64,000 nt of DNA from Promethearchaeota archaeon (GTDB lineage: Archaea; Asgardarchaeota; Lokiarchaeia; Sigyniarchaeales; SOKP01). The notes below the pieces were generated by a model. That model made no database searches, was not told the origin of the DNA, and saw nothing but the letters and a program-made list of their open reading frames with translations. Below, piece by piece: positions 1 through 64,000 of the stretch; position 1 is the first letter of the stretch, and each line of letters starts with the position of its first letter. A program made the position numbers and the translations under genes. Location of the stretch: positions 1,196,943 through 1,260,942 of the forward strand of contig JAHPZA010000006.1 of the NCBI GenBank assembly GCA_019058445.1, read 5' to 3'.

Positions 1-8
1 TTCTAGAA

Positions 9-914
9 TTAAAATTTATAATTTTTAATTAATACTTCTCTTATTTCACCACGTTTTGAAGCATTACTATTAATAACACGTTTAGCACTCACTACATTAA
101 TAATATAATCCTCGTATAATTCCATAATGTTTTTATGATAAGAATTGCTTAACATTACCTTACTTCCACAACTTGTCAAAGCATCAATCACTTCTTTTAA
201 TTCAATTTGATCTTCATATGTAAAATTTTCTTGAGTATAGCTCGTGAAATTAGCTGTTTCTGAGATAGGAATATAGGGAGGATCAATATAAAAAAAAGTT
301 TTTTCATTAGCATAGTCAATACATCTTTCATAGGAATCAAGTAATATTTCCACATTTTGTAAAACTTCATGAACAGCCCTTAAGTTTTTTTCATCGCAAA
401 ATTTAGGATTTTTATATCTGCCAAAGGGCACATTAAATTGACCTTTACTATTCACTCTATATAAGCCGTTATAGCAGCACTTATTTAAATAAATAGTTCT
501 AGAAGCTTTTTCAACATTAGACCAATTTTTAAATTCTTTAGTCCTATCCACATTTCTGATTTTATAATAATAATCTTCTTTATTCCTATGATGTCTAAGT
601 AATTCTATTAATTCGTCCACATTCTCTTTAATTACTAGATAAGCGTTTATTAAAATAGGATTATTATCAATTAAGACTGCATTTTTAGGTAGAAGATAGA
701 AAAATAATGCTCCTCCTCCCACAAATGGTTCAACATAAGATTCAAAATCTTTAGGAAGAAATTTATCAATTTGTCTAAGTAATTGACGTTTTCCTCCTGC
801 CCATTTTAAAAAAGGATGTGGAACATCAACAATTTTTTTGTTTCTCCTATTAATTTCTCTTTTTAATTTCCACTTAGTTTTAGTATCGTAATATTTCAAT
901 ATTGAATAGTCCAT
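9..914 (-). CDS. dam: Dam/DpnM-type N6-adenine DNA methyltransferase (D12 class)
   Basis: FLKWAGGK, YVEPFVGGGA (motif I), NGLYRVNSKGQFNVPFG, DPPY (motif IV). Confidence 0.92.
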   Translation of the reverse strand: MDYSILKYYDTKTKWKLKREINRRNKKIVDVPHPFLKWAGGKRQLLRQIDKFLPKDFESYVEPFVGGGALFFYLLPKNAVLIDNNPILINAYLVIKENVDELIELLRHHRNKEDYYYKIRNVDRTKEFKNWSNVEKASRTIYLNKCCYNGLYRVNSKGQFNVPFGRYKNPKFCDEKNLRAVHEVLQNVEILLDSYERCIDYANEKTFFYIDPPYIPISETANFTSYTQENFTYEDQIELKEVIDALTSCGSKVMLSNSYHKNIMELYEDYIINVVSAKRVINSNASKRGEIREVLIKNYKF

Positions 915-1174
915 CTTCTTATTAAATTACGTAATTCCTTTACTATATTAATATTAGTTTTTTATTTTATAATTATTTAGTTCTCACTGTAGATTTTCTT
1001 ATTTGCAAGAATTTTAACGACAAAAAAATATCTATTATCCTAATGGTTGAACGGCTATGTAAATTCTTAATAACCAATTAATAAAAACATAACATATTTA
1101 TAAAAATCTCGTAGTAAATATATTTAAAAGAAAAATTTCATGTTATTTTTGAGATTTATTTTTAAAAATTTAAT

Positions 1175-2089
1175 TTGAAGATGAATGACATAAATTCCAC
1201 AGAAGAAAATCTTGATGATTCTGAACAACCAATACGACGTGCTTTTATTTTTTTATTAAATCACTCAAGAACCTCTGAAGCTTTCTCAAAAGAAGAATTT
1301 AAAACGTTTGTTAATTATCAAAATCCAAAGACTTTTACCACTTATTTTTCAAAAAAGATTAAACATCTACTAGAAATAGCCCCAAATGAAAAAGATAAAT
1401 ATTTAGTAGCTGGTATATTCAAAAAATTTTCTAGATGGGATAAGTTTAGAAGATATTACTCACAAAGTTCTAAGCTCAAGGTAAAATATATCGAGGAATA
1501 CTATAAAAATCTAATGATTTTTGAATTTTTTATGCCTTTAACCAATGAAAATGATTTAAGATCATCCTTAGATGAACTTTTTTATAAAAACACTGTAAAA
1601 CTTATGTTAAATAGAGTTCTTAAAAGCGATTTAAATATTATATTTCCAAAGAAAAATATAGAAACTGAAGAACAATATATTGAGAGAATATGTGAGTGGA
1701 TATCAAAGAGATTTGGGGGATATTCAATTGGAACGGTTAGGGGCAGGTTTAAAATAGATGATCTAAAGACTTATGCAGAAGTGGCACTCCAAAAAACAAA
1801 AGGTTTTGATTATTTAATTGATGAAACAACTGCTATTGTGCGTTTTATTTTTCATGTTGGTTCTCCTATTAAAAATCAAGAATTATTTAATATTGAGCAA
1901 TTTCATGAAAAAATAGATGAATTTATTGATCAAAGGGAGATTAGATTAGAAGCTAATCAAATAAGATTTATTTTCAAAAATTTGTTTGTTAGAAATATAC
2001 TTGATTTAGTCAATGGTGAAGATGAGATTTGGATGCTTGAAAGTGGTATTAGAAATTGCTTATATATATGGAAAAATGAAAATTTTTAA
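1175..2089 (+). CDS. hypothetical protein, divergent from the methylase
   Basis: 304-aa ORF; no recognised motif; its C-terminus is repeated as a remnant at ~2800-2923. Confidence 0.7.
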   Translation: MKMNDINSTEENLDDSEQPIRRAFIFLLNHSRTSEAFSKEEFKTFVNYQNPKTFTTYFSKKIKHLLEIAPNEKDKYLVAGIFKKFSRWDKFRRYYSQSSKLKVKYIEEYYKNLMIFEFFMPLTNENDLRSSLDELFYKNTVKLMLNRVLKSDLNIIFPKKNIETEEQYIERICEWISKRFGGYSIGTVRGRFKIDDLKTYAEVALQKTKGFDYLIDETTAIVRFIFHVGSPIKNQELFNIEQFHEKIDEFIDQREIRLEANQIRFIFKNLFVRNILDLVNGEDEIWMLESGIRNCLYIWKNENF

Positions 2090-2115
2090 TATACCAATAC
2101 ATGATTTTGAAAATC

Positions 2116-2655
2116 TTAAAAGTAGTCATAAATAAAATCTTTTAGTTTCGAACGTCCACTAAAATTCCAGTATCTAATATCCTGTTCAATAAACATCCAT
2201 TTAATAATTTTTAATAAGACATCAATTTTTTCTCCTACTAAAAAAGTGATATTATTATTGTATAACCAATCTAAAATCCGTTCATCATCTTCGCATATAA
2301 AGATTTTGTCAATGCTTTTAAGTAGAAATCTAAAATTATGGTAATTCTCTTCTCTTTTTAAATTTAAATCTTGGATAATATCATTATGACTGGGCATTTT
2401 GTCTTTATTCCCTTGATTCCAATTTTCAATCCAGATTTGGAAATCAAATCCAAATTTATTCTGAGCAGGTCTAATTAAATATAATTTCCTTTTATCTGCA
2501 AATTCTTCAACAATGTATTTATATCTTGAAACAAATTTCCCACTTCCTTTTCCAGGATCCTCTTCCATGAATTTAAGTACAACAAATTTTCTTAATTCGT
2601 TTTTTGAATAAAGTTTAGGGAGCTTCCACCTAATTGTAACATAAGAATAAGGCAT
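2116..2655 (-). CDS. conserved-looking hypothetical protein in methylase cassette
   Basis: 179-aa ORF with motif-like segments RPA..KFGFDFQI, MPSH, KWMFIEQDIRYWNFSGR; probable start ATG at 2655. Confidence 0.65.
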   Translation of the reverse strand: MPYSYVTIRWKLPKLYSKNELRKFVVLKFMEEDPGKGSGKFVSRYKYIVEEFADKRKLYLIRPAQNKFGFDFQIWIENWNQGNKDKMPSHNDIIQDLNLKREENYHNFRFLLKSIDKIFICEDDERILDWLYNNNITFLVGEKIDVLLKIIKWMFIEQDIRYWNFSGRSKLKDFIYDYF

Positions 2656-2794
2656 TTGAATTTCGAGATTGATTACAAGTAAAAGTTCATTGATTTATAT
2701 TATTATCCTTTTATTATTAATAATTAGAAAATTCTATAAAGATCAAAAGAATTTATTATATTTTTTTAAGTTTAAATATTTTTTATTGATTACA

Positions 2795-2923
2795 TATTAG
2801 AAACCTTTTTGAGAAAATATTTTTAGAAATAATAATAGAGAAGTTATGATTACTGAAGATGAAATTTGGATGTTAGAAATTGGTATGAGATTAATATTAC
2901 ATATTTGAAAAACGAATAATTAA
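2795..2923 (+). pseudogene. degenerate copy of the 3' end of ORF 1175-2089
   Basis: gaagatgaaatttggatgttagaaattggtatgaga (2855-2890) reads EDEIWMLEIGMR..HI*KTNN*, versus EDEIWMLESGIR..YIWKNENF* at 2018-2089. Confidence 0.75.
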
Positions 2924-2947
2924 TCAAGTTTTATATACAGACACATT

Positions 2948-4204
2948 TTAATTAGAAAGAATTTGCCATTCATATTCTGAGGGTTGTTCAACATTAAATT
3001 TCATGCACTTTTGACATATCAGAGAATATGAAAAACAAAAAGAAAGTCCTAAATTCCAGACGAATTTTTTGAATTTTTCATATGAAACTTTGTTTTCGAT
3101 ATTTTCAACAATATGATCGTATGTTTTACTAAGCTCGGGACCTATAGCCTCTCTTTTATCTTTAAATGAATTTCTGTAATTAAATAACATTTCTGCCATT
3201 ATATCTCTTCCTAATGCTAAACGGAATATTTTTCCTATTGATCCATCTTTTTTCAAGTAAGTTTCATCATTTATCTCATTTGAAATTTGAAAATATTCTT
3301 TAATCTGTCTGATCAATATATAACTGCCTGAACTAATACGAGTTCTTCCCTTAGTTCCGTCACCATCATAATAACCTAATAGAAATCCTAGATATAACTC
3401 TTTCTCGGAGACAAATGGTGTACCTTTTAATATTGGTAATTCAATATCTAAAGATTTTTGCGGACCAACTATAAATCCCTTATTAATTAGATGTATAGCA
3501 AACCTATCATTCATGAAAACTGCAGAATAATTAATCTTTTTAGTTTTTTTATCAATATTTTCAGATAAATATTCAATATTAAAGCCAATGGTTTTACAAA
3601 AATCGTAAATTATGTTTTTATTATCTATAGATTGCCTCAATCCGACAATTAAATTAAATTTATCATTACTATTCATATATTTTTTTTTAGATATCCATCC
3701 ATCTGCCCATAATATTCCTAACCAATAAGCTTTTTCAATAGTATCAATATCTTGAAAATAGTTTTCATTTAAATAAGGATGAAAATTTGAACTTTTATAT
3801 CGATGAGAACTAGGAGGATTATGTAAAGATATGTATGTATTTATAGTCCTATTAATTAAAATATCAATTATATCTTTAGGAATATAGAGATTTGCTAAAT
3901 TCTCTCTCAAATTTTCTTCATAGCTGGAAAGAAACTCCATTGAAATAATATATGAGGGATCTTTACGAGCATCCCGCGTCTTTTCTTTTATATGATATTT
4001 ACTTTGTCCCAAAATTAAGCTTAAATCTTCTTTTGTAATTAATTTAAATACATTTGAATTCCAATTAAATTCAAATTGTCCCAATAGATTTGAAGGAAGG
4101 AGGAATGAAATGGCTATTTTTAAAGACTCTAAAAAATTAATTGTTGTAGATACATCACAATTAAAATTAATCCAAATTTTGAAATTGTTGATTCTATTAA
4201 TCAT
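2948..4204 (-). CDS. free-standing double-motif LAGLIDADG homing-endonuclease-family protein
   Basis: AYWLGILWADGWI and YLGFLLGYYDGDGT motifs; no intein splicing motifs seen. Confidence 0.85.
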   Translation of the reverse strand: MINRINNFKIWINFNCDVSTTINFLESLKIAISFLLPSNLLGQFEFNWNSNVFKLITKEDLSLILGQSKYHIKEKTRDARKDPSYIISMEFLSSYEENLRENLANLYIPKDIIDILINRTINTYISLHNPPSSHRYKSSNFHPYLNENYFQDIDTIEKAYWLGILWADGWISKKKYMNSNDKFNLIVGLRQSIDNKNIIYDFCKTIGFNIEYLSENIDKKTKKINYSAVFMNDRFAIHLINKGFIVGPQKSLDIELPILKGTPFVSEKELYLGFLLGYYDGDGTKGRTRISSGSYILIRQIKEYFQISNEINDETYLKKDGSIGKIFRLALGRDIMAEMLFNYRNSFKDKREAIGPELSKTYDHIVENIENKVSYEKFKKFVWNLGLSFCFSYSLICQKCMKFNVEQPSEYEWQILSN

Positions 4205-4300
4205 TTTATCATTTTAAAATATATTTTTCTTACTAACTCATAAAACTGATTATATTTTTAAAATATTCTTATAATTAGTTTATATTAATATTTATAAACT

Positions 4301-4705
4301 CGTAGATATAAAAACCCTAATTTTTGTGATGAAGAAAATCTTGAAGCTGTTAATATCGTTTTAAAAAATGTTGATATTTTGCATGGATCTTTTGAATTAT
4401 GTTTAAAATTCGCAAAAGAAGGTGATTTTATTTATTTTGATCCTCCTTATCATCCATTGTCTGAAACTTCCTCTTTTACAAGCTATACAAAAGAAGATTT
4501 TGGAAAGAAATCTCAAAAAAAGTTATTTAACGTGTTTAAACGTTTAGATGAGAAAGGTTGTAAATTGATGCTAAGTAACTCGTATAATAATTTTATTTTA
4601 GATTTGTATAATGAGTACCAAATTATTTTGTTGAATGCGAAAAGAGCTATAAATAGTGATGCAAGTAAGAGAGGTGCTATTATAGAAGTTTTGGTAGTGA
4701 ATTAA
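4301..4705 (+). pseudogene. 5'-truncated second Dam-type methylase copy
   Basis: Frame opens after TAA 4295-4297 with RYKNPNFCDEENL...DPPY...SNSY...RAINSDASKRG, colinear with the C-terminal half of ORF 9-914; the SAM-binding N-half is missing. Confidence 0.85.
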
Positions 4706-4880
4706 TTACTTGAAAATTCTACTAAAAGCATTTAAATGGACATAAGCAGTGATTTTATAATTCAATAAAAGTTGATTTATATAATATAAAAATTATTGAA
4801 TATTTATACAGAATTAGTTGAATTTAATTAAAGTTCCAAACTATATTTCAATAGGAATTAAAATTTTAAAAGGGTTTTAT

Positions 4881-7259
4881 ATGCAATTAGAACAGATCTC
4901 GTACTCGAACTATAAAGAACGTATTTTAAAGATGAGGGAAAAAGTGATTACTCAACCACACGAAATATGCATCGAAAGAGCGAAGTTATTTACTGAATCC
5001 TATAAAAAGTCCAAAGGAGAGTCTCCTATTATTCGATTTGCTAAGGCGATGGAACATTTTTTAACAAACATGACCATAAAGATTTGGGATGATGAAGTAA
5101 TAGTGGGCAATCGAACAACGAAATTAGTTGGGACACCCTTATATCCTGAAGTTCGCATAGATACAATCGAGCAAGATTATAATACATATGATAGTCGCTT
5201 AGTCCAACGACTTTTACTTTCTAATGAAGATAAAAGATACATTGGAGAAGAACTTATTCCATACTGGAAACTTGAAGAAGATACAGTTCAGGAGAGGTTT
5301 CAGAAAAAGTTAAATTCAGATTTAAGAGAACTTATGGAAAAAGTAGTTTTTCTCGTAGATACTCAACTTACAAATGGGATTGGCCATTTTCTTCCTGGAC
5401 ATGGGCCCCTTTTGAAGTATGGAATAAATGGTTTAATCAAAAAAGCAGAAAAGAAAATTGGCGAATTTAGTGATGATGCTTCAAAAATTACATTTTTACA
5501 ATCAGTGCTTATTATTTGTAATGCAGTTAAAAAATTTATTCAAAGATTTTCAGATTTAGCGAAGAATAAAGCAGAATCCGAATCAAATCCTAAACGAAAA
5601 TTAGAGCTTTATGAAATAGCTGAGATTTGCTATAACATATCTAAATATCCGCCAAATTCCTTTAAAGAAGCACTACAATTGATCTATTTTAATCAGTTGA
5701 TATGCGGGCTGGAAGATGGAGGATTCGCAGTAAGCGTTGGACGTTCTGATCAAGATTTATATCCATTTTATTTAAAGGATAAAGGTGAGGGAAGAATTTC
5801 GGATGAAGAAACCCAATTTCTTATTGAGTGTTTATATCTAAAACTGACCACGTTATGGAATTATGTTCTCAGTAAAGGAATTGTTGCTGCTGAAGGACCT
5901 CCTATTACAGAAAATTTAACAATAGGAGGTGTGGATCGTAATGGAAAGGATGCAACAAATGAGTTGTCCTATATTATGTTGGATGCATATACTCACTTGA
6001 AGACAGTTCAACCGACCTTTTCTATTCGAATACATAGCATGACTCCAGAAGATTTTTTATATAAAGTGGGTCAATCTGTTAAATCAGGAGCCAGCGTAGC
6101 ATTATTCAATGATGATGTGATGATAAATAGCTTGGTAAAGCTTGGTTTTACCCTTGAAGATGCTCGAGAATACGCTCCGATTGGATGTGTTGAGCCTCAA
6201 CATCCGTATAAATCTTTCGGATCAACGAATGCCAATCAAATCAATATCGTAAAATGTTTAGAATTGGCATTAACAAACGGAATTGATATGATTACCAAGG
6301 TTGATTATGGTGTTAAAAATAATAAACAAATTACTTCTTATGAGGACCTTTGGAACGCTTTTAAAAATCAAATAAAGTTTTTTATAAAAAAGATGGTTAT
6401 GACTATGGATGCACTTGATGCAGCCATTTCTGAACTTAATCCCCAACCATTCTTGTCTGCAACCACTGAGAATTGTTTAGAGAGAGGACTTGATGTAACT
6501 CAGGGTGGAGCGATTTATAATTTCACAGGGGCGCAATTAATTGGTTTAGCCACAGTGGCAGATAGTCTTGCTGTTATAAAAAAATTCGTCTTTGAAGACA
6601 AACTCCTCTCATTAGAAGAATTAGTCGCAATACTTATGAAAAATTACAGGGGCACTTATCAAGGAAGAAAGGGAAGCGAATGGAGAGAGATTTTTATAAA
6701 TAGAGTTCCAAAATATGGAAATGATGATGATTATGTTGACCAAATAGCTGTTGATGTGGTAAACCTTTATTGTGAGGAAATTTTAAAACAGACAAATTAT
6801 AGAGGAGGAAAATTTAATCCGGGAATCTTATCTACGGCATTTCATTTAGCATTCGGTATATTTACAGGAGCATCCGCCGATGGAAGAAAATCTAAAATCC
6901 AATTATCTAATGGGGTGGGTCCTACAAATGGTATGGATAAAAATGGTCCAACAGCCATTCTTAATTCAGTAAAAAAACTTGATCATGGATTAGTATCTAA
7001 TGGAGATTCACTAATTTTGGCTTTCCATCCAAATACATTAAAATTAGATATATTCCCGTCTTTAATTCGAACTTATTTCGAGTCAGATGGTGGTTTTCAC
7101 ATCCAATTTAATGTCGTTGGGAAGGATACGTTATATGATGCACAAAGAAATCCAGATGAATATCGAGGATTAGTGGTTCGAATAGCAGGATATACGGTTC
7201 TTTTTACTGAGCTCTCTAAGACTGCTCAAGATGAAATAATTGCTAGAACTTGTTATTAA
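4881..7259 (+). CDS. glycyl radical enzyme (PFL superfamily, non-PFL type)
   Basis: C-terminal RIAGY glycyl loop, single-Cys GCVEP loop, HIQFNVV; likely start ATG 4881 (ORF track start 4818). Confidence 0.9.
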   Translation: MQLEQISYSNYKERILKMREKVITQPHEICIERAKLFTESYKKSKGESPIIRFAKAMEHFLTNMTIKIWDDEVIVGNRTTKLVGTPLYPEVRIDTIEQDYNTYDSRLVQRLLLSNEDKRYIGEELIPYWKLEEDTVQERFQKKLNSDLRELMEKVVFLVDTQLTNGIGHFLPGHGPLLKYGINGLIKKAEKKIGEFSDDASKITFLQSVLIICNAVKKFIQRFSDLAKNKAESESNPKRKLELYEIAEICYNISKYPPNSFKEALQLIYFNQLICGLEDGGFAVSVGRSDQDLYPFYLKDKGEGRISDEETQFLIECLYLKLTTLWNYVLSKGIVAAEGPPITENLTIGGVDRNGKDATNELSYIMLDAYTHLKTVQPTFSIRIHSMTPEDFLYKVGQSVKSGASVALFNDDVMINSLVKLGFTLEDAREYAPIGCVEPQHPYKSFGSTNANQINIVKCLELALTNGIDMITKVDYGVKNNKQITSYEDLWNAFKNQIKFFIKKMVMTMDALDAAISELNPQPFLSATTENCLERGLDVTQGGAIYNFTGAQLIGLATVADSLAVIKKFVFEDKLLSLEELVAILMKNYRGTYQGRKGSEWREIFINRVPKYGNDDDYVDQIAVDVVNLYCEEILKQTNYRGGKFNPGILSTAFHLAFGIFTGASADGRKSKIQLSNGVGPTNGMDKNGPTAILNSVKKLDHGLVSNGDSLILAFHPNTLKLDIFPSLIRTYFESDGGFHIQFNVVGKDTLYDAQRNPDEYRGLVVRIAGYTVLFTELSKTAQDEIIARTCY

Positions 7260-7378
7260 TTATTTCTAATTTTTTTAAATTAATTTAATAAAGTTTAATT
7301 TCTGATTTTACTTCACTTAGTTAAAAAATCGAAAAAAATTTTAGAGAGAATACCTTTTATAACACACCCTTAAAAAAT

Positions 7379-7480
7379 GGGCCTGTAGATCAGTGGAAGA
7401 TCATTGATTTCTGCCTCATAAATCAATCTTACGCTTGACTCGCATTCAAGAGGCCGCGGGTTCAATTCCCGCCAGGTCCA
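7379..7480 (+). tRNA. tRNA-Ala(CGC) with 30-nt intron at position 25/26 (7403-7432)
   Basis: Acceptor GGGCCTG/CAGGTCC with G3:U70, anticodon arm CTTGA-CT CGC AT-TCAAG, T arm GCGGG TTCAATT CCCGC; BHB with central AAGA/TCTT and bulges TCA, ACG. Confidence 0.93.
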
Positions 7481-7583
7481 TATTTTTACCGCATATATGA
7501 TAAACATTGTGTAGGAATGATTTAGAACAAGAACATAATATCTTATTTAATAAAATCTAAAAAATATGTTTCATTGACTATGA

Positions 7584-10340
7584 TTGAGTATGATTGACTT
7601 CAAGAATTTACCACAGATACATGATCCACAAAAAATTGAGAAAGATATATATGAATGGTGGGAATCACAAGGATATTTCCGACCTGAAAAACAACGAGAA
7701 TTAGGGCTAGTAAATGAAAGCAGTCCTCGTTTTTGTATTACACTTCCTCCTCCAAATGTAACAGGAGTGCTACATCTAGGTCACGCAATTGTATTAACAA
7801 TTGAAGATCTGATGACTCGTTATGAGCGTATGAACCAAAGAGAAACTCTCTTTCTTCCAGGAACGGATCATGCAGGGATAGCTACGCAAAATGTAGTCGA
7901 GAGGGAATTAGATAAGAAAGGAATAAATCGGAAAAAGCTAGGAAGAACAAAATTTGTTGAGGAAGTATGGAAATGGAAAGATCGTTGTCAGGTAACCATT
8001 AGAGAGCAATCAAAAGGCATGGGATCTTCTTGCGATTGGACACGTGAAAGATTTACAATGGATGAGGAGTACAGTTTAGCAGTAAGAACTGCGTTTGTAC
8101 GACTATATCAAAAGCAGTTGATATATAGAGGAAAATATATGGTAAATTGGTGTCCGGGAAGGTGCGAATCGGCTATCTCTAACCTCGAAGCCGAACCTGA
8201 AGAGCATGAAAGTAATCTATGGTATTTAAAATATCCTATAAAAAATAAAAATTGGAAAGGACCAAGAGCAGAATGGGCTTCTGGAAAATGGGCTGAAGGA
8301 GCAAATGAATTCATAGAATTGGCAACTACCAGACCAGAGACATTATTAGGTGATACAGGAGTAGCAATCGCGCTAAACCACCCAGAATATTCAAAACTTG
8401 AAGGAAAAATGGCAATTCTACCGGTTTTAGGGCGGGAAATTCCTGTTTTTGAAGATTCCTATGTCGATCCTGAATTTGGTACAGGTGCACTAAAAATTAC
8501 TCCTGCTCATGATCCGAATGATTATGAAATAGGAATTAAAAAGGGTTTGGATTTTATTACAGTCATAGATAAAACAGGTCAGATGGTACCGAAATATTCA
8601 GGGAAATATGCGAATATGGATAGGTTTGAATGTAGAGAGGAAATTGTTAAAGATTTAAAAAAAGAGGGGCTGCTTTCCAAGATCGAACCATATTCTCATG
8701 CTATAGCCCATTGTCAAAGATGTAAAACAATAGTTGAACCTCGGATATCCACTCAATGGTTTGTAAGAACGAGAAATTTAGCGAGAGAAGCTATGGATGC
8801 TGTAAAAAGTGGATTAACACAGATGATCCCCGAACGTGAGGAAAGAAGATTCTATCAGTGGATGGAAAACATACGAGATTGGTGCATTAGTCGTCAATTA
8901 TGGTGGGGGCATCAAATTCCGGTATGGTACTGTACAAATGGGCATGAAATTTGTGAATTAGAAGCCCCAACAAAATGTCCTACTTGTGGAGACAAAAAAT
9001 TAAAGCAAGATGAGGATGTGTTGGATACTTGGTTTTCTTCAGGATTATGGCCGTTTGCAACCCTCGGTTGGCCAAATCTAGAAAGTAAAGACTTCTTAAG
9101 ATACTATCCGAATAATATGCGGGAAACTGCTTATGATATTCTATTCTTTTGGGTTGCTCGAGAAATGATGCTTGGAATTGAATTAACCAAAAGAACACCG
9201 TATAATAAAGTGTTTTTTCATGGGATTATAAGAGATGAGCATGGTCAAAAAATAAGCAAATCCATGGAAAATATTGATCAATATGACCCTTTAAATATAA
9301 TTGCACAATATGGGGCCGATCCGCTGAGGTTCACGTTTATATCCAATATTATTCCAAGTAAAGATTTAAATCTTAGTTCTGGAGCCCTTAAAGCATCTAA
9401 AAACTTCTGTAATAAGATTTGGCAGTCTACCAATTTTATTTTAGGTAATCTTGACAAAATCAAAAAATTAATTCCTTTTTCAATTGATTATCCAAGAGAA
9501 AAATTAGAGATTTCAGATAAATGGATTCTTTCTAATTTTACTAAAGTATTAAAGGACGTAAATAAGTTCTATGAAGAATATGATTATCTTAATGCTGCGA
9601 GATCACTACGTTCTTTTCTTTGGGATGAGTTTTGTGATTGGTATATTGAGACTTCAAAGATTAGAATATATGATGAAAATAAAAATGATAGAAATACCCC
9701 AATTGCTATTCTATTATATATTTTAGAAAATTGCTTACGTCTTTTACATCCAATAATACCTTTTATTACAGAAGCGTTGTGGCAGAATTTACCAGATTCA
9801 GTGAGAGAGGGTCCAGCGTTAATAGTAGCTAAATGGCCCGAACTGAATGAAACTTTAATTGATGAAACAATCGAGCAGGATTTTGAATTAATTAAAAATA
9901 TAATCCATGATATTAGACGGGTGAGAAGGGATTTTAATATCAAACCTGGTTTAAAAATCCCATTAATTATTCAGCCCGGGGATAAAAAAGATTTAATTAA
10001 TAGCGCATCTTCGGAGATTGCATTATTATCTCACATAGATCCAAATAAAATCACAATTGATGCATCTCAGATACCACAAAATTCAGCGAAAATTATTCAT
10101 GAGAATGTTGTAGTATATCTTCCCTTAGAAGACATAATTAATATAAAAGTTGAAAGAGAGCGTATATCGAAACAACTTTTAAAACTTGAGGAGCAAATTC
10201 AAAAAGTTGAAAAGAAATTAGAGAGCCCTTTTTCAAAAAAAGCACCTCCAGAGCTGGTGGAATTAGAAAAGGATAATTTAACTGAATTGAAAAACAAGAA
10301 AAATTCAATTAAAGAGCAATTAGAAGTCCTTAAACAATAA
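7584..10340 (+). CDS. valS: valine--tRNA ligase
   Basis: PPPNVTGVLHLGH (HIGH), GTDHAGIATQ, ATTRPET, DWCISRQLWWGH, KISKS, C-terminal coiled coil. Confidence 0.96.
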   Translation: MSMIDFKNLPQIHDPQKIEKDIYEWWESQGYFRPEKQRELGLVNESSPRFCITLPPPNVTGVLHLGHAIVLTIEDLMTRYERMNQRETLFLPGTDHAGIATQNVVERELDKKGINRKKLGRTKFVEEVWKWKDRCQVTIREQSKGMGSSCDWTRERFTMDEEYSLAVRTAFVRLYQKQLIYRGKYMVNWCPGRCESAISNLEAEPEEHESNLWYLKYPIKNKNWKGPRAEWASGKWAEGANEFIELATTRPETLLGDTGVAIALNHPEYSKLEGKMAILPVLGREIPVFEDSYVDPEFGTGALKITPAHDPNDYEIGIKKGLDFITVIDKTGQMVPKYSGKYANMDRFECREEIVKDLKKEGLLSKIEPYSHAIAHCQRCKTIVEPRISTQWFVRTRNLAREAMDAVKSGLTQMIPEREERRFYQWMENIRDWCISRQLWWGHQIPVWYCTNGHEICELEAPTKCPTCGDKKLKQDEDVLDTWFSSGLWPFATLGWPNLESKDFLRYYPNNMRETAYDILFFWVAREMMLGIELTKRTPYNKVFFHGIIRDEHGQKISKSMENIDQYDPLNIIAQYGADPLRFTFISNIIPSKDLNLSSGALKASKNFCNKIWQSTNFILGNLDKIKKLIPFSIDYPREKLEISDKWILSNFTKVLKDVNKFYEEYDYLNAARSLRSFLWDEFCDWYIETSKIRIYDENKNDRNTPIAILLYILENCLRLLHPIIPFITEALWQNLPDSVREGPALIVAKWPELNETLIDETIEQDFELIKNIIHDIRRVRRDFNIKPGLKIPLIIQPGDKKDLINSASSEIALLSHIDPNKITIDASQIPQNSAKIIHENVVVYLPLEDIINIKVERERISKQLLKLEEQIQKVEKKLESPFSKKAPPELVELEKDNLTELKNKKNSIKEQLEVLKQ

Positions 10341-10353
10341 AAATCTTTCAGTA

Positions 10354-11109
10354 TTAATCGCTATTAATATCATTATCTTTATTATCGTCGGAAGCAATAT
10401 TATCAAGGCCAAGTTGGGAAACCATGATTCTCTTCATTTCTTCTTTATTTTTAGGTAATCCAAACATTTCAGCATATTTATCTGTAGTAGTTAATTCATG
10501 AGATCTTCCTTTTTTAATAGCAAAAATTAAGTCATTATCAAGAAGATATTTAACATGTTCATAAGCTCCGCTCCCTCTTAGTTTAATAACTAAAGATTTA
10601 AGAATTGGCTGTTTTAATGCGATTACTGTTAAGGTTCTTAAGTATCTCTCGGCAATTGCCCCTCCTTTCGCAAATTTTGAAACTTTTTCAATAAATTCTG
10701 TTCTAAGAGCCATTTGGAAATCCTCACCAACCTTATTTATTACGAGAGCAGTGGATCGTTCTAGATACTCGAAAGCAAGTTCATTTATCAACTCTTCAAC
10801 TTCTTTTTTTGGAATCTCCAACCTTGTGTTTAATTCTTCAATACTTAAAGATCTACCCGAAACATAAAGAGAAGCTTCAATAAGATTTTTATGATAGTCT
10901 TTCACTTGTCTTGCAATCAGCTCTTTATCTGTTTCAACTGAATCCGATATAAGGCTTGTATTTTTATCATCGCTAATTTCGGTTTCATTAATTTCTTCAA
11001 TAGTTTCATCAGTTGTTTCCATACTTAGTTCATTAACCTCATCTTCTGGAGGTATTTCATTATCTTTCTTTTCAGAATCATCTTTTATTTCCTCATTAAA
11101 CTCATCCAT
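10354..11109 (-). CDS. scpB: segregation/condensation protein B (KITE), acidic N-terminal extension
   Basis: IEASLYVSG, TLTVIALKQPI, RG...HVKYL, TTDKYAEMFGL; operon with smc and scpA; ATG at 11109. Confidence 0.9.
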   Translation of the reverse strand: MDEFNEEIKDDSEKKDNEIPPEDEVNELSMETTDETIEEINETEISDDKNTSLISDSVETDKELIARQVKDYHKNLIEASLYVSGRSLSIEELNTRLEIPKKEVEELINELAFEYLERSTALVINKVGEDFQMALRTEFIEKVSKFAKGGAIAERYLRTLTVIALKQPILKSLVIKLRGSGAYEHVKYLLDNDLIFAIKKGRSHELTTTDKYAEMFGLPKNKEEMKRIMVSQLGLDNIASDDNKDNDINSD

Positions 11110-11137
11110 ACACAATCATCCTCTCTTTTGAATTTTT

Positions 11138-12136
11138 TTATTTCATACTAATTGAGATATCTTTGAACTCATCTGCTTGAAAAAGAGTTAATTTATTTCC
11201 AGTACTTAAAAACATTAATGCTAAAAACATTCTTACAAATGCAAATTTCCTCCCGATAGTACTTTCTTCTTCATTTTTTATTATATGTAATAGATCAAAA
11301 AAACTAGAATCTTTATTATTTAAATTAATCGTAGCTTTTATTCGATTATACCAACTTTCATGTAATTCCTCAACAGTTTGTTCTTTTCCGCTTATATGTT
11401 TTAAGAGTTCTTTGGGTAATTTCGCTTGAGATAACCTTCTCAGACGTTTTTGCTTTTGTTCTTCTTGTCTTAAGCGTCTCCTCCTTAATTTTTCTTTCTT
11501 TTGCATGGTTTCAATAATTGCAGCTCTCATAGCCTCAAATAATTCATCTTTAGTTGCTATTTGCATTTTAGGGCTAATTGGTTGAGGTAATGACTTAGGA
11601 ATTGTTCTTGAATGACGTTGTCTCAATTTTTCGAGTTCTTCCATCTTTTGAATTTGTTCCTCCTCTCGAATTATGCTAGAGATTTTAAAATGGTGCAAAT
11701 TTGCTGCCGTTCTTAATGCTATTCCAGAAATCTTGTAATTTATGAGCTCTTCTTCAAGCATATGATCAAAAAATTTATCTACTAATGCTGAGAGATCATA
11801 AAATGCGACTTGAGAATCTTTAGCTAAGTCAAGATCCAGTAATACCCTATATTTTGGTTTTTGCCAAAACTTTGGTTCAGCCTTGTCCCTTTGTATAAGA
11901 GGGGATTCTTCATCCTCTTCTTCAAAACCAGCAATTAATTCCTCTTCTAATTCTTCTTCTTGGGTTCGATCTACGAAATCGGGACTAGTTACTACGCCTT
12001 TTACTAACTCAACTATATCCTTCTTTTTCGCTTTTGATGGAATTTTAATATTGTTTTTATTACAAAATTCTCTTAACTGCTTAACTGTCCATTTATTAAA
12101 ATCAGTTTTTTCATTGATTTTTTCTTGATCTGAAAT
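11138..12136 (-). CDS. scpA: ScpA kleisin with N-terminal SAP/HeH-like module; probable ATT start
   Basis: Frame open 125 codons upstream of ATG 11761, back to ATT 12136 preceded by AGGTGA-N6; SGIALRTAANLHHFK (kleisin N helix) and FLALMFL...QADEFKDI (C-terminal wHTH). Confidence 0.85.
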   Translation of the reverse strand: MSDQEKINEKTDFNKWTVKQLREFCNKNNIKIPSKAKKKDIVELVKGVVTSPDFVDRTQEEELEEELIAGFEEEDEESPLIQRDKAEPKFWQKPKYRVLLDLDLAKDSQVAFYDLSALVDKFFDHMLEEELINYKISGIALRTAANLHHFKISSIIREEEQIQKMEELEKLRQRHSRTIPKSLPQPISPKMQIATKDELFEAMRAAIIETMQKKEKLRRRRLRQEEQKQKRLRRLSQAKLPKELLKHISGKEQTVEELHESWYNRIKATINLNNKDSSFFDLLHIIKNEEESTIGRKFAFVRMFLALMFLSTGNKLTLFQADEFKDISISMK

Positions 12137-12167
12137 AGTATCTCACCTTTTGCTTAAAATTTTTAGA

Positions 12168-15100
12168 TTAATTTTCCACTTTAGGAGGGACATCTTCTAA
12201 TTCCAACAATCTTTTCGCTTCTTCTTCTAAATCGACACTGAAAATATCTGTAATGCCCGATTGTTGCATAGAAACTCCGTAAATACGGTCTGCATTCACT
12301 ATATTTTCTTCTCTATGACTAATTACAAGGAATTGTGCCTGATCAGAGAATTCTTGTATTACAGTGCTAACGCGGTGAACATTCGGTCCATCAAGTGCCG
12401 CATCGATCTCATCCATTATATAAAATGGTGCGGGGTAAAATTCTTGGACGGCAAAGATAAAAGATAAAGCTACTAAGGTTTTCTCACCTCCGCTAAGAAT
12501 CTCCAATGAGGAGATCTTTTTTCCTCGAGGACGAGCTTCGATAGATATACCCCCTTCAAATGGTTTATCCGGTCTGTCAAGTATCATTTTAGCTGAGCCC
12601 CCAGGGGAGAGTTTCTGGAACACAGCACTAAACACTCTATTGATCTCATGATAAGCTGTCATAAATGTCCTTGTCTTTTCCAATTCTATCTTGTCTATCG
12701 CATCCAAAATAGACTTTCTTTCGCGCTGTATAGTCTGTCTGCGCATATCAATTTCATCGAATCTCTCCTTAACGGTATCATATTGTTCGATTGCTTTTAA
12801 ATTAACGGGCTCTAAGGCTCTTTTCTTTTTATTCGCAAGTGACATATCAGATTGTAATCCTTCCTCCGATAAATCCTCGGTTAAGGGGGGTAAGGTTCCA
12901 TAATCTTTAGATCTCTCGTATAGTGTTTCTATTTGATCTGCACAAATAATTTTTTTTGATTCATAATTATTCTTTTTAGAATTTTCCATAGAACGATCCG
13001 ATTTTAAATCAGTAATAACTTTTTGGTAATTTTTTTGTTTTTTCCATGATTCATCCTTTTCATTTATTAATTTATCAATTTCCTGTTGTTTCTCATCCTT
13101 TTTCTTAGTTTCTTCAATTAACTGATAATCAATTTTTTCTATTTCTTTTACTGTTAATTCTACTTGATTTTCAGTGTTTTTGATATCTTCATTATATATA
13201 ATGATTTGTTCTTCTCTTTCTTTATTTTTATGAATTTCATTTAGTTTTCCTTGGGTTTTTTGCAAGTTTTTATTAAATTTGTTTAAATTTTGTTGCGCTG
13301 TTTTTTGAGCCTCCAATTCTTTTTCTTTTTCTCCTCGAAAGGTATCAATAATTTTTTGGATTTCATCTATGTTTTTTTGAATTTCTTCAACTTCAGAATT
13401 AAAGGTTTGTATATTTTTATGACTCTCTTCAATATTTTTATTGGCATCCATGTTTTCCTTAGTTATTTCTTCGATGGAATTAATAATTCTCATAACATTA
13501 TCTAGTGCTCTTAGTTTATCCCTTATCTCTTCTAATTTTTTGTTTTCTTCATCAATTTCTTTTTGTATGTTTTCAATAATTTCCCAGAATTTTTCTTTAT
13601 TTCCCGCAAGATTTTGAATTTCTTTATCTAAGGAGGTTAAATCTAATTCTACTTTATTTATACTCCCTTCTGTGAGAAGGATTTGAGCTTTTTTCTCCTC
13701 ATTATTTTTATTTAAATTATTTATGCTATTGTCTAATTCATTAATATTTTCATATAAATTTTGAATCCCCTGAAGCTCCTGAAGTTTTTCTTGAATATTA
13801 TCATACTCCTTTTGAGCTTTATCAATCTCATCTTGAATCTCAGATATCTCTTTCCAATAATTATCTTTAATATTTTTTAATTCATTTATATCATTATTAA
13901 TTTGTTCGAGATCACTTCCTTTTTCATTTATGCTGGCATTTCTCTCATTAATTTCGAGGGTATATTTTTCAATCCTCTCATTGATCTCCTTAATTCTTTT
14001 ATCAACCTCCTCCAGTCTTTTGTTTGAGATGGTAAGATTCTCGGTATCATGTGTTTTTTTAAGATTAATTTCCGTTAAATTTTTCTCAACCTCAGTTAAA
14101 TCATCCTCTTGAGTTTTAATGCTACTAGAAATTTCTTCCATTTGTTTGTAAAGTTCTTGAGATTTTGACATGGTTAGTTTTCTTAGGGAGATATGGACAT
14201 TTTCTAATATTTCCATTAAATCCATAACAAAAGCATCAAAATTGGAGGTCGATTCATGTACTGCCACATCAGCAGATTCTTTAACTTTACTAATAAGGTG
14301 TGTTATTGTGGAGTCCGCATTATCTGTAAATAAAGTTAACGTTTGTAATATCGAGTCAAGCATGTTTGACATTTCAGCCATTTCTTCACTCTCACTACTA
14401 ACGCTCTCCATAGTTTTCATTATATCAATAATATCTAACACGAATTTTTTAAAATCTTCGGCAGAAGTTTCAATAGCTTCAGCATTAGACTGTTGTATAT
14501 TGGCCTTAATAGATTCTACTGATACGTTTATATTTTGAGTGAGCATGTTTAAAATTTGAAGTATTCCGGTTACATCGTCTTTACTTTTATCATACTCTTC
14601 CTCTGAATTTTCTATCTTTTTTAAAAGAGCTTCTTTTTCTTTTGTAAGCTCATCTAAACGTCTTTGGATATTCTCTTTTTTAATGATAAATGTCTCTGAA
14701 TCTTTCTCAGATTTTGAAATATTAGTATTTAAGCTACTTACACTTAAATCTAAATTACGTTTCTCGCGCTCTAAATTAGTTAATTCTTTCTTAAATATTT
14801 TTAATTCAGTATTCATATTAGAAATCTTGCCTTGATTATCAATAATCTCGGCATCAATAGCCTCTTTTTTTAAATTTAGTAACTCTAAATTTTGTTCATT
14901 CTTTCGATAAGCAGAATCTTCATCTTTGGATTTCTTTTTTAAATCGCTTAAGTTTTTAAGGATATTTTCCTTTTCATGTAGGAGAGCCTTTACAATTTCC
15001 TCTATTTCTTTACCCTTGCTCAATTCCTCGATCTTTTGGATAGTTCTTTCTTTTTTTTGGTTTGCCTTTTTAATACTTTCATTATTCATCTTAATTTCAG

Positions 15101-16622
15101 TAGTTAATGAAGATAATGTCGATTTTAAATCAGTTAACTTAGAGTTTAAAGCAGTTTTTTTGGTTTGAACCAAATTAATATCATTTTCCAGATTTCTCTG
15201 TTTCAGATTTTCATCTGAGATTTTAACTTTAAGCTGCTCAATTTTTGTTTTAATTTCATTTTCAATATTTATAGTAGCTTTTCTTGCTTCTTCTATACTT
15301 TCATGATCTCCTTTTAATGATTCTAATTCAACCTCTAATTTTTCTTTTTTAATTTCATTCTTTTTTATATTATCTTTAAGCACCTTAATTTTTGATTCAT
15401 TAGATGAAATATTTTGTTTCACTTTTGATATCTCTGAGTTGAACTTAGATTTTTCATCTTCATTACTTTTAATTTTATTATCTAGTTCTGCTTGATTTTG
15501 TTGTCGTTTTTCAATTTCCTTTTTTGCCTCTTCAATTCTATTTTCTATTTCAGCGATATCTTTCGTTACATCTTCTATTAGGGAGTCAAATGTCTGACCC
15601 TCTTCGAGTTTCATTAAAAGTTTTTCTAATTGTTCTTTATCAATAGTTAATTTCTCAATTGACTTTTTTGCAATGCTCAAGGTTGTCTGGTTTGATGATA
15701 ATTCAGTTTTTGTTTGGGTGATAGCTTCATTTAACTCTTCTCTTTCTTTTTCTTTAACATTTATGTTACTTTGTATATTATCCATAACCAGGGATTCTTG
15801 TTTTAATAGTTCTTCTTGTCTCGTAATTTTTTCTTCAAATTCTTCCAATACTTTATTAACATCTTCAATTTTCCTATCTAATTCTTCTTCTTCTTTCTGA
15901 TATTGTGCAATTTTTAAAGCAAGTAACTGAGCATTATAAAAATTAATTTTATCATCAAGTTCTTTCCATGCTAAGGCGTCATTTTTCTCTTTTTCAACTT
16001 TTTTTAGTTGAGTAGATACCTCCTTAAAGATTGCTTCGAATTGTCCCAAATCTCGTTCAGCTTTTTCTAACTCTTTCAAGGTAGAATCTTTCATTTCGTC
16101 ATATTTTTGGAGGCCAATTAATTCTTCGATAAATTTACGTCTATCCTCTGAATTCATATGAGTTAATTCAACTATCTTCCCTTGTAATACAAATTGATTG
16201 CTACCATCAGGATCAACATTTGCAGTTGCCAACGCATTAAGAATTTGTTGTCTTGTTGCCTTTTTTTCATTCATTTTATATCCCCCACCTCCGCCCCTTT
16301 TAATGATTCTGGTAATTGTAAAATCCCCATCACTACCACCTGGAAAAATTCCATCTGAATTGTCAAAATGTATAGTAACCGAAGCGCGATTAGAAGGGTT
16401 CTTTCCTCTTGAACCTGCAAATATTAAATCTTCTAAACTTTTTGCACGCATTGTTTTTTTACTTAATCTCCCTAATGCAAAACATAAGGCATCAATAATG
16501 TTGGATTTTCCAGCACCATTCGGTCCTACTATGCAGGTAAACCCACTTGAAAGTTTAATTGTAACCGTCCGATCTCCAAAGCTTTTAAACCCACTCATGG
16601 ACACTTTTTTAATATAGGTCAG
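12168..16622 (-). CDS. smc: chromosome segregation protein SMC (long, atypical hinge); probable CTG start
   Basis: (M)TYIKKVSMSGFKSF, GPNGAGKSN Walker A, VLQG Q-loop, PVNLKA, LSGGEK signature, MDEIDAALD, ISH; SD GAGGAGA 7 nt before CTG 16622. Confidence 0.95.
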   Translation of the reverse strand: MTYIKKVSMSGFKSFGDRTVTIKLSSGFTCIVGPNGAGKSNIIDALCFALGRLSKKTMRAKSLEDLIFAGSRGKNPSNRASVTIHFDNSDGIFPGGSDGDFTITRIIKRGGGGGYKMNEKKATRQQILNALATANVDPDGSNQFVLQGKIVELTHMNSEDRRKFIEELIGLQKYDEMKDSTLKELEKAERDLGQFEAIFKEVSTQLKKVEKEKNDALAWKELDDKINFYNAQLLALKIAQYQKEEEELDRKIEDVNKVLEEFEEKITRQEELLKQESLVMDNIQSNINVKEKEREELNEAITQTKTELSSNQTTLSIAKKSIEKLTIDKEQLEKLLMKLEEGQTFDSLIEDVTKDIAEIENRIEEAKKEIEKRQQNQAELDNKIKSNEDEKSKFNSEISKVKQNISSNESKIKVLKDNIKKNEIKKEKLEVELESLKGDHESIEEARKATINIENEIKTKIEQLKVKISDENLKQRNLENDINLVQTKKTALNSKLTDLKSTLSSLTTEIKMNNESIKKANQKKERTIQKIEELSKGKEIEEIVKALLHEKENILKNLSDLKKKSKDEDSAYRKNEQNLELLNLKKEAIDAEIIDNQGKISNMNTELKIFKKELTNLEREKRNLDLSVSSLNTNISKSEKDSETFIIKKENIQRRLDELTKEKEALLKKIENSEEEYDKSKDDVTGILQILNMLTQNINVSVESIKANIQQSNAEAIETSAEDFKKFVLDIIDIMKTMESVSSESEEMAEMSNMLDSILQTLTLFTDNADSTITHLISKVKESADVAVHESTSNFDAFVMDLMEILENVHISLRKLTMSKSQELYKQMEEISSSIKTQEDDLTEVEKNLTEINLKKTHDTENLTISNKRLEEVDKRIKEINERIEKYTLEINERNASINEKGSDLEQINNDINELKNIKDNYWKEISEIQDEIDKAQKEYDNIQEKLQELQGIQNLYENINELDNSINNLNKNNEEKKAQILLTEGSINKVELDLTSLDKEIQNLAGNKEKFWEIIENIQKEIDEENKKLEEIRDKLRALDNVMRIINSIEEITKENMDANKNIEESHKNIQTFNSEVEEIQKNIDEIQKIIDTFRGEKEKELEAQKTAQQNLNKFNKNLQKTQGKLNEIHKNKEREEQIIIYNEDIKNTENQVELTVKEIEKIDYQLIEETKKKDEKQQEIDKLINEKDESWKKQKNYQKVITDLKSDRSMENSKKNNYESKKIICADQIETLYERSKDYGTLPPLTEDLSEEGLQSDMSLANKKKRALEPVNLKAIEQYDTVKERFDEIDMRRQTIQRERKSILDAIDKIELEKTRTFMTAYHEINRVFSAVFQKLSPGGSAKMILDRPDKPFEGGISIEARPRGKKISSLEILSGGEKTLVALSFIFAVQEFYPAPFYIMDEIDAALDGPNVHRVSTVIQEFSDQAQFLVISHREENIVNADRIYGVSMQQSGITDIFSVDLEEEAKRLLELEDVPPKVEN

Positions 16623-16784
16623 AATTAGATCTCCTCTTATTCCATAGTTATTAAAAATATAGAAAAATGCAAGTTTAAATCTTTTTTTTTTAATTCGAAA
16701 ATAAGTTAATTTTCAGTTACTTAATTTTTTTAATAATAAAAACCTTTAATCTCATCAAAAAAAAAAATAATTGGAATTTTTTAG

Positions 16785-17978
16785 TTATATTTGCCCAAAA
16801 ACGGCATCAACCATTGCTTTCAGCTGAAATGGGTTTATTGTCATAAAGAAACAATCATATGTTAAAGGGTTTTTAGATAAAAATTTTATATTCGTAGTAA
16901 GTCCTTTTCTTGAGGGGCTTAATATCCCAACTCTTAAGGCTTTTTGAATGATATTTTTAAATTCATTTGAATCTTTTTCATAGTCTAAAGATTCACATGA
17001 TATATCATATAGCTCTTGTAAATTATTTAAATCAATATAAAAGTGCGATTTTGTTGCAAATGTATTTGAGAGATTATCTAAAAAAATAATAGTTAAAAGA
17101 TCTTCCTCAGAAATATAATTAAGCATATTAAATTCATCAGATATTTGAAAAGAATCAAATTGGTTCTGAAATATTTCTAGCATTTTAAAATGTTCTATGG
17201 AGTCTTGATTTTTTAAAAAGGGATAAATTTCTCTGAGCATATCAATTCCTTTTCCAGGAACAGGTACATAATGCTCAAAAATAAGATCTGTAATATATTG
17301 AATCAATTCCTTATCAACTTCATGTGAAAATGTCAAAGACGCTCTTGTTTGTAATATTAAGTTCAATTCCTTGTAGGTAAAATAATTGAGCTTTCTTTTT
17401 ATATCAAATTCAGATAAATAATCCAAAGTCGATGATCTTAAAATCTTATTTACCGTCGAAATTACGGTAATATTCATTTCTTTTCCTAAATATAACATCT
17501 TCTTAAAAAAATCAGGTTTTATATTCTCTATGTTATTAAATATAAGGAAGAGATTTTGATCTATTTTTTTGCTTGCTAATTTAAAAATATTCCATAACTG
17601 AGAAATATTTGAGTTCAGAAATGAATTAAGATTGAAATTGAGGTTAGGCAATTTATTTAACTCAGTTAATAAAGAAAAGATTAATTCTTCAAGATTCTTC
17701 TCCTTACAGTCTATAATAATTTTCTGAAAAGGTAATGAATTGCCGTTATTTGTAATTAAATCTTTTACAACTTTATTGATAATTACTTTTTTACCGATCC
17801 CTTCAATCCCTTGATATAAGATATTAAGAGGAAACTCATCTGTTATTGAATCATTTAAAAGGGAATATAACGATTTTTCTTCTTTCTTTCTAAATAGAAG
17901 ATTAGGGGGTATATAATTTGGATCAAATATTGCTTTTGGCCCTATATAGTCATTATTTATCTTCGATTTACTAATCAT
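16785..17978 (-). CDS. Orc1/Cdc6-like AAA+ protein with degenerate ATPase motifs
   Basis: FDPNYIPPNLLFRKKE N-terminus, YTYKEL..IL..RA-like sensor region, C-terminal wHTH-like region; Walker A GIEGIGKK, Walker B LIFNN. Confidence 0.75.
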   Translation of the reverse strand: MISKSKINNDYIGPKAIFDPNYIPPNLLFRKKEEKSLYSLLNDSITDEFPLNILYQGIEGIGKKVIINKVVKDLITNNGNSLPFQKIIIDCKEKNLEELIFSLLTELNKLPNLNFNLNSFLNSNISQLWNIFKLASKKIDQNLFLIFNNIENIKPDFFKKMLYLGKEMNITVISTVNKILRSSTLDYLSEFDIKRKLNYFTYKELNLILQTRASLTFSHEVDKELIQYITDLIFEHYVPVPGKGIDMLREIYPFLKNQDSIEHFKMLEIFQNQFDSFQISDEFNMLNYISEEDLLTIIFLDNLSNTFATKSHFYIDLNNLQELYDISCESLDYEKDSNEFKNIIQKALRVGILSPSRKGLTTNIKFLSKNPLTYDCFFMTINPFQLKAMVDAVFGQI

Positions 17979-18257
17979 TTTTCTTTTAAGTTTTTATTTT
18001 TATATTTTTTTTTTATCAACCTATTTAAACCAAACGGAGAGAGAGGGGTCACTAAAAGTAAAAATAAGAAAAAAAAATGGTATTTTCCAATAATCTTAAT
18101 TCGAGATTTTGAATGTGAAAGAAGATTAAAAGATTGCTGAATAAATTCTTAAATATATCTGAATGAATAAATAAAATTTAAACAATAATTAGGAAAGAGT
18201 TGTTATTCTTTAAATAGCTATATAAATAATAGGGTAATTTCTGATCTTTTTCAGGTT

Positions 18258-19073
18258 CTAGTTATTTATTCTCTTTACTCCAATTTTGCTTTTATCAACT
18301 TTTTCACTTAATCGAATTTTGCGTAATTTTTTAGGAAATTTTAAATCAACATCATCAAACACAAAACCACTCTCACCTAAAGGACCTTCAACTATTTTCA
18401 ATTTGGAAGGTGAGATATATCCATTGATAAATGACAAAATTTTACTATTTCCAAGAAACTTTCTATCTAGTACATTTCCAACCGAATTACATGCTGTAAT
18501 AGGGATTCTATTCTCTAGAGCTCGGGCTTGCAAATAAATTTTCCAATTATCCATCCCATCTTCTCTGATTAATGTGGGAGTGAATAAAATATCAGCACCA
18601 TTTTCAATGGCTAAACGAGGAGTCTCAAAAAAAGCAACATCAAAACAAATAAGAATTGCAAAATTCGATTTTCCTAATTTAAAAATACATAACTCCCGTC
18701 CTGGCTCGAAGTTTCCCTGTTCGTAAGAGTAGAGATGGATTTTATCTTGCCTTCCGATTTCTTCGCCTTTTTCATTGAAATAATAGCATGTAACAGATGG
18801 TTTATTAAGGTTTTTCCGTTTTTCCCATATCGCTCCAGATAGGAGTTTTATATGGTATTTCTTAGCTAACTCTTTTACAAAATTGTAGTGTTCTCCTCTC
18901 TCTTTTTGAATATTTTGAGACATATCTTGCAGGAATGGAACCCATCTTTCAGGTAAACATGCAATTTGACAATCTTCAAACTTTTTTAAAAGCTTCTTTA
19001 GTATATCTTCTATATGAGAATAGCTCTTATTTACATCTTTACAAATCTCTGGTTGAATACACGCAACTTTCAT
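18258..19073 (-). CDS. carbon-nitrogen hydrolase (nitrilase superfamily)
   Basis: CLPE, DKIHL, ICFD catalytic triad; RALEN. Confidence 0.9.
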   Translation of the reverse strand: MKVACIQPEICKDVNKSYSHIEDILKKLLKKFEDCQIACLPERWVPFLQDMSQNIQKERGEHYNFVKELAKKYHIKLLSGAIWEKRKNLNKPSVTCYYFNEKGEEIGRQDKIHLYSYEQGNFEPGRELCIFKLGKSNFAILICFDVAFFETPRLAIENGADILFTPTLIREDGMDNWKIYLQARALENRIPITACNSVGNVLDRKFLGNSKILSFINGYISPSKLKIVEGPLGESGFVFDDVDLKFPKKLRKIRLSEKVDKSKIGVKRINN

Positions 19074-19091
19074 TGTGATAATACTAATGAC

Positions 19092-19844
19092 TTAATTTTG
19101 TTCTTTTTGATTTATTTCTGATATGATGTCAAAAATTTCATTTAAATTAGAGATTTCAAAATCTGGTTTGGTTCCCTCAGGAATCTTTATACCTTTTTTA
19201 TAAGGATCATGCTTTCCTCCTCTTCTAATTAAGACCGAATGGATATTACATAATTTTGCAGGGATGATATCCTTATCTATACGATCGCCCACATATATGG
19301 TTTCGGGGCCTAAAACCCCAAATCTTTTTAAGCAATGATCAAATAATTTAGGATTAGGTTTTCTTATACCAATCTCATCAGAAACCACAGTGAGATCTAT
19401 TAAATCATCTATTCCCAATCTTAATATTTTCTCATATTGCTTGATTGGAAGTCCATCAGTGATAATAGCAGTTTTTATTGATAATTTTTTTAAGGTATTT
19501 ATACAAGGTAAAACATCATCATAGAGCTTTATGGAATCAATTTTCTCCTTATGATATGCCATAACTGCTGCTGAGATATATTTAAATTGGAGTGAATAGG
19601 GGATGGTTTCTTCTATTCGTTCTAATCGATTATATCTCCTAATGAAGTAATTATAGTGTTTTGAAGAGTTTGATCCGTATTCTTTTACAATTTCTTGGAT
19701 CATTTTAATTGCCATCTCGCGATTAATATCTAAACCTAACTTAATCATTGCTTCAATTCCTTTAATTCTTGCCCTATCAGACAAACCTGTCGAATCGAAA
19801 AGGCAATCATCAAGATCAAATCCCACGAGCTTTATAGGACACAT
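19092..19844 (-). CDS. HAD-superfamily hydrolase
   Basis: FDLDDCL, IITDG, KPNP, GDRIDKDI. Confidence 0.9.
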   Translation of the reverse strand: MCPIKLVGFDLDDCLFDSTGLSDRARIKGIEAMIKLGLDINREMAIKMIQEIVKEYGSNSSKHYNYFIRRYNRLERIEETIPYSLQFKYISAAVMAYHKEKIDSIKLYDDVLPCINTLKKLSIKTAIITDGLPIKQYEKILRLGIDDLIDLTVVSDEIGIRKPNPKLFDHCLKRFGVLGPETIYVGDRIDKDIIPAKLCNIHSVLIRRGGKHDPYKKGIKIPEGTKPDFEISNLNEIFDIISEINQKEQN

Positions 19845-20133
19845 GGTTATATTTAGAAATTTTAATTCATTCGTTCACGATAATTCAATGATAATAAATA
19901 ATTTCATACCTTAGAAAGCTTTTGATATTAGAAGTTTTTATAAGATAAATTTATTTATTCTTGAAAACATATAATCTTTAATATTAATCTATGATAAGCA
20001 TATACAAATTAAAAGGAATTTTATTATTTTATCCATACAAGTATTTGAAAAAAATATTATTTACTACAAGATTTTATTTGTTTTTCAAACGTATAAATGA
20101 ATACAATTATTATTAAATAAGTTATAATAATCA

Positions 20134-21444
20134 TTGCCGGAGAAGCAGTTTTTGAAGACAATCGTAACTTTGTCATGGTTTCACAGGAAGATTGGCCCAA
20201 TAGTGTTTTATTCTTATCCAGAAAAGATGTTGGAAGATGACTTGTCTGTAAGAATAGCTAATATTATGGATCAAACGTTTAATGAAGGTTTTTTTACTCA
20301 TTCCTTTGAAAATGTGAATTCAATGAATTATTATTTTGAAATTCATTCTGATTGGGCAAGAGGAAATAAAGAAATGCTTATGGTATCTGTAATTTTTGAG
20401 CAACAAACTTCTCTGGACATGGAACAAGACGTTTTGATGCTGTTTAATGAATTTTCTGAAAGACTACAATCAAATGAGGAAATTTTTACAGCTTTTTATG
20501 CAAATGATTTAAGCAGCTTTGATGATGAAAATGATAAAGAGAATATAACAAAAAACAATGCCTTGATTAAATTATGGGTAAAAGAATTATATTGGGCTAC
20601 AGTTGAGAAGACCAGAGAAAAAACGGAGGAAGAAAAAATCGCACTTCTTTTAAAAGAAAAACATATTTTTTTTACTTTAAAAAAGTTATCAAAAGGACCA
20701 ATTACATTAGAAGGGTTGGCCGAATGGTTTAATTCTAAATTTACCGATAAGATTTATAATAAAGTGATTGAGACTTTAGTGGATAAACAATTTATTTTTA
20801 TAAATCAGATAGGTAGGGTTGAGAAATATGTACTTTTATTAAAAGAGGTAAATGCGGAGAGGATTCCACCAGATAGTGTAATTGAATATATAGATGAAAC
20901 TCCAGATCTAATTGATTTGCTGCTTCCAAAAGTGCAACAATATTTTAGTCAGTATGAAACGATGAAAAATGAGGAATTGGAAGAAGATTCATTTACACTA
21001 TTTCAGATTATATCAGATCCAAAAAAGTATAATATTCTTTCAGAATTAAGAGATGGAATAATACGTAGAGATCAATTGCATAAATTAGTATCAAAGAGAA
21101 CATTAGATAATCTAATTGAAACAATTGATTTTTTAGAAAAGTATAATGTTATTGAAGAGTTAAAATTTAATAATGAAAGGTACATTGTATTAAAAACTAA
21201 TTTGCAAATAACCACCGCCTTTCCTGAATATCTAAGAAAATTGTTGCCTAAAGAATCGAAACCAGTTGTTGCCAATAAATATAGTCCAAGATTAATAAAA
21301 CAACAAGAAGAAATGGCTGAAATTTTTAAAGAAGTAAGGGATGTTCGTAATAAAGAAGATGGCCATAAAACTAAAGAGGAAAAAATAAACAAATTTTTAG
21401 AAGATCTATCTTCTGGTGTCAAAAAAGACACTTCCAAAAAATAA
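20134..21444 (+). CDS. Asgard protein with N-terminal longin/uDENN-like domain and C-terminal winged-helix-like segments
   Basis: LSWFHRKIGPIVFYSYP and ARG..E.L motifs typical of longin/uDENN folds; two wHTH-like stretches. Confidence 0.55.
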   Translation: MPEKQFLKTIVTLSWFHRKIGPIVFYSYPEKMLEDDLSVRIANIMDQTFNEGFFTHSFENVNSMNYYFEIHSDWARGNKEMLMVSVIFEQQTSLDMEQDVLMLFNEFSERLQSNEEIFTAFYANDLSSFDDENDKENITKNNALIKLWVKELYWATVEKTREKTEEEKIALLLKEKHIFFTLKKLSKGPITLEGLAEWFNSKFTDKIYNKVIETLVDKQFIFINQIGRVEKYVLLLKEVNAERIPPDSVIEYIDETPDLIDLLLPKVQQYFSQYETMKNEELEEDSFTLFQIISDPKKYNILSELRDGIIRRDQLHKLVSKRTLDNLIETIDFLEKYNVIEELKFNNERYIVLKTNLQITTAFPEYLRKLLPKESKPVVANKYSPRLIKQQEEMAEIFKEVRDVRNKEDGHKTKEEKINKFLEDLSSGVKKDTSKK

Positions 21445-21520
21445 AATTGAGGAATTTTAAAAAGTTTTTTTTTGTTAGAAGACTTTATTCTATTAATCAA
21501 ATTAAGAAGAAAGTTATAGA

Positions 21521-22387
21521 TTGAGTGTTCAAGCTGTTTTTATCGTAGATAAAGTGAATAATACTCTAATTTTTTTGGAATATTTAGAAGAGAATATTAA
21601 AATAAATCAAAAAGAATTATCAAACGTTTTAGGAAGAATAGTGAATAATAGTAAAGAATTAGAACTAAATTCATTTTCTAATTTCGAATTAAATGAAAAG
21701 TGCTATTTCTTTGGAGTGTTTAATAAACTTCTCTTAGTCGTGCAGCATCAGAAAGGGAAAACTCCGCCAGATGATTTTTTAAATGAACTATATAACATTT
21801 TTGTTAACGTCTTTAAAAATATCTTAGAAAATTATACAAACAATGATCTCTCAAAATTTAGATCTTTTGCTAAAGATGTGAGGGACATATTACCCAAATA
21901 CTTTCATCACTCAAATAAACAAAAAAATAATATTGGCAATAGACCCTTAATTGATCCAATAAAAAGAGATTTTTATCCAGAAAGGCCCTCGGTGTACAAA
22001 CGTGATGAAATACTCTATAATGAAGCCAAGCTCATTAAGCAGAAATATGCCACTAAATTTGTTGATGGTTTCATTTTTAAACTTCATATCTATATAAATA
22101 TATCACCAACTCAATCGTATAAAATTTTCATTGACTTTTCAGATTACCCACTAAAACCAACTATATTTATCGATGATGTTTTAATTAAGGAATTAGGAAA
22201 GAATTTGGATGAAATATTATATTTTTATACTAAATGGGATAAAAAAAGACCGCCTCATATAATTGAGCTTGTAAATGAATTAGAAACTATTCTTGTACAA
22301 TTTAACTCAGAAGGAAGACTATCAAAAGTTCCATTAATCCCAAAAAATGCAATACCAGAAGTTAAGCCCTTGCCAAATATAGAATAA
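21521..22387 (+). CDS. longin/roadblock-like N-domain fused to UBC/RWD-like C-domain
   Basis: N-terminal VQAVFIVDK strand pattern; C-terminal IDFSDYPLKPTI and W...PPHIIELVNELE. Confidence 0.5.
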   Translation: MSVQAVFIVDKVNNTLIFLEYLEENIKINQKELSNVLGRIVNNSKELELNSFSNFELNEKCYFFGVFNKLLLVVQHQKGKTPPDDFLNELYNIFVNVFKNILENYTNNDLSKFRSFAKDVRDILPKYFHHSNKQKNNIGNRPLIDPIKRDFYPERPSVYKRDEILYNEAKLIKQKYATKFVDGFIFKLHIYINISPTQSYKIFIDFSDYPLKPTIFIDDVLIKELGKNLDEILYFYTKWDKKRPPHIIELVNELETILVQFNSEGRLSKVPLIPKNAIPEVKPLPNIE

Positions 22388-22423
22388 AACATAGCAAACA
22401 TAAAAAGAAAAAGAAGTAGTTAG

Positions 22424-22693
22424 ATGGAAAAAGAAGAAGAATCCCTGGATGATTTGAAATATCTTTTAGGTAATATGGGAATTGAGATATTATTAGCAAT
22501 TGACCGTGGAGCTAAGGACTTTGAAACAATAAAATTATTTTCAGGTGTACCCCTCTCCTGTATTAAGGGTAGAATTCCTGTGTTGATAGATTTGAATTTA
22601 ATTCAGAAAAAAAATAATGAGTATTCATTAAAAGAAAAGGGTCGAAATTTTAAAAAAAAATTAGAAAGAAAAAAAGATTTCAAAATGGAATAA
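22424..22693 (+). CDS. small winged-helix protein
   Basis: EILLAI..G...FETIKLFSGVP...RIPVLIDLNLI....YSLKEKG pattern. Confidence 0.65.
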   Translation: MEKEEESLDDLKYLLGNMGIEILLAIDRGAKDFETIKLFSGVPLSCIKGRIPVLIDLNLIQKKNNEYSLKEKGRNFKKKLERKKDFKME

Positions 22694-22701
22694 GGTTAAG
22701 C

Positions 22702-22778
22702 TTATATTTCAGATTGGGGCGACATTATCATAGTTATGAGCTGTAACTCAATTTGTCACAATTTCATCATCAATATAA
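22702..22778 (-). ncRNA. box C/D guide sRNA
   Basis: C ATGATGA (22770-22764), 12-nt guide, D' TTGA, hairpin GTTA/TAAC, C' ATGATAA, 12-nt guide TGTCGCCCCAAT, D CTGA (22712-22709); 7-bp terminal stem ttatatt/aatataa. Confidence 0.85.
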
Positions 22779-22780
22779 AT

Positions 22781-23269
22781 TTAAACTTTCTTATTTTTAG
22801 GTTTTTTAGTATTTAATTCTTTTTTATAATACTTTTCCACATAATAACCGGGTTTTTTAAAACCTCCACTTTCTTCAATAAGGTTTTTTAAACCATCCTT
22901 TTGAGATATTTTGTTCTTGAAATCTTCATATTCATTAACTTTTAACTCTTTTTTTTTTAATAAATAATCTAAAATCTCAAAAGCTTCTTCATTTGTGGTA
23001 CATCTACGAATAAAATCAATTGCCCCGGGATCACTCAATTCATTTAAGTTGCATATTTTGGATTGTATATCCCGCTTTTTGGTTGTATTTTCAATATCTA
23101 ATGCAACAGAATCAATTTTTAGGGCTTTTTTCCCATTAGTAATTTCAGAAATCAAGTGAGGTATAAATTTTTCTAATTCTTTCTTGTCATAGGACACGTT
23201 CAATCCGTTTTTTTCTTTTATTTTTGCTTTTTTAAAAGACTTCGTGTCTTTATTCTTTTTATCACTCAA
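22781..23269 (-). CDS. DUF2095-like archaeal protein
   Basis: P..IDFIRRC.T.EEA.EILDYL...E and K.PGYY motifs. Confidence 0.7.
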   Translation of the reverse strand: MSDKKNKDTKSFKKAKIKEKNGLNVSYDKKELEKFIPHLISEITNGKKALKIDSVALDIENTTKKRDIQSKICNLNELSDPGAIDFIRRCTTNEEAFEILDYLLKKKELKVNEYEDFKNKISQKDGLKNLIEESGGFKKPGYYVEKYYKKELNTKKPKNKKV

Positions 23270-23359
23270 GAACTTGACATCCGTTAATAAGTAAACCTTT
23301 AAGTATTTATTAAATTAGAAATAATAATTCAAAGTAATAAAATTATGTGTTTAGAATTT

Positions 23360-24280
23360 ATGAGTATATTAATTTCTGATAAACTTAAAGAAGAAGCTAT
23401 TGAAATCCTACAGAATAACGGTTTCAATGTTGTGAAAAAATATTCAATAACTAATGATGAATTAAAGCATGAAATCAAAAAATATGAAGCAATCATCATT
23501 CGTTCTAGAACAAAGCTAACCGCAGAGATTTTAGAAAATGCGAATAATCTTAAAGTTATTGGAAGAGCTGGAGTTGGATTAGACAATATAGATTTGAGAA
23601 AAGCAGAAGAATTACAGATTAAAGTACTAAATACTCCTGAAGCACCTTCAATTTCTGTAGCAGAATTAACAATAGGATTAATATTAAATTTAGTAAGGCA
23701 TATTTCGAAAGCAGATCAAACAATGCATTGCGGTGAATGGTGTAAAAGTGATTATATGGGTTACATTTTACAAGGGAAAAAAATAGGATTAATCGGATTC
23801 GGTAATATTGGTCAAGCTGTAGCAAAAGTATGCAATGCGTTGAGTATGGATATCGGTATATACGATGTTGACGAAATTGTTAAAGTTAAGGCAAAAAAGT
23901 TAGGATATAGAGTATATCCTTCTGTAGATGATTTAATAAAAAATTCCCAGATTATCTCATTACATATCCCTTCTACGGTGCAAACTGAAAATACGATGGA
24001 TGAGAGAAGAATAGGATTAATGAGTGAAAAAGCAATTCTTATTAACACAGCTAGAGGTAATCTTGTTGATGAAGTGGCTTTAATAAAGGCTCTTAAAAAT
24101 AAAAAAATTGGCGGTGCAGCTCTTGATGTATACAGGGAAGAACCATTGAAAGATATGGATTTATGCAGTTGCGAAGAAAATTTAGTGCTTACTCCGCATA
24201 TAGGGAGTCAAACAGAGGAGACCCAGACCCAAGCAAGCATTATGATTGCCGAGAAAATCTCAGAGTATTTAAAAAAATAA
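23360..24280 (+). CDS. D-2-hydroxyacid dehydrogenase (SerA-like, no ACT domain)
   Basis: RAGVGLDNID, GLIGFGNIG, INTARG, ALDVY..EP, TPHIGSQT. Confidence 0.9.
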   Translation: MSILISDKLKEEAIEILQNNGFNVVKKYSITNDELKHEIKKYEAIIIRSRTKLTAEILENANNLKVIGRAGVGLDNIDLRKAEELQIKVLNTPEAPSISVAELTIGLILNLVRHISKADQTMHCGEWCKSDYMGYILQGKKIGLIGFGNIGQAVAKVCNALSMDIGIYDVDEIVKVKAKKLGYRVYPSVDDLIKNSQIISLHIPSTVQTENTMDERRIGLMSEKAILINTARGNLVDEVALIKALKNKKIGGAALDVYREEPLKDMDLCSCEENLVLTPHIGSQTEETQTQASIMIAEKISEYLKK

Positions 24281-24340
24281 TAAAATTATTTAGTATTAGT
24301 GAATTTTAATAGGTATAACAAATTATAAGTGCTTTTAAAT

Positions 24341-24925
24341 TTGAAGTCAGGATATAAATTTGTAAAGGAAACGTTTGAAACTCACGAAAAAGGACATAAT
24401 ACCCCACATTGGTATCGTGGTATTGAATATAGAAAAGGTCATTCTATTGAACGAATTGAACGACCAACGAAAATTCATCGGGCCAGATCTTTAGGCTACA
24501 AAGCAAAGCAAGGTTACACCTTAGTACGAGCAAGAATAAGAAAAGGCGGAATGCACAAAATCAGACCAAAGCGGGGGAGAAAACCCAGGGCTATGGGCGT
24601 TAAGAAATATACAACGGGAAAAAATCTTCAATGGATAGCAGAAGAGCGTGTTCAGAGGAAATTTCCAAACATGCAGGTTTTAAATTCTTACAAAGTGTAT
24701 TCTGATGGAAGAAACTGGTATTATGAAGTTATTTTAGTTGATCCAAACCACCCTGTAATAAAATCTGATCCAAATATACATTGGATTACTGAATCTGCCC
24801 ATAAAAAGCGAGTTACAAGGGGTCTGACTTCAGCTGGGAAAAAAGCCCGAGGCCTTTATAAGAAAGGGTGGGGTTCTGAAAAAAATCGGCCCTCCATTAG
24901 AGCGAACAAGGGTCGTGGAAAATAA
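24341..24925 (+). CDS. rpl15e: 50S ribosomal protein L15e
   Basis: RPT..RARSLGYKAKQG, AEERV, VLNSY, RGLTSAGKK; start uncertain (TTG 24341 or GTG 24329). Confidence 0.95.
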   Translation: MKSGYKFVKETFETHEKGHNTPHWYRGIEYRKGHSIERIERPTKIHRARSLGYKAKQGYTLVRARIRKGGMHKIRPKRGRKPRAMGVKKYTTGKNLQWIAEERVQRKFPNMQVLNSYKVYSDGRNWYYEVILVDPNHPVIKSDPNIHWITESAHKKRVTRGLTSAGKKARGLYKKGWGSEKNRPSIRANKGRGK

Positions 24926-24993
24926 TTTCTTTTATAGACACTTCTTCTTTTAAAAAAAAAAAATGCGAAATTATTTCACAATTTTATTTAGAT

Positions 24994-25797
24994 TTATAAC
25001 TTATTAATTGAAATTGTCATCCCACCATCTAAAATGAGATTTTGCCCCGTGATGTAATTTGCTGTGGGAGAGGCTAGAAATAAAGCAATATCTGCGACCC
25101 ATTTTGCTTCTCCAATCTTATCTATAGGAAGTTTGACACCCCTTGCTTCTAAAAGTAACCTAATAACTTTAGGATCGTTTTTATATAGAGGAGTCAAAAA
25201 TACTCCTGGTGATATTGCATTTACAGTAATATCACTTGGTCCTAGCTCTAAAGCCCATAGTTTAGTAAATGCAATTAGAGTTGCTTTGCTTGCGCTATAC
25301 ACTCCGAAGAAAGGATTAATCCCATTTTCAGTTCCTGCACATGATGCAATATTTATTATTTTGCCTCTAATTGGTTCAAATTGTCTTTGTCTTTTCATCT
25401 GTCTGAAAAAGGCTTTTGTAACATTCCAGGCTCCTTTGACATTTACTGCCATGACTTTGTCATAACTATCCTCTTTTGATTTCAAGGAGGCATATAATCC
25501 TGAATCTATTCCCGCATTATTTACTAATAGAAATACATTATCAAATTTCTCAGAAACCTTTTTAGCCATATTGTTTACTTCTTCTGAATTAGATATATCT
25601 GCTTTTGCTAAGAAAATTTCAACTTTATGATCCTTGAGAATAATATCACGGGTTTCCTCTAGGCCTTCCATATTAATATCATTAATTACCAAATCTGCTC
25701 CTTTACTTGCAAAGCATTTTGCCATTTCCCTTCCAAAGCCGCTACCGGCTCCTGTGATTAAGGCAACTTTTCCTTTTAAAAATTTTTCATCATTCAT
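24994..25797 (-). CDS. SDR-family oxidoreductase
   Basis: TGAGSGFG, NNAG, YSASK, ITGQ..DGG. Confidence 0.92.
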   Translation of the reverse strand: MNDEKFLKGKVALITGAGSGFGREMAKCFASKGADLVINDINMEGLEETRDIILKDHKVEIFLAKADISNSEEVNNMAKKVSEKFDNVFLLVNNAGIDSGLYASLKSKEDSYDKVMAVNVKGAWNVTKAFFRQMKRQRQFEPIRGKIINIASCAGTENGINPFFGVYSASKATLIAFTKLWALELGPSDITVNAISPGVFLTPLYKNDPKVIRLLLEARGVKLPIDKIGEAKWVADIALFLASPTANYITGQNLILDGGMTISINKL

Positions 25798-25834
25798 TTG
25801 TTTTTAACACCTAAAAAAATAATATATTAAAAAG

Positions 25835-27571
25835 TTATTTTCCAAATAATCCTTTTTGCTTCTTATACAATCCAAGGAATTTTCCAGCAGAAGGTGATTC
25901 AAAAGCAATACTAACATCTATTACAGCAGGTTTCTTTGATTCTATTGCTCGCGCTATAGCAGCTTCAATCTCCTCTGGTTTATCAATTTTTTCGCCATAA
26001 CACCCAAATCCTTTTGCTATTTCCGCATAATTAATTTCAGGTAAGTCAACATCACAGTACCTTTTCTGATAATTATTTTTTTGATTCGTTTTAAGCATTC
26101 CCCATGCACAATTATTCGCAATTAATACGATGATAGGTAAATTAAGTCTTACTGCAGTGTCTAATTCATGGACATTAAAGAGAAAGCTTCCATCTCCTGA
26201 AATACACACCGCAAGTTTGTCGAGTTTTGCTAATTTCGCAGCAATAGCATAACACACTCCAACGCCTAAATGCCCCATTCCTATTGAAGTGAATGTACTC
26301 CTTGGATATCTAAGAAAATTGGAAATTAGACCATATGTAAAAACGGCGATATCACCTCCATCAACAACTAATTGTGAATCTGCTGGTATGGCCCTTAGAA
26401 CTTCTATGACAAATCTTTCTGGTTTCATTGGAGTTTTGTCAGATGCTAAAAGCTTCTCAATAGTTGCTTTATCGTTTTTGCGAACATCTTGTAAATAATC
26501 ATTCCACGTGGACCATTCAGTCACTTTTTCTTTAGGAAGTTTTTCTTCCATTACTGCTAATAATTGGTTAATTACTGCTTTAACATCAGCAACTATACCA
26601 ATTTCTACAGGTCTATTTTTTCCAATTTCATTTGGATCAATGTCTACTTGAATTATTTTTTGATTTTGATTCCAGAGAGGAGCTGTCCCATATAAGGTAG
26701 TATAATCCCATCTGCATCCTAAAGATAATACAACATCAGCCTCAGAAGCTGCTCTGCGAAATGTGTTTGCTAAAGGATATGATCCCGCATAAGTTTTTTG
26801 ATTAAGACTAATTGCTCCAATGCCCATGATTGTAGTTAACCCAGGGATTTTATATGTCTCTGACAATTTAATTAAGTCTTCAGAAGCTTCAGAGCTATTA
26901 GTACCTCCTCCCGCAATTATTATTGGTTTATTAGCTACTTTTAGAAGCTCTAATGCTGCATCAATTAAGTTAGGGTCTCCACTCGATTTTTTCAGAGCCC
27001 TATATTTTTCAGGATCAATAATATTTTGCACATCCTCATCACTAGCTTTTCTTACTAAGGCAGTTTCTCTCAATTCTAGAAAAACAGGACCTCTTCTACC
27101 TGACATAGCGGTTTTTATACATCTTTGAACTGCTTTTGGGATTTCATATGGATCCTCTACGGATATTTGTAATTTAGTTATTGGTTCCATCAATTTCATT
27201 TGATCTAAACCACCTTGCAATATTCCTGTATTATCAAACATTCTTGCTATTTGTGCACCAATAATCAACACAGGAATTGAATCTGCGTAAGCAGCAGCGA
27301 CAGCAGGAATTAAGTGTGACACTCCTGGGCCAGCCGTACCAAGACATACTCCTAATTCTCCTGTTGCTCTAGCCCAAGCATCTGCCATGTGTCCACCTGC
27401 TTGTTCGTGTCGTACCATCACGGTGTCAATTCCTTCTTCGCGCCCCCATCGTTCAATAGCATCATAAATTCGAGTTAGTTCCCCACCTATAAGGCCAAAG
27501 ATTTTGGTAACTCCTTCTTTTAAGAGGCACTTGACAAGTAAATCTCCACCATCTAAATCTTGTTTAGCCAT
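25835..27571 (-). CDS. ThDP-dependent enzyme (acetolactate synthase / 2-hydroxyacyl-CoA lyase-like)
   Basis: RHEQAG, GPG, GDGSFLF...NN ThDP motif. Confidence 0.88.
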   Translation of the reverse strand: MAKQDLDGGDLLVKCLLKEGVTKIFGLIGGELTRIYDAIERWGREEGIDTVMVRHEQAGGHMADAWARATGELGVCLGTAGPGVSHLIPAVAAAYADSIPVLIIGAQIARMFDNTGILQGGLDQMKLMEPITKLQISVEDPYEIPKAVQRCIKTAMSGRRGPVFLELRETALVRKASDEDVQNIIDPEKYRALKKSSGDPNLIDAALELLKVANKPIIIAGGGTNSSEASEDLIKLSETYKIPGLTTIMGIGAISLNQKTYAGSYPLANTFRRAASEADVVLSLGCRWDYTTLYGTAPLWNQNQKIIQVDIDPNEIGKNRPVEIGIVADVKAVINQLLAVMEEKLPKEKVTEWSTWNDYLQDVRKNDKATIEKLLASDKTPMKPERFVIEVLRAIPADSQLVVDGGDIAVFTYGLISNFLRYPRSTFTSIGMGHLGVGVCYAIAAKLAKLDKLAVCISGDGSFLFNVHELDTAVRLNLPIIVLIANNCAWGMLKTNQKNNYQKRYCDVDLPEINYAEIAKGFGCYGEKIDKPEEIEAAIARAIESKKPAVIDVSIAFESPSAGKFLGLYKKQKGLFGK

Positions 27572-27651
27572 ATTAAACAATTATTCTATATTAAAAATAA
27601 ACTTTTTTAACGGTAGATTTTCCAGAAATAGGAAATAAAATTGGATTGCTG

Positions 27652-28095
27652 TTAAAAGGCAATTAATTCGAGATAAAATCCAAGTACCTCTTTAGTATCC
27701 AAATAAAAAAAGTGAACCTTCCCGGCTTTTCCAGTTTGAGCGACATCTATATCGTAATTGTTCTTAAAATATTGTATTAATTTTGGAGCCTCTTTGGTAT
27801 ATATCCCCAAGTGGTGGAGTCCGACTCGACCTTCATCTATAAATTCTTTGTATAAATGATTTCCTGTTGATTCGATTACTTCAACGATTTCAAATTGCTT
27901 GCCGCCAAAATTTTGCATGATTTTTTTCATTTTAAAAGTTACTTCGTTTCCCTCATATAAAACTGTTGAGCTCTGTTCTACAATGTTTGGTTTTGATTTA
28001 AAATCTAGGAGGCCGCCATAGAATTTCGCAGCATTCTCAATATCTCTTACCACAATGCCAATTTGGTCGAACTTTTCAATCTTTAATGAACTAAT
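27652..28095 (-). CDS. VOC-family protein (methylmalonyl-CoA epimerase-like); probable ATT start
   Basis: FDQIGIVVRD first motif lies upstream of the ORF-track GTG; GLHHLG, YLDT....G..LELI; AGGTGA-N6-ATT at 28095. Confidence 0.8.
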   Translation of the reverse strand: MSSLKIEKFDQIGIVVRDIENAAKFYGGLLDFKSKPNIVEQSSTVLYEGNEVTFKMKKIMQNFGGKQFEIVEVIESTGNHLYKEFIDEGRVGLHHLGIYTKEAPKLIQYFKNNYDIDVAQTGKAGKVHFFYLDTKEVLGFYLELIAF

Positions 28096-28120
28096 TTCAT
28101 ATCACCTTTCTAATCTCTTA

Positions 28121-29410
28121 TTAAAAAACCTGAGGATAAAATTCAAGTTTATCAGTTGGTTCTTTTATGATGAATTCACCATCAAGGATCATATGTTTAA
28201 GTTGAGTTGCTAAATTAATAGCACCAAATCTATCTGATTGTCTTAATACAACTGGAATATTCTTATCATCATAACGGATAGTTTTCAAATCTCCCTTAAA
28301 GGCATTCTTAGGACAAACCACTACACAACTGCCACAATTAAAACATCTTGTTCTATCTATACCAGTTTTTAAATTAAATGCATTAGTTGGACACATAGCA
28401 TCTACTGGGCAATCATCACAATCAATACACTTTTTAGGATCAAATGTTATAAGAAAATTGTTATCCCAGACATCTTGATAGGTACCTTCAGCTAACTTAT
28501 TCCTTCCGACAACATTTAAAATAACTAAGGGAACTTGATGATCAGATTTTATAATATTATTCCACACATTTTCGTTTAAAATTGGGATAGGTGCTGCGAT
28601 ACTACAGATGTTTTCTAAACCATAAGATGTACGAAAGGCACCCATATATTCTGGTTTCATCCCTTTAAAATCTGCGATTGTTTGCATATTTGGTTTTAAA
28701 CGGTCATTTCGAGTGCCTGGGCCAAAAATATAACCAATAGTACCATTGACTAAAATTTTCGTACCGACTCCAAACACATCTGCATTAGGATCATTCTGAA
28801 AAGGATTCATTGCACCGCATCCAGAAAAAGTTGCGTGGTTGCAATTTCCTTCTAATGGAAGTACTGAAAATATAGTATTAACACTTTCTGTACTAGGATT
28901 TATCATAGCGAAATAATTTTTTATTGCTTGACGTGTACCCATCATACGTGCAAATTGCATATCATCTAAAGTCATCTCTTTTTCTATTAAATCACCTTCC
29001 TCACTTTTACCAGAAACATTTATCGTTTTGCCTTCCACAAGGTCTCTAAATAAGATGCCACCAGAATAATTTTCTTTTGTTTTACTATGAGCAGTTCCAT
29101 AAAGTATAATATCAACGATTCCTAAAAACTCATTAGGACAAGGTCCCGGAAATGCTGCAATTCCGTTGAGAGAGACTTCTGTAAATTTCCGAACCGTTTT
29201 TGGAGGAGATAATCTAAAGGAGAATAATCCAGCAATTCCACTCATTAAAGCCTTGGTAGCCGTAGTTACCACGTCAACATCTTCAAACTGGATTTTTTCT
29301 CCATCAGCTATTTTATCTATAAGCTCTTGGACAGTATAAATTTTTGCTGAGCCTTTTTGAATTTTTGAGTTTATTTCCGCGAGAGTTCTTTTCTTAGCCA
29401 CAAGAGACAC
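28121..29410 (-). CDS. DUF39/homocysteine-biosynthesis-family protein with C-terminal 2x[4Fe-4S] domain (methanogenesis marker 16-like)
   Basis: RTLAEINSKI, VDVVTTAT..LMSG, GPCPNE, NPFQNDP, CxxCxxC..CP and CxxCxxCxxxCP, RQSDR. Confidence 0.8.
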   Translation of the reverse strand: MSLVAKKRTLAEINSKIQKGSAKIYTVQELIDKIADGEKIQFEDVDVVTTATKALMSGIAGLFSFRLSPPKTVRKFTEVSLNGIAAFPGPCPNEFLGIVDIILYGTAHSKTKENYSGGILFRDLVEGKTINVSGKSEEGDLIEKEMTLDDMQFARMMGTRQAIKNYFAMINPSTESVNTIFSVLPLEGNCNHATFSGCGAMNPFQNDPNADVFGVGTKILVNGTIGYIFGPGTRNDRLKPNMQTIADFKGMKPEYMGAFRTSYGLENICSIAAPIPILNENVWNNIIKSDHQVPLVILNVVGRNKLAEGTYQDVWDNNFLITFDPKKCIDCDDCPVDAMCPTNAFNLKTGIDRTRCFNCGSCVVVCPKNAFKGDLKTIRYDDKNIPVVLRQSDRFGAINLATQLKHMILDGEFIIKEPTDKLEFYPQVF

Positions 29411-29511
29411 TTAAAATTTCCAAAATTATATCCAATTTAATATTTAATTATAATAAAACTTTTTTATTATATTCTTAATTAGAAATCTTAGAGTTACTGA
29501 TTAATATATAT

Positions 29512-30261
29512 ATGAATCCTAATTGGTTTTTTTCATTGTCATATTTCGAATCAAGGTTAAGAGTAAATTTTAATGATTTTAATGAAATTAAAGAAAAATT
29601 AGAGTTTTATGAGAAACTTGGTATAAAGAATCTCATTTTAGAACCTAAAGACAAAGTTCAAACTATTTCTATAGAGCTAAAAGAGTTTATCAAGAGCTTT
29701 ACAAAAATGGATATATATTATAGATTCACCTTAAGACCAGAGAATTTACAAGATTTTAAAAAAAAAATTAAAAAATTTTATAATCGTCCAGGAATATTAT
29801 CAGTCGAAACTTCAAATAAAGAGATACAAATTCATGCGGCGAGAGATTCTCGAATAGACCTTATTTCATTTTCTTCTCCCGAAATAATTAAAACTCTTAC
29901 TAATGGAGTAATTTCTTTAATTAAACAAAAGAATTCTTTTATAGAATTTTCTCTATCCTCCATCATGGTAAAAAATAGGGCAATACAATCAAAAAACTTT
30001 AGAAACTTATATCGATTTATACATAAAGTTAGAAAATTTAAAGCAAATTACATTCTCACTGGAGATTTTAATGAATTATTTGATATTAGACCCCCAAGAG
30101 CATTAATAAGTATATGTAATACCCTATTAGATATTCCTATAGCAGAATTAAAACGTGTTTTTAAAGAAAATCCTATAATTTTATTAATACGATCTGAAAA
30201 AAAACAAGATAAAACAATTTTAGGAAATGGAGTTAGATTAATTGGAAATGGTGATTTGTAA
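29512..30261 (+). CDS. rnp3: RNase P protein subunit Rpp30
   Basis: AARDSRIDLI, DIRPPRALIS motifs; adjacent to Pop5. Confidence 0.75.
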   Translation: MNPNWFFSLSYFESRLRVNFNDFNEIKEKLEFYEKLGIKNLILEPKDKVQTISIELKEFIKSFTKMDIYYRFTLRPENLQDFKKKIKKFYNRPGILSVETSNKEIQIHAARDSRIDLISFSSPEIIKTLTNGVISLIKQKNSFIEFSLSSIMVKNRAIQSKNFRNLYRFIHKVRKFKANYILTGDFNELFDIRPPRALISICNTLLDIPIAELKRVFKENPIILLIRSEKKQDKTILGNGVRLIGNGDL

Positions 30262-30590
30262 TGGTTAAACTAGAAAGACAGAGGTATATACTTTTCCAAA
30301 TATTGAAAGAGGAGGATTTTCAAATTAGTCAACAAGAAATATTAAAGTCGATTTGGCAATCGATTTGGAGGTATTTTGGCATGAAAGAAGCTAATAAAAC
30401 GGGATTATGGTTATTAGAATTAAGTAAAGAATATGGAATAATTCGATGTTCAAATAGTACAAAGGAAATAGTTTTAACGGCGTTAGTACTAATAAAGGAA
30501 TTAAAAGGTAAAAAAATAATTTTCTCACCAGTAAAGACTTCTGGCACCATAAAAGCGATTATAAAAATGAAAAAGATAATAGATAAATAG
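30261..30590 (+). CDS. rnp2: RNase P protein subunit Pop5/Rpp14
   Basis: ERQRYILF, FG, GIIRC, TSGTIK. Confidence 0.88.
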   Translation: MVKLERQRYILFQILKEEDFQISQQEILKSIWQSIWRYFGMKEANKTGLWLLELSKEYGIIRCSNSTKEIVLTALVLIKELKGKKIIFSPVKTSGTIKAIIKMKKIIDK

Positions 30591-30603
30591 CATTTATATT
30601 GGA

Positions 30604-31038
30604 ATGAAAAATCAACATAAAACTAAGGCATTTATTCAGCGTAGAGTAGATATTAATGGCTCAGTTAAAGATCTAAATATATCTCTCCCTGCTACTATTG
30701 GATTAAGAGAAAATCCATTTTTATTAATAATCCAGTCCACGAGTAAAGAGTGCACAAGGTTGACAATATACCCCATCTCAAGGCAAAAGATAATAAGACT
30801 AAGTTTATACGGGTCGAATATTTCTGAAGAGGTGATTAATAGGCTCTCCAAAATTTTAAAAAAATATGAGATTATACATAACAGTGGGTTTTTAGTAAAA
30901 CAAAAGCAGTTTTACTATGAATGCTATTTTAATCTAAGCTTATCCGATGTGAAATCTAAAGATTTAAAAACCTCTTTAGATAAAATTAAAAATATATTCA
31001 AAGAAATTAAAATTGAAGAAGTTAGTCTTAATAATTAG
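30604..31038 (+). CDS. hypothetical protein (possible C-terminal ACT-like fold)
   Basis: 144-aa ORF in operon; IIHNSG...YYECY pattern. Confidence 0.55.
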   Translation: MKNQHKTKAFIQRRVDINGSVKDLNISLPATIGLRENPFLLIIQSTSKECTRLTIYPISRQKIIRLSLYGSNISEEVINRLSKILKKYEIIHNSGFLVKQKQFYYECYFNLSLSDVKSKDLKTSLDKIKNIFKEIKIEEVSLNN

Positions 31039-31053
31039 TAAAAAAGAGAAAAT

Positions 31054-31503
31054 ATGAATCCCTGGAAGGTATTCTTAAAATTTGACAATTTAGATTCCGA
31101 AAAAGAATTGAAATTATTTGATGCGAAATCCTATTTCGGTGGATATCTAAAAATCAAAAGGAGTTATTTTAATAAGTTGACAAAAGTTATTAATATGACT
31201 AAGAGATATTCTACAAAAAATGCAATCGAGAAAGTAATCGGTCCGGATGAGAGTGATTGGACATTAAATCCATGGATGCTCATTCTTATAAAAGATAATG
31301 AAAAAGGAAAAAAATTTTGGTTATTTATCAAAAGAGAAAAAGATTTATCGGGGCACCTTATTGCGATTGGACCAAAACCATTCGTGGATTATAATGAAGT
31401 CAATACAGAAGCTAAACGAGAAATAAAACAATTAATAACCTATATTATTGCTTATTTAAATAAGTTTCAAGTAATCATTTTGCTTCCTAACTTTCTTTCA
31501 TAG
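31054..31503 (+). CDS. hypothetical protein
   Basis: 149-aa ORF co-oriented with upstream operon. Confidence 0.65.
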   Translation: MNPWKVFLKFDNLDSEKELKLFDAKSYFGGYLKIKRSYFNKLTKVINMTKRYSTKNAIEKVIGPDESDWTLNPWMLILIKDNEKGKKFWLFIKREKDLSGHLIAIGPKPFVDYNEVNTEAKREIKQLITYIIAYLNKFQVIILLPNFLS

Positions 31504-31817
31504 GAGTTTTTTTGAAAAAATCCTCTCCTTTTAGATATTAAATTAAATCAAAAGAAGATTTAATATTTACTTTATAAATAATTTAAAAATATCTAATATT
31601 TGAAATAACAAAACTCGAATAAGTTTAAGGAGCGCTAGCAAAATAAACATAGTTTTAATAACGAAGTTAGCACTCTCAAGTATAATTTTAGATTCCTTTA
31701 AATCCCTATATTATCCAGTTATACATTGGGAAACTTAATAAAAAAAATAAAATTATCATTTCTAAAGTGAAGTATATTGTCAAATAGAAATTTGTAAAAT
31801 AATATGGTTTTATAATC

Positions 31818-32639
31818 GTGAAAAAGTGTACCTTTAATCTTTTGATAGTTATGTACATCGCTTATATTTTATTATCTAGCAGTTTTCTAATTATAAATGG
31901 AACTGCCGCAGTTGAAGATTTTGAACCTAAATTCGGATATGCGCCTGATATTGATGGCGATATTGAAAGATCAAATAAAGAATGGGAAAATGCTTCAAAA
32001 GAGGAGATAAGCTTAAAGTCCACTACTAATCCAAACGATAAAGGAATCTTTACTGATATATGGGTTATGCAAAACGAATCAGATTTATATATTTCTATCC
32101 AATTTGAGTTAGAAACTCATGCCCCACGGGAGTTTATAGCGATTATAATCTCAAAAAGTGATTCTGAGAGTAATGCATCGTTTTATGATGCAAAAATTGT
32201 TCAATTTTATGATCTAGGGGGTTCTGCTGAGGAATATAGGTATAGAGATTTTCACATAAGCAATGGAGTGTTTATTAGAGATGAGGAGGATAATGGAGAT
32301 GGTGCAGCAGATCTGCATGGAAATAAAATGATCTATGAATTTAGAATCCCCGTCAATACTTCTGAAGAGGATGATAGAGACGTAGATTTAGAGTTTGGAG
32401 AAGAATACGCGTTCAAGATAGTTTATGGTGAGAATGACGATTATCAAGATATTCTAAATGAAAAGAATAGTATTGTAACAATTGATATCCAATATCCAAA
32501 AAGCGAAGAAATACCATTGTGGAAAAAAATTGTATTTATTTTGGCCATAATTGCATTTAGTGCTATTGGTTTATTATATGGACTTTATATTTATAAAATA
32601 CTAGTTATAAAGAAAAAAGTAGGACGGATAAAAGAGTAA
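31818..32639 (+). CDS. secreted, C-terminally anchored DOMON/CBM9-like protein
   Basis: Signal peptide, APDIDG...EW, YEFRIP, C-terminal TM plus basic tail. Confidence 0.65.
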   Translation: MKKCTFNLLIVMYIAYILLSSSFLIINGTAAVEDFEPKFGYAPDIDGDIERSNKEWENASKEEISLKSTTNPNDKGIFTDIWVMQNESDLYISIQFELETHAPREFIAIIISKSDSESNASFYDAKIVQFYDLGGSAEEYRYRDFHISNGVFIRDEEDNGDGAADLHGNKMIYEFRIPVNTSEEDDRDVDLEFGEEYAFKIVYGENDDYQDILNEKNSIVTIDIQYPKSEEIPLWKKIVFILAIIAFSAIGLLYGLYIYKILVIKKKVGRIKE

Positions 32640-33061
32640 TGTCAAAAATTAGAAAGAAGCCAAAAAAAACTTCGAAATTAAAAAGGATTACTGAAAGTGA
32701 TGAAAAAGTAATAATGAAATCTTTAAGGAAATCGGCTATACTAGCGGGAATATTTATAACTATGTCTCTTTTATTTAACACAGAAATAATTACATATTTT
32801 ATGAACCGTGGAATTTATTGGGATATTGTAGATGTATCAATTAAAGTAAGTCTTATACTTTTAAGCTTTCTTTTTATGATGATTAGTATTGGAAATTATA
32901 AAGAATTAACCGGAAAACCCGTAGGACTAAAAGAAATTGTATTATTGACGGGTCTTTCACTGGTACAAACTATGAAAAATCTTTATGTGTTTATTTTTAC
33001 ACTCATCAGTCTTCTTTTATTATTAGTATACTTATATTTAATTCAAGAGAGTAAAATTTAA
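32639..33061 (+). CDS. hypothetical membrane protein
   Basis: 3-4 hydrophobic helices. Confidence 0.65.
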   Translation: MSKIRKKPKKTSKLKRITESDEKVIMKSLRKSAILAGIFITMSLLFNTEIITYFMNRGIYWDIVDVSIKVSLILLSFLFMMISIGNYKELTGKPVGLKEIVLLTGLSLVQTMKNLYVFIFTLISLLLLLVYLYLIQESKI

Positions 33062-33095
33062 CATAATATTTTTCTTAGTTATATCCGTTGTTAAA

Positions 33096-33836
33096 ATGAA
33101 TCGAAATTTCATAAGTATAGGTCATAGAGGAACTAGAATCATAGATGAAAATACAATATATGCATTTACTAAAGCTATGCAATATGGAGCTGAATATATT
33201 GAGTTTGATATTCGAAAGACAAAAGATAATCAATTAATTGTTATCCATGACGCGTCTCTTGAAAGAACTACAATGGGATCGGGATTAATCAAAAACCTTA
33301 CATATAATGAAATTAGTAGATATGAGACAAAAAAAAATAATGAGAAGATTCCGCTTTTTTCAGAGGTATTAGATACTTTTAAGGGCAAAATTAAATTTAT
33401 GATTGAACTAAAGGCAGAAAATATCAGAAACCAAATATTGGATATAATAATTGATAAAGGATTATTTAATAATTGTATATTTAGTGGAAGACGTTTGAAC
33501 GATATTGTTTTAATTAAAAAAGAATATCCCGAGACTAAAATCTGTTATAATATCACTAAAGGGATAGGATTATCATTATCAGAATTATTAACATTTGAGA
33601 ATCACGCAATAATTAATTATAATTTTGATATGGTAAGTCTAAGATCAAATTTAGTAAGTTCAAAATTTATTGAAATCTGCCATAAAAATAAAATATTGAC
33701 CTTATCTTGGGATTTTATTAATTATTCAAATCCATTGGAAAAAATAAAAGAATTAATTAAAAATGGAATTGATGGGATTTTATTTGATAATTACCAAAAT
33801 ATCCCTCTTATTAAGGACTGGTTACGAAAAATTTAA
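33096..33836 (+). CDS. glycerophosphodiester phosphodiesterase
   Basis: GHRG...EN T, IEFDI..TKD...HD. Confidence 0.9.
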   Translation: MNRNFISIGHRGTRIIDENTIYAFTKAMQYGAEYIEFDIRKTKDNQLIVIHDASLERTTMGSGLIKNLTYNEISRYETKKNNEKIPLFSEVLDTFKGKIKFMIELKAENIRNQILDIIIDKGLFNNCIFSGRRLNDIVLIKKEYPETKICYNITKGIGLSLSELLTFENHAIINYNFDMVSLRSNLVSSKFIEICHKNKILTLSWDFINYSNPLEKIKELIKNGIDGILFDNYQNIPLIKDWLRKI

Positions 33837-35887
33837 GTTTTTGACCTTAGTACTGATTGCCCAGTTGGAAGATTTATAATAATATCATCTAAAGACAATA
33901 AGTTAATATATTTTTTATTTTCCTTTCCAGCATTCTCAATAAAGTATTTTTTAATTTGTTTAGCTAATTTTCCGCTAGTTAATCCCGTTTTAGAGGGTTT
34001 TAGTATGAGATTTTTATCCGTATGAGCTTCAATAGCAGTATTCGGTCCGCTTATTATTTTCGGATAAAAATCTTCCCCATTTTCTTGTCTAGCTCTTTCT
34101 ATTTTTACCAAATCTAAACCTACTGCTAATTCTGTTTTAACATTCCTAATAAAGTTCTTTTTACCTGTAATCATAAAAGATCCTTTAGGTAAAAATTCGC
34201 CTGAAGGGGGGCTTTTGGATACTTGAGATGGATTAACGAAAAACACGTCAACTACCCCCCATGTCTCTTTCCATGCTTTAGAAAAACATGCTGTAAAAAT
34301 CGCAGCTTCTTGAATAGTTGTTTTAGGGATTATCTTATTCTCCTGATTTTTTATAACTGTTAATGGAGAACCCGGAAAAATGGTATGAAAGGCAAGATCA
34401 TTTGATTCTAAGTATTTTTTGAAAACTATCTCGTTAGAAGTCGCATCTCTACCAGCAATTACTAAAAATCCATCAGAAGATTCAAACCATCGAAATTTTT
34501 CATACCATTTTTTTTTCGGTTTTTTAATTAAATAATTGATGTTTAATTCTATTGATTCTTTTTGAGTTGTTAATTGGTCTATTTTAGCTCTTGTCTTTTC
34601 AATTGCAGGTATAGTCCCTTTAATTTTTTTATCTGCTTTTTTTCCTTTAGAATAAATTAAATTAGCGTTTTCTCCTAGACTTTTTTTTAAATCTAAATAA
34701 AGTTCATTATCATTTATGTTTATTAAAAGCTGTTGTGTAGGAGGAATTATTTTATTGAAAAATTTAGAGCCTTCAATCTTATTGAGCTTGGCTTGTTCTA
34801 ATTTCTCATTTATTTGGCTCCATGAATATCCTTTAGATTTTGCAGAAAGGATTACTTCAAGTAAATTTTCTAGAGATTTGAAATGTTCATAGATTAAATC
34901 CCCTTGTTTGTAGTAGTTGTTCTTTTTTACTTTTAATTCCTCTAGATACTCAAGCTGATTTTTTAATATTTTTTCATTTGCCTTAATTTGTTCATTAATT
35001 TGCAAATCTTGAGGAGTAATAATCATTTCTGAATCAAATCTTGAAAAATATTCATCCACTGCTTCATTAAATGAGTTAAAATATCGTTTTTGATATTTTT
35101 GGAAAACATGTAATTCAAAAGGCAGTACTGCTATTTCTTTTTTATCATCAATAACAATATGAGCATTGATATTTCCAAAAAGTAATTGATTTCTCACATT
35201 TTTAAATGATTTAAATAGAATATCAATTTCTGAATTAGCCAGGTTGTTTCCGGGAGAGTCCTTCTTAATACCAGCTCTAAAACAAATTTCTTCACTATAT
35301 AGTCCGGAAATATTTATATTTCTTGCCAGTATTCTTACTATTTCTGAATCAGAATCTCTAATTAATTGTGTAAATTCTTCTTGATTTATTGTTAAAAAAT
35401 CTTCTCCTCTTGATGGTGGAAACTTATATTCTTTACCTGGTAATATATCTCTATCTTTAAATTTTCTATATCTTTTACCTACTTTTAAGATATTTTGATC
35501 ATCTAAAAGAAGAAAATTCCCCTTATTAAAAAGTTCAATAATGAATTTCCAAGATCCCCCATCAATATTACTTAGCTCAATGATAATAATTCTATCTAAA
35601 CTATGTTGAGAAATACTTATGATTCGTCTATTTTTCAGCATTTTCCTTAGAGACATAATGTATTGAGAAGGATAATTTGGAATAGGGTAGTCAAAATCAG
35701 TAAGATTTATCCGCGAATCATTTTTTATAATGAGATTTCTACGACCTTGAGTAGTATTTATTTTTAAGATCAATAAATCTTCAATTTCATATACATTTAA
35801 TATCTTCCCTTGGGATAAATTTGCATCTAATTCCTTAACAATTGTATATACATCAAAGTTTGAAAATGTTTTATATTTCTTTGTCAT
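33833..35887 (-). CDS. rqcH: Rqc2/NEMF (RqcH) ribosome quality control factor
   Basis: NFACT-N (DRII, ELF.KGN), KWYEKFRWF, GRDATSNE, QVSKSPPSGEFLPKGSFMI. Confidence 0.9.
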   Translation of the reverse strand: MTKKYKTFSNFDVYTIVKELDANLSQGKILNVYEIEDLLILKINTTQGRRNLIIKNDSRINLTDFDYPIPNYPSQYIMSLRKMLKNRRIISISQHSLDRIIIIELSNIDGGSWKFIIELFNKGNFLLLDDQNILKVGKRYRKFKDRDILPGKEYKFPPSRGEDFLTINQEEFTQLIRDSDSEIVRILARNINISGLYSEEICFRAGIKKDSPGNNLANSEIDILFKSFKNVRNQLLFGNINAHIVIDDKKEIAVLPFELHVFQKYQKRYFNSFNEAVDEYFSRFDSEMIITPQDLQINEQIKANEKILKNQLEYLEELKVKKNNYYKQGDLIYEHFKSLENLLEVILSAKSKGYSWSQINEKLEQAKLNKIEGSKFFNKIIPPTQQLLININDNELYLDLKKSLGENANLIYSKGKKADKKIKGTIPAIEKTRAKIDQLTTQKESIELNINYLIKKPKKKWYEKFRWFESSDGFLVIAGRDATSNEIVFKKYLESNDLAFHTIFPGSPLTVIKNQENKIIPKTTIQEAAIFTACFSKAWKETWGVVDVFFVNPSQVSKSPPSGEFLPKGSFMITGKKNFIRNVKTELAVGLDLVKIERARQENGEDFYPKIISGPNTAIEAHTDKNLILKPSKTGLTSGKLAKQIKKYFIENAGKENKKYINLLSLDDIIINLPTGQSVLRSKT

Positions 35888-36029
35888 TTCTGCTTTACTC
35901 TATTATTCAAGATATATAGTTTATTAAAATTATAAATATTTCACATTCCTTTGCTATCTGAAAATGTTATTAAGTGTTTTAATTTTATAATATTAATTTT
36001 AATAATAATAATAATTTATAATAATAATT

Positions 36030-36467
36030 ATGGCGTCTAAGAAAAAGCGTGCAAAGAAAAAGGTAGATGTCAGAAAAAAAAGGTCAAAATTGATAAAAGA
36101 AAGACAAAAGGAACGTCCCTCAGAAGATATTCAATTCGAGAAAAAAAGAGCGAAAACTGAAAAAGAAGAAGCTTTAGAGATTAGATTAGCAAAAGAGACA
36201 AAATTATATTGGGTAAGGGCAATAACTGGGGCGTTATGCGGATTTATTGGCGTTCAAATTTTTGGTTTAATAAGTTGGCCTTTATTTATTTGGATGTTAG
36301 CATTTTGGTTTGGGTTTCCTTTTTTTGTTAGTTTTATTATCTTTAGGTATGAATATGATAAAGAAGAGTGGAGCTGGAAGAATATCATAATGCCCGGTAT
36401 TGGAATATATTTCTTCTTATTTATGATTGTTGCAATAATTATGTATACTCTACAAAAAACACCATAA
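36030..36467 (+). CDS. EMC6/Rab5ip-like three-TM membrane protein
   Basis: LYWVRAITGALCGFIG...GL and GIGIYFFLF....MYT pattern. Confidence 0.55.
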   Translation: MASKKKRAKKKVDVRKKRSKLIKERQKERPSEDIQFEKKRAKTEKEEALEIRLAKETKLYWVRAITGALCGFIGVQIFGLISWPLFIWMLAFWFGFPFFVSFIIFRYEYDKEEWSWKNIIMPGIGIYFFLFMIVAIIMYTLQKTP

Positions 36468-36473
36468 ATCTTA

Positions 36474-36980
36474 TTATATTTGTATTCTTTGCTTTACTTT
36501 TTTTTCTTTTTTCTCCTTTGAGGCAAAAATAATTTCGTCTAGTTTATAGATCCTATCACAGTATACACACTGAATCTTCAAAGGTTTCTCTTCTAGAACA
36601 AGAAATTCACTAGAAATCGGCTCTTTTTGTGAATTGACGATACATGTGGTATTCTGGCATAAAATTAATTTTTTAATTAATTTTGGAAGTTTTACCTTAA
36701 TCTTTTCAATTACTTTATAGTCATCAATTAAAGAGATGGTAGCATTTGGAGAGAGGATTGAAATCTGTTGCATCTGTATTTCATTCAAAAACACTCCCTC
36801 TATTTTGATAATGTCTTTTTTATTATATTTTTTTGAGGGAACATTTACACCAATTGTCATTAAATTTGGGGACTCATCAAGGTTCGTTAGATTTAGAATA
36901 GTTAATGCATAACCTGCATCGATATGATCAATAACAGTACCTTTATGAATTCTTTCGATTTTTAATTTATCTTCAGACAT
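36474..36980 (-). CDS. pyrI: aspartate carbamoyltransferase regulatory subunit
   Basis: GTVIDHI, NVPSKK..KKDIIKIE, C.N..C, C.YCD. Confidence 0.95.
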   Translation of the reverse strand: MSEDKLKIERIHKGTVIDHIDAGYALTILNLTNLDESPNLMTIGVNVPSKKYNKKDIIKIEGVFLNEIQMQQISILSPNATISLIDDYKVIEKIKVKLPKLIKKLILCQNTTCIVNSQKEPISSEFLVLEEKPLKIQCVYCDRIYKLDEIIFASKEKKEKKVKQRIQI

Positions 36981-37012
36981 ATCCTTATAATTCTTTACTT
37001 CTTTATAAGAGA

Positions 37013-38089
37013 TTATTCAATAAGAATTGTAATAAAAAATAATACTGTTGATAGTATAAAAATATATGTTAAATTATCATCAATTTCTAAATCTAAATAA
37101 TCTAATATACCAATAATGGCAGAGCCGATTAATGGTAACACTAAAAAGCCTAAGGGACTTATTTCATAAAATTCACTTAAAATAATCAGTATTATAATTC
37201 CTGATAAAAATGCGATAATCATTCCAGCAAATAATCCTATATAGGTCTTGTTTGTAGATCTAATATACTTATATTTATCTCCAACAGTTCTTCCTATCAA
37301 ATTTGAAGCGATATCTCCAAATATTGCCATTGTCATTGAGGTGCAAATAACAAAAGGTCCAATAGGCTGGAATAAGCCGTATAAAATTATTATCGAAAAA
37401 CAACCAACAGCCATAGATATTTGGGGCCCCAATCTCATGTGCAATTCTTTTTCACGCAAAATTTGATTAACAGGTTTTAAAGGATAAATCTCAGGTTTTA
37501 AAATTCTTACGAAATCAGCAGTGAGAAGTCCGATTAATGAAATACTTACTAAAAATACTACCAGATATTGGGTAAAAATCATAGGATTTTTTTCTATTGT
37601 ATAAATCGAAAAAAATAGATCTGAGAAAAACTCGGGAAAAAAATTTAAGAGGTATACGAAAAAGTTTTTAACTAAAAATCCTAAAGTAAAATAGAACAGA
37701 ATAATGGCCAACACAACCAAATGGGTCAATTTTCTATAAAAATCATATTTTAATGGTAATATTTTTAGAGGAGAGGGTTCATAATCTTTTCTATTTCTCA
37801 TTTTTCTTTTTTCATGTACAATTAAGAGATAAAAAATGGGCAGAAATACTATAATAAAACCTAACAATAAGATATCAAAGGGAAATACAATAAAACTGAT
37901 TGTAAATGGGAAAAAAAAACTAACTATTAAAAAATTTAGAGTAATTGATAAAATAAAGACTATTGAAATGGTAATATTATTGAAAAATGCTTTAATTTCA
38001 CCTTTTTTTCTTGCTATAAAGGAAATCTTCAACATAATTAAACCATATAAGTATAAGATACTCAGAATCAAAAAAGAGATTAAATTCAC
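37013..38089 (-). CDS. CTP-dependent polyprenol/diacylglycerol kinase family (SEC59/DGK1/VTE5) membrane protein
   Basis: RKLTHL, LREKE, GDIASNLIG, KTYIG, IDDNL. Confidence 0.75.
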   Translation of the reverse strand: MNLISFLILSILYLYGLIMLKISFIARKKGEIKAFFNNITISIVFILSITLNFLIVSFFFPFTISFIVFPFDILLLGFIIVFLPIFYLLIVHEKRKMRNRKDYEPSPLKILPLKYDFYRKLTHLVVLAIILFYFTLGFLVKNFFVYLLNFFPEFFSDLFFSIYTIEKNPMIFTQYLVVFLVSISLIGLLTADFVRILKPEIYPLKPVNQILREKELHMRLGPQISMAVGCFSIIILYGLFQPIGPFVICTSMTMAIFGDIASNLIGRTVGDKYKYIRSTNKTYIGLFAGMIIAFLSGIIILIILSEFYEISPLGFLVLPLIGSAIIGILDYLDLEIDDNLTYIFILSTVLFFITILIE

Positions 38090-38197
38090 TAAGAACCAGA
38101 CTCTTAATAGTATATATATTTAAATTGTATCTTTAATATTAAGATTTTCTTTAAATTTGGAATTAAAAATTGAAAAAAAAATTAAAAAAAGAATTGT

Positions 38198-39598
38198 TTA
38201 AAATTGAGATTCATCTATATTTGGCATTTCGGGAGAGGCTAAAGCTTTCTCGATATCCTCAGCCGGTAGTTCATAGTCTTCTAAATCTCCAGTCATATAT
38301 TCTTTATAAGCTAATAGATCAAAATAACCATGTCCACTGAAATTAAACAATATTACTTTCTTCTCATTGTTTTCTTTAGCTTTTAAAGCTTGATCAATCG
38401 TTTCTTTAACTGCATGAGCGGTCTCAGGGGCAGGAATTATTCCCTCACATTTAGCAAATCTAATTCCTGATGCTATCACTTCAGTTTGATGGTGCATTGT
38501 TGCTGACATTACCTTATTATTGGTTAAAATTGAAACAATGGGAGCAATCCCATGATATCTTAATCCACCTGCATGTATTGGGCTAGGAATGAAAGTGTGA
38601 CCTAAAGTATGCATTTTTGCAATGGGACCTTTCATTGATGTATCCCCAAAATCCCATCGATACTGTCCTTTACAAACACTAGGACATGCTCTTGGTTCTA
38701 CACCAATTATTTCCAAGTCTGGGAGAATTCCATGTAATTTATCTCTAGCAAAAGGAAGCATTAAACCTGCAAAGTTAGAACCGCCTCCCATGCAACCAAT
38801 TACAATATCAGGTTTAACTCCTACTTTATTGAGTTGAATTTTTGCCTCTTGTCCTACAATTGTTTGATGTAATAAAACAAAATTTACGACACTTCCAAGA
38901 GAATATCTTATTTTATCACTTCTCATGCTATGCTCAACAGCTTCTGAGATAGCAATTCCTAAACTACCAGGGTGCTCAGGATCTTTTTCGAAAAACATTT
39001 TTCCAGATTCTGTAAACCTAGAGGGACTTGCGTGAACTTCAGCATCGTAAGCTCGCATCAAAATCTTTCTACCTGGTTTTTGAATAAAACTTGCTCTGAC
39101 CATGTAGACAGTACAATTTAGTCCAAATAAATTACATCCAAAAGAAAGTCCTGAACCCCATTGTCCAGCTCCTGTTTCTGTTACTAATTCTTCAAGTCCA
39201 TCCCTCTTTGCATAATATGCTTGAGCTAAGGCAGTATTAGGTTTATGAGAGCCCGTTGGAGAATAGGATTCATTTTTATAATAGATCTGTATATTATCTC
39301 CTTCAATTCCTAGCTCTTTCTCTAAACCTAATGCACGATGGAGTGGACTTGGTCTATATGTTTTTGCATAAATTTCCCTCAATTCATTAGGAATGGGTAT
39401 TAGAGGCTCTTGAGATACTTCCTGCAAGACGCATTCTTTTGGAAATATTGCAAATGCCAGTTCTGGTGGTGCTGGTTTCCCATCCATTGGATTAACTAAG
39501 GGCGTCATAGGGGATGGTAAATCTGGTAATATATTTATCCATTCCTTTGGTACCTCATTGGGTTGTAATAATATCCTAGAATTAAAATAATCCACCAT
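38198..39598 (-). CDS. trpB2: tryptophan synthase beta chain, TrpB2 type
   Basis: SPTGSHKPNTA (PLP Lys), TETGAGQWG, GSLGIAISEA, GGGSNFAG, HAGGLRYHG, PAPETAH. Confidence 0.95.
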   Translation of the reverse strand: MVDYFNSRILLQPNEVPKEWINILPDLPSPMTPLVNPMDGKPAPPELAFAIFPKECVLQEVSQEPLIPIPNELREIYAKTYRPSPLHRALGLEKELGIEGDNIQIYYKNESYSPTGSHKPNTALAQAYYAKRDGLEELVTETGAGQWGSGLSFGCNLFGLNCTVYMVRASFIQKPGRKILMRAYDAEVHASPSRFTESGKMFFEKDPEHPGSLGIAISEAVEHSMRSDKIRYSLGSVVNFVLLHQTIVGQEAKIQLNKVGVKPDIVIGCMGGGSNFAGLMLPFARDKLHGILPDLEIIGVEPRACPSVCKGQYRWDFGDTSMKGPIAKMHTLGHTFIPSPIHAGGLRYHGIAPIVSILTNNKVMSATMHHQTEVIASGIRFAKCEGIIPAPETAHAVKETIDQALKAKENNEKKVILFNFSGHGYFDLLAYKEYMTGDLEDYELPAEDIEKALASPEMPNIDESQF

Positions 39599-39721
39599 TT
39601 TAATTACCTTATCTTATTTTTTTAGCACATTTTTAATGTGTTTCATCTTAATTTTGGAAATCAAAATCAGTAATGCACTATTAATATTTTTAGTAAAATT
39701 GTATAATCGAGAATTACTTTT

Positions 39722-39786
39722 AAAAGAAGAAAGATTTCATGGTTTAATCCAATGCAAAGGCGTTATCGCCAACGCCAAGGCCACTG
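39722..39786 (-). terminator. putative attenuator: hairpin over the leader stop codon plus U-tract
   Basis: GGCGTT-GGCGAT-AACGCC hairpin (39776-39759), extendable to 39786-39750, followed by TCTTTCTTCTTTT (39734-39722). Confidence 0.5.
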
Positions 39787-39819
39787 CCAACGCCAAGCCC
39801 AATTATTTACAGTTGCCAT
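39763..39819 (-). CDS. Trp-rich leader peptide (uORF) MATVNNWAWRWQWPWRWR
   Basis: ATG 39819 to TAA 39763; six TGG codons in alternating positions; 164 nt upstream of trpB2 on the same strand. Confidence 0.8.
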   Translation of the reverse strand: MATVNNWAWRWQWPWRWR

Positions 39820-39844
39820 TATAGCTAAACCATATCATAGAAAA

Positions 39845-39852
39845 TTATTAAG
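39845..39852 (-). promoter_or_regulatory. TATA-like box for a leaderless leader-peptide/trpB2 transcript
   Basis: CTTAATAA ending 25 nt before the uORF ATG, the archaeal leaderless geometry. Confidence 0.45.
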
Positions 39853-39905
39853 ATGATTTATTTATCAAGGTTTAAAAAGTTAATTAATTTCTATCTCAAA
39901 ACTAA

Positions 39906-40310
39906 TTATCGACCCTCAAAAATCTTATATAAATTTTTCGCCGCGATTCTCATTACTTTCACAGTTTTCATTAAAGTGTCAATCATCGTGCCAGCACATA
40001 CAATAACTAACCTCCCTGCATTTGAAATAACAATATACCCATCCTGTGCTCGCACTATAATTTCACTTAAATCTTCTTGAAACAAACTCTGAATTGTTGA
40101 CCGCCCTGTCATCAATAATGCAGATGCGAGCCCACAAAATTGATCACCATCAACATGATATTGTGGTAAAGCACTAAACGCTATTTGATACCCCTCTTGT
40201 GAAACTAACGCTATCGCTTCAATATCAGCATTAGATGTGATAAACGTAATTTGTGGGCTGATCTTCTCAATATCAGACTGATCTATTCCCAAGTCACTTC
40301 CGAACTGGAT
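39906..40310 (-). CDS. Roadblock/LC7 domain protein; possible ATC start
   Basis: IEAIALVSQEG..I, L.EIIVRAQDGYIVI; AGGTGG-N6-ATC at 40310 in frame with TTG 40292. Confidence 0.85.
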   Translation of the reverse strand: MQFGSDLGIDQSDIEKISPQITFITSNADIEAIALVSQEGYQIAFSALPQYHVDGDQFCGLASALLMTGRSTIQSLFQEDLSEIIVRAQDGYIVISNAGRLVIVCAGTMIDTLMKTVKVMRIAAKNLYKIFEGR

Positions 40311-40601
40311 GTTGTACCACCTTTTGACTAATTTTATCAGAGATATTATTTAAGTGAAAATTAAGTAACATTAGTTGTTATTAATATTATAAAATTTAAT
40401 ATTAAAAATCTTATTTATTTGATTTTGATTAATTCTCGCAAAAAATTTGAATCCCCTAGAAAAAAAGGAGTAAAGGTAATAACCTTAAATTTCTTTTAAA
40501 TCTTACAAAGGTTTAAAATAAAAATCCATTTTTTTTATAGTAGTTAGCAAAAAGATATTTTGAAAATTGTTTAAAATTTATAAGAAAATAAAGTATACTA
40601 A

Positions 40602-42917
40602 TTGAATAGCATAATGATAACTACAAGAGAGTCAATTAATTATCAATTTTCATTAATTTTTGGATATTCCTCTCCAAATGATATAATTGTAGGAGATGTT
40701 ATAGGACCGGGTAAGTTGACAAAAAAGAGAGTAAAAGAGCTCTCTCTGTCAGTTATCCAATTCTTAAGGATGTATAATGCTATGTTAAGAGATTACACAG
40801 GATCTGAAGTTTTTTCCATTGAATTTGAGTTGTATAATATAGATGAGAGTGCTCAGATAAATATTTATCCAAAATCTATGATTCTAATTCCAGGCCAATA
40901 TAAAGACTGCGAAAGTTTACTACTTGCTTTAAAACCTGAAACAGGTTTTTTAAATACTCACAATTCGAGAGAGGATATTGATAAGATCAGTGAATTATTT
41001 TATGAAGTAGAGGAATATAGTAATCGTCCTGACTTGGTGAAAGAAGAAAAGGAACAAATTTTTAATAGGTTTGCATCTAGATTTAGTAAAAAGCTTTTTG
41101 GAGATTTAATTGAAGATAAATGGAATAAAAAATTGGTTGGTTTAAGTGAATCGCTTCCAACAGAAAAAGAAATGTTAAATACCTTCGCTACATTAAAATC
41201 CAAATTCGAAATTCTGTGGTATAAAAGACCGTATGAAATTAAAATATTAAATCCTAAATTCGACAGGTTAAAAACACCATTTGAGAGGCAATCTGCTGTT
41301 GATCATTTAAAATTTTCAATATCAGAACCCAGTGCGAACTTTGTAATCGAAAATACACTAAAACTGGGAACTAATCTTATAAATCTCGCGAACACTGGAA
41401 CAATTGATGAATCCCAAGATGAGATTATTTCTTATTTAATCAATCATATTGAAGAAAAATTAAAAATTATAACTATCCCAAATACTGCAGAATGGGTGAT
41501 TAATGAAGTTTATAAAATTTTAGCAGATTTGGAAAGCTTCTTAAATAAATATATCGATTATTCTATGAATTTCCTTAGCACGGGAGATATGGGAAGCTTA
41601 TCAGATCTTTTAGAAAAGTATAAGCTATTCTTTATCGAAAAAGGCCAATTAGAAAATGAAAATTTCGAAGAAATTTGCAACATTGCAATTAAATCTATTG
41701 AAAATACCTTCATTCAAAAAGAAAATTTGCGTGTAGTAGATTTAAATTCTGTAATTTTTTATTTTTCAGAAGTGATTAAAAACAGCTTAAAGGCGATTAA
41801 GAAAGCTTTACCTAAATATTTTTCTCGAAGAAGATTAAAAACTTTGACGACTGTTTTCATTAATAAAATAAAACAGATTTTTGATAAAGAGCAAAAACCT
41901 GCTAAAAACTTAGGAAATAAGTTTATGGAAAAATTTAATACCTTTCTTTTTAATCAAATTGAAATAAATCCAATAATGTTATCAAAAAGTATTAAATTTA
42001 ATGAGAAAACCCTAATAAAAGCATTTAAAAATCTAATAAATCAAAACCTTGATTATTTTTTTGATACTATTGAATTAAATATTAGTGACTTAGTGTCATT
42101 TGCAGAAGTATTGATGGAGAATGATCCAAATATTATACAAATCCATATTGAAAAATTTAAAAAATTTTCAAACGAACTCCACTATCTCTTAAGCTACCTT
42201 TTGAGATATAGCACAATTAATCGTTATTTGAAGGAGGAACCTGATAACGAGATTTCAGATCCAGTTACATTTGCTAATAGATTTCATCGATTCTTAGAGA
42301 AGAGGATAGGGGGCATTAATTTGGAATGGAAAACCTATATTTTAGATTGGATTAAGGATTATGGCAAGAAATTTTTAAGATTAACTGACGAGAAACAATG
42401 GTCTCTAGAAGAGATTTATAAAGATTTTATCAAATATTTTGAGGATAGAGAGCATAAAGAACAGCAAACAGAAATGTTTCTAAAATTTCTTGATGGTTAT
42501 ATTGCTCAAATATCAAACGTGGAAGAAAAGAGTTATTTAATTGAATTTTTCAAGCAGTATGAATTTTGTAACACAATTAAAATGGAATTTCCAAAATATA
42601 TAAAGCAAATCATTGAAAAAGAAATTATTACACTGAATCCCGAATATGAGCAGCATATACCTCTTAGTTATTTTAAATTAGATGATGATGATACTTTCTA
42701 TAATTATTTAAAAGAGATGGAGTTGAAATATTTCTCAAAACTAATTCCTAGACCATTAACTTTAATCTTAAAACATAATTTAACAAATGAAGAGAGAGAA
42801 CTATTTAAAGCAGATTTATTTCATGTATTGAATTTTAGATTTTGGTCGAATAATTTTAAGAGTGATATTTCCGATAATTTTCAAGAAGTATATAGGGAGT
42901 GGGTGAAAGAATTATGA
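40602..42917 (+). CDS. large helical hypothetical protein
   Basis: 771-aa ORF, no recognised motif. Confidence 0.75.
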   Translation: MNSIMITTRESINYQFSLIFGYSSPNDIIVGDVIGPGKLTKKRVKELSLSVIQFLRMYNAMLRDYTGSEVFSIEFELYNIDESAQINIYPKSMILIPGQYKDCESLLLALKPETGFLNTHNSREDIDKISELFYEVEEYSNRPDLVKEEKEQIFNRFASRFSKKLFGDLIEDKWNKKLVGLSESLPTEKEMLNTFATLKSKFEILWYKRPYEIKILNPKFDRLKTPFERQSAVDHLKFSISEPSANFVIENTLKLGTNLINLANTGTIDESQDEIISYLINHIEEKLKIITIPNTAEWVINEVYKILADLESFLNKYIDYSMNFLSTGDMGSLSDLLEKYKLFFIEKGQLENENFEEICNIAIKSIENTFIQKENLRVVDLNSVIFYFSEVIKNSLKAIKKALPKYFSRRRLKTLTTVFINKIKQIFDKEQKPAKNLGNKFMEKFNTFLFNQIEINPIMLSKSIKFNEKTLIKAFKNLINQNLDYFFDTIELNISDLVSFAEVLMENDPNIIQIHIEKFKKFSNELHYLLSYLLRYSTINRYLKEEPDNEISDPVTFANRFHRFLEKRIGGINLEWKTYILDWIKDYGKKFLRLTDEKQWSLEEIYKDFIKYFEDREHKEQQTEMFLKFLDGYIAQISNVEEKSYLIEFFKQYEFCNTIKMEFPKYIKQIIEKEIITLNPEYEQHIPLSYFKLDDDDTFYNYLKEMELKYFSKLIPRPLTLILKHNLTNEERELFKADLFHVLNFRFWSNNFKSDISDNFQEVYREWVKEL

Positions 42918-45304
42918 TTAGTGGAATAAAACGAAAAACTACTGCTATAGAAAGTACTTTTAGATTCTTTCAAACAGTAGATCTGATAATTAATCATTTT
43001 AAAAGGGAAGCTGATAGAGAAAAGATATTTGAGTTAACTAGTCAAGAAACCACTTTAAAGGAGTTACTAATTGCCACATCTGCTATCCATTTGTATCATA
43101 ATTTAGGGATAAGAGTGAGAGATAGCATGGAAGCCAGTCACATTTCTACGGATTCAACCAAAAATTTAGAGATTTTAGAAAAAAGAATATTATCCGAGGA
43201 GGTATCTTCATTATTAAAAGATTCTTTGACATTAGAAATTGATATGTTAAAAAGATCAATTAATTTAGAAAATAAGATTATATCTTTCTTAATAGATGAT
43301 AGAAAATCATTATTTAATGATTTACAGAAAAACCAGAAAATAACTGAAATTGATCATTTTATAGAGCAAAATTTGTTAGAGATCATCATGAAATATCCCC
43401 CATTTTATTTCTATGACTTAGTTGGGGATTTAATGGGTCTTTCTGATGATTTAAAAATCAATATTTTAGAGGAAAGTTCCGCATTTAAAGATTTGTCTAT
43501 TGAAATTGAAAAAAAATTAGAACGAGAGGAAAAAGAAGATAAATTTATAGAATTATCAACTTTAAATCGATTAATTAATCAAACCCAAACGGATTTTGAA
43601 TTTAAATCGTATAAAGAGTTACAAATGCAAAATATGCCTGTTAGAATGATTAAACGTAAGATTATGGAATATAATCTCAACCGGTTTCCTATTTCTCTTC
43701 CTGGTTTAACTACATTTATCGAAACAAATAATGTAAAACTACAGTTAATTGAAGAAATTAGCAATGCTCTTGATAAGAAGATTAATTATGATCAGTTTGA
43801 AAGAAAAATCTTAGATTTTTTAAAATCAGCACTAATTAAACAGCTGAAGACAAATCCAAATGATTTTATTTATTTTCTACAGGGTTTAAATGAATGCAGT
43901 TTTAATGAAATAATCTATACCTTAAATAAGTATGGTGTTAACAATATCTTACCTTTAATTAATGTGGATGATGATCTCGCACAAAAAGTTAAAAAAGGCA
44001 TGATCAGATATAATATTGACAAATTTGATATCATGTCATTAAATACAGAAAAGAAAAATTTGTTAATATTGGCAAAAAGAGCAGTTTCTAATATGGATTA
44101 TTCATATATTAATGAATTTTTAAAAAACTCCGATGATTTTTCTGAATTTAATTTAAGAGAAGTTTTATTTTTAGAAAACAACCATCTTCAAGAGATTTGG
44201 AAAAACTTAGAAGAGACAAATGGGATTAAACTAAATGAATTGAGAGATTTTATACGAAAAAAGGATATTATTGACAAAGTGTTTTTACAAGAATTACAGC
44301 TAAAAAATTATTCACAATTATTATTACTATTGAACTTTGATGATATAATGAATAATTTAGTGAAGGATATTTTCTATTATCTTTTTACCAAAATTATTAG
44401 ACAGATTAGTAGAATAATTGAATTATTCTTAAAAATTACTAACGATAAAGCACTTATCCTTGTAGCATTTAAAAAAATATCTGGAACCACTGAATCAGAG
44501 GAATGGATTAGAATAAAATTAGAGGAATTAGTTATAAATCGACTTTTAAAAAGACAAAAGGAGTTAGTTATAGTCTTTAATGCGGATAATCAACCTTTCC
44601 TCGTAAATGGTTTCATATTAGCAAGATTTATGGATTTAAGTATAAATGAAGGGATCTCTGAGTTAAAAGAAAACACGAGTCCGATTTATAACGATATTAA
44701 ACCTTTAAAATTGAAAGAGGATATAATATCTCCCGTATCGTATTGTATCGCTTATGATTTGGTTAAAAGATTTGAAAATTTTGAAGAATTACGTAAATTG
44801 AAAGTGGAACAAATTATTGAGGAAAAAGAAAAAATCAAGATTGAACAAAAGAAGAAGATACGTGAAAAACAAGAAGTAAGTACGCTTAATTGGGTCGAGA
44901 GAAGAATAACCTCCTCCTTAATGAGAATAAACAGTCCTGGAATTAATCCAACTCAATTATATTGGCAAGATAAAGACACAAAAACCGCTGCAGACAATAT
45001 CAAACTTCATAGCGAATTAAAGGGAAATACTATTGATTTATTTAGCGAATACTTTCAATTCGCGATGGAAAAAATAAGAGGTTTTTCAGAGATAAATATC
45101 CCTAGTAATGAGAAAATATCTGCAATCGTAGTTAGCATTATTGAAAGCGAATTAGAAAAGAGATTATCTCATATACCTTCTCAAGAGGAAATAAATAATA
45201 TGCTTGAGGGCGAAAGATACCAAATCGCTAAGCAAATAGCGATTAAAATTGGGAAACTATTGGATAAAGCACTCTATAATAAATTCAAATCTAAAAGAAG
45301 ATAG
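42914..45304 (+). CDS. large helical hypothetical protein, translationally coupled to the upstream gene
   Basis: ATGA overlap at 42914-42917 with GGGTGA SD. Confidence 0.75.
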   Translation: MISGIKRKTTAIESTFRFFQTVDLIINHFKREADREKIFELTSQETTLKELLIATSAIHLYHNLGIRVRDSMEASHISTDSTKNLEILEKRILSEEVSSLLKDSLTLEIDMLKRSINLENKIISFLIDDRKSLFNDLQKNQKITEIDHFIEQNLLEIIMKYPPFYFYDLVGDLMGLSDDLKINILEESSAFKDLSIEIEKKLEREEKEDKFIELSTLNRLINQTQTDFEFKSYKELQMQNMPVRMIKRKIMEYNLNRFPISLPGLTTFIETNNVKLQLIEEISNALDKKINYDQFERKILDFLKSALIKQLKTNPNDFIYFLQGLNECSFNEIIYTLNKYGVNNILPLINVDDDLAQKVKKGMIRYNIDKFDIMSLNTEKKNLLILAKRAVSNMDYSYINEFLKNSDDFSEFNLREVLFLENNHLQEIWKNLEETNGIKLNELRDFIRKKDIIDKVFLQELQLKNYSQLLLLLNFDDIMNNLVKDIFYYLFTKIIRQISRIIELFLKITNDKALILVAFKKISGTTESEEWIRIKLEELVINRLLKRQKELVIVFNADNQPFLVNGFILARFMDLSINEGISELKENTSPIYNDIKPLKLKEDIISPVSYCIAYDLVKRFENFEELRKLKVEQIIEEKEKIKIEQKKKIREKQEVSTLNWVERRITSSLMRINSPGINPTQLYWQDKDTKTAADNIKLHSELKGNTIDLFSEYFQFAMEKIRGFSEINIPSNEKISAIVVSIIESELEKRLSHIPSQEEINNMLEGERYQIAKQIAIKIGKLLDKALYNKFKSKRR

Positions 45305-45493
45305 AGTATTTATATATTAGAACTGAAATTTATTTATTTTGAACCAAAATTTTTAGATGATTTTTGATTAAAAAATTTAAAATCTTAAGAAATAATTAGC
45401 AATGCATTCCAAAAATAATAAAAATATTAAAATTATGTTCATTTTTTTTATTAAAGCTTAAAGCTATTCATATTTTATGAGGTTTTTATAATC

Positions 45494-45757
45494 ATGCCAA
45501 GTATTAAAAGTCAAATTGAATATCTAATAGATTCTGCATCACAGATTTTTATGGGTTTTATTTTATTTTTGCTTTCCTTTTCTGGTTTATTATGTGCTTT
45601 ATTACTTAGACATTATGATTATAATGGATCAATCATCGCTGGGGTAGGAGTTCTTGTTGAGATAATTGCAATGATTTTCTGCTATTTGATCTTTAAAGGT
45701 TATTTGAAAAAAGAGGAAGAACCTGAACCATCAAAGAAGAAGGGAAAAAAATTATAA
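45494..45757 (+). CDS. small two-TM membrane protein
   Basis: Two hydrophobic helices, basic tail. Confidence 0.6.
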   Translation: MPSIKSQIEYLIDSASQIFMGFILFLLSFSGLLCALLLRHYDYNGSIIAGVGVLVEIIAMIFCYLIFKGYLKKEEEPEPSKKKGKKL

Positions 45758-45772
45758 TCCTTTTCTTGATTT

Positions 45773-46489
45773 CTAAAAAAAGTCTTCCCATATTCGAGGT
45801 ATCCTTTTGGAGCTTAGAAGGTTTTTAATATCCGTTAATAATATTTCTGGATTATATTCCCAAGCAGAATTTTTATTAAAAGAAATACATTTTAGTTTCT
45901 CAACTTGAATTAGCTTCTTAATTAAAAGCCCGTACGCTGCAACTTGAGGAAGTGAATAAAGAAAATTTCCTTCAGGTTTGTAATCAATAATTTTTATTAT
46001 ATTATCTTCTATTTGAATCAAATCAATATGACCTGTGATATGATTATTTTTATGAGCACTCCATATTGGCACTTCAATGGCAATAGAATCTTTATCTTTA
46101 ATCAAAATATTTTTTAGAATAGTGTCATGCCCAGGGTTCCTATCGATATGATTTATATGAAAAATTTCATATACATTTTTAGCAAATTTAGGTAATTTAG
46201 AATCTTCCGATTTTTTAATTACTCCCTCATTAATTAATTTTTTACTATAACTTCTCAGAAAACCATTTTTAAGTCCTCTCACTTTGAATTGTGAGACCCG
46301 AGTAATAGTTTTTGTATTAAAGATATTATTTGGTATAGATCCCTGATAGATTTTTTTTAAATAAGTCCCTAGTCTTTTAAATTCTTCTCGATTTGAGTTT
46401 AATTGATTCAGCTTCTCCTTATGATTTTTTAAATTCCAATTAAAAGAATATTTTATATTTTGATGAATGAAATCACGTTTTTTAATCAC
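45773..46489 (-). CDS. PD-(D/E)XK nuclease family protein
   Basis: IEVPIW, GHIDLI, IIDYKP, QVAAY motifs. Confidence 0.8.
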   Translation of the reverse strand: MIKKRDFIHQNIKYSFNWNLKNHKEKLNQLNSNREEFKRLGTYLKKIYQGSIPNNIFNTKTITRVSQFKVRGLKNGFLRSYSKKLINEGVIKKSEDSKLPKFAKNVYEIFHINHIDRNPGHDTILKNILIKDKDSIAIEVPIWSAHKNNHITGHIDLIQIEDNIIKIIDYKPEGNFLYSLPQVAAYGLLIKKLIQVEKLKCISFNKNSAWEYNPEILLTDIKNLLSSKRIPRIWEDFF

Positions 46490-46671
46490 TGATTTATCTC
46501 CGCTATTATAATTATATCATAAAATTTTATGAAAACTAAAAAGGTCTTAAAAGACAATAATGAAATTACTTTATTAAAAGAGGTGTATTAATGATTTATT
46601 AATTTATTGAGAATAGTGAGAGTGGTTCATCCAACAAAAATGTATTGTTCTCTTATAATCACAATAAAAAG

Positions 46672-46802
46672 CGGACCTAGCAGGATTTTCTTGCTCGGGG
46701 CTATCCCGTAGCATTTCGAACCTGCGACTTTCGGATTAGAAGTCCGACGCCCTATTTGCGCGGTTTTTTTTGATAAAAACCTCCAGGCTAGGCTATAGGT
46801 CC
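46672..46802 (-). tRNA. tRNA-Arg(TCT) with two introns (19/20: 46756-46782; 59/60: 46686-46714)
   Basis: Spliced product GGACCTA TA GCCT AGCCTGGATA GGGC G TCGGA CT TCT AA TCCGA AAGTC GCAGG TTCGAAT CCTGC TAGGTCC G; both junctions fold as BHB with one mismatch in the central helix. Confidence 0.9.
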
Positions 46803-47029
46803 TGAAGTTTATAAATGTAAGTATTTACTGTTTTAATATATTTAATAAAGTGTTTAAATTTTATGATATTATAAATAGACATTATTGATTATATATATTG
46901 AAATCATTTTATTCGAGATTATAGGAACAATTACTGATATATGAATTCGCTTACCATTTTAAGTAACAAATGATTATAAACAAAAATTACCATTAATATA
47001 ACATCATTACAAGAGATTAATAAGAAGAG

Positions 47030-48169
47030 GTGCTTTTAAAAAAATTGAATGATACCAAACAAAGGCAACGGGCAAGTCAAAAGAAATCAGAATTATTACG
47101 GGAGTTAACGAAATGTGATGAGACAATTTTAGAGTTAAAGGCTGAGGTAAAAAATTCTCATGATAAAGAAACGATATTAAATAGCGAAATTCGCAATCTT
47201 CAATCAGAAATTAAATACTTAGAAGCAAATAAAAAGAATATAGATATTTTAAATGAAAATATTCAATCTTCAGAGAAAAATATAAAAGATTTAGAAATAA
47301 AATTAGAAGGGAAAGAGCAAAAGATTGAAGAATTACTTAATGACAAAGAATTATTACTTAATGAAAAATCTGAAATTTTAGAAAGTAAGAATGAAATATT
47401 ACAGAAATTAAAAGAAAAAGAGTTAGAAATACAACAAAAAGATCAAAAAATTGCTGAATTGAGGGAAAAATTTAAACAATCAAGTAGTGATTTGCTTAGT
47501 AAAAGTATGCAAATTGATAAATTGGTTAAAAAAGATAAAAATTTAGGGGAACTTGAGGAGACAATTCAAAATTTAAGAAGTGAAATCGGAGAAAAGGACA
47601 CTTCAGAAAAAGAAAAAGTAAACAAACTTGAAGAAGAAATTAGAACTCTAGAAACTGAATTAGATGCATCCCAAGCAATAATAAAGGAATTAGAAACGGT
47701 TAAAAGTGAAATGCAAGAACAGATGCAAGAGCCCGAGAGTGGCAAGGCGACTATAGAAAACACCAAAATTCTTTCTAATTTGGATGACATATTTGAAATT
47801 ATCAAAGATATACTACCACAAGGAAAATCAAACATTCGATTAGTAGTACCGGAAATAGAGGACATTGGTAAATTCGAGTTAGATAATATGATTAAAGAAC
47901 TCCCCACTAAAGTCAGAATAAATATTGGTGCGGAAATTGAAGATCCCAGTGGAAACATTATTGTACAGGAAATAAAAGATCATTGTCAACTGACTAATTA
48001 TAGTGAGAAAAAGTTTATTGCTTTAAATGTTGATTCATCAAAGTTTTTAATTGGTCTATTCATTGGAGCTAATAAAATTCTTGGTATTTACACAGAAGTC
48101 TTAGAGGTAATTAACCTATTTAAACCAGCAATTATGGAACCATTCATAAGAGGGGTTAAAGTCAATTAA
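47030..48169 (+). CDS. long coiled-coil protein with C-terminal alpha/beta domain
   Basis: ~230-aa heptad region followed by a globular domain (KSNIRLVVPEI...FIALNVDSSKFLIG). Confidence 0.7.
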   Translation: MLLKKLNDTKQRQRASQKKSELLRELTKCDETILELKAEVKNSHDKETILNSEIRNLQSEIKYLEANKKNIDILNENIQSSEKNIKDLEIKLEGKEQKIEELLNDKELLLNEKSEILESKNEILQKLKEKELEIQQKDQKIAELREKFKQSSSDLLSKSMQIDKLVKKDKNLGELEETIQNLRSEIGEKDTSEKEKVNKLEEEIRTLETELDASQAIIKELETVKSEMQEQMQEPESGKATIENTKILSNLDDIFEIIKDILPQGKSNIRLVVPEIEDIGKFELDNMIKELPTKVRINIGAEIEDPSGNIIVQEIKDHCQLTNYSEKKFIALNVDSSKFLIGLFIGANKILGIYTEVLEVINLFKPAIMEPFIRGVKVN

Positions 48170-48210
48170 AATCTTTGATCAATACTAATAACATCTAAGG
48201 ATCTATTTTT

Positions 48211-49368
48211 TTAAGTTATAGATTTTATTTTCAAATCGTGTACTACCAACTCAGATTTAGGTGAATATGATTTTACAATCTTAGATTTTAGTACTTCTTC
48301 TATCTGCCAATTAAGCTCTTTTAATGAAAATTTTAATTTATCCTGAGCTTTTTCAATTGAATTAGGTTTTTCACAGAACTGATAATTATGCAAAATACCT
48401 CCTGATTTTTTCATTAAAAAACATGCTATATCTGTATAATCCAACGACTTTTCCGGTAAATTCATGATAACTCGGTCTGCTTTGTGTTTCAGTATAGACC
48501 CAAGGTTATTCAAAGGATCGATAAGAGCACTGATATTAATATGATGAGGGATGATTATACCCATTAATTTATTTAAACCAATATTTTCCTGCAAATAATT
48601 ATAGGCAATACGGTTAATATCAAAAGAGTGAATAGTTACAGGATGTTTTTTCGCAATTTGAATGGAGAATGGGCCCACTCCAGCAAATAAATCCATTATT
48701 ACTTCATTCCCTTTGATATTACTATTTGCGATCCTATTTCGTTCGTATACTAATCTTGGAGTAAAGAACGTTTGTTTTATATCAAGTTTGAAAATACACA
48801 TATTTTCTTTATGGATTGTTTCAGTTTTATTTTCCCCATACAAAAGGTTTAACTCTCTTAATCTATAGGTTCCTTTGATTTCACTTTTTTTTTCAAATAC
48901 AGAAGAGATACTTTTAGATCCCTCTGTTATAGCCTTAGCAATTTGTAGTTTAAGGGAGTTTAATTCTTGATTTTCCGAGCCTTGAAATTTATCAAATTCA
49001 ATGATAGCAATTTCTCCAATAATATCATATGAATTTGGAATTAAATCAATAAATTTACTTGGAATTTTATTTTCTAATGCCTCTTTTATGTTTTTATACT
49101 TATAATTTTTATGGTAAGTTCCTTTCATGGATATGATTTTAAAAAAGAATTTATCTTCTAAAAGTTCAATAAGAAGATTAATTAAATCATCATTTTTTAT
49201 TAATGGAAATAGGATATATCCCTTTTCTTTTAGAATTTTATACTTATTATCAATAATTGATTGATTTTTGAATTTTTTATGAATTAACTTAATTAATTCT
49301 TGACCATTGCTGTTTTCAATTTTTATATATTTTATACTTTCTTCCTCTCGTCTACTCATCATAATCAT
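48211..49368 (-). CDS. trm5: tRNA (guanine37-N1) methyltransferase Trm5 family
   Basis: SYDIIGEIAI, G.YR.R.L..LYG, DLFAGVGPF, DRVIMNLP. Confidence 0.88.
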   Translation of the reverse strand: MIMMSRREEESIKYIKIENSNGQELIKLIHKKFKNQSIIDNKYKILKEKGYILFPLIKNDDLINLLIELLEDKFFFKIISMKGTYHKNYKYKNIKEALENKIPSKFIDLIPNSYDIIGEIAIIEFDKFQGSENQELNSLKLQIAKAITEGSKSISSVFEKKSEIKGTYRLRELNLLYGENKTETIHKENMCIFKLDIKQTFFTPRLVYERNRIANSNIKGNEVIMDLFAGVGPFSIQIAKKHPVTIHSFDINRIAYNYLQENIGLNKLMGIIIPHHINISALIDPLNNLGSILKHKADRVIMNLPEKSLDYTDIACFLMKKSGGILHNYQFCEKPNSIEKAQDKLKFSLKELNWQIEEVLKSKIVKSYSPKSELVVHDLKIKSIT

Positions 49369-49783
49369 TTACTTCAAAAGAAATTTTAAATTTTTTTTCT
49401 TGATTTTTAAGAGCTTTGATTAAATTTCTGTCCAAATCGATGGAAGATTTTGTACAATTAATCAATATAGTTCTATCACATATAAAACTACTCTTGCGAA
49501 AAACTAAATCATTCTTACTCAATAATGTTAATCTTGGATCACCATAGCCATAAAATGTATCCTCGATATCATTGAAAATAATTGATACTTTTACTTTTTT
49601 CCCTTGCTGTATTTTTTCTTTTAAAGTTGCATTAAGGCCTTGGCATGCTTTTGATGCTCTAATTCCTAAAATACAGGTTCCTTTTGTGGTCAGATAGGTA
49701 TCTTTGGTAATTTCTATTGTAGTGTTATGAGTACAGAATATATTTTCATGGCCATATGCATAAATTGTGTCTAAAATCACCAT
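49352..49783 (-). CDS. DUF371 family protein
   Basis: AYGH.NI..TH.TT.EITKD.YLT..GTCI.GI, FRKS.F..DRT. Confidence 0.85.
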   Translation of the reverse strand: MVILDTIYAYGHENIFCTHNTTIEITKDTYLTTKGTCILGIRASKACQGLNATLKEKIQQGKKVKVSIIFNDIEDTFYGYGDPRLTLLSKNDLVFRKSSFICDRTILINCTKSSIDLDRNLIKALKNQEKKFKISFEVNDYDE

Positions 49784-49789
49784 AATAAA

Positions 49790-51436
49790 TCAACTAGCTC
49801 TAAAAAATTCTAATATCTCATCTAAACTATGAGAGGTTTGATAATTTGATTTCAGCTTGTTTTCTAATAGTGAATTTAGTGTTTCAATTAATTTATCTTG
49901 GAAATATGTTTCTTCTTCACCAAATTGATTAATAAACCTCTCTGGAATTAACATCCCTCCTTTTTGATAATGCTTCAAGTTCTTTTCTAGGAAAATAGAA
50001 CAATTTGTTATTGTTTTATTATACAGATAATCCTCTTCATTTGAGGAACTAATCGATTCATATTGTCCTATCGGAAAAGTATTTGTTAGTTCAAAAGGCA
50101 TCAATCCAAAACATTGAGAAGTAAAGATTATATGAAGATCTTTCCGAGGAATTATCTTATTCTTATTTAATCTTTCCATCCATTCTTGAAGAGTAGGAGA
50201 GCTTTCTATTCGGGCATCAAGCTCAGGTAAAATTAACATATATTTTATCCCATTTGGAACTCTGTAATTAGCCGTTAATCTCTTAAAAACTCTAGCGAAT
50301 AAGGGTCTGTAAATACTTTCGGGGGCCGTTAATAATCTCCCGTGTTTTTTATATATTTTTTCGTAAGATTCGAATGTTAATTCTTCGGATTTCACAATTT
50401 TAGCGGCATTTACGAGATTTGGATGAGTCCTTATTCTTTGTTCTACAAGTTCCCACAAATTTCCTTCCCGTATTGCTTGACGGATTGTCCTTAATTCAGA
50501 AAATGAAAGAAATAAGTTATGCTTCGCGAGTAACTCTATTTTTATATTTTTTTCAAGACTTCTTAATTCTTTCGGACTATAATCTGTACAAATTGGGCAG
50601 TGACATGGAAATTCCTCTAACTCATCTAAATGTTTTGTTCCAGTTGATAAAGTGAAATACCGGTTTTCTTTAGCATATAAAATATAAGCTGCTGAATCCA
50701 TTAGATCACATCCACATGCAACTGCTAATGAAAAAAATTGTGGTAAGCCTAATCCAAACATATGAAGAGGTTTATGAGGTAGGATATTTTTTTTTACATT
50801 CAGTAGAATTTGAATTGTCAAATCAAATCTATAATCTAAAAAAGCTTTAACTAATCCGCCTATTGCGTAAATCCCAAAATCTAATTTACTCATTTTCTTA
50901 GTAGAATATGTGAGGAGATCTTGATATCGGGCACCATGAATAGGAGCAAACCATTCACAATTCTTATTGGTCCTTCTTTTGATGTTATTTTTAGCCCGTT
51001 CAATAGTACTAAGAACTTTATTTTTCGCAACATTATAATCATCATTTAATTGAACCGGTATATCTAATATGACCGGAAAATCAGAGCCAATATCTTCTTG
51101 AAATTTTTCAATCTCTTCTGGGCTTACATTAATTTCAGAATTCTGGTACATATATTGTTGAAAGGCACCACTATCAGTTGCAATTAACCCATGATAGCCC
51201 AAAAAATTATGAATTTTTTTCTTTTTGATTTCTTCTTTTAAATCATCTTTTTGAAAGATGATGTATGCATTAGTGAAAATACATTGAGCCCCAAATTTTT
51301 TGAGTGTTGATGGAGGAATAACGTTCTTAAAAGGATGAACCACTGGAAATATATTAGGAGTAATCATTTCCTTATTGTTGACTTCTAATTTTCCAATTCT
51401 TCCTAATGCATCAATATCCAATATTTCATACTTCAT
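49790..51436 (-). CDS. tgtA: archaeosine tRNA-guanine(15) transglycosylase
   Basis: TDSGAFQ, LDIP, HMFGLG.P, DLMDSAAY, C.CP.C, HNL, WELVEQR.R.HP. Confidence 0.92.
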   Translation of the reverse strand: MKYEILDIDALGRIGKLEVNNKEMITPNIFPVVHPFKNVIPPSTLKKFGAQCIFTNAYIIFQKDDLKEEIKKKKIHNFLGYHGLIATDSGAFQQYMYQNSEINVSPEEIEKFQEDIGSDFPVILDIPVQLNDDYNVAKNKVLSTIERAKNNIKRRTNKNCEWFAPIHGARYQDLLTYSTKKMSKLDFGIYAIGGLVKAFLDYRFDLTIQILLNVKKNILPHKPLHMFGLGLPQFFSLAVACGCDLMDSAAYILYAKENRYFTLSTGTKHLDELEEFPCHCPICTDYSPKELRSLEKNIKIELLAKHNLFLSFSELRTIRQAIREGNLWELVEQRIRTHPNLVNAAKIVKSEELTFESYEKIYKKHGRLLTAPESIYRPLFARVFKRLTANYRVPNGIKYMLILPELDARIESSPTLQEWMERLNKNKIIPRKDLHIIFTSQCFGLMPFELTNTFPIGQYESISSSNEEDYLYNKTITNCSIFLEKNLKHYQKGGMLIPERFINQFGEEETYFQDKLIETLNSLLENKLKSNYQTSHSLDEILEFFRAS

Positions 51437-51446
51437 TTACAAACCT

Positions 51447-52055
51447 TCAAGGTTTTATTTTATCATCAAAAAAATCATTTAAGGAATTGTCCTGAAATAA
51501 CTTTTCAAGCCAATCAATCTTTCCAATTAAATAATTCTCAGCATTTTCATCTTTAATAATATTCGTGATAATAATATCCACAACTGATTCTATCGTTAAT
51601 ATGCTAGTATTAAGTTCATATATGGGAATTTTTAAGTTTTTTTGAATAAAATAATTTGCACAATTTCCCAAAATTTCTGCTTGTACATTTTCCAATATTT
51701 TATCATTTTTATACCCTCTATTTTCTAATCGACTTCTTAACATGTACGGATCACATCTTAATATGATTGCATAATCAATATAATTCTCTGGGATAATATC
51801 GGAAAAATGTCCTTCTATTATAAGATACTCTGGTTCATCGTTCTTATATTCCTCAATTAAAGTTATAATATGCGTTAGTAATTTATCTGTATCAACTACA
51901 TAAGTATCTCGCTTAATATCAAAATGAATATTAAATTCTTCGAACACTTCTGGCTCATTTAAAGAAAGAACCTTACCATTATATAATTCAGCAATCATGT
52001 TTGAAACGGAGGTTTTTCCCGTCCCGGGAGTTCCAGAAATTACAATGATCATCAT
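51447..52055 (-). CDS. archaeal AK6/Fap7-type adenylate kinase
   Basis: SGTPGTGKT, IIEGH, LRCDP..L..RL..RGY..KI.ENV.AE. Confidence 0.88.
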   Translation of the reverse strand: MMIIVISGTPGTGKTSVSNMIAELYNGKVLSLNEPEVFEEFNIHFDIKRDTYVVDTDKLLTHIITLIEEYKNDEPEYLIIEGHFSDIIPENYIDYAIILRCDPYMLRSRLENRGYKNDKILENVQAEILGNCANYFIQKNLKIPIYELNTSILTIESVVDIIITNIIKDENAENYLIGKIDWLEKLFQDNSLNDFFDDKIKP

Positions 52056-52130
52056 TTATAATTTTATAATAGTGAGAGCGTATTAAAAAAGTAATGAAAA
52101 ATAACCTCAAATATATCGACATATCATGAA

Positions 52131-52237
52131 TGGTGCGAAAGGGGGGCTTTTCGCAACGGGAGATATTCCCGCTCTGCTTCGAACCCCCGACCTCACGGTT
52201 ATCAGCCGTGCGCTATACCAGGCTAAGCCACTCTCGC
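52131..52237 (-). tRNA. tRNA-Ile(GAT) with 30-nt intron at 59/60 (52148-52177), CCA encoded
   Basis: GCGAGAG/CTTTCGC acceptor, CACGG-CT GAT AA-CCGTG, T arm GGGGG/CCCCC; strict BHB with TTCG/CGAA and two AAG bulges. Confidence 0.93.
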
Positions 52238-52392
52238 GTTGATGGAAAGTTTTCTTTTGATATTATTATTAAAAATGGTCTTAATTGAATAATTCTAAGG
52301 ATGAATGTTTAAAAAATTTTTTGACGAGCGCATACCTAAGTTTTAATATTCATACGAATATAATTTTAATAGTAATTAATAGGAGTGGTTCA

Positions 52393-52824
52393 ATGCCCAA
52401 TGTATTAAATTATTCTATTATTGGATTAGAAGATTACTCAATAAGTTTTGAGAGCTATTGTCGTCAGTGCGAAATCCAAAACCATTGTAAATACGGTAAA
52501 GAAAATCCCTTTACAATTGAAATTAATTGTAATGACTTGAACCAAGCAAAAGAAAGAATTAAATTCGAGCAACTTCAGAAACTACAGAAAACAGAGGATG
52601 TTTCGGTGCCTTATGAAGAATTAATAACAAAAGTTAAAATTAATCTCCAAAATATTTTCAGTCAATTATGGAAGGATAAAATTAAAGCTCAGAAAGAAGA
52701 TATTAGATGTCTCGATTCTCGAAAAATCGATTCTATGTTAGTAGCTCAACAAGGACAGGATTGGTGGCAAGATTTCAACCATACTATTAAATTGATTAAT
52801 AATGAATGCGAAAAAATTATTTAA
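52393..52824 (+). CDS. hypothetical Cys-containing protein
   Basis: SD AGGAGTGG before ATG 52393; CxxC...C...C cluster. Confidence 0.65.
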   Translation: MPNVLNYSIIGLEDYSISFESYCRQCEIQNHCKYGKENPFTIEINCNDLNQAKERIKFEQLQKLQKTEDVSVPYEELITKVKINLQNIFSQLWKDKIKAQKEDIRCLDSRKIDSMLVAQQGQDWWQDFNHTIKLINNECEKII

Positions 52825-53008
52825 ACTCCTTTTAAAATGAACTTTGGATTCGCGCATTCTCAGTAAGGACGTGAATCATAATCAAATAACATTAATTTCC
52901 TGTTAAGTTCAGAATTTTTATCAATTCATTAAAAAGATTATAATGAAAATTGAATAATATCGCTTTACGATAATAATCAGAAATTTGTTTAGATATAAAT
53001 GAGTTATT

Positions 53009-53542
53009 TTATTGATTTTCTAATTCTGTGGCATAATATATCAACCATTTTGCCATAGCTTGAAAAGATTCTTTTATATTAATATCTTCCTTGGATGAGC
53101 AAAATACACATTGATTACACTTTGCTTGTTCAGCATAATCATTAGCAGTATTATAATCAGTTTCATGATTTGGTAAATCCCATTTCATTCCCATAAGGAT
53201 TATGGGGATAAATCCCGCTTTTTGACGAATTATTTTTAACCATTCTGGTATTTGCCTAAAGGTATCATAATCTGTAATATCAAAACATATAAATGCTCCA
53301 CTAGCACCTTTACAATAATCTGGTAGAAGTTCACGAAATCTTCGCTCTCCAGCAAAATCCCAAATTTGCATCTTTACTTCCTCACTAGTATCAAGGGTTT
53401 CAGATTTTGTATGGAAACCCGCTCCTATTGTCATTTTATATCCTTCTTCAAATTTCCCAGTACAATAACGAGTGATCATCGCAGTTTTTCCAACACCGCC
53501 GGCTCCTGCAACAATTACTTTAAAAATCCATGAGCTTTGCAT
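53009..53542 (-). CDS. Ras-superfamily (Rab-like) small GTPase
   Basis: FKVIVAGAGGVGKT, TIG, QIWDFAG, MKWD, CSSK. Confidence 0.9.
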   Translation of the reverse strand: MQSSWIFKVIVAGAGGVGKTAMITRYCTGKFEEGYKMTIGAGFHTKSETLDTSEEVKMQIWDFAGERRFRELLPDYCKGASGAFICFDITDYDTFRQIPEWLKIIRQKAGFIPIILMGMKWDLPNHETDYNTANDYAEQAKCNQCVFCSSKEDINIKESFQAMAKWLIYYATELENQ

Positions 53543-53770
53543 AATTTTTTAAGACCCCTTTAGATCATGTTATTAATTATATCTAAGAATTTGAATTTAA
53601 ATCTTTTTTTTACGTTAAATGTATGAAATGAGATACATGAATTTTAAACTGAAGATTTTTAATAAAATGTAGTTGAAAGAAGATATAATACTATAGTGTT
53701 AGTAATAACACATTATATGTAACGCAAAAAGAAAAAATACAAATGTATTTGATCACTTAGATAAATAATA

Positions 53771-54202
53771 ATGAGTGTTCCAATATATAAGGTTATTTTT
53801 AAAGGAATTAAGGAAAATGATGAGAGTAAGTTAAATTTAGTTTTTAAAGGTATAAGATCCGATAAAAGAATAAATATCCCTTCTCAATTAATCTTAAATT
53901 TGAAAGAAATTAGCAAATCTGTCCAAAACGTAATATCCTATCAAAATATATCAGAAGTAATAAAGGTGGGAAAAGATTCTTCTAGACTTTCCTATATTTA
54001 TTATTTTATCATACTTTACACCTCTATAGATGGAAAAAAAAAAGGTTTTTTAATTGGAAATGAAAAAAAATTGGGAGATATCCTTATTGGAACGTGGCCA
54101 TTTAATGATGAATTCCCCACCGAAAAAATCTCTGACACAATAAGTAATTTAGTTAAGAATATCGAAAATTACAAGGAAATCTGTCTAATTAGTTCTGTAT
54201 AA
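53771..54202 (+). CDS. hypothetical protein
   Basis: 143-aa ORF. Confidence 0.6.
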   Translation: MSVPIYKVIFKGIKENDESKLNLVFKGIRSDKRINIPSQLILNLKEISKSVQNVISYQNISEVIKVGKDSSRLSYIYYFIILYTSIDGKKKGFLIGNEKKLGDILIGTWPFNDEFPTEKISDTISNLVKNIENYKEICLISSV

Positions 54203-54326
54203 TGGGAAAATAAAAAAAATTTGCTCTATAATTTAAAATCTCTTACATCAATTTTGTTTTATAAAATTTTGTGTCTAATTTTGGAAATATTAAAATTATT
54301 AGCCATATTTATTAAATTATTATAGA

Positions 54327-54519
54327 TTAGATAGTACTATCTGATATAATTTTTCATATAGACTATGTTTTTTTTATGCATTTTGCGATTTTTTAAAATA
54401 ATAGCTTAGTCAACTTCGCTTAAAAAAAATTTTTTACATGATAAATATAATTTTAATTCGTAAATTATCACCAAAAAGATAGATTTAGATTTTAAAAGTA
54501 ATTAGATAATATTATCTAA
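54327..54519. repeat. two related 18-bp palindromes TTAGATA-N4-TATCT(A/G)A
   Basis: TTAGATAGTACTATCTGA (54327-54344) and perfect TTAGATAATATTATCTAA (54502-54519). Confidence 0.6.
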
Positions 54520-54796
54520 GTTAGGATTTTTTCTGTCGGTTTTATGTCGGCACAATATTTCAGATTAGATAATGATAATAAGGATTCCAATTTTCAAACT
54601 GTTAGACAATCTAAAATGCAATGAGAACTATGAAATTTAGCTATTACTTATTTAATATCCTCCCTAGTAGGAATAAAAAAGCATTATTTTAAATCTAATA
54701 ACTATTAAGGGATATCTGATTTTAAATAAAAGGTAAAATGCCAATTAAGAATTCAAAATCTTAGAAAAAGGCGTAGTGAAATATCAATTTAGATGG

Positions 54797-55027
54797 TTAA
54801 CGCCACACAAAGAAGAGCAGAAAGAACATCACACCCATCATTCCTAAAAGGAAAATCATTTGAATTTTACCTTTACTTTTTTGTTTCTGTTCATAGCCGA
54901 GATATTTATCCCTACATGCTTGTGAGCAAAATTTTTTGTCAGGGGGGATAGCTTTTCCACATATGGTACAGTGAGAATGTGGGCCCCATTTTTTTTTAAT
55001 TTGATCTTTCCATGAAGATTGAGACAT
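54797..55027 (-). CDS. DUF2116-type Zn-ribbon membrane protein
   Basis: PHSHCTICGKAIPPDKKFCSQAC plus C-terminal TM. Confidence 0.85.
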   Translation of the reverse strand: MSQSSWKDQIKKKWGPHSHCTICGKAIPPDKKFCSQACRDKYLGYEQKQKSKGKIQMIFLLGMMGVMFFLLFFVWR

Positions 55028-55376
55028 TTTTTTAAAACTTCATTTTTTCATTTTCTATTATTATAGTTAAATAACTAAAATTAAATAACTTATTGTATCT
55101 TGGTATTTATTTTGCGATCTAAAATTTTAATATTATAATTTGAGACTTTTTTAAAAGGAGGATTCCATGCAAATTTCAAAGATATTATTTAAGACTTTTT
55201 AGCCTTTTTAATATTCAGTAATAAAATCAATTGGGCTTTTTTAAAATATTAAAATTAATTTGCTTTGAATTTTTTGATTTATTATTGAAGAAAGATAGAG
55301 AATACAAAATTGAAATTATTAAGGGAAGTGAAAAAAAATAAGGATCCTTGCTGAACTAAAATATGACCATCAAGAG

Positions 55377-57554
55377 ATGAATTATGGCTATACCAACCGA
55401 ACCTTGTATCTTAATTTGAGTACAAATGAGATAAAAATCAAAGAAGTCACTAAGGAGATGAGAGAAAAATTCATTGGAGGAAAGGGGTTTGATCTTTGGC
55501 TCATGTGGAACGGTCTTCCCAAAGATCGGATAGTTAAATGGAATGATCCAGAAAATGAGATATGTATTGCATCAGGCCCTTTAGGAGCTAGTACATTTTA
55601 TCCTGGAGCTGGAAAGTCAATAGTCACAACTATTTCTCCTTTAACAGGTATAATAATAGACAGTAATGTTGGAGGATATTTCGGGCCATATTTAAAATTC
55701 TCAGGCTTTGATGCGATTGAGATTCAGGGTAAAGCTAAAAGTGATGAGATTATATATATAGATGGTCAAGATCACATTATTCAACTTGTAGAATTAGAGG
55801 AGTCTGATGGGATTTCTGAATTCTCACATACTTTAACTCAACAACTTACTGAAAAATATGCAAAGGATTCAAATCAAGGAGAAAAACAGAAAGTTTCAGT
55901 GGTGAGTACAGGTCCAGCGGCTAAGTACAGTAAATGGGGTATGCTTAATTTTTCTTGGTTTAGCAGGCGAAGGAAATGGGCATCATATAAACAAGCGGGA
56001 AGAGGTGGGATCGGAACTGTCTTTGCTAATAAAAACATAAGAGCGCTCGTGTGCAGGGCCCCAAAAATTGATGCTAGAATGAATAATCCTGCTGATCTTC
56101 AGACATTACAAGAGATTGGAAAACAGCATCATAAAGAAATAATAGATTTAGATCCTAGTCATAATCAAATGCGCTTTGTAGGAACAGGTTATCTTCCAGA
56201 TATTATGAATATAACTGATTTACTTCCTACAGAAAATTTTAGATTTGGTCAACATCGCCAGATTAAAGATAAGGATATCCCTTTCAAAAGAGAAACATGG
56301 TATGAGCTCTTTAAAGAGGATACCGGATCTGGAGCTGATGGTTGTTGGCTTGGTTGTTCAGTAAGCTGTTCTCATTATAAACGAGGATATATTGTTAAAA
56401 CGGGTCCATTTAAAGGGCAAGAAGTTATAGTGGATGGTCCAGAGTATGAAACTATAGCTGGATGTGGTTCAAATTGGGGTGTTTGGGATCCAGAATGGGT
56501 ATTAGAAGCCAATTTTTATTGTGATACATATGGTTTAGATACAATTTCAGTTGGAACTGGAATAGCATTCGTAATGGAATGCTTTGAAGAAGGTATTCTT
56601 AATAAAGAAATAACTAATGGTCTTGATTTAAATTTCGGAAATGCCGAAGCTGCTTTAGAATTACTTCATCAAATGGCAAGAGGAGAAGGTTTTGGAGTTG
56701 TTATTGGTCAAGGAATAAAAGAAATGAAACGAGTTTTTACTGAAAAATATGGAGGAGATCCCCAATTTCTACAAGATATTGGGATGGAACATAAAGGACT
56801 TGAATTTTCCGAATATGTCACGAAAGAATCGTTAACACAGCAAGGAGGATATGGTTTTACCAACAAAGGACCTCAGCATGATGAAGCATGGCTAATTTTT
56901 GAAGATGTGGTGAGAAATTCAATACCTACTTTTGAAGATAAGGCAGCCGCATTAAGATGGTTCCCTTATTGGAGAACTGTATTTTCGCTGCTAGGTCTCT
57001 GCAAATTGCCCTGGAATGATGTGGTATCAGAGAAAAATTATGAGCTTTCGATAAAAGATCCTGAAACAGGAGAATTAGTCCAAGCAAAAATATTATATCA
57101 TGTTGAGTGGTATGCACAATATTTTTCAGCCGTAACTGGTATATATTCCACAATAGATGATTTAATCCAAATGTCTGAAAGGGTATACACATTTCAACGT
57201 ATCTTTAATATACGACAAGGCAAGGGACTTCGAGAACATGATTCAAATCTGCCATATCGGGCAATAGGTCCGGTAACAAAACTTGAATATGAAAGCCGTC
57301 AAGAACGCTATGATACGCAACTAAAAGAAGAGCTAGGAGTAGATATAAATAATTTAAAAACACAAGAAAAAATGAACATTTTAAGAAATTATCGGGAAGA
57401 TCAATATATAAAGCTACAAGATGCCGTATACAAAGAACGAGGATGGACATATGGGGGCTGTCCTACAATTAAATTAGTGAAAGAATTAAGAATAAATTTT
57501 GATGATGTGATTGAATATATTAAACCATATCAAGATAAGGAGCCAAATTTATAA
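55377..57554 (+). CDS. tungsten-dependent aldehyde:ferredoxin oxidoreductase family
   Basis: FIGGKG, SPLTG..DSNVGG, AGRGG.G.V, CWLGCSVSC, GPEYET, CDTYGLDTIS. Confidence 0.92.
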   Translation: MNYGYTNRTLYLNLSTNEIKIKEVTKEMREKFIGGKGFDLWLMWNGLPKDRIVKWNDPENEICIASGPLGASTFYPGAGKSIVTTISPLTGIIIDSNVGGYFGPYLKFSGFDAIEIQGKAKSDEIIYIDGQDHIIQLVELEESDGISEFSHTLTQQLTEKYAKDSNQGEKQKVSVVSTGPAAKYSKWGMLNFSWFSRRRKWASYKQAGRGGIGTVFANKNIRALVCRAPKIDARMNNPADLQTLQEIGKQHHKEIIDLDPSHNQMRFVGTGYLPDIMNITDLLPTENFRFGQHRQIKDKDIPFKRETWYELFKEDTGSGADGCWLGCSVSCSHYKRGYIVKTGPFKGQEVIVDGPEYETIAGCGSNWGVWDPEWVLEANFYCDTYGLDTISVGTGIAFVMECFEEGILNKEITNGLDLNFGNAEAALELLHQMARGEGFGVVIGQGIKEMKRVFTEKYGGDPQFLQDIGMEHKGLEFSEYVTKESLTQQGGYGFTNKGPQHDEAWLIFEDVVRNSIPTFEDKAAALRWFPYWRTVFSLLGLCKLPWNDVVSEKNYELSIKDPETGELVQAKILYHVEWYAQYFSAVTGIYSTIDDLIQMSERVYTFQRIFNIRQGKGLREHDSNLPYRAIGPVTKLEYESRQERYDTQLKEELGVDINNLKTQEKMNILRNYREDQYIKLQDAVYKERGWTYGGCPTIKLVKELRINFDDVIEYIKPYQDKEPNL

Positions 57555-57605
57555 ATTGAGGTAATTTGGGGCAGGCGATCAGTAAAAAAAAGAAATAACA
57601 CATAT

Positions 57606-58349
57606 TTAGTTACTCTTACCTTTATATGAAACTGTGGTTCCTATAAATTTAGGATTTCCATTCCAATACTCTTTAAAGTTGCCTATATCAGATCCTGACA
57701 TGACTAATACATTTATATGGCTTCTTTTTAGGATCTGTAAGGAAACTGCATCAAAAATACGATATTCTCCCGCGGCGGCTTGTTTTTCATCAGTAGATTT
57801 TAGAGTGATCTCTTGAAGTTCCTCATATGAGATATTTGGGAATAGTTTTGCATCCTTATGCTTTTTCGGATCTTTATCGTAAATACCATCAACATTCGTT
57901 AGAAGAATTAATTCCTTTGCTCCAGTATATTCCGCTACTTCAAGAGCTACTGATGTAGTAGACTGTCCTGGTTGGAGACCCCCCATGATAATAATTTTCT
58001 TGAATAAGGTAGCTATAGAAAGCTCTTCAATTGATTTTGGAACTTGTGGATAGGCTAATTCTCCAAAAGATGTAATAATTAGGGTAGAATTTAAACGAGA
58101 AACTTCAATTCCAATAATATCACATAAAGCTTCATTTCCTTTTAAAGATCTAATTGAATTGATATATTCTCTTGCAATTAATCCCCCACCACATATTATA
58201 ATGAGAGCATCAAATTTGGGTTTATTTTTAATAATTTCACAAAAATCAGATATTCTTTTTGAATTAATCTTCTTATCCTTTGTAAATAAGAGTGAGCCTC
58301 CTATTTTTATTACAATGCTTCCTTTTTTGTTCATAATATTTTCATTCAA
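57606..58349 (-). CDS. pyrH: UMP kinase (archaeal type)
   Basis: VIKIGGS, GGG..AR.YI, GGLQPGQST, TNVDGIY.KDP. Confidence 0.92.
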   Translation of the reverse strand: MNENIMNKKGSIVIKIGGSLLFTKDKKINSKRISDFCEIIKNKPKFDALIIICGGGLIAREYINSIRSLKGNEALCDIIGIEVSRLNSTLIITSFGELAYPQVPKSIEELSIATLFKKIIIMGGLQPGQSTTSVALEVAEYTGAKELILLTNVDGIYDKDPKKHKDAKLFPNISYEELQEITLKSTDEKQAAAGEYRIFDAVSLQILKRSHINVLVMSGSDIGNFKEYWNGNPKFIGTTVSYKGKSN

Positions 58350-58407
58350 TTTTTCTTTATTAATATATAGTTGATTTAATAAATTAAGTTACTCTTACTC
58401 CAGATTT

Positions 58408-59370
58408 ATGAGTGATAACACAAGAAGCATCACTGCAGAAGTGCCCCATAGGATATCAGGTTTTTTTGAGATCGTTGATCAAATTGATGGTATTCCAATA
58501 AGCGATCCGGAAAAGATAGGATCTAGAGGAGCTGGCTTTAATCTAAGTGCTGTTGGAAAAACTAAAATCATCATTACACCCCTGAAAGAAAATGAGGAAA
58601 ATTCCTGCAAGATATATATAAATGATGAAGAATTAAATGAAAAAGCCGAAACAACATACTATATCATTAAATTTATACAATCCTATCTAAAAAAGCCGAT
58701 TAATATAGAAATTTATCATAATTTTGAATTACCCGTAGGATGTGGATATGGAGCAAGTGGTTCTGGCGCTTTAGGGGCTATTTTTGGACTAAATAATATT
58801 TTAGATCTAAAATTAAGCTACAGAGAGCAAGGTCGTATTGCCCATATATCAGAAGTTATAAATAGGACGGGATTGGGAACAATATGTGGAATATTAGGAG
58901 GGGGTTTATGTGTTTTAGAAGAGCCCGGTTATCCCTGCGCTTTCAAATCTATTCCGGTTCCAGAAAATCTTAGTATAATATGTGGTACTTTTGGAATGAT
59001 TCATACAAAGTCTATTTTAAATTCTCCCCAGTTAAGCCTAAAAATAAAAGAAGCTGGCAGAAAAGCTTTAAAAAAGTTAAGGGCCACTCCGAATATTCAA
59101 ACATTTATTATGGCTTCAATTGAATTTGTAAAGAATACTGATATACTGGATATCATGAATTTGTCTAAAACGAAAGAACTAATTGAAAATCTTAATAAAT
59201 TAGATATTTACGGAGCAAGCATGAATCAATTAGGACGTTCTGTTTATGCAATTTGTAAAGGATCAGATGAAAATAATGTATTAGAGACTTTTAATAGTTT
59301 TAAACCAGAAATCAGTGTATATATTTCAACTATAAACAAGAAAAGTCTACAAATATTTCCAATTAAGTAA
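58408..59370 (+). CDS. pantoate kinase (GHMP family)
   Basis: PHRISGFF, GSRGAG, LPVGCGYGASG, AH..EV...TGLG, SMNQLG. Confidence 0.88.
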   Translation: MSDNTRSITAEVPHRISGFFEIVDQIDGIPISDPEKIGSRGAGFNLSAVGKTKIIITPLKENEENSCKIYINDEELNEKAETTYYIIKFIQSYLKKPINIEIYHNFELPVGCGYGASGSGALGAIFGLNNILDLKLSYREQGRIAHISEVINRTGLGTICGILGGGLCVLEEPGYPCAFKSIPVPENLSIICGTFGMIHTKSILNSPQLSLKIKEAGRKALKKLRATPNIQTFIMASIEFVKNTDILDIMNLSKTKELIENLNKLDIYGASMNQLGRSVYAICKGSDENNVLETFNSFKPEISVYISTINKKSLQIFPIK

Positions 59371-59371
59371 T

Positions 59372-60208
59372 TTAAGATTCATTTAATGCTCTTGATTTTT
59401 CAGTAGCCACTTCTACCGCCCTCATTAATGTTGATCTTAGTTTAGCTCTTTCTAGTTCATGAAGAGCAGTAATAGTTGTTCCTCCAGGTGAGCATACCAT
59501 ATCTTTTAATTCTCCAGGATGTTTCCCTGTTTCTAAAACTAATTTTGCAGCTCCTAAAGCGGTTTGAGCTGCTAATTTAATGGCAACCTTTCTAGAGAGC
59601 CCCATTTTCACACCGCCATCTGCTAATGCTTCAATAATGATAAAAAAATAAGCCGGTCCACTTCCAGATAATCCAGTAACAGTATCTAAATGTTCTTCAT
59701 CTAATTCAACCACAACGCCACCTGAATTGAAAATTTTTTTAACAAATTCTATGCTACCATCTCTTATTTTATTATTGTGAGTGATTGCTGATGCCCCTGC
59801 TCCAACCATTAATGGGGTATTAGTCATTATCCGGATAATTCCCACATCATTACTAACATATTTTTCTATATGCCTTATAGCGACACCAGCGGCAATTGAG
59901 ATAATAGTATTCTCAGGTTTTATGTTTGGACCAATTTCTTCCAATACGAAATTAATTATTTGGGGTTTCACAGCTAATAATATATAATTCGAAGTTTGAA
60001 CTAAATGAGAATTATTTTGAGCGATCTTAACTCCTAACTCTTTGAAAATATTATCTGTAACAACATGATCCTTGTCATAAATAATGATCTTATCCTTTTC
60101 TATAACATTATTCTTAATAATCGTTCTTAGTAAAGCAGACCCCATTGTTCCAGTTCCAATAATACCTAATTCATTTTCAAACATAAATAGTACAGCGCTT
60201 TTTCTCAA
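59372..60208 (-). CDS. proC: pyrroline-5-carboxylate reductase
   Basis: GIIGTGTMG, AVKPQ, SIAAGV, GLSGSGPAY, SPGGTT. Confidence 0.95.
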   Translation of the reverse strand: MRKSAVLFMFENELGIIGTGTMGSALLRTIIKNNVIEKDKIIIYDKDHVVTDNIFKELGVKIAQNNSHLVQTSNYILLAVKPQIINFVLEEIGPNIKPENTIISIAAGVAIRHIEKYVSNDVGIIRIMTNTPLMVGAGASAITHNNKIRDGSIEFVKKIFNSGGVVVELDEEHLDTVTGLSGSGPAYFFIIIEALADGGVKMGLSRKVAIKLAAQTALGAAKLVLETGKHPGELKDMVCSPGGTTITALHELERAKLRSTLMRAVEVATEKSRALNES

Positions 60209-60268
60209 ATAAATTTTATGATTTATTTAAAAAATTTTAATAAATAGAGCACATAATTTTTGAGTTAT

Positions 60269-60787
60269 TCAAAAAGGAGTATTAAAATCATCACCAATAA
60301 GCTGGCAATCACTTATTCCATAGTCATCCCAAATTTTGTGCTCTAAAAGTATGTCATTGTCGATCAGTCCTACCAAACGAAATTTATAATGTTGAAAAAA
60401 CTTTATACCATTCTTATATTTTTTAGGTAATTTTATACAGATTGAAGCAATTCCCATTTTTTTTTGGATCATTAAAAAAGACTCTAAGAGAGTTGTAGCG
60501 ATGTGTTTTCTTCGAAATTTTGGATTTACATATAATAAATAGAGATATATCGTAGGAATAAGATTTTCTATTGAATCGACTTTATGAGTTTGTTGCTCTG
60601 ACACTAACATTCCTGCTAAATTATTCTCATAATAAGCAGCTAAAACAAAAATTTTATTTTTTAGAAATTTTTGTTGAAAATCATCAATAAATTCTAGAAA
60701 TTCTTGAGCACAGAGTTTCAAATCAAATAGATCTTCAGTATTGGCCACTTTTATTGAAATATTCTTTTCATGTTTATTAGATCTCAT
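60269..60787 (-). CDS. GNAT-family acetyltransferase
   Basis: LYVNPKFRRKHIAT motif A; FF....F motif B. Confidence 0.8.
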   Translation of the reverse strand: MRSNKHEKNISIKVANTEDLFDLKLCAQEFLEFIDDFQQKFLKNKIFVLAAYYENNLAGMLVSEQQTHKVDSIENLIPTIYLYLLYVNPKFRRKHIATTLLESFLMIQKKMGIASICIKLPKKYKNGIKFFQHYKFRLVGLIDNDILLEHKIWDDYGISDCQLIGDDFNTPF

Positions 60788-60797
60788 GTGATATCTA

Positions 60798-61535
60798 TTA
60801 TTCGTATAATTTCATTTTTAGTTTTTCTATAAGTTCTGCTTTAATTAGACCATTATTTCTATCATATCCTTCACAAACGATACTTCTAACACCTATTAAA
60901 TCGGGGGAAATCTGTTTCAATTTTAAGATATCATTATGCTTAATTTTCCCGGCCAAAGCCACTCTTACATTATAACTCTTTGCCTTTTCTTTAAATTTAA
61001 TTAGTTGCTCTACATTTAAAAAATCAAACAATCCCCTCTCATCCTTAATATATGTATCGAGCATAGCAAAATCAGAACCCGATTCAGCAGCGATGGTTGG
61101 AATTGCTAAAAAGTGTGGAGAACTTTTCATCCTTGATTGATCTGCATAACCAGCCGCAACAACCATAATTTTTTTATTAAATTCTTTTACGGCCTTAACT
61201 ACATTTTTCATTAATTCTATTCCTTCAAATTCGTTCTTCGGACCTTTTAATCCCACTTTAATAATATCCGCTCCTGCCACTGCAGCTCCTAAAGCCGCTA
61301 GTGAGGCACTCCCAGGCAAATATGGGAAGTCTCCAATTGTAGCACTTAAAAGTTTTGAACTATGTGTAGGAATTACTTTTTTCATTGCTTTAATCATCCA
61401 AGGAAAATTTGCTCCTAAAGAACCTTCTTTTGGATTTTTACAATCAATGTATTTTATACCCCCAGCATTTACTACGATTTTTGCTTCTTCCACGTTTTTA
61501 GGACTAATTAGTAATTCTATTTTATTATTAGCCAT
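60798..61535 (-). CDS. mfnB: (5-formylfuran-3-yl)methyl phosphate synthase (methanofuran biosynthesis)
   Basis: LLISP..EEA, IDCKNPKEGSLGANFPW, SATIGD, IKVGL, MLDT..KD, GVR. Confidence 0.92.
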   Translation of the reverse strand: MANNKIELLISPKNVEEAKIVVNAGGIKYIDCKNPKEGSLGANFPWMIKAMKKVIPTHSSKLLSATIGDFPYLPGSASLAALGAAVAGADIIKVGLKGPKNEFEGIELMKNVVKAVKEFNKKIMVVAAGYADQSRMKSSPHFLAIPTIAAESGSDFAMLDTYIKDERGLFDFLNVEQLIKFKEKAKSYNVRVALAGKIKHNDILKLKQISPDLIGVRSIVCEGYDRNNGLIKAELIEKLKMKLYE

Positions 61536-61770
61536 AATTGATCATTTACATAGGATAAATTTAAAAAATTTTTTCCACAATATTTTTTCATTAAGTTATT
61601 ATATATATGGAATTGTTACCTTATAACCTTACAATTAAATATACTATTTCGTACTTCTCTTATAAATTTAGAGCCTTTTTTTTTGAAGTCATAATTTAGA
61701 TAATTATAAAAATAACTATTTTATATTTATTTTATAATAAAATTACTACAAGTTAAAACTTGATAAAAGA

Positions 61771-62301
61771 ATGTCTCCAAAAGAAATTACAAAAATTGAG
61801 CTCACTGAAGATGTCTTTAAAGAACCTATTGATGTCATTAATAAATTGTCAAGCCATATTGATGGATTAAAATACACAAAAGTGATTCAAACATTTGTCA
61901 TGGAAAATCGAGATTTAAATTTGGTTTTATCAAAACAAGGTTCTGACTATTTTAAAGGGAAAATTGTGTGGATTGGAAATAAAAAGGATGATTCTGAGGG
62001 AACCATTTTTTGTGTAGACACTGGAAGTGAGATAAAACAAATTAGCCCAACTGCTGAAAATTCCGATAATGTGGTTTTAGATATTAAGAAAGAAACAATT
62101 AAAGTTTCTACAGTTTCTAAATCCAAGTGTGCAGTATGCGGAAAAGAAATAGAAATTTTTGATGATGTTTCGGGTTGTCCTATTTGTCAAACCAAGGCAC
62201 ACCGCGAACATTTAGTAGAATGGATTAAAGCAAAACATTCTTGTCCGATCTGTAAAAAATCCTTGAATGTTTCGTCCACAGGTGTTATTATTATTGATTA
62301 A
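61771..62301 (+). CDS. protein with C-terminal RING-type zinc finger
   Basis: C-x2-C-x12-C-x2-C-x4-H-x2-H-x3-W-x6-CPxC. Confidence 0.75.
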   Translation: MSPKEITKIELTEDVFKEPIDVINKLSSHIDGLKYTKVIQTFVMENRDLNLVLSKQGSDYFKGKIVWIGNKKDDSEGTIFCVDTGSEIKQISPTAENSDNVVLDIKKETIKVSTVSKSKCAVCGKEIEIFDDVSGCPICQTKAHREHLVEWIKAKHSCPICKKSLNVSSTGVIIID

Positions 62302-62311
62302 AAGTCAATTT

Positions 62312-63049
62312 TTATTTAAAACGTTTTAATTTTTCTATATTTAATGATCCGTCATATAACGCTGTAGCGATTAAGACTCCTGAAAATTCATTATTATACA
62401 TCATCTCTAAATCTTCATATTCTTTCACCCCCCCACCAATTAATATATTCCCTTGAAATTGATATCGGAACTTCATAAATAGAGGGGGTACACCACCTAT
62501 TTTCTGACCTACCCTAAATAAATCTAAAAGAATTATTTCTTTTACCCCCAATTTATTTAAACGATTAACCAATTTTAGGGGATTTTGGTTTTTTAAATAT
62601 TTTAAATTCGAAATGATTTTCCCTTGATACATATCAATACTAATACTGAATCGATCGCCCCCCATTATTTCTATTCCTTGTTTTATGACTTCAAAATTAT
62701 TGATAGTTTCTAAACCCAAAATTAATTTACCTAAGTTGTATTTCGAATAAATAAGGAGATCTGTTTTATCGGTAATTCCCGGGTCGAGCATGATCTTTAG
62801 ATCATGAAGTTTTAAAATTTCTAATAGCAATCCCTGATTTGGTTGTTTATTGATGATGGCATCTAAATCAGCAATATAAATCTCTTCAAAATGAAATTTA
62901 TGTTTAAGAATTTTAGCAATTTCTAATGGCTTTGACGTGTTTAGTATTTTGGATTTAAGGGGTTTATATTTATCTCTTTCACCTTTAACAGCATGAACTG
63001 CCATTGAATTAAATATATCTAATACCGGTATAATTCGAAACTTTGACAT
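62312..63049 (-). CDS. HisA/HisF-related TIM barrel protein (C1-cofactor-biosynthesis-linked type)
   Basis: IIPVLD....AVHAVKGERDKY.P, YIADLDAI, LDL.RVG, GGGV, ATALYDG. Confidence 0.8.
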   Translation of the reverse strand: MSKFRIIPVLDIFNSMAVHAVKGERDKYKPLKSKILNTSKPLEIAKILKHKFHFEEIYIADLDAIINKQPNQGLLLEILKLHDLKIMLDPGITDKTDLLIYSKYNLGKLILGLETINNFEVIKQGIEIMGGDRFSISIDMYQGKIISNLKYLKNQNPLKLVNRLNKLGVKEIILLDLFRVGQKIGGVPPLFMKFRYQFQGNILIGGGVKEYEDLEMMYNNEFSGVLIATALYDGSLNIEKLKRFK

Positions 63050-63392
63050 TTTCTTGCAAATAATTTGATTGTTAATATGGAGAACTTAAATGATATCTTT
63101 TTTCAAATATTAAAATCTTAATCATGAATCTATTTTATTTTGTAAATTTAATATTTTTCTAAAAAAATCAAAAAATTCGATGATTCCCAAGCAATCAAAT
63201 ATTATTTATTTAATTTGGTATCCTTCTAAACTTTTAGAAATGTAAAAAATTGCGCCTTTTAAAAATCAAATAAATTAAAAAACTTGAGAAGTCTTTTTAA
63301 TTAATAACTCTTGAATAATGTAATTTTTAAATGATAGTTTCTAAATCATTCTAAAATATAGACACTAAATGGTTAATTTTAATGTGTTTTTT

Positions 63393-64000
63393 ATGAAGAC
63401 GGAAGCATATATTAATAAAATCGTTGAGGATACTGGTCTTACCAGAAATGAGATTAAAGTAAGGGTTGAAGAGAAAAAAAATGAATTAAAGGGATTAATT
63501 TCTGAAGAAGGGGCCTTATTTATTATTGCTAAAGAATTAGGCGTGGATGTAAAAGATGAAAACAAAGATTTATTAAAAGAAATTGACATAAACATAGCAG
63601 ATATAACTACTAATATGAAAAATATCACAATAATTGGTAGAGTTAAACAAATAAATAAGATTTTTAATTTTAATAAAAAAGATGGTGGTACTGGGAAAGG
63701 CGGATCATTTATATTGCACGATATTACAGGTGACATTAAAATTGTAGTGTGGGATGATCATACAAAAGTTTTAGAACAACCTGAATTTGAAAGAAATGAA
63801 CTGGTTAAGATTTTAAATGGATACGCAAGAAAAGGAAAATATGAGGGAATCGAAGTTCATATTGGAAGATTAAGCAAGATTATTATCTCGCCTGAAGATG
63901 TAGATTATAAAAAATATCCAAAAATAAAAGAAGTATTTACTTCTATTAATGACATAAACTTATCTTTAAGTTCTGTTTCAATTGAGGGAAAAATAATGCA
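63393..64000 (+). CDS. replication factor A-like OB-fold protein (partial, runs off the window)
   Basis: Not in the ORF track because it has no stop here; MKTEAYINKI...GLISEEGALFIIAKELGV, then OB fold (NITIIGRV..I...F.KKDG..GK...L.D.TGDIKIVVWD). Confidence 0.85.
   Translation, partial: MKTEAYINKIVEDTGLTRNEIKVRVEEKKNELKGLISEEGALFIIAKELGVDVKDENKDLLKEIDINIADITTNMKNITIIGRVKQINKIFNFNKKDGGTGKGGSFILHDITGDIKIVVWDDHTKVLEQPEFERNELVKILNGYARKGKYEGIEVHIGRLSKIIISPEDVDYKKYPKIKEVFTSINDINLSLSSVSIEGKIM

Follow-up and report, generated by a model that had tools for sequence, protein, structure and literature searches.

Smc proteins normally dimerize via an alpha/beta hinge with conserved glycines, a domain regarded as a defining and near-universal part of SMC proteins. 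The hinge of MukB, whose apex domain is small and divergent, is still an alpha/beta dimerization domain. Proposed functions of the hinge include a gate for DNA entry, a site of DNA binding, and a gate for the bypass of obstacles (e.g., PMC12647877). The Rad50 hook is reported to be able to replace the Smc hinge (PMC6969161), and Smc-Rad50 hook chimeras show that Smc can work with an apex other than the hinge (PMC5344682). Hinge-less SMC homologues, probably actinobacterial, have also been described from ocean metagenomes (PMC12153180).

We analyzed an smc gene in a 64,000-nucleotide stretch of DNA from a Promethearchaeota archaeon (the window). Its product resembles canonical Smc from Smc-ScpAB complexes (Pyrococcus, B. 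subtilis) in its heads, in arms that are colinear up to the hinge junction, in the adjacent ScpA and ScpB genes, and in its orthology according to head-domain trees. However, it is ~1484 aa long instead of ~1190 aa, scores under the TIGR02169 cut-off, gives no match to PF06470 (SMC_hinge), and carries ~145 additional coiled-coil residues per strand as well as a duplicated acidic tip. With Rad50/SbcC, its zinc hook, and the engineered hook Smc proteins (PMC5344682 and PMC6969161), the long Smc shares a coiled-coil fold-back apex with no globular hinge. The Rad50/SbcC apex is a small dimerizing element, and the likeness would extend to this property if the long Smc tip dimerizes, as we infer below. 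In contrast to Rad50/SbcC, its centre contains neither a CxxC motif nor any cysteine, its heads are of the SMC type (586-618 bits versus ~90 bits), and its neighbors are scpA and scpB rather than Mre11/SbcD. The ocean hinge-less SMC proteins are bacterial and belong to an unrelated lineage, whereas here the lineage's own Smc orthologue is affected; PMC12153180 mentions no conserved duplicated tip module and no association with ScpAB. MukB is likewise an SMC-like condensin with a divergent apex, but its partners are MukEF and it has no sequence relation to the long Smc. A literature search, which included SMC-evolution papers sampling Asgard archaea, returned no paper on a hinge-less Lokiarchaeal Smc.

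The long Smc is encoded together with ScpA and ScpB

The genes and the two ATPase head halves are located in the window as follows:

smc, 12168..16622, minus strand: ~1484 aa if the start is the CTG at 16622-16620; open reading frame and family matches
N-terminal ATPase head half, 16095..16604, minus strand: residues 1-170; Walker A GPNGAGKSN
C-terminal ATPase head half, 12171..12869, minus strand: residues ~1246-1478; LSGGEK, Walker B FYIMDEID, H-loop SHR
scpA (kleisin), 11138..12136, minus strand: ~332 aa if the start is the ATT at 12136-12134
scpB (kite), 10354..11115, minus strand: PF04079, 108 bits; TIGR00281, 93.5 bits, above the cut-off

An earlier reading of the DNA made from the letters alone (the sequence-only reading) had described textbook SMC heads in a gene sitting with scpA and scpB, and this description held. 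The Walker A motif, Q-loop, LSGGE/Q signature, Walker B/D-loop, and H-loop are all legible in the translation, Pfam returned SMC_N (128 bits) and generic AAA families but nothing else, and scpA and scpB lie directly downstream. The protein scored 585.9 bits with TIGR02168, above the cut-off of 567.35, and 618.2 bits with TIGR02169, below the cut-off of 729.4. Rad50 models gave ~88-92 bits, far under their cut-offs of 700-1087, the ASRP model NF045487 gave 140.7 bits against a cut-off of 300, and the RecN models of NCBIfam scored far lower than TIGR02168 and TIGR02169. Matches to PDB sequences were confined to the two head halves, with Pyrococcus Smc 5xei as the best and 4i99 also found (E value of 2.6e-114 for the Pyrococcus Smc head). 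Between the two main families of the order, head identity reaches 67% in the N-terminal half and 77% in the C-terminal half. Judged by these motifs and matches, the ATPase heads are intact.

The conserved N terminus of Smc is encoded at window positions 16620-16625 with no ATG, GTG, or TTG. The first GTG of the frame, at 16604, would yield a protein of 1478 aa. However, orthologues start with MTYIK, which corresponds to L-T-Y-I-K located six codons upstream of this GTG, and a GAGGAG motif lies 8 nt upstream of the CTG at 16622-16620. Based on this correspondence, translation probably starts at that CTG, or at the preceding ATT, for a product of ~1484 aa. The conserved N terminus of ScpA, at 12134-12136, also comes with no ATG, GTG, or TTG. 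The scpA open frame reaches 125 codons upstream of the first ATG, and this stretch contains the kleisin N-domain and a HeH/Ish1/SAP-like motif. Translation of scpA probably starts at the ATT just after GGTGA, the TGA of which is an in-frame stop.

PF02616 matched ScpA with an E value of 2e-4. At its N terminus (window 11762-12136, minus strand), ScpA carries a HeH/Ish1/SAP-like helix-extension-helix (PF10281, 30.5 bits, above the cut-off; HeH, E value of 3.7e-5) followed by an acidic linker, and when compared by tblastn, this part of the protein found an alignment in a single further genus (L033). Across the order, scpA lies directly 3′ of the long smc in 9/9 loci, and the smc-scpA(-scpB) order is conserved, with the same arrangement in other Asgard archaea. 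ScpA and ScpB are thus annotated here as the putative partners of the long Smc.

The Smc centre contains no canonical hinge

The region in which the sequence-only reading had recognized no canonical hinge, positions 14150-14590 on the minus strand, corresponds to Smc residues ~672-818, and all four sequence strings quoted in that reading are present there. PF06470 did not match the whole Smc even at an E value of ≤1, did not match 17 orthologous Smc centres at an E value of ≤10, and was absent from all 120 best homologues listed. As positive controls, the same model gave 39 bits in another gene of the same genome and 107-116 bits in Smc proteins from other families of Asgard archaea, and it found a hinge in 11 of 14 control genomes. 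The stretch that separates the two heads (residues ~180-1240) lacks proline as well as any cluster of glycines, and the 136-aa centre contains a single glycine, no proline, and none of the three cysteines of the protein. A CxxC zinc hook, the other apex that had been reported missing, is therefore absent from the centre as well.

A profile-profile comparison set the alignment of the centre (A2) against 15 aligned Asgard hinges (A3), in which Gly and Pro residues are invariant. The hhalign probability was 0.35%, and the sole aligned stretch, which covered the G-I-L / G-I-Y entry motif over 13 columns, was not significant. AlphaFold2, run on Smc residues 581-920 with 17 orthologues, returned a purely helical hairpin with no strands and a mean pLDDT of 83 (~95 in the flanks, ~70 in the tip, and <50 at residues 735-741). 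Foldseek matched this model solely to antiparallel coiled-coil hairpins, with the MukB elbow at the top and a chemoreceptor second, followed by dynein stalks and fragments of Rad50 and Smc arms. The midpoint is thus predicted to be helical and is nearly free of glycine, as had been proposed. An SMC_hinge match and a predicted canonical hinge fold, both of which had been named as findings contrary to that proposal, were looked for, and neither was obtained.

A canonical hinge might still be present but too diverged for sequence methods, and the weak hinges of the sister-lineage orthologues (21.8-31.6 bits) lend some weight to this idea, since they indicate that the domain is drifting in the class. 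However, a hinge of any degree of divergence is difficult to reconcile with a model devoid of strands, with one glycine and no proline in 136 aa where the Asgard hinges have invariant Gly and Pro, with the hhalign result, and with the internal helical duplication of the centre described below. We regard the cryptic hinge as nearly excluded and conclude that the canonical alpha/beta hinge is truly absent.

A duplicated helical tip at the end of extended arms

The region between the heads can be divided into the following parts:

N-arm, 15015..16094, minus strand: residues ~171-530; colinear with canonical Smc arms
N-strand arm extension, 14577..15014, minus strand: residues ~531-676; no counterpart in canonical Smc; continuous helix in the AlphaFold2 model (pLDDT ~95)
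Tip repeat 1, 14409..14585, minus strand: residues ~674-732; from hhalign of the halves
Ser/Glu-rich turn, 14373..14408, minus strand: residues ~733-744; predicted hairpin apex, non-helical at 735-741 in the AlphaFold2 model
Tip repeat 2, 14196..14372, minus strand: residues ~745-803; invariant polar residues, including an S-T-x-x-F-D motif
C-strand arm extension, 13725..14168, minus strand: residues ~813-960; alignment to the canonical C-arm resumes at ~880-960

BLASTP against a canonical Asgard Smc, in which the hinge spans 533-645, paired residues 3-530 of the long Smc with 9-528 and residues 880-1464 with 676-1182. Thus, ~350 helical residues occupy the place of the ~150-residue canonical hinge; the protein gains ~145 coiled-coil residues per strand plus the tip, and its arms are ~40% longer. 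Arms colinear with the canonical ones, together with the hairpin predicted at residues 581-920, describe a long antiparallel intramolecular coiled coil. The change is a ~350-aa helical hairpin made of arm extension and tip and does not amount to a one-for-one exchange of domains.

The two halves of the centre (A2) are homologous to each other, with an hhalign probability of 97.7% and an E value of 1.6e-12 over 59 columns, and a reversed-sequence control gave nothing. The tip (residues ~677-812) therefore reads as two tandem copies of one helical unit of ~59 aa on either side of the Ser/Glu-rich turn. When the two main families are compared, the tip is 33% identical, the extensions 21-24%, and the canonical arms 29-40%. 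Conserved hydrophobic columns make up 31% of the tip versus 16-17% of the flanks, and charged residues 25% versus 41%. These contrasts with the flanks suggest that the tip is under selection and likely buried, although the heads, and the canonical hinge among Asgard lineages (A3), are more conserved. Its invariant positions include polar residues (K, Q, S, D, T, and N), and its net charge lies between -14 and -20 in 17/17 orthologues. Searches for relatives of the centre among known folds returned sub-threshold helical matches only, i.e., helical bundles among PDB sequences (best E value of 0.015) and the apolipoprotein, GIT1_C, talin rod, and MCPsignal families in Pfam for the 17 centres, while the best score in the ESM Atlas, 0.82, was under the useful range.

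The long Smc occurs across one order and derives from a hinge-bearing form

A profile of the tip matched 99 of 113 other genomes of the order, distributed as 88/102 in the family of the source genome (f1), 10/10 in f2, and 1/1 in f4. It matched none of the seven genomes from other orders of the class, whose orthologous Smc proteins are ~1190 aa long and have a hinge. The distinct architecture that had been postulated for this lineage therefore extends over the order. The source names of the homologues are Lokiarchaeia/Promethearchaeota, nearly all long Smc open frames measure 1475-1500 aa, and the Smc proteins of other Asgard families are ~1190-1220 aa long with strong hinges. An assembly artefact was considered and ruled out, given that the architecture occurs in more than 100 independent assemblies (JGI, ENA, NCBI, and Logan) at 1474-1500 aa. 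The long form is also found in two single-contig genomes.

In head-domain trees, the long Smc proteins form one clade (100/100 support) on a stem of 0.72-0.74, sister (94/94) to the canonical-length Smc proteins of family f24 and of the sister order in the class. These closest orthologues have weak but recognizable hinges (PF06470, 21.8-31.6 bits), which suggests that the domain was already drifting before its replacement. Shortened or degenerate hinges can be seen in L042 (G134, f24) and in L056 and L057 (f32). Taken together, the head trees and the conserved smc-scpA order identify the long form as the vertical orthologue of the lineage's Smc, in which the hinge was replaced on the stem of the order. 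Because the sister-order orthologues keep their hinge, the hinge-less state of Lokiarchaea is derived. It should consequently not be read as the ancestor of the eukaryotic SMC1-4 architecture, and it matters for how SMC evolution around the emergence of eukaryotes is reconstructed.

Other SMC-family genes in the order and its relatives

A second Smc paralogue, ~1200 aa long and with a strong hinge, is present in six genomes of the order, two of which belong to the genus of the source genome. In L034-L037 (G005, G016, G025, and G006), the hinge scores 107-116 bits and a ScpB-like gene is adjacent, with no ScpA in between. This paralogue has a patchy distribution in the order and was seen in 5/23 family genomes with matches. 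A hinge-bearing Smc with canonical heads was found neither in the source genome, which is 92.6% complete so that such a paralogue could have been missed, nor beside the long form in most of the genomes searched. The sole hinge match in the source genome, a weak one (39 bits), belongs to a divergent 1151-aa SMC5/6-like gene (L006; G000:C6:621827-625180, minus strand) with the divergent head motif G-P-N-W-S-G-K-T. This gene probably corresponds to the archaeal paralogue related to SMC5/6 that PMC8665677 reports.

Since a hinge-bearing paralogue exists in some genomes of the order, the long form could have a specialized role. In its strongest version, the long Smc would be a neofunctionalized, lineage-specific variant devoted, for instance, to defence, repair, or plasmid handling, with other SMC proteins organizing the chromosome. 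The long stem branch (0.72-0.74), the paralogue with its adjacent ScpB-like gene, and the SMC5/6-like gene of the source genome are all compatible with such a scenario. Nonetheless, we judge it very unlikely: the tree makes the long form the orthologue, and this form retains the smc-scpA-scpB operon that is usual in other Asgard archaea, has strongly constrained heads, and is present in 88/102 family genomes, compared to 5/23 genomes with matches for the paralogue.

A different apex is found in one Smc of the sister order (P0164; L058:345-4115, plus strand; G183). This 1257-aa protein has SMC-type heads (TIGR02169, 581 bits, versus 74 bits for Rad50), gives no hinge match, and contains a central F-C-K-T-C-P-H (CxxC) motif near the midpoint of its arms. 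Its sequence suggests a naturally occurring Smc whose apex is a zinc hook similar to that of Rad50. A search with its apex region matched P0164 itself alone.

A dimerizing hairpin as the probable substitute for the hinge

We lean, by a little, towards the long Smc being an archaeal condensin orthologue that works with ScpAB and in which the hinge has been replaced by a dimerizing helical hairpin. On the stem of the order, the alpha/beta hinge (~150 aa) would have given way to a ~350-aa helical hairpin, each coiled-coil strand being lengthened by ~145 residues and the arm ending in a conserved, acidic tip in which a short Ser/Glu turn links two ~59-aa helical repeats arranged in tandem. Because the heads and the kleisin and kite partners are intact, Smc-ScpAB would most likely still act as an ATP-driven DNA-organizing ring or rod. 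The tip would most likely take over the constitutive dimerization of the hinge, with two hairpin tips packing into a four-helix bundle, just as the Rad50 hook can stand in for the hinge.

That the tip dimerizes, probably as a four-helix bundle, is suggested by its composition and by analogy. Its hydrophobic face is widened and conserved, its charge is low, and it forms a local conservation peak; SMC-like proteins have a general need for a dimer interface at the apex; and hinge and Rad50 hook are interchangeable (PMC5344682 and PMC6969161). The chemoreceptor (MCP) hairpin 2ch7, similarly a long helical hairpin of low charge with many small and hydrophobic residues, dimerizes into a four-helix bundle. 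The parallel with this receptor is one of analogy only, as there is no sequence homology to the Smc tip (MCPsignal, E value of 0.77). Since the AlphaFold2 confidence in the tip is only ~70, the packing of the tip is uncertain. A homodimer prediction with two copies of residues 621-880 (alignment A1), run without controls, scored 0.01, which speaks neither for nor against binding.

Alternatively, the tip could be a docking site, the dimer being held instead by head engagement, the kleisin bridge, and zipping of the arms. As a candidate partner, the Arg/Lys-rich tract of ScpA could bind the acidic tip after folding at an elbow, and in family f2 the tip might bind non-SMC proteins that contain the same module. 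The strongly acidic character of the tip (-14 to -20), its invariant polar residues, and the basic tract in ScpA would all suit a docking surface, as would the two copies of the module in a Lys-tailed non-SMC family of ~1000-1180 aa. However, this family was not found in the source genome or in f1, where the tip is nevertheless conserved, and to our knowledge every well-studied SMC-like protein possesses an apex dimerization element. We thus consider docking in place of dimerization unlikely, though worth keeping in view.

The tip module in a non-SMC protein family

The family in question emerged from a profile search of 1.84 billion representative proteins, which yielded 40 matches in two groups. 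The first group comprises Smc proteins of ~1480 aa, and the second is one family of non-SMC proteins, ~920-1180 aa long, in which Pfam recognizes no domain. In members of the latter, one double module lies near the N terminus and another ~260 residues further on; after them come a beta-rich region and a Lys-rich tail of T-A-K-K repeats. Examples are L029:500-3631, minus strand (P0124, G032), L030, and L031. Among the genomes searched, the family was seen only in f2. AlphaFold2 predicted two helical hairpins for the N-terminal 520 aa of P0124, which hold two double modules (pLDDT of 86.5 and pTM of 0.57), and Foldseek found only poor matches to this model (TM <0.2).

A more far-reaching interpretation would make the module a Lokiarchaeales-specific protein-protein interface that closes the hinge-less Smc-ScpAB ring and perhaps docks the apex onto chromatin-bound partners via the Lys-tailed non-SMC proteins of some lineages. 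We view it as improbable. If it were true, the apex of an SMC motor would be an adaptor socket and not a DNA gate; together with the CxxC-apex paralogue of the sister order, it would also imply that the SMC apex was replaced repeatedly within the class.

Whichever function the tip serves, an entire Asgard order runs a Smc-ScpAB orthologue with no hinge, which provides a natural test of what Smc can do without among the functions of the hinge. It also offers a new helical module whose pairing is testable in vitro, and the order may include cultured strains.

Arm growth

Natural Smc arm lengths step by ~91-100 aa (PMC5344682). The long Smc has ~208-218 extra helical residues per strand, which would correspond to about two such steps. 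In the C-arm, Trp 917, 1007, and 1187 (window 13044-13856, minus strand) occur in K-D/E-x-x-W contexts with 90- and 180-residue spacing, a pattern compatible with arm growth in units of ~90 aa.

Follow-up and report, generated by a model that had tools for sequence, protein, structure and literature searches.

A conserved tryptophan-codon leader upstream of trpB2 in Promethearchaeota is a candidate ribosome-mediated attenuator

We propose that the trpB2 mRNA of this member of the Promethearchaeota carries a ribosome-mediated tryptophan attenuator at its 5' end, built around a short upstream ORF (uORF) with six Trp codons, and on comparative sequence evidence we give this reading a probability of about 0.62. 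A translated Trp-codon leader acting in cis on trpB2 had been suggested earlier from the DNA of this locus (the original prediction). It is now backed by conservation in relatives, by attachment of the same kind of leader to trpD, by the pattern of reading frames and stop codons, by covarying stems and by a U-rich tract, and it is from these that we infer regulation.

The leader ORF lies on the minus strand at 39763..39819 of the window (the whole stretch of 64,000 nucleotides that was analysed; G+C 25-35%, genome 31%) and comprises 18 codons followed by TAA, encoding the peptide MATVNNWAWRWQWPWRWR. The ATG is at 39819-39817, the six in-frame TGG codons, which alternate with other codons, fall within 39801-39769, and the TAA is at 39765-39763, exactly where the original prediction had placed the ORF. 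In the whole 4.6-Mb assembly just four of the 55,720 ATG-initiated ORFs of 8-60 codons contain six Trp codons, and the leader ORF is the sole one of 20 codons or fewer. It also ranks top for enrichment in any single amino acid (binomial P 1.8e-9) among the 6,068 small intergenic ORFs, that is, those outside the large ORFs of the genome. The earlier view that six Trp in 18 codons would be hard to obtain by chance is thereby upheld, and a chance origin of the Trp-rich ORF is excluded. The same enrichment scan of the genome found no leader for any other amino acid. A His-rich small ORF on contig 1 was considered as a His leader and rejected, since no his genes lie downstream.

The gene directly downstream is, as had been supposed, one for a tryptophan-making enzyme. 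The product of the minus-strand ORF at 38198-39598 (466 aa, ATG at 39598) matches the TrpB2 models NF009057 with 638 bits (cut-off 366) and TIGR01415 with 589 bits (cut-off 519), whereas its score of 140 bits against the TrpB1 model TIGR00263 is below the cut-off of 392. Together with its Shine-Dalgarno (SD)-like AGGTAAT at 39609-39603 the gene spans 38198..39609. On the other side of the leader, a minus-strand gene at 39906-40292 encodes a Roadblock/LC7 domain. Neither TrpA, nor a chorismate-binding TrpE, nor TrpD, nor TrpB1 over its cut-off was found in the genome, which is 92.6% complete, and trpB2 is thus the sole Trp-making gene found in it. Indole salvage is the role generally proposed for TrpB2 enzymes that stand alone, and the solitary occurrence of trpB2 suggests that role here.

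The original prediction had taken the conservation of Trp codons upstream of orthologous trpB2 genes as its own test. When the DNA upstream of trpB2 was gathered from 125 members of the order (Promethearchaeia/Lokiarchaeia MAGs), a W-x-W uORF was present at 101 of the 125 loci. Nine further loci, which had seemed empty at first look, contained a degenerate uORF with two Trp codons accompanied by the same promoter and hairpin, and the leader is truly absent from approximately 12. In two species from the same genus as the window only a 3' remnant (TAACGCC...CATTGGATTA) and the T-rich tract are left, indicating that the leader was deleted. The typical leader peptide of the relatives is MATVxxxxWQWPWRWQ, and within the window's family the uORF lies 186-267 nt from the trpB2 ATG. 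The number of Trp residues per homologous leader ranges from 2 to 6 and the peptide is poorly conserved beyond the W-x-W core; in more distant families of the order the peptides are longer and end in WPWH or WAW. Outside the order, several other Asgard families, including some with genomes of 1.4 Mb, have a Trp-rich uORF and a stop-codon hairpin in front of trpB2. Since the relatives are not independent of one another, the comparative P-values given here are overstated.

The leader is also found in front of a second set of Trp genes. A pattern search for TGGCAKTGGNNNTGG in 154 genomes returned extra copies away from trpB2, and nine of those that were fetched precede an operon whose products match TrpD (PF00591 and PF02885), TrpC (PF00218), TrpF (PF00697) and a PALP-type TrpB. 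These nine share one layout, consisting of the promoter motif, a uORF (for example MAPENNSFWRWQWPWRWQ), a hairpin over the stop codon, a CATTGG block, a T-rich tract, the conserved block 2 described below and a small hairpin. TrpD is present in 34 of the 154 genomes, and 23 of the 30 trpD loci checked have a Trp-rich uORF upstream. In a genome assembled as a single contig of 6.04 Mb, paralogous leaders that both end in ...SLSLDNKAWPWH stand before trpB2 and before trpD; a single-contig genome of 4.4 Mb is also among those with a related leader. The leader is always co-oriented with trpB2 or trpD and directly precedes it, also at loci with a different upstream neighbour, and on this comparison it tracks the Trp genes and not a genomic neighbourhood.

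Promoters were sought with a position weight matrix (PWM) trained on the leader promoters of other genera, the window's genus being left out. A BRE/TATA-like motif, TAATTAACTTTTTA, at 39873..39886 on the minus strand scores 15.0 bits and ends approximately 53 nt before the leader ATG; the consensus is CATTAAATTTTTAA, ending 44-56 nt before the ATG in most loci, and PWM matches are enriched genome-wide at -100 to -40 of genes. This is the single promoter-like site of at least 4 bits in the 307-nt spacer. It lies upstream of the uORF, and no site of at least 4 bits by this PWM occurs between the uORF and trpB2. The motif predicts a transcription start near 39850-39845 and a 5'UTR of approximately 27-32 nt, which would take in the 5' strand of the closing helix described below. 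The leaderless transcript that the original prediction had envisaged instead is not supported: the TATA-like CTTAATAA does end 25 nt before the ATG but scores less than 4 bits, as does AATATTAATA at 39690-39681, which had been put forward as a TATA-like element of trpB2's own. A separate trpB2 promoter is therefore not visible by the leader-promoter PWM. The U-rich tract and block 2 were also considered as a second promoter and set aside, their PWM scores being no better than those of shuffled sequence, which is not proof given that the PWM derives from leader promoters; the T/A-rich tract could in principle serve as a second TATA box.

The leader RNA is predicted to fold around its own Trp codons, and covarying stems, which the original prediction had proposed looking for in relatives, are present. 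Hairpin P1 (GGCGUUG-GCGA-UAACGCC, 39759..39776, minus strand) has the codons Trp5-Arg-Trp6 as its 5' arm, while the stop codon spans the loop and the 3' arm. It is identified by compensatory variants in relatives (GGUCUU:AAGACC; GCAUUGGC:GCCAAUUGC versus GCAGUGGC:GCCACUUGC; GUGC:GCAC; GCGCG:CGCGC) and by sense-strand stability, the sense fold beating the antisense fold in 59 loci against 16 with the opposite result. The mean dG around the leader stop is -10.65 compared with -7.17 for shuffles. The alternative structures originally envisaged, in which AACGCC (39764-39759) pairs with either of two GGCGTT copies (39776-39771 or 39794-39789), have fared unevenly: all three segments are present, but pairing with the distal copy is not conserved and most relatives have only one copy. 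A second hairpin, P0, is defined at the family level (39779..39817, minus strand) and joins the G of the AUG and codons 2-4 (39817-39810) to CAGUGGCC (39786-39779), which comprises Gln, Trp and Pro codons. In alignment A2, 78% of its cells are paired and four of its seven pairs have changes on both sides. P0 can form in the window, yet it is missing from the minimum free energy (MFE) fold there, where GGCA:UUGC and GGGCU:GGCCU are found instead. The conservation of MATV and WQWP at the nucleotide level is attributable to P0, since it pairs those codons. For P0, P1 and the distal hairpin P4 together, 75% of cells are paired and 25 of 33 pairs have changed on both sides, a covariation above all 500 shuffles and all slid controls.

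Both hairpins lie within a putative closing helix, Pc, which in the window's MFE fold joins 39834-39822 to 39751-39738 and encloses P1. Its 5' strand (UAUGGUUUAGCUA, 39822..39834, minus) belongs to the 5'UTR of the uORF, where it covers the usual Shine-Dalgarno position, and its 3' strand (UGGAUUAAACCAUG, 39738..39751, minus) is part of the conserved GCAnnGGAnUAAACCA block. Across loci, a 5'UTR segment such as AUGGUUUA, with a median position of -18 to -4 relative to the AUG, pairs with a conserved GGAnUAAACCA block past P1. Cognate duplexes between the 5'UTR and the post-stop segment average -7.5 kcal/mol, as against -5.4 kcal/mol with swapped partners (66 of 90 loci, p 2e-8, kinship ignored), and compensations are seen in UUGGUUUA:UAAACCAA versus AUGGUUUA:UAAACCAU and in AAUAGUCC:GGACUAUU. 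Only 55 of the 90 loci have a Pc of -6 kcal/mol or better, and the single-sequence fold energy of the window's leader is unexceptional (z -0.98). The original prediction had extended the proximal hairpin to 39786-39750 beside the U-tract; of this, P1 and the tract remain, and the helix that adjoins the tract is Pc. An AUG-GUU-UAG mini-ORF within the 5' strand of Pc was rejected as a start codon: its first base covaries with its partner (AUGG:CCAU to UUGG:CCAA), and hence it is pairing that explains the AUG. A more distant family (f2) has a 13-bp hairpin with seven compensated pairs which begins at or contains the leader stop and is followed 5-7 nt on by a U-tract, the element being located 250-300 nt from trpB2.

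A search for an antiterminator, in which the post-stop segment was compared with all downstream RNA, gave duplexes of -7.5 against -7.65 for shuffled sequence, with unclustered partner positions. The classical 1:2 / 2:3 / 3:4 scheme was rejected on the same ground, no conserved post-stop pairing exceeding the shuffled level. Pairing of the post-P1 GCAUUGGA with UCCAAU of block 2 was likewise dropped, alignment A2 revealing no covariation when read by eye. RNAalifold on the first alignment of 14 sequences returned only weak structure, with P1 in differing registers, and an all-against-all scan of columns for pairing was swamped by invariant columns. An Rfam cmscan of 39300-40000 with E values up to 10 found no RF00513 (Trp_leader), T-box or other relevant family.

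Three nucleotides past Pc is the U/C-rich tract TCTTTCTTCTTTT (as RNA, UCUUUCUUCUUUU; 39722..39734, minus strand), which is a candidate archaeal termination signal and occupies the predicted position, 39734-39722. Of 91 relatives, 86 have, within 90 nt past the leader stop, a tract in which 6 or more of 7 nucleotides are U. Where Pc is good (55 loci), the U-rich window starts no more than 12 nt past it in 44, and the 15 nt past Pc contained a mean of 8.5 U where 5.2 were expected. An AU-rich hairpin past the tract in one genus (P3) was discarded, since the antisense folds as well or better.

Further downstream, conserved block 2 forms hairpin P4 (GUGCAUUA...UUGAUUUCCAA...AGAUGAAACAC, 39638..39678, minus strand), with near-invariant columns and covarying stems. 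The proportion of paired cells is 85-86% and 10 of the 12 pairs have both-side changes, with outer-stem variants CAUUA:UAAUG, CGUUA:UAACG and CUUUA:UAAAG and inner-stem variants AUAUUG:CAAUAU, GUGUUG:CACAAC (CAACAC in the 3' arm) and AUUUUG:CAAAAU. Just 5' of the A-rich tract and SD lies hairpin P5 (CACAUU-AAA-AAUGUG, 39626..39640, minus strand), in which pairing is kept while the stem sequence drifts; its sense and antisense folds are equally stable and it is not assignable to a strand. P4 is found in trpB2 and trpD leaders alike and persists in relatives that have lost the uORF, and it is possible that the persistence of P4 and P5 without the uORF reflects another layer of control or a second promoter.

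The mechanism we propose is as follows. Transcription would start approximately 27-32 nt upstream of the 18-codon leader ORF, and the leader RNA would fold as a junction in which Pc pairs the 5'UTR with sequence approximately 12-25 nt past the stop, P0 and P1 lie inside with Trp codons as their inner strands, and the U/C-rich tract follows 3 nt past Pc. A pioneer ribosome would load on the leader while RNA synthesis is still under way; since the uORF's ribosome-binding region is covered by Pc, Trp would be sensed only by a ribosome loading co-transcriptionally. With ample Trp-tRNA, the ribosome would clear the six UGG codons and be released at the UAA in P1, so that the junction folds just when RNA polymerase arrives at the U-rich tract and halts there, whether by intrinsic termination or with aCPSF1/FttA, leaving a short leader RNA. 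When Trp-tRNA is scarce, the ribosome would stall on UGG in the middle of the junction, blocking P0, P1 and hence Pc, and RNA polymerase would read through into trpB2. A stall on a central UGG would keep P0 and P1 open, and the short AU-rich Pc would then lose its supporting junction. Since no antiterminator was found, this would not be a copy of the four-segment switch of E. coli. In this scheme we infer that the leader is translated, that the ribosome stalls, that polymerase terminates at the tract and that this termination depends on the fold. We know of no requirement for a hairpin in archaeal intrinsic termination, and the fold-dependent stop is therefore an assumption. A variant in which termination is factor-dependent and the fold or the ribosome controls access of the factor is equally allowed, as is a post-transcriptional output. 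Archaeal termination is driven by U-tracts and aCPSF1 (PMC8716108), and FttA has been proposed to compete with the coupled ribosome in archaea (PMC11616081).

That the leader is translated at all was examined at 97 distinct loci, each with three or more TGG at a 6-nt period. An ATG-initiated ORF enters the Trp block in the TGG frame at 89 of the 97 loci, compared with 3 and 10 for the other two frames, and an in-frame stop follows within 1-3 codons of the last TGG in 91 (TAA 55, TAG 31, TGA 11). The first Trp is most often 8 codons past the ATG; the residues between vary, as do the N-terminal codons in general, while the length of the ORF is kept. A frame-specific ATG-initiated ORF with a retained stop whose identity interchanges is the pattern expected of a translated frame, and neither RNA structure nor a protein-binding repeat would readily give it by itself. 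These observations bear on the view that the (UGG-NNN)n repeat and its stems are a structured RNA or protein-binding site working without translation, such as a target for a TRAP-like multimer on spaced triplets, a riboswitch or a tRNA-binding element, with the ORF incidental. The strict 6-nt period, nucleotide-level conservation such as that of UGGCAGUGGCCU, the conserved third position of the X codons and the pairing of most Trp codons in P0 or P1 would all suit such a site, but together with the frame and stop pattern, the absence of a TRAP homologue from the genome and of any Rfam match, T-box included, makes it improbable. It is still less probable, indeed very unlikely, that the ORF is a small gene in its own right, with the trp genes as mere neighbours and with a Trp-rich peptide that serves some separate function. 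Such a gene would account for the conserved promoter-like motif in front of the ORF and the U-rich tract behind it, and some bacterial trp leader peptides do act in trans (PMC7298713). However, the codons are constrained by RNA pairing, the peptide is poorly conserved outside W-x-W with a Trp count that varies from 2 to 6, and the ORF is invariably co-oriented and directly 5' of trpB2 or trpD whatever the upstream neighbour.

The output of the leader could also be post-transcriptional. The uORF would then be translated and sense Trp-tRNA as we propose, with premature termination playing no part, and the leader fold, P4/P5 and the A-rich/SD region would set trpB2 initiation or mRNA stability, in the manner of translation attenuation at erm/cat or of the mycobacterial Cys uORFs. 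In MFE folds the A-rich/SD region ahead of trpB2 is often the partner of the U-rich tract, though U-tract:A-tract pairing arises in any AT-rich RNA. Predicted contacts between the SD columns and the post-stop segment are in weak excess, both P4 and P5, which lie between the tract and the SD, show conservation and covariation, and hairpin-dependent termination is unproven in archaea. Against this, the compact leaders of other Asgard families have the uORF, P1 and the U-tract but lack P4 and P5, and in family f2 the hairpin and U-tract stand 250-300 nt away from trpB2. On balance we consider an exclusively post-transcriptional output unlikely. As for the ribosome-mediated attenuator, its most specific form, in which Asgard archaea (Promethearchaeota) would use true transcription attenuation with the pioneer ribosome on junction-embedded Trp codons deciding whether RNA polymerase stops at the U-tract, is in our estimation an even bet.

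The textbook case of leader-peptide attenuation is bacterial, and the mechanism requires transcription and translation to be coupled. In the literature searched no report of an archaeal leader-peptide attenuator was found, and a 2021 review of archaeal transcription-translation coupling does not use the word attenuation. If the proposal is true, the element would be the first leader-peptide attenuator in Archaea to sense an amino acid and would provide direct functional evidence for regulatory coupling between transcription and translation among the closest prokaryotic relatives of eukaryotes. A helix that closes over the whole uORF without an antiterminator would represent a design not seen in bacteria. 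With one conserved leader type attached, across Asgard lineages, to two distinct Trp transcription units, the question can be tested directly, and the leader offers a handle on the regulation of archaeal termination (U-tract, aCPSF1/FttA). It would also mark organisms with only trpB2 as ones in which a probable indole salvage is actively regulated.

The element resembles the enterobacterial leaders trpL, hisL, pheL, thrL, leuL and ilvL in that codons for the regulated amino acid are placed in a short co-oriented ORF before biosynthesis genes. As in attenuators of the trpL type, the regulatory codons lie within a stem, structure and a U-rich tract come after the ORF, and the proposed logic is that charged tRNA is sensed through the speed of the ribosome. 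Unlike trpL, it has an archaeal host with a TBP/TFB promoter and archaeal RNA polymerase and termination factors, it does not match RF00513, and no conserved 2:3 antiterminator was found. Furthermore, the helix next to the U-tract is long-range and encloses the whole uORF, whereas that of trpL is a local 3:4 hairpin; the Trp codons alternate as (W-x)n instead of standing in the tandem WW of bacterial leaders; and the regulated gene is a stand-alone trpB2. In E. coli pyrBI the signal is nucleotide-dependent pausing of RNA polymerase and not tRNA charging, and the mycobacterial elements with poly-Cys uORFs are reportedly leaderless. With these two the archaeal leader would share a ribosome that blocks a single inhibitory structure without an antiterminator, as is reported for the mycobacterial system (bioRxiv 10.1101/834739). 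As in the tna operon (TnaC/Rho) and in the proposed control of coupling by FttA/aCPSF1 (PMC11616081, PMC8716108), the position of the leader ribosome could gate the access of a termination factor. TnaC, however, responds to free Trp by inducing a catabolic operon; in the present case biosynthetic genes lie downstream and the peptide lacks conservation beyond the W-x-W core, which does not fit an arrest peptide of that type.

The known control of trp genes in archaea is by proteins that bind DNA at promoters, namely TrpY in Methanothermobacter and Tar/TK0271 in Thermococcus (PMC6737238). Both those systems and the present one concern archaeal Trp biosynthesis genes, but the element described here is an ORF-containing RNA leader, and the 307-nt spacer contains no TGTACA TRP box. 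TRAP (MtrB, PF02081) had no match in the genome under conditions in which the B. subtilis control was detected. Whereas the Bacillus TRAP leader has 9-11 (G/U)AG triplets with spacers of 2-3 nt, the present repeat consists of in-frame UGG triplets with spacers of strictly 3 nt.

Between the U-rich tract (39722-39734) and trpB2, the leader RNA carries two conserved elements on the minus strand, the hairpins P4 and P5 (39626-39678). In comparison with relatives, P4 is a near-invariant block with covarying stems and the loop UUGAUUUCCAA, while P5 is a hairpin in which pairing has been retained despite a drifting sequence. Both elements are also present in the leaders of the trpD operons (see below), and they persist in relatives that have lost the uORF, the 18-codon leader ORF with six Trp codons. 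P4 and P5 may represent an RNA to which a protein binds, or a further module of regulation.

The trpD-trpC-trpF-trpB operon was found in about one fifth of the genomes of the order (34 of 154), and most of these operons are preceded by their own Trp-rich leader (loci L131-L140 and L201-L230). In several genomes (genera g4 and g6, and g1 in part), a leader is found at the trpD operon where the trpB2 leader has been lost. In the compact leaders of other Asgard lineages (L262, L263 and L275) the Trp-rich frame spans 46-59 codons, and in two different families it starts with MGFALT, which together hint that the leader ORF in these lineages is longer or consists of two parts.

No TrpA, TrpE or TrpD was found in the genome that contains the window, nor any TrpB1 over the cut-off, when this genome (92.6% complete) was searched. 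Since the trpB2 product thus appears to be its only Trp-forming enzyme, it is suggested that the organism depends on external indole or Trp.

Between trpB2 and pyrI (36474-36980, with PyrI domains) lies a 358-aa ORF (37013-38089, minus strand) for which neither Pfam nor NCBIfam gave a hit with an E-value of 0.001 or lower. A second match to the BRE/TATA-like promoter matrix, GCGAAAAATTTATA (39928-39941, minus strand, 11.5 bits), is located in the 3'-terminal part of the Roadblock/LC7 gene and precedes the uORF by ~110 nt. The six-frame scan also produced another 18-codon Trp-rich ORF, MWIWSKWFWRFRGYFWTK, with five Trp codons at ~58740 (plus strand). Its absence from the intergenic set means that it overlaps a large ORF, and it is probably an out-of-frame artefact.
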